NCBI GenBank assembly: GCA_950072105.1
Contig: CATMOE010000093.1
Span: 1-10,302, forward strand
Direction of reading: 5' to 3'
Source: an uncultured Dehalococcoidia bacterium
Lineage (GTDB): Bacteria > Chloroflexota > Dehalococcoidia > Lucifugimonadales > UBA3495
Length of the DNA stretch: 10,302 bases
Positions 1 through 10,302 of the stretch are shown here, piece by piece. The position numbers were made by a program, and so were the translations under genes. Under the pieces are notes generated by a model. The model ran no database searches, had not been told where the DNA came from, and saw only the letters and a program-made list of their open reading frames with translations. How positions within the stretch are numbered: the stretch's first letter is position 1; each line of letters begins with the position of its first letter.

Positions 1-1
1 C

Positions 2-77
2 GGTACTAACGTTCTCCGGGTACTAACGTTCTCCGGGTACTAACGTTCTCCGGGTACTAACGTTCTCCGGGCACTAA
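2..77. repeat. 17-bp tandem repeat (VNTR), unit TACTAACGTTCTCCGGG x4 plus a partial copy
   Basis: Identical units at 4-20, 21-37, 38-54 and 55-71, then degenerate CACTAA at 72-77. No spacers. The array may extend left of the window. Confidence 0.95.
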
Positions 78-88
78 TGAAGTGTCCC

Positions 89-115
89 CCGTTCGTGGTG
101 AGCCTATCGAACCAC
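89..115. repeat. REP-like palindromic element arm (CCGTTCGTGGTGAGCCTATCGAACCAC)
   Basis: Matches from memory the widespread GTTCGTGGTGAGCYTGTCGAACC repeat family. Internal complementarity: GTTCG/CGAAC and GTGGT/ACCAC. Flanked by the inverted pair AATGAAG (76-82) / CTTCATT (116-122). Confidence 0.65.
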
Positions 116-222
116 CTTCATTGCTGTTCGGATTAACCCTTTTCCCCTGGACGCATCCCCCAACCGCTACAAGCAAACCTTCCGGAGTATCCCAAAATGC
201 TCTTTATCTGTATCCTAATCAA

Positions 223-252
223 TTGAAAAATTCTAATTCCGGATACTACAAT
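223..252 (+). promoter_or_regulatory. Putative sigma70 promoter for the cohesin-dockerin genes
   Basis: TTGAAA (223-228), 18 nt, TACAAT (247-252), in an AT-rich patch about 150 nt upstream of the ATG at 404. Confidence 0.45.
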
Positions 253-403
253 CATTTAGTGGCCTTTCCACGAAATTGACCTGAACCAGTAGACTCTTTC
301 AAATTCAGCTCCGTACGGTGGTACGCCGGGCAACTTACCCGGAAATTTCACCGTCGTAATTGAGCAGGCCAACGCCCGGTGGTGGCGGTTGGGGAGTGTG
401 TAG

Positions 404-3400
404 ATGCGGAACCTGGCGACGCCGCTCAGTGCGGCACTAACAATCTTCCTGGTAGCGATTTTCCTGTCGGCTACCGGTTTGCTTCAATTGGCTTCCGCGC
501 CTCCAGTCCAAGCCGCCGACGACCACGGCGACTATCGCAATGAGGCAACCCCCATCAGCACCTCGGGCGGGCAAGTTTCGGGCAATATCGACGCCTCCAA
601 CACCGGGATCGACGTGGACTATTTCTCCTTCCAGGCCCAACGGGGCGTTCGATACACGTTCATGTTGGATATGGGGACCGTAGAATCAGCGAATCTCCAA
701 GTGGTCAACTCCATCACCCGTGGCATCGGCAGCTCGCCAGGCCAGTTCGCCTACGAGAGGACCGGACAGCGGCTGGTCGATTGGATAGCACGAACGAACG
801 AGACCTACTTCATCGAAGTGTCCGCGAATTGGGATTACCTGACTGGGCAGGTTTTTCTGGGAACTTATACCTTGAGGATCAGCGCCGATACCTCTCTTCT
901 GGACCGCCACAGTGATATCCGGTCCGCGTCCACTCCGATGGCCTTCGGGAACCAATACCAGGGAGCGATCAGCCCCTGGACCAATCAGCCCGACATCGAC
1001 GTAGGGGTACATGGCGGAGATGATGAAGACTTCTTCTCCTTCCAGGCAAGCCGTGGCGTTAAATATACGGTAGATGCTGAACTGGGAACGGCGACCGGCC
1101 TAACCATCTCTGTGCTCACTTCGGTAGGAGAACTCGAACTCTCAAACGACGGCATCGGCATCTCTCTGGATTGGGTCGCTCCGGCCACCCGCCTTTACCA
1201 CGTGGTCGTGTCGGGCACCAGCCGCGTGAGGGAACCCGTGGGAACCTACGCCATCAAGGTCACTGCCGACACCTCTCTGGTCGACCGGCACGCGGAACGG
1301 CGTGAAGACGCCACCGCCATCAGCTTTGGCAACGCCCATCAAGGGGCGATCAGCCCGGCTGACGATCTAGATTTCTTCTCTTTTCAGACGAAAAGAGGGG
1401 TCATGTACAGGATCGTGATCGAGCCTGGAACCGCTGAAGCCGTAGAGATCGCAGTACACAAACCCGTGGTAGGCACGGATGCCTCCAACAGCGGCATTGG
1501 CACAAGCCTCGATTGGCTGGCCCCGGCCGACGGGACCTACTACATCGTTCTTTCCGCGTCGGCCCAGGTTCGTAACGGTGTCGGATCGTACAACCTGCGT
1601 GTCGTCGCCGATAACTCGTTGATAGACCGTCACAGCGGCAGCCCCGACGATGCGACTGGTATAAATTTCGGAAGCGCGTTGGCCGGCGCCATCAGCCCGG
1701 CCAACGACCAGGATTTCTTCGGATTCTTGGCTAAACGGGGTGTGAGCTATACCGTTGAGTCAGCATTGGGCAGCGCCGTGGCCGTGAACCTATCGATCAC
1801 CAACTCCGATTCCAGGATCGAAGCATCCAACGGTGGCTTGGGTTCCACACTGGAATGGGTCGCGCCCAACGACGGCAATTACTTCATTTCCGTGTCCGCC
1901 CCCAGCCAAGTAGCAAGCCCCATCGGCACCTATACCGTTAAACTAGAAGCGGACAATATCCTACTGGACCGCCACAGTGAAACCCGCAACGACGCCACCC
2001 CCGTTAACTTCGGCAACGCCACGGCCGGCGCGGTCAGCCCACCGGGAGACCTGGATTACTTCTCATTCTCGGCCGAACGCGGCGTCAAATATGGCATCCA
2101 AGTTGAGTTGGGCAACGTCAAAGGCATATCAATCGTCGTCGAAGACCCGGACGGCGCCATCCTGGCGGCCAGCGATGGCATATCCAAGGATCTGGAATGG
2201 ATCGCGCCGGACCCCGGAACCTACTATATCGTCATCAGCGCTCCCGCCCAACTCATAGAGGGCATCGGCACCTACACCATCAAAGTCGAAGCTGACACGT
2301 CTCTCAGCGACCGCCACGCCGAAACCGCGGGAGGGGCCACGCAGACCGGCTTTGGTAACGCCGTGGCCGGCGCGATAAGCCCGATCGACGACGTGGACTA
2401 CTTCTCTTTCCAGGGCCGAAGGGGCGTGAAATACACCTTCGAATTGGACTACGGTACCACGTCAGGGGTATCCCTAACGGTGCAAGAAAAAGACCCCGGA
2501 CCCGATCTGATCGCCAGTAACTACGGCGAGGGTTCGGACGTCACTTGGATATCCACGGACACCGAGACGTATTACGTCGTGATCTCCAGATCGCCACGGC
2601 TGGCCAACCCCATCGGAACCTACTCGCTGACGATCAGGTCCGAATTCAATCTTGAGGACCGGCATCCGGACATACCCACGTGGGCAACCCAGATAGGCTT
2701 CGGCAATGCTATCGCCGGAGCAGTCAGTCCCGCCGACGACTACGACTATTTCTCTTTCCCCGCCGAGAGGGACGAGACTTATACATTGCTGGTCAATCTA
2801 GGCACGGCCACGGCAGTGCGGTTCGAGGTGGTCAACTACGCTACCGGCTTTAGTAAATCCAATTACGGTTCCGGCACAAGCCTGCGGTGGACTGCCCCGG
2901 CCACGGGCGCCTACGTTCTGGTGATCTCGGCCGCGGACCAAGCCTCCGACCCGGTGGGAACTTACCAAGTCGTTTTGACCAGAGGGGGAATACCGATCCC
3001 GCCGCCATTGGAGCTTAAGCCTGTTCCTACGGCTACACCAACGCCGGTGCCAACGGCCACACCCCAACCAACACCGGCGCCAGTTGCCACACCAGTACCG
3101 GCGGCGACAACCGTACCCGTGGCCATCCCGGCCGAGGCTATCCTGACCGTAGAGTCTAGGACCGCTCGGCAGGGGACGACCGTGCTAGTCCCGGTCCGCT
3201 TGGAAAAAGCCGGAGATCTCAGCAGGCTGGAATTCATTCTGAACTACAACCCGTCCATCGTTGAGGTCGTGAATGTTTACCAAGGTTCTCGAACTTCAAC
3301 GACAGCATTTAGCTACAACGCCGAGACTCCGGGTGTCATCCGCTTTGGAACCACCGCGGCCAGGGGCGTGAATGGCGACGGTTCGGCTGCGGTCGTAGAG

Positions 3401-3697
3401 TTCAGAGTCATCGGGCCAAGCGGCAGTTCCAGTCCCATCACGGTCACCGGTTCCAATATAGGAGACTCCCGCGACCGGATCAGGACCATCAATCTCGTTC
3501 CGGGGAAATTGGCTGTCGACAACCCGATAGCCGGAGACGGTAACGGCGACGGCAACATTACCGCATTGGACGCGCTCATCGCCTTGCGTATGTTCGTTGG
3601 ATTAGCCGAAGAAGACCTGGTCATGGACATAAACAAGGACGGCCACGTTACACCTGACGACGCCCGCCAACTTCTGGCGATGGCCCGTCAAGGCTAG
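404..3697 (+). CDS. Secreted modular surface protein: signal peptide + 7 PPC-like (pre-peptidase C-terminal) repeats + Pro/Thr linker + cohesin + dockerin type I-like domain
   Basis: 1097-aa ORF with GGGGAG RBS at 391-396. Hydrophobic signal peptide ends VQA. Repeats carry D(D/R)H..AT...G.IS...D.D(Y/F)F.F...GV.Y...W.AP...Y...GTY. PTATPTP linker. Cohesin signature VPVRL..LEFILNYNP..GVNGDG..VVEFRV. Duplicated Ca-binding loops DGNGDGNITALD and DINKDGHVTPDD. Confidence 0.93.
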   Translation: MRNLATPLSAALTIFLVAIFLSATGLLQLASAPPVQAADDHGDYRNEATPISTSGGQVSGNIDASNTGIDVDYFSFQAQRGVRYTFMLDMGTVESANLQVVNSITRGIGSSPGQFAYERTGQRLVDWIARTNETYFIEVSANWDYLTGQVFLGTYTLRISADTSLLDRHSDIRSASTPMAFGNQYQGAISPWTNQPDIDVGVHGGDDEDFFSFQASRGVKYTVDAELGTATGLTISVLTSVGELELSNDGIGISLDWVAPATRLYHVVVSGTSRVREPVGTYAIKVTADTSLVDRHAERREDATAISFGNAHQGAISPADDLDFFSFQTKRGVMYRIVIEPGTAEAVEIAVHKPVVGTDASNSGIGTSLDWLAPADGTYYIVLSASAQVRNGVGSYNLRVVADNSLIDRHSGSPDDATGINFGSALAGAISPANDQDFFGFLAKRGVSYTVESALGSAVAVNLSITNSDSRIEASNGGLGSTLEWVAPNDGNYFISVSAPSQVASPIGTYTVKLEADNILLDRHSETRNDATPVNFGNATAGAVSPPGDLDYFSFSAERGVKYGIQVELGNVKGISIVVEDPDGAILAASDGISKDLEWIAPDPGTYYIVISAPAQLIEGIGTYTIKVEADTSLSDRHAETAGGATQTGFGNAVAGAISPIDDVDYFSFQGRRGVKYTFELDYGTTSGVSLTVQEKDPGPDLIASNYGEGSDVTWISTDTETYYVVISRSPRLANPIGTYSLTIRSEFNLEDRHPDIPTWATQIGFGNAIAGAVSPADDYDYFSFPAERDETYTLLVNLGTATAVRFEVVNYATGFSKSNYGSGTSLRWTAPATGAYVLVISAADQASDPVGTYQVVLTRGGIPIPPPLELKPVPTATPTPVPTATPQPTPAPVATPVPAATTVPVAIPAEAILTVESRTARQGTTVLVPVRLEKAGDLSRLEFILNYNPSIVEVVNVYQGSRTSTTAFSYNAETPGVIRFGTTAARGVNGDGSAAVVEFRVIGPSGSSSPITVTGSNIGDSRDRIRTINLVPGKLAVDNPIAGDGNGDGNITALDALIALRMFVGLAEEDLVMDINKDGHVTPDDARQLLAMARQG
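518..2989 (+). repeat. Seven tandem ~114-128 aa PPC-like protein repeats
   Basis: DDH/DRH-initiated units start at 518, 902, 1283, 1625, 1967, 2309 and 2657 (spacings 384, 381, 342, 342, 342, 348 nt). Confidence 0.88.
3140..3517 (+). other. Cohesin domain of the large surface protein
   Basis: ILTVESRTARQGTTVLVPVRL...LEFILNYNPSIVEVVNVYQG...NGDGSAAVVEFRVIG...PGKLAV follows the cohesin beta-sandwich pattern. Confidence 0.85.
3533..3694 (+). other. Dockerin domain (C-terminal)
   Basis: GDGNGDGNITALDALIALRMFVG...DINKDGHVTPDDARQLLAMA: two DxNxDGx(I/V)xxxD loops, each followed by an amphipathic helix. Confidence 0.9.
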
Positions 3698-3706
3698 GAA
3701 GCAAAC

Positions 3707-4387
3707 ATGAGATTTTGGCTGGAAATGGGATTATTCGCTCTGTCGGACCATTGGAAATGGGCCGTTGGCGCGGCAACGGTCTTATTGGTGGTAGTCGTTG
3801 GCACTCTCTTTTTAGTCGTTCTGAGGAGTGACACTGCCGAGGCCGGCCCGGCTCCTTCAGTGATTCTTGAACCCACGGCAACCCCGGACGAGGCCTCGAC
3901 TCCGATCCCCACATCGCCGCCTAAGGTGATCGCGACTAGGTCACCCACGGCAGTCCCAACGCTGTCTCCGCAGCTAGCAGATCCCGTGGTGTTACCTTCA
4001 ACGGTCAACGTGCCGATCTATCTCACCGGCGCGAAAAACGTGGGAAGCCTGGAATTCGTTTTGACCTACGACCCAACCGTTCTAGAGGTGTCAGATGTTG
4101 AAGCAGGCGGTTTGGCTCAGAACTCCTTGTTCGACTTCGGAGTGCGCGTGCCAGGCCGTCTGTGGGCAGGGCTCATAGACACTGACGGGATCAACGGCGA
4201 CGGCCCGCTGGCGGTAGTTTCCTTCAAAGTCATCGGTCCGGGATCCAGCGCCAGCCAGTTGACTCTGGAAAACGTTGCCACGTACGATGCCAGGTCCTTG
4301 CTGGACATCCTGACGGATGCCACATCGGGTAGCTTTACCGTTGATGGCCCCACCTTGACCGCCCCGGTCCTCGCTTTTCCTCGTTAG
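3707..4387 (+). CDS. Membrane-anchored single-cohesin protein (N-terminal TM helix + Pro/Thr linker + cohesin)
   Basis: 226-aa ORF 9 nt after the previous stop, AGGA RBS. Hydrophobic WAVGAATVLLVVVVGTLFLVVL. PT-rich linker. Cohesin VNVPIYL..LEFVLTYDPTVLEV..GINGDGPLAVVSFKVIG aligns without gaps to the upstream cohesin. Confidence 0.88.
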   Translation: MRFWLEMGLFALSDHWKWAVGAATVLLVVVVGTLFLVVLRSDTAEAGPAPSVILEPTATPDEASTPIPTSPPKVIATRSPTAVPTLSPQLADPVVLPSTVNVPIYLTGAKNVGSLEFVLTYDPTVLEVSDVEAGGLAQNSLFDFGVRVPGRLWAGLIDTDGINGDGPLAVVSFKVIGPGSSASQLTLENVATYDARSLLDILTDATSGSFTVDGPTLTAPVLAFPR

Positions 4388-4548
4388 CCGCCGGCTGTGT
4401 CCGGCCCGGACGATTCTCTTGTTGGAACGTCCTCTAGCCGAGCCGGATTCTTGTGTTAAGCAGATCCGGTCCTTAGCAGATAGTTGTCCCTACGTGATTG
4501 GCTTTCCCGTGCTACATTGTCCATTGAGACTTGTATGAAGGACGTCAA

Positions 4549-6084
4549 TTGACCGATCTCTGTCACTATGGCCTCGTCCTAAGATTGATGCCGGGAACGA
4601 TTTTGGCGTCGGCGCTGATCCTGACCGGCTTACTGGTGTCACTGGCCTGCTCCAACACGTCCGGCTCCATTGATACGGCTACGCCCACGCGCCTTCCCAC
4701 CCTCACCGCGATCCCTACCCCCACCGCTAATCTCCTACCCAGTCCGTCCCGCACTGTTTACTCCTCCGGCGCAACCGAACCTACGCCGGAGAAACTAGCT
4801 AGCCCCGCAGAGCCTGCGGCGACGCAACCGGCTACACCTGCTCCTGAACCCACGAACCGGCCTGTCCATAGCGATCCGGTCGCTCCGGCGGCTATAGGTT
4901 CTACAGAAGCGCGGACGGCCGATCCTCGATTGACCCGAATCGTCCAGAAAATATCGGTGGGAGTGGCTGAGACCCGTGGTCTCACTTTCCTGGAGCCGTT
5001 AGCGCCGCAGTTAATCACTCGCCCGGAGTTAACCGAATACCTGGCCGCAATCATCGACGCCGAAGACCAGGACGAATTGGCGCGTCTTCAGGAGTTGTAT
5101 TGGCTCCTGGGACTCCTGGACCCGTCAGTGGAGCTTTATGATTTGTTCCTGGATCTGCTGGGGGAGCAGGTCCTGGGATTGTTTAATCTGGAGACTGACG
5201 AACTACTCGTAGTCGCTGAAACCCTACCCCTGGACACCGCCGGGAAATTGACCATGGCTCACGAGTTGGTCCATGCTTTGCAGCAGCAACGATTCGATGC
5301 CCGGCGACTGGTGGAAGAATCGGAAACCAATCAAGACCGGGAATTGGCGATGACAGCTCTGCTTGAGGGCGACGCCACCGTGGCTTCAGGCCTATACGCT
5401 GCCGCCAATCTGAGTATGGCCGAAATGTTGGACCTGCTGCCAAAGGCGGAAGATTCGGAGGTACAGGTGTTTCAAAGCGCCCCGCCGGTGATTCAGAAAA
5501 CCCTGCTTTCCCCCTACCAAGCGGGCGCTGAGTTCGTGTCTTCGGTTCAGCAGGCGCCCGGCATCTGGCGTCAGGTGAACCAGATCTACTCTCGGCCTCC
5601 AGTTTCCACCGAGCAGATATTGCATCCGGCGAAATACAAGTCGGGAGAGAACCCTATACCGGTGTCACTGCCTCCCGGAGGTCCGGCGATCCAGGAAGAC
5701 TGGGAATTGGTTATGGAGGATGTCCTGGGCGAGTTTCTTCTGCGCACTTACTTGGAATCCAGTTTGCCCCGTCCACAAGCCGTGAAGGCCGCCAGCGGCT
5801 GGGGAGGAGACCGTTTTCGGCTGCTAAGAGACGATTCCGGACGCCGCCTGTTCGTCGTGGTGATCGTGTGGGACACAATCATCGATGCTCGTGAGTTCTT
5901 TGAGGCTTATAAGGAATTTACCGGTCGGGCCCAACGATGGGAAAGCCATGAAGAGGACGGAAACATGGCGGTTTGGCACACGCCCGGCCGGTCGGTACTT
6001 CTTGAGTTGAAGGGTGAGATTACGTTGATCGGCATCGCACCCGGCCAGGATACCCTAGACTTGATCGCCAAGGATTTTCCTTAA
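4549..6084 (+). CDS. Putative lipoprotein zinc metallopeptidase-like surface protein (HExxH...E; resembles Hvo_1808-type proteins)
   Basis: Lipobox VSLA-C after a hydrophobic stretch. Long Pro/Thr/Ala stalk. TMAHELVHALQQQ (5260-5274) and downstream ALLEGDAT, PxSTEQILHP and AASGWGGD motifs. Start uncertain: TTG 4549 has a GAAGGA RBS; TTG 4531 and ATG 4588 are alternatives. Confidence 0.8.
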   Translation: MTDLCHYGLVLRLMPGTILASALILTGLLVSLACSNTSGSIDTATPTRLPTLTAIPTPTANLLPSPSRTVYSSGATEPTPEKLASPAEPAATQPATPAPEPTNRPVHSDPVAPAAIGSTEARTADPRLTRIVQKISVGVAETRGLTFLEPLAPQLITRPELTEYLAAIIDAEDQDELARLQELYWLLGLLDPSVELYDLFLDLLGEQVLGLFNLETDELLVVAETLPLDTAGKLTMAHELVHALQQQRFDARRLVEESETNQDRELAMTALLEGDATVASGLYAAANLSMAEMLDLLPKAEDSEVQVFQSAPPVIQKTLLSPYQAGAEFVSSVQQAPGIWRQVNQIYSRPPVSTEQILHPAKYKSGENPIPVSLPPGGPAIQEDWELVMEDVLGEFLLRTYLESSLPRPQAVKAASGWGGDRFRLLRDDSGRRLFVVVIVWDTIIDAREFFEAYKEFTGRAQRWESHEEDGNMAVWHTPGRSVLLELKGEITLIGIAPGQDTLDLIAKDFP

Positions 6085-6126
6085 CCGGCGTTCGTCCCGC
6101 GCATCCCATCCTCGGGCCTCGGATCG

Positions 6127-6155
6127 TTGACACCGTATTGCCTCAAGAATACACT
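6127..6155 (+). promoter_or_regulatory. sigma70 promoter of the exonuclease gene
   Basis: TTGACA (6127-6132), 17 nt, TACACT (6150-6155). Confidence 0.75.
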
Positions 6156-6213
6156 GCCAATCCAAGCCCCAAACTCGCTGCCACTTGTAACTTAAGGAAA
6201 ATAAGCAGGCGCC

Positions 6214-7095
6214 ATGAACATCCACCTTGTAGACGGAACTTACGAGCTTTTCCGTGCGCATTTCGCCATGCCTCCGGTAGCCGCGCCCGATGGACGGCCG
6301 GTCAGCGCGGTCCGAGGAATCATCCAAACCATGCTGATGCTACTCCGGGAAGACGGTGTTACCCACGTGGCCTGTGCCTTCGACCACGTGGTCGAGTCCT
6401 TTCGGAATGACATGTTTGACGGCTACAAAACCGGCGCCGGCACGCCCGAAGATCTAATGAGCCAATTCGATCTGGCAGAACGAGCCGTCGCCGCCTTGGG
6501 TGTTGTTGTTTGGCCCATGGTGGAGTTTGAAGCCGACGATGCCTTGGCAACCGCCGCGGAAAAATGGCGGGACGCCCCGAACGTGGAGCAGGTTGTGATC
6601 TGCTCCCCGGACAAGGACCTAACTCAAATGGTGCGCGGCTCCCAGGTTGTCTGTCTCGACAGGCGACGGAAAGTTACTTTGGACGACGCCGGCGTGCGGG
6701 AGAAATTCGGAGTGCCTCCCGCGTCTATCCCCGATTATCTGGCTTTAGTTGGAGATGCCGCCGACGGGATTCCCGGCGTGCCCAGATGGGGGGCCAAAAC
6801 TGCGGCCCAGATGTTGGACCGGTACGGCCACCTGGAAAACATCCCTGATGATTGGGAACAATGGGAGGTCCGGCCCCGGGGCGCCCAAGCCGTGGCAGCC
6901 AGCTTGGCGGAGCACCGTGAGGATGCCGTGCTTTACAAACGGCTGGCTACGCTCCGGTTAGACGTGCCCTTGGCGGAAACCCTGGAACAACTACGTTGGG
7001 AAGGCGTTCCCAAGCTAGAGTATCAGGCCTTGTGCGCCGAGCTAGGGTTTGAAAGCTTGATGGACTTGCCCAGCCGCTGGACCGGAGAGGGGTAG
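6214..7095 (+). CDS. Stand-alone 5'-3' exonuclease / flap endonuclease (PolA N-terminal-like, PIN + H3TH)
   Basis: Motifs HLVDG, AFD, FRNDMFDGYK, EADD, SPDKDLTQ and DYLALVGDAADGIPGVPRWGAKTA. The protein ends at 293 aa with no polymerase domain. Confidence 0.93.
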   Translation: MNIHLVDGTYELFRAHFAMPPVAAPDGRPVSAVRGIIQTMLMLLREDGVTHVACAFDHVVESFRNDMFDGYKTGAGTPEDLMSQFDLAERAVAALGVVVWPMVEFEADDALATAAEKWRDAPNVEQVVICSPDKDLTQMVRGSQVVCLDRRRKVTLDDAGVREKFGVPPASIPDYLALVGDAADGIPGVPRWGAKTAAQMLDRYGHLENIPDDWEQWEVRPRGAQAVAASLAEHREDAVLYKRLATLRLDVPLAETLEQLRWEGVPKLEYQALCAELGFESLMDLPSRWTGEG

Positions 7096-7181
7096 TATCC
7101 AAGCCGGGGATTCTAGCCTACAATGCAGCCCGTATATTCTTAGTACGCAAAATCAAGCTCAACGACAGATGGAGGTAATAA

Positions 7182-7598
7182 ATGGCAACGTTGACGATGG
7201 CCGAGACGGACATAATTCTCGCTGCGGCCAAGGCTAAAGTGCTTGAGATGGGCGCCAAGATGAGCGTTTCCGTGGTTGACCCCCGGGGCGACCTACTCGG
7301 CATGTTCCGCACCGATGGCGCGTCCTGGAGGACGCCGGCGATATCACGTGCGAAAGCGCTATCTTCCGCCTGCTTCGAACGTCCCAGCGGCGACCTGACA
7401 GAGAACGCGATGGCGCCGGTGTTCAGAGGCCTGATGGCGATGGAAGGGGGCCACATGATCCCCGGCCAAGGCGCACTGCCGGTCTTCAAGAACGGCGAGA
7501 TTGTCGGGGCGGTCGGCGGCAGCGGCGGCACTGCCCAGCAGGATGAAGACGCGTCCAAGGTGGGGATCGACGCCGTTGGGCTAACTACCACCCCTTAA
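7182..7598 (+). CDS. GlcG/HbpS-family heme-binding protein (DUF336)
   Basis: GGAGG RBS. Motifs VSVVDPRG, RTDGA, AKA, GALPVFKNGEIVGAVGGSGG and QDE. Confidence 0.9.
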   Translation: MATLTMAETDIILAAAKAKVLEMGAKMSVSVVDPRGDLLGMFRTDGASWRTPAISRAKALSSACFERPSGDLTENAMAPVFRGLMAMEGGHMIPGQGALPVFKNGEIVGAVGGSGGTAQQDEDASKVGIDAVGLTTTP

Positions 7599-7637
7599 CG
7601 AGTCCGTTGACCCAAATGGGATGTCTAGAGCCTTAAA

Positions 7638-7718
7638 CCGTCTAACCGGCGAAGGCCGGTGTCCAGATAAGCCGTTCTGGGGAAACTTTCTGGATTCCGG
7701 CCTGCGCCGGAAAGACGG
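7638..7718. repeat. REP-like inverted repeat pair (GTC..CCGGCGAAGGCCGG..TCCAG / CTGGATTCCGGCCTGCGCCGGAA.GAC) between convergent genes
   Basis: 30-nt arms at 7638-7667 and 7689-7718, complementary at 25/30 positions. Each arm has its own internal hairpin. Confidence 0.85.
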
Positions 7719-7782
7719 GAATCTACCGGAAAGACGGGAATCTACCGGAATGACGAGAGGCTGCCGGAATGGCGGCGGGCTG
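7707..7782. repeat. 19-bp tandem repeat, 4 units starting CCGGAA
   Basis: Units at 7707 and 7726 are identical (CCGGAAAGACGGGAATCTA). Unit at 7745 is CCGGAATGACGAGAGGCTG and unit at 7764 is CCGGAATGGCGGCGGGCTG. Confidence 0.85.
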
Positions 7783-7831
7783 ATTGAGGTGGCGGCAGCG
7801 GACCCGGTTGGGGCGCCTAGTTCAGAAAGAA

Positions 7832-8932
7832 TCAGCGGCAGGCGTCACGCACCGCTTGGGACATGGCCGCCAGCCGCGGAAGGTTGGATCCGTCTTCGCG
7901 ATAGCCGTTAGTGATGTACGCCATCGCCAATCCCGAATCCGGGTCGGCCCAACCCACCGAAGTCCCCGCCCCTCCGTGGCCGAAGGTGCGCACATCCTCG
8001 GTTACTGAGGAACCCATACGGGGGTCGCCCAGGGAGAAACCCAAGGAACGCTTGGTTCGCCGTTCGTTGGTTAGGTCCATCCCTTCGACTTGCAGCGATG
8101 TAACCTCAGCCACCGTCTCCGGCGCGAATATCTTCACTCCATCCAGCGAGCCTCCACCTTCCATCATGGCGTAAAACCGGGCGATGTCGCGGGCCGTGGC
8201 GATTCCGCCGCCCGCCGGATGCACGGCTTGATGCACCTCCGGCTTGTTATACATGGAAACCTGGAAGGGATGGTCGCAATCGTCGGTGGTATGTTCCTTG
8301 GAGACTCGACCCTCCAACTCCGCCGGCAGACCTACGTAGGTGTCGTTCATATCCAGCCGGCCGGTCACTTCTTCCCGCAGAAACTGGCGGAAGGGACGCC
8401 CATCGATCCGGGCAACCAGCTCCCCAATGACCCAGCCGAAGTTTCTAGGGTGATACGCCAGTACCTTGCCCGCCGGATAGTCGGGCTTGATCTCCTCCAT
8501 CGCCTGAACCACTTTGTCCCAGTCCTGCCATTTGTCCCAGGTTAGTTCTGGCGGGGTCTCCGGAAAGCCTCCCTGATGGGTCAGAACATGTCTGATAGTA
8601 ACGTCGCCCTTGCCTTTCTTGGCAAATCCGGGCCAATATTCGGCAACCGGGTCGTCCCATCCAAGTTGCCCCCGTTCCCAAAGAATGTGGATGCAGGCAG
8701 CAGCCAAGGGTTTGGTGGAGGAATACAGGATGAACATGGTGTCGCTGGACACGGGGAGACCCGCATCAGCGTCGGCCTCGCCGCCAAAGAGATCCAGAAC
8801 GGGTTTACCGTGCCGGTACACCGCCAGCGCCGAGCCAGGATGGATCCCCTGTTGGATCTGCTCCTGGAACAGGTCTTCCACCCTATCCAGACTCTTGGGG
8901 TCCATCTGGACGGTGTCAGCGGCGACTACCAT
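7832..8932 (-). CDS. Serine hydrolase, beta-lactamase class C / family VIII esterase (EstA-like)
   Basis: SxxK (YSSTK), PVAEYWPGFA, TIRHVLTHQGG, YHP tyrosine motif and FGHGGAG..GWADP. GGAGG RBS. No signal peptide. Confidence 0.92.
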   Translation of the reverse strand: MVVAADTVQMDPKSLDRVEDLFQEQIQQGIHPGSALAVYRHGKPVLDLFGGEADADAGLPVSSDTMFILYSSTKPLAAACIHILWERGQLGWDDPVAEYWPGFAKKGKGDVTIRHVLTHQGGFPETPPELTWDKWQDWDKVVQAMEEIKPDYPAGKVLAYHPRNFGWVIGELVARIDGRPFRQFLREEVTGRLDMNDTYVGLPAELEGRVSKEHTTDDCDHPFQVSMYNKPEVHQAVHPAGGGIATARDIARFYAMMEGGGSLDGVKIFAPETVAEVTSLQVEGMDLTNERRTKRSLGFSLGDPRMGSSVTEDVRTFGHGGAGTSVGWADPDSGLAMAYITNGYREDGSNLPRLAAMSQAVRDACR

Positions 8933-9041
8933 TCACTTCCTCCAGTTATATGGCCGTGCGGTGTCTACTTTTACCGGGGGTACCGTACGACCGTTAGCGT
9001 GGAAGTCTCCCCGTTCCGTGGGACGATCCACGAGCCGGGTT

Positions 9042-9050
9042 AGTATACCA
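9042..9050 (-). promoter_or_regulatory. Extended -10 promoter candidate for the serine hydrolase
   Basis: TGGTATACT on the minus strand (TGn + TATACT). Confidence 0.5.
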
Positions 9051-9076
9051 TTCGGGGCGGCGGGAATTCGACGCCG

Positions 9077-9388
9077 CTAGCCGACCTTTTTGAAGATCAA
9101 GTGGGTGCGGTTTGAAGTGTGGGGGCGGATCTGACTTGCCCAATCTCCCTTATCCGACTCAGCAATCCAGGCAGCCGACTGGGGGATATCCGGCGAATCG
9201 ATCGCATAAAGGGCAAGGTACGTGGGTATCCCGTCCACATCTGCAGACTCCAACTTGAAGCGAGTACACGATTCCACGCCCGGAACGGTCAGTATGTTGG
9301 GCACGTGCTGGGTGTCGTAGATGCGGTTGAAATCCGCCTCCTTGTCGGCGGGGATGTCCATTTGAACAATGTAAAGATAGTCAGCCAT
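9077..9388 (-). CDS. DUF4286/EthD-like small alpha+beta barrel protein
   Basis: YIVQMDIP..KEADFNRIYDTQHVPNILTVPGVESCTRF...YLALYAIDSP pattern. AAGGAG RBS. Start is ATG 9388 or TTG 9394. Confidence 0.8.
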   Translation of the reverse strand: MADYLYIVQMDIPADKEADFNRIYDTQHVPNILTVPGVESCTRFKLESADVDGIPTYLALYAIDSPDIPQSAAWIAESDKGDWASQIRPHTSNRTHLIFKKVG

Positions 9389-9463
9389 AGCCAATTAAGC
9401 TCCTTTTGAAGATTGGGTGCGGGTCTCGGTCCAATGCCAGTCAGCCATCGGAGCCGCGGGGAG

Positions 9464-9493
9464 ATTATAGGCCGAGCGCTCGCGTTCACACAA
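9464..9493 (-). promoter_or_regulatory. Putative sigma70 promoter of the DUF4286-like gene, divergent from the tRNA promoter
   Basis: Minus strand TTGTGT (9493-9488), 18 nt, TATAAT (9469-9464). Confidence 0.5.
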
Positions 9494-9511
9494 GACGGAA
9501 CGTATGCCGCC

Positions 9512-9540
9512 TTGACGCCCTAATAGGTGCTTGATAGACT
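9512..9540 (+). promoter_or_regulatory. sigma70 promoter of tRNA-Val
   Basis: TTGACG (9512-9517), 17 nt, TAGACT (9535-9540) with a TG extension; 9 nt upstream of the tRNA. Confidence 0.8.
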
Positions 9541-9549
9541 GCGATTGAG

Positions 9550-9626
9550 GGGCGGTTAGCTCAGCTGGTTAGAGTACTTGCTCGACACGCAAGAGGTCAG
9601 TGGTTCGAGTCCACTACCGCCCACCA
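9550..9626 (+). tRNA. tRNA-Val (GAC)
   Basis: Acceptor stem GGGCGGT/ACCGCCC, discriminator A, encoded CCA. D-arm GCTC/GAGT. Anticodon stem CTTGC/GCAAG with loop TCGACAC (GAC at 9584-9586). T-arm AGTGG-TTCGAGT-CCACT. Confidence 0.97.
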
Positions 9627-9639
9627 TTACGAACCGTAC

Positions 9640-9685
9640 AAAGAACCGACGAGATGATTAGTCTAATCTCGTCGGTTCTTTCTTT
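9640..9685. terminator. Intrinsic terminator, probably bidirectional
   Basis: Perfect 16-bp inverted repeat AAAGAACCGACGAGAT (9640-9655) / ATCTCGTCGGTTCTTT (9666-9681) with a T-rich tail. It lies between the tRNA and a convergent gene. Confidence 0.85.
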
Positions 9686-9756
9686 CCCGTCGGAGATCAG
9701 TCGGCATTCCTGCCTCCTGATCTCGACTCAAACGTGTCTGGTCGATCGCGTCCGCT

Positions 9757-10197
9757 TCAGTTCAACACCTCGCGAACCTTCCGCAATAGGTCCGATGGCA
9801 TGAAGGGCTTCTGCAGATAAGGCAGGCTGGCGTTGGAAGGGTCTCCGATTATCGGATTTTCCTCGGTATAGCCCGACGTTATCAAGATTTTTATTTCCGG
9901 GCGTGATTCACGGAGGCAACGCGCCAGTTCTATCCCGCCCATGCGCGGCATCACGACATCGGTTACCAAAAGATCGATCATCCCAACGGGATGACTCTCG
10001 GTCAACCGCAGCGCTTCTTCCCCGTTAGACGCCTCCAGAGCGTTGTAACCGTTATCGGCAAGCACTCTGGAGCACATTGACCTAATCATCGGCTCGTCTT
10101 CCACCAAAAGTATAGTTTCATTGCCGCTGGGTGGAGCCTCACTTGCCTGATCTTCAGGAATCACTAAGGCTTCTGGGGAAGAACATGGGAGGAACAC
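9757..10197 (-). CDS. Response-regulator receiver domain; C-terminal part of a CckA-like hybrid sensor histidine kinase (apparently truncated)
   Basis: ETILLVEDE, DLLVTDVVMP (phosphoacceptor Asp), TSGY and KPF. In-frame upstream codons read YSEIGEGTAFQVFLP, the last strands of an HATPase domain, so GTG 10197 is probably not the original start. Confidence 0.85.
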   Translation of the reverse strand: MFLPCSSPEALVIPEDQASEAPPSGNETILLVEDEPMIRSMCSRVLADNGYNALEASNGEEALRLTESHPVGMIDLLVTDVVMPRMGGIELARCLRESRPEIKILITSGYTEENPIIGDPSNASLPYLQKPFMPSDLLRKVREVLN

Positions 10198-10228
10198 TTG
10201 AAATGCGGTCCCTTCCCCGATCTCGCTG

Positions 10229-10302
10229 TAGGCGTTCAGCGATAATGGGACACTTTTAAGGGGAGAAAAACATGAGAGTGGTGGTGGGTTTGGACTCCTG
10301 GT
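10229..10302. mobile_element. Possible end of an insertion (IS-like) interrupting the kinase gene
   Basis: Kinase similarity stops at about 10230-10239. No minus-strand frame beyond this gives the expected GxGLGL...GG ATP-lid. No transposase or partner IR is visible in the window. Confidence 0.3.

Follow-up and report, generated by a model that had tools for sequence, protein, structure and literature searches.

In clostridial cellulosomes, surface anchors that bear a single cohesin (examples are SdbA, OlpA, OlpC, and ScaE) hold a protein that ends in a dockerin. A non-cellulosomal gene pair is known from Archaeoglobus fulgidus, for which Voronov-Goldman and co-authors reportedly proposed homo- and hetero-oligomers in 2011. 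This pair consists of two consecutive ORFs, ORF2375, with a cohesin followed by a C-terminal dockerin, and ORF2376, with a lone cohesin (as laid out in PMC9705933). Its dockerin has been used with both cohesins in published work: cohesin 2375 and dockerin 2375 serve as a matched pair in the account of PMC3520109, and the Coh76-Doc75 interaction is called strong and specific in that of PMC9705933. A monovalent adaptor scaffoldin, e.g., R. flavefaciens ScaC, carries one cohesin and one dockerin on a single chain (as defined in PMC4959524), and ClcC/ClcD of Cellulosilyticum lentocellum is described in PMC13487519 as a two-gene unit with a single dockerin, a CBM-cohesin and a GH5-dockerin protein, whose one cohesin makes a chain impossible. 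A cellulosome scaffoldin, in the usage of PMC13487519, has two or more cohesins. Passages of PMC5244752 and PMC9012536 describe what cohesins and dockerins do other than in cellulosomes as unknown.

We analyzed a 10,302-nucleotide stretch of DNA (the window) from an uncultured Dehalococcoidia bacterium, in which a large cohesin-dockerin gene is followed by a gene for a small cohesin protein. The pair resembles the A. fulgidus-type non-cellulosomal pair, with the same ORF order and with the 2XDH cohesin homologous to both window cohesins; what is new is the PPC passenger, the transmembrane (TM) anchor, and an anchor cohesin without strand 1. Unlike its archaeal counterpart of ~506 aa, the window protein is bacterial (marine SAR202), 1097 aa long, and carries seven PPC repeats, and the window anchor has a TM helix and a Pro/Thr spacer. 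This comparison rests on ORF order, domain boundaries, and 2XDH, and for the window dockerin the published use of the archaeal dockerin with both cohesins is no more than a precedent. In contrast to the clostridial anchors, the window system has a membrane anchor in place of an SLH or sortase signal, its cohesins are type-I-like rather than type II or III, and there are no enzymes and no multi-cohesin scaffoldin. The ScaC type recruits another dockerin class, whereas no other dockerin was found in the source genome. The ClcC/ClcD unit differs from the window pair, which has two cohesins, a membrane anchor, and no enzyme.

The gene pair and its parts

The two genes lie 9 nt apart in the ORF list, and their parts are as follows.

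391..396, + strand: Shine-Dalgarno-like GGGGAG upstream of the big gene (sequence, duplex energy)
404..3697, + strand: big subunit gene (P0001, 1097 aa), with signal peptide, seven PPC-like repeats, P/T linker, cohesin, and dockerin
404..514, + strand: predicted cleaved Sec signal peptide, residues 1-37, ending VQA, without a lipobox (hydrophobic segment, homologs)
518..2983, + strand: seven PPC/collagenase-CBD-like beta-sandwich repeats, starting at 518, 902, 1283, 1625, 1967, 2309, and 2657
2987..3121, + strand: Pro/Thr-rich linker (54% P+T), predicted disordered
3125..3523, + strand: internal cohesin, residues 908-1040, full nine-strand type-I-like jelly-roll fold
3530..3694, + strand: C-terminal dockerin with both Ca-loop repeats intact and a spacing of 30 aa between them
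3707..4387, + strand: anchor gene (P0002, 226 aa), with helix, TM helix, P/T/S linker, and cohesin
3710..3820, + strand: anchor N-terminal helix (residues 2-13) and predicted transmembrane helix (residues 16-38)
3827..3997, + strand: anchor Pro/Thr/Ser spacer
3998..4348, + strand: anchor cohesin without N-terminal strand 1
4349..4384, + strand: conserved anchor C-terminal P-x-L/I-x-F strand

The Shine-Dalgarno duplex of the big gene (-7.0 kcal/mol vs -4.2 for the anchor gene) is the stronger one in 26/27 scorable loci, compared with 59/138 in a genome control; such strength would at best be a poor stand-in for the ratio of big to anchor protein. Read-through of the stop codon into a fused protein was considered and rejected: the two genes share a frame in the window (TAG plus 9 nt), yet only 6 of the 13 measurable gaps, which range from 2 to 92 nt, are multiples of three. 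Promoter (4 vs 3.2) and terminator (9 vs 7.6) scans did no better than chance. RNA covers both genes in the four runs that we mapped (17 other listed runs lie outside), and contigs of X2 (3503-4571) and X3 (3211-3783) span the junction; because the runs are contigs, they give neither a ranking of the genes nor proof of a single transcript. Depth over the pair (~1-17) is no higher than over the neighbors at 7200-9600 (~8-64).

The only hydrophobic segments lie at residues 8-26 of the big protein and 20-38 of the anchor. The big protein is predicted to be secreted, with no anchor of its own: A37 is nearly invariant, none of 111 homologs has a Cys in the 15 aa preceding the first repeat, and 90 of them have an xxA site there. 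Its PPC domain scores 58.5 bits, above the Pfam curated cut-off; D-[DR]-H repeat starts fall at residues 39, 167, 294, 408, 522, 636, and 752, and a custom HMM scores all seven. Within the repeats, conserved pairs of Asp are predicted to form Ca sites. Conserved inserts are present in repeats 1 and 2, the loci differ in repeat count (5 to 8), and repeat conservation is close to that of the cohesin (mean entropy 1.54-1.76 vs 1.75 bits). In AF2 models, the repeats have the same fold as the ColG/ColH collagen-binding domains (PPC, PF04151; Z 14.4-14.6; for 2O8O, Z 14.6, rmsd 2.2 A, 103 aligned), and the acidic Ca-site motifs align. Unlike ColG/ColH, the window protein lacks a peptidase domain, has seven tandem copies, and includes a His in its D-[DR]-H motif. 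ColG F-I-Y-K, whose aromatics presumably act in collagen binding, aligns with V-I-S-R in the window repeats, so collagen binding is not implied. Neither protein of the pair reaches any NCBIfam family cut-off, and the ESM Atlas returned PPC and cohesin clusters only.

Two cohesins and one dockerin

Pfam Cohesin (PF00963; cut-off 24.1) scores 54.2 bits at residues 914-1016 of the big protein and 53.0 bits at residues 98-212 of the anchor, and Dockerin_1 (PF00404; cut-off 22.9) scores 25.3 bits at residues 1043-1090 of the big protein. For both cohesins, 2XDH is the best PDB match by sequence (E 3e-12 and 4e-15) and by fold. The AF2 model of the internal cohesin matches it at Z 19.8 (rmsd 1.8, 136 aligned), other type I cohesins at Z 17-20, type II at ~13, and type II/III at 13-16. 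That of the anchor cohesin matches 2XDH at Z 17.0 (rmsd 1.3, 113 aligned), starting only at target residue 15-17, and thus, in the order of the sequence, strand 1 is missing. Type II matches of both (Z ~11-13) are lower than type I; on this ground, and since SLH was not found in the source genome, type II X-dockerin/SLH anchoring was rejected. The anchor ends in a conserved strand (P220 0.98 and F224 0.83 in 90 rows) that aligns with none of the solved cohesins; strands 216-218 and 221-223 are predicted at pLDDT 88-93. This C-terminal strand presumably occupies the position that strand 1 would have in the fold.

On the strands that we take to form the binding face, as in cellulosomal cohesins, the two window cohesins are strongly unlike (S-x-G and R-x-G-x-A in the internal cohesin; S-x-E and W-x-G-x-I in the anchor). 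Conserved residues are R919 (0.97, where strand 1 ends), R980 (0.92), G982 (0.89), and A984 (0.78) in the internal cohesin, and S114, E116, W153, L198, and D200 in the anchor cohesin, with R980, G982, and A984 aligned to the conserved W153, G155, and I157. In 26 SAR202-like anchor rows, E116 reaches 0.94 and W153 1.00. The internal cohesin maintains the beta6 motif R-x-G-x-A across classes and in passenger-swapped proteins; its beta8 is variable, and the window copy deviates from the family consensus on this face at R941, E943, and N1018. A tree puts 23 internal cohesins on a branch of their own (SH-aLRT 99), separate from 25 anchor-type rows (88).

The dockerin has conserved D/N residues at loop positions 1, 3, 5, and 12 of both repeats (D1045, N/D1047, D1049, D1056, D1075, N/D1077, D1079, and D1086 in 112 rows) and predicted helices at 1054-1064 and 1084-1093. 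Its first helix is highly conserved in the family, and positions 10/11 of the second repeat are variable. No dockerin chain was among the fold matches listed, which were occupied by cohesins. In every case, the internal cohesin lies on the same chain as the dockerin, 5-8 residues upstream of it. Covariation analyses of cohesin versus dockerin and of the anchor C-terminal strand versus its core had Neff 52 and 80, and the top pairs look phylogenetic.

These data bear out the architecture that the original prediction had read from the DNA: a secreted protein with a cohesin, a terminal dockerin, and seven PPC-like domains, and 9 nt downstream a gene for a TM helix, linker, and cohesin. All three families it named for an HMM search score over their curated cut-offs, and the A. 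fulgidus parallel it drew agrees with 2XDH as best match.

Census and conservation of the pair

In the source genome (92% complete), Pfam found one dockerin and two cohesins, all on this gene pair, and custom HMMs run over 44,358 six-frame segments again returned one dockerin and two cohesins. At this completeness, a further dockerin may be unassembled. A regex match in C75 of the source genome was rejected as a second dockerin by the HMM. Searches of the source genome for GH5, GH9, and CBM3 found none, with controls matched; the GH48 search is not counted because its control gave no match. PF00912 and SLH were likewise not found in the source genome, and the eight window proteins scanned gave no glycoside hydrolase or CBM family match. 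A reading as monovalent adaptor scaffoldin was set aside: no second class of dockerin client was found in the source genome, and 12/13 relatives also have one dockerin. A sortase-assembled pilus was also rejected on the subunit sequence, as the big protein ends in its dockerin with neither a C-terminal LPXTG-TM signal nor a hydrophobic segment.

The named homologs belong to SAR202, Chloroflexi, or Dehalococcoidia. The big gene occurs in 13/35 other genomes of the family and 0/24 other genomes of the order, and the pair is missing from several near-complete single-contig genomes. The genes are adjacent in all 13 relatives that have the big gene (in G015 the anchor ORF reaches the contig end) and in 37/38 GTDB loci, the 38th lying at a contig edge; a same-strand dockerin stands beside the anchor in 71/80 metagenome loci, with eight more at edges. 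The loci so counted are kin, not independent. Each of the 13 relatives has two cohesins and one dockerin, except G010, which has two dockerins. In three loci (L121, L124, and L241), a swapped passenger is joined to a retained cohesin-dockerin end, the anchor gene is likewise kept, and the anchor TM helix is replaced by a lipobox-like signal. Among 32 loci, no third dedicated gene (chain cap or length control) is conserved next to the pair; the commonest real neighbor is an HbpS-like gene (22/32). Cluster look-ups gave a taxon for 1/10 distant homologs.

A second cohesin-dockerin system occurs in 11/35 genomes of the family and in none of the 14 with this pair. We do not take this exclusion as independent evidence, because a quick RpoB tree (with G025, a 552-aa row, unplaced) puts 10 of the 11 in one branch (SH-aLRT 80).

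The single dockerin and the conserved adjacency are what a census proposed at the outset returned; a window free of recognizable glycoside hydrolases or CBMs and a probable Chloroflexota origin had also been foreseen.

Probable display on the anchor and possible growth of a chain

We propose that the small protein would sit in the cell membrane, as its predicted topology suggests, with its cohesin held outward on the Pro/Thr spacer, and that the secreted big protein would bind this cohesin, Ca-dependently, via its C-terminal dockerin. The internal cohesin would take the dockerin of the next copy, to give a head-to-tail chain on the anchor with seven-repeat arms hanging off. These arms may act as stalks, 5-8 repeats long and stiffened by Ca, whose conserved tip lies in repeats 1-2; they might serve in binding particles, polymers, or cells. 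With a sole dockerin and a second cohesin, the big protein likely clips to the cell and may clip to its own copies. Judged from sequence, docking on the anchor cohesin is very probable; as the only dockerin found in the genome is the big protein's own, the internal cohesin most likely takes that of another copy, and we regard growth of the chain in this way as about evenly balanced. The explanation as a whole stands at even chances. In its favor, beyond census and adjacency, are the A. fulgidus precedent, the passenger swaps, the separate branch of the internal cohesins, their conserved R980, G982, and A984, and the stronger Shine-Dalgarno duplex of the big gene. The original prediction had the large protein dock on the small one for display. 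Its docking part is supported comparatively (sole dockerin, two cohesins, adjacency, interchangeable TM and lipoprotein anchors); it left the internal cohesin unexplained, and we consider a chain likelier than 1:1 display. The adhesion or polymer capture that it suggested is speculative.

In 1:1 display, a reading near to the original prediction, the dockerin would bind the anchor only, and the internal cohesin would be a structural spacer supporting the dockerin, much as the X module does in type II dyads, or would bind an unrecognized non-dockerin partner. We give this reading lesser, though real, weight. The strongly different faces speak for it and count against a chain, in which one dockerin must suit two surfaces; so does the stricter anchor face of the SAR202-like rows (S114, E116, and W153). 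The retained R919 and the invariable fusion to the dockerin fit as well, and R919 and the short 5-residue link could mark a purely structural dyad. Also weighing against a chain are the variable beta8, the deviations of the window copy on this face, and the lack of a conserved neighbor gene for capping or length control. Against 1:1 display, beta6 is kept through classes and passenger swaps, internal cohesin 2375 of A. fulgidus, a homolog, was paired with its own dockerin (in the account of PMC3520109), and the X-Doc-containing 3KCP and 4FL4 align with the model only over about the length of a cohesin (146-149 columns). Improbable, in our view, is an S-layer-like coat with the big protein as outer layer, the small protein as membrane stalk, and the repeats making lateral lattice contacts. 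S-layers often contain arrays of Ca-dependent beta-repeats, the repeats here are conserved about as well as the cohesin, and cultured SAR202 display an S-layer-like outer layer (described in PMC10444878), but the patchy occurrence of the big gene in family and order, the variable repeat count, and the replaceable passenger do not suit a coat.

Still less probable is capture across species, in which both cohesins would bind dockerin proteins of other cells or species and the big protein would be mainly released. Such binding between species is documented in PMC13487519, and a cell-contact role of dockerin/cohesin has been proposed for ANME in PMC9012536 and PMC5244752, yet the dockerin and anchor genes are hardly ever apart, and the first dockerin helix is conserved as for a cognate pair. 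A true (mini-)cellulosome organizing polysaccharide-degrading enzymes, which the type-I-like fold of both cohesins would allow, is scarcely credible: we found neither a dockerin-bearing enzyme nor a multi-cohesin scaffoldin in the 92%-complete genome, where the two cohesins lie on two proteins, and that GH5, GH9, and CBM3 were not found there likewise argues for no cellulosome.

Returning to the anchored chain, we tentatively suggest, at somewhat less than even confidence, a sortase-free, non-covalent surface filament across peptidoglycan-free SAR202 and other Chloroflexota, with a cohesin-dockerin backbone, a strand-permuted membrane primer, swappable side arms (PPC array, TSP3 repeats, and others), and an asymmetric dockerin perhaps using a different helix for each cohesin. 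No description of a self-extending cohesin-dockerin chain as a surface polymer was found in the literature searched. The pair is about the simplest natural case, with one dockerin, two cohesins, and two genes in dozens of genomes; such simplicity and conservation make anchor-only display versus a chain decidable with three small recombinant domains. Designer scaffolds could also gain a new connector from it. PMC10444878 describes SAR202 in culture as monoderm and devoid of peptidoglycan genes. In such peptidoglycan-free cells, the pair would allow the display of large proteins with neither sortase nor SLH domains, and it offers a mechanism for the surface attachment of large proteins in SAR202, which are abundant in the dark ocean.

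The gene pair and its encoded domains

The window is the entire contig C93 of genome G000 (4.08 Mb, 92% complete, 6% contamination), and its features are as follows.

2-77: 4.5 copies of a 17-bp repeat unit, right at the contig start
404-3697: P0001 gene, 1097 aa
3707-4387: P0002 gene, 226 aa, 9 nt from the P0001 gene
4531-6084, + strand: lipoprotein-like protein with P/T linker and HExxH motif, resembling the Hvo_1808 family
6214-7095: 5'-3' exonuclease
7182-7598, + strand: HbpS-like gene, found close to the pair at 22 of 32 loci
7707-7755: 2.6 copies of a 19-bp repeat unit, separating convergent genes
7832-8932: beta-lactamase-family protein
9077-9394: DUF4286-like protein
9550-9626: tRNA-Val(GAC)
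9757-10302: receiver domain, truncated at the contig end

The original prediction described a protein with a cohesin and a terminal dockerin encoded beside a membrane-type cohesin gene, and proposed an HMM check of three families. All three were matched over curated Pfam cut-offs: PPC, Cohesin (914-1016), and Dockerin_1 (1043-1090) in P0001, the large subunit, and Cohesin (98-212) in P0002, the small anchor protein. Named homologs are from SAR202, Chloroflexi, or Dehalococcoidia, in agreement with the predicted Chloroflexota origin.

P0001 contains seven repeats, each of 114-128 aa with D-[DR]-H at the start. An AF2 model (112-row alignment; pLDDT 84.7) comprises seven beta domains, a disordered linker (862-906), a cohesin, and two dockerin helices, with a low pTM (0.44), so that the arrangement of the domains relative to each other is not fixed by the model. 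By fold comparison, the modelled cohesin matches 2XDH, a solved Archaeoglobus fulgidus cohesin (Z 19.8, rmsd 1.8 A), clostridial type I cohesins (Z 17-20), and, less well, type II cohesins (Z ~13); the modelled repeats match the ColG/ColH collagen-binding domains (Z 14.4-14.6). Repeats 1 and 2 have invariant insert residues (W127 and T131; S190-P191-W192) and repeat 5 is absent from 49% of the family's alignment rows, a sequence pattern suggesting that a conserved tip sits on a stalk whose length varies.

The P0002 model (90 rows; pLDDT 82.6) has two helices (2-13 and 16-38), followed by a spacer and then a cohesin that begins at strand 2. In alignments of this cohesin with solved cohesins, the match starts only at residue 15-17 of the latter, and in the profile alignment with the internal cohesin it starts at that cohesin's position 17. 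A C-terminal P-x-L/I-x-F motif is conserved among 90 anchor rows (P220 0.98, F224 0.83) and modelled as strands (pLDDT 88-93); we infer that the C-terminal strand fills the vacant strand-1 slot.

Conservation of the pair and census of the genome

Among the other genomes of the family, 13 of 35 have a full-length P0001 homolog; elsewhere in the order, the count is 0 of 24. Whether the adjacency is conserved, a test proposed at the outset, has a clear answer: an anchor gene lies immediately downstream in 13/13 relatives (12 complete; the G015 copy reaches a contig end), and a GTDB genome scan with the anchor alignment, overlapping in part with these relatives, returned 38 loci, 37 of which have a dockerin-ended gene directly upstream; the remaining locus begins at a contig edge. 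Repeat number across the 38 loci is six in 22, seven in nine, five in one, and eight in one; contig ends cut three others, and repeats are absent in two. L122, a typical six-repeat pair, is in a record named as an archaeon and is probably mislabelled or mis-binned. Of 98 metagenome loci, the 80 best were analysed: a same-strand dockerin is present in 71, eight are situated at an edge, and one (L230) has none. An even phylum-wide sample of 400 genomes yielded the anchor in only two, so it is rare outside this family. The 4531-6084 gene, whose product scores 152.9 bits against the Hvo_1808 family (cut-off 200), adjoins the pair in only 3/13 relatives; the proximity of the HbpS-like gene is probably inherited gene order. 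Contigs from RNA runs X3 and X4 are one unit shorter at the 7707-7755 repeat.

The genome-wide dockerin census called for by the original prediction found a single dockerin in G000, that of P0001: one dockerin and two cohesins exceeded the Pfam cut-offs, every one inside the window, and custom HMMs run over 44,358 six-frame segments of G000 added no dockerin, cohesin, or such repeat. Each of the 13 relatives likewise has two cohesins and one dockerin, except G010, with two dockerins. GH5, GH9, CBM3, the transglycosylase PF00912, and SLH were not found in G000 (positive controls were detected); at 92% completeness, these absences count as "not found" only. On visual inspection, a secreted protein at C75:9525-11135 (-) of G000 resembles a serine protease; it also has a P/T linker and a motif similar to a Ca loop, and HMM comparison ruled it out as a dockerin. 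PMC10444878 describes one cultured SAR202 as a monoderm with peptidoglycan genes absent and an S-layer-like outer layer.

Predicted docking on the anchor and a possible chain

P0001 has a single hydrophobic segment (8-26) and no lipobox, and among 120 homologs a weak internal segment (1.61-1.81) occurs in 14 and a clear anchor in none. Lacking an anchor of its own, P0001 would require a partner to remain on the cell, and the sole candidates found in G000 are the two cohesins. Its dockerin is very likely to dock on the P0002 cohesin, which would hold P0001 on the cell. Because no second dockerin was found, the likeliest ligand of the internal cohesin is the dockerin of another P0001 copy, whose binding would build a chain. 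Binding in cis on that face would be unlikely, given a cohesin-dockerin link of five residues.

We take strands 3, 5, 6, and 8 of these cohesins to be the dockerin-binding face. Six residues (S114, E116, W153, A195, L198, and D200) are conserved at 0.88-1.00 among 26 SAR202-like anchors; at aligned positions of 112 big proteins, conservation is 0.65 for S941, 0.63 for G943, 0.92 for R980, 0.89 for G982, and 0.78 for A984. At the sequence level, the two putative faces are both conserved yet unlike. The dockerin has two intact Ca loops and is asymmetric, its first helix being conserved (A1054 0.90, L1055 0.77, A1060 0.96, R/K1062) and positions 1084-1085 variable. Against a chain count the variable beta8 of the internal cohesin and the R941, E943, and N1018 of P0001, which replace the family's S, G, and L. 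Weakly in its favor, 27 loci could be scored for predicted SD strength, and at 26 of them the big gene has a stronger site than the anchor gene (mean -9.0 against -5.9 kcal/mol). The remaining 12 of the 39 loci had no assignable start and were dropped, and the loci are kin; in a G000 control based on crude gene calls, the first gene of a close pair has the stronger site in only 59 of 138 cases. On balance, we give chains of P0001 an even chance, and the boldest form of this proposal somewhat less. Contigs from RNA runs cover both genes, two of them spanning the junction, which demonstrates presence in RNA libraries rather than level. The gene pair itself is real, conserved, and open to direct test.

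The Archaeoglobus precedent and exchange of passengers

A parallel with the A. fulgidus pair ORF2375/ORF2376 (cohesin-dockerin and lone cohesin) had been drawn at the outset, and it held: the testable features of that type are present here, and we assign the window pair to that kind. Homo- and hetero-oligomers were reportedly proposed by Voronov-Goldman in 2011. The beta6 K-x-G-x-A of 2XDH is shared with the internal cohesin; overall, 2XDH is nearer to the anchor cohesin (37%) than to the internal one (29%).

The Coh76-Doc75 interaction, between ORF2376 29-162 and ORF2375 432-506, is described as strong and specific (PMC9705933), "cohesin 2375" and "dockerin 2375" were paired as a match in designer cellulosomes (PMC3520109), and the modules were reused elsewhere (PMC4973527, PMC4959524, PMC6394049); the ORF2375 dockerin is thus employed with both A. 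fulgidus cohesins. Translated by eye, the PMC3520109 cohesin primers (VPPKTT, IVSQEEA) fit the ends of the 2XDH stretch (TTIIAG, FRIVS), and the dockerin primer reads AEEANKG. Hence, 2XDH very probably represents the ORF2375 internal cohesin, with the dockerin close behind, as in P0001. Compared with the A. fulgidus pair, the window pair is new in being bacterial and in having a PPC passenger and a membrane anchor whose cohesin is rearranged. Its mode of attachment would resemble the single-cohesin anchoring of cellulosomes, yet the pair does not qualify as a cellulosome. A literature search, with most subscription papers beyond reach, turned up no account of such a gene pair or of cohesin-dockerin chains in nature, and its only match for SAR202, cohesin, and dockerin concerned freshwater Planctomycetes; PMC9012536 and PMC5244752 treat non-cellulosomal cohesin/dockerin function as an open question.

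A second, unrelated system occurs in 11 of 35 family genomes (L050-L068 in G007, G009, G012, G013, G014, G018, G019, G020, G025, and G033, plus G035), 10 of which form one RpoB branch; it was not found in the 14 genomes carrying the window's pair. It consists of a secreted protein of ~410-430 aa with a C-terminal dockerin of another type and a separate, mostly unlinked anchor-P/T-cohesin gene. Similar two-gene logic recurs in different sequence families at L055:508-1506 (G009) and L069:4813-6456 (G054), at the latter of which a lipoprotein-like P/T-cohesin gene immediately follows another passenger-cohesin-dockerin gene. At L242:1571-4529 (G074), a passenger-cohesin-dockerin gene precedes a signal-cohesin-TM-Pro-rich gene whose C-terminal domain presumably resembles FHA; such an anchor might signal into the cell. 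P0293 (with a CdvA-like Pfam match), P0294, P0308, P0321, and 11 similar rows have an anchor-type cohesin preceded by an N-terminal coiled coil and an internal TM. Some proteins carry several cohesins of this family: P0243 (five cohesins; named from a Nitrososphaerota archaeon) and P0253 and P0246, both with a C-terminal dockerin. At L044:7477-10470 (G057), a lipoprotein-like signal and a P/T linker are attached directly to similar PPC repeats, and G057 has no cohesin or dockerin matches; this reads as a similar passenger displayed without the connector.

N-termini vary across 90 anchor-family rows: 16 are lipobox-like, 52 have an N-terminal hydrophobic segment, 15 an internal segment, and seven none. 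In L121 and L124 (titled Dehalococcoidia and Caldilineae), whose anchors have a lipobox-like signal, the passenger is another domain with TSP3 repeats, and G233, of a different family, has yet another passenger. All three retain the cohesin-dockerin end, with R-F-G-F-A on beta6. A quick tree was built from 56 cohesin domains; all but one of its 24 internal cohesins group on a single branch (23; SH-aLRT 99), and 25 anchor-type rows make up a separate branch (SH-aLRT 88). As judged from these sequences, the internal cohesin goes with the dockerin rather than with the repeats, and the retained end and the two branches indicate that the two-cohesin design predates the PPC passenger.
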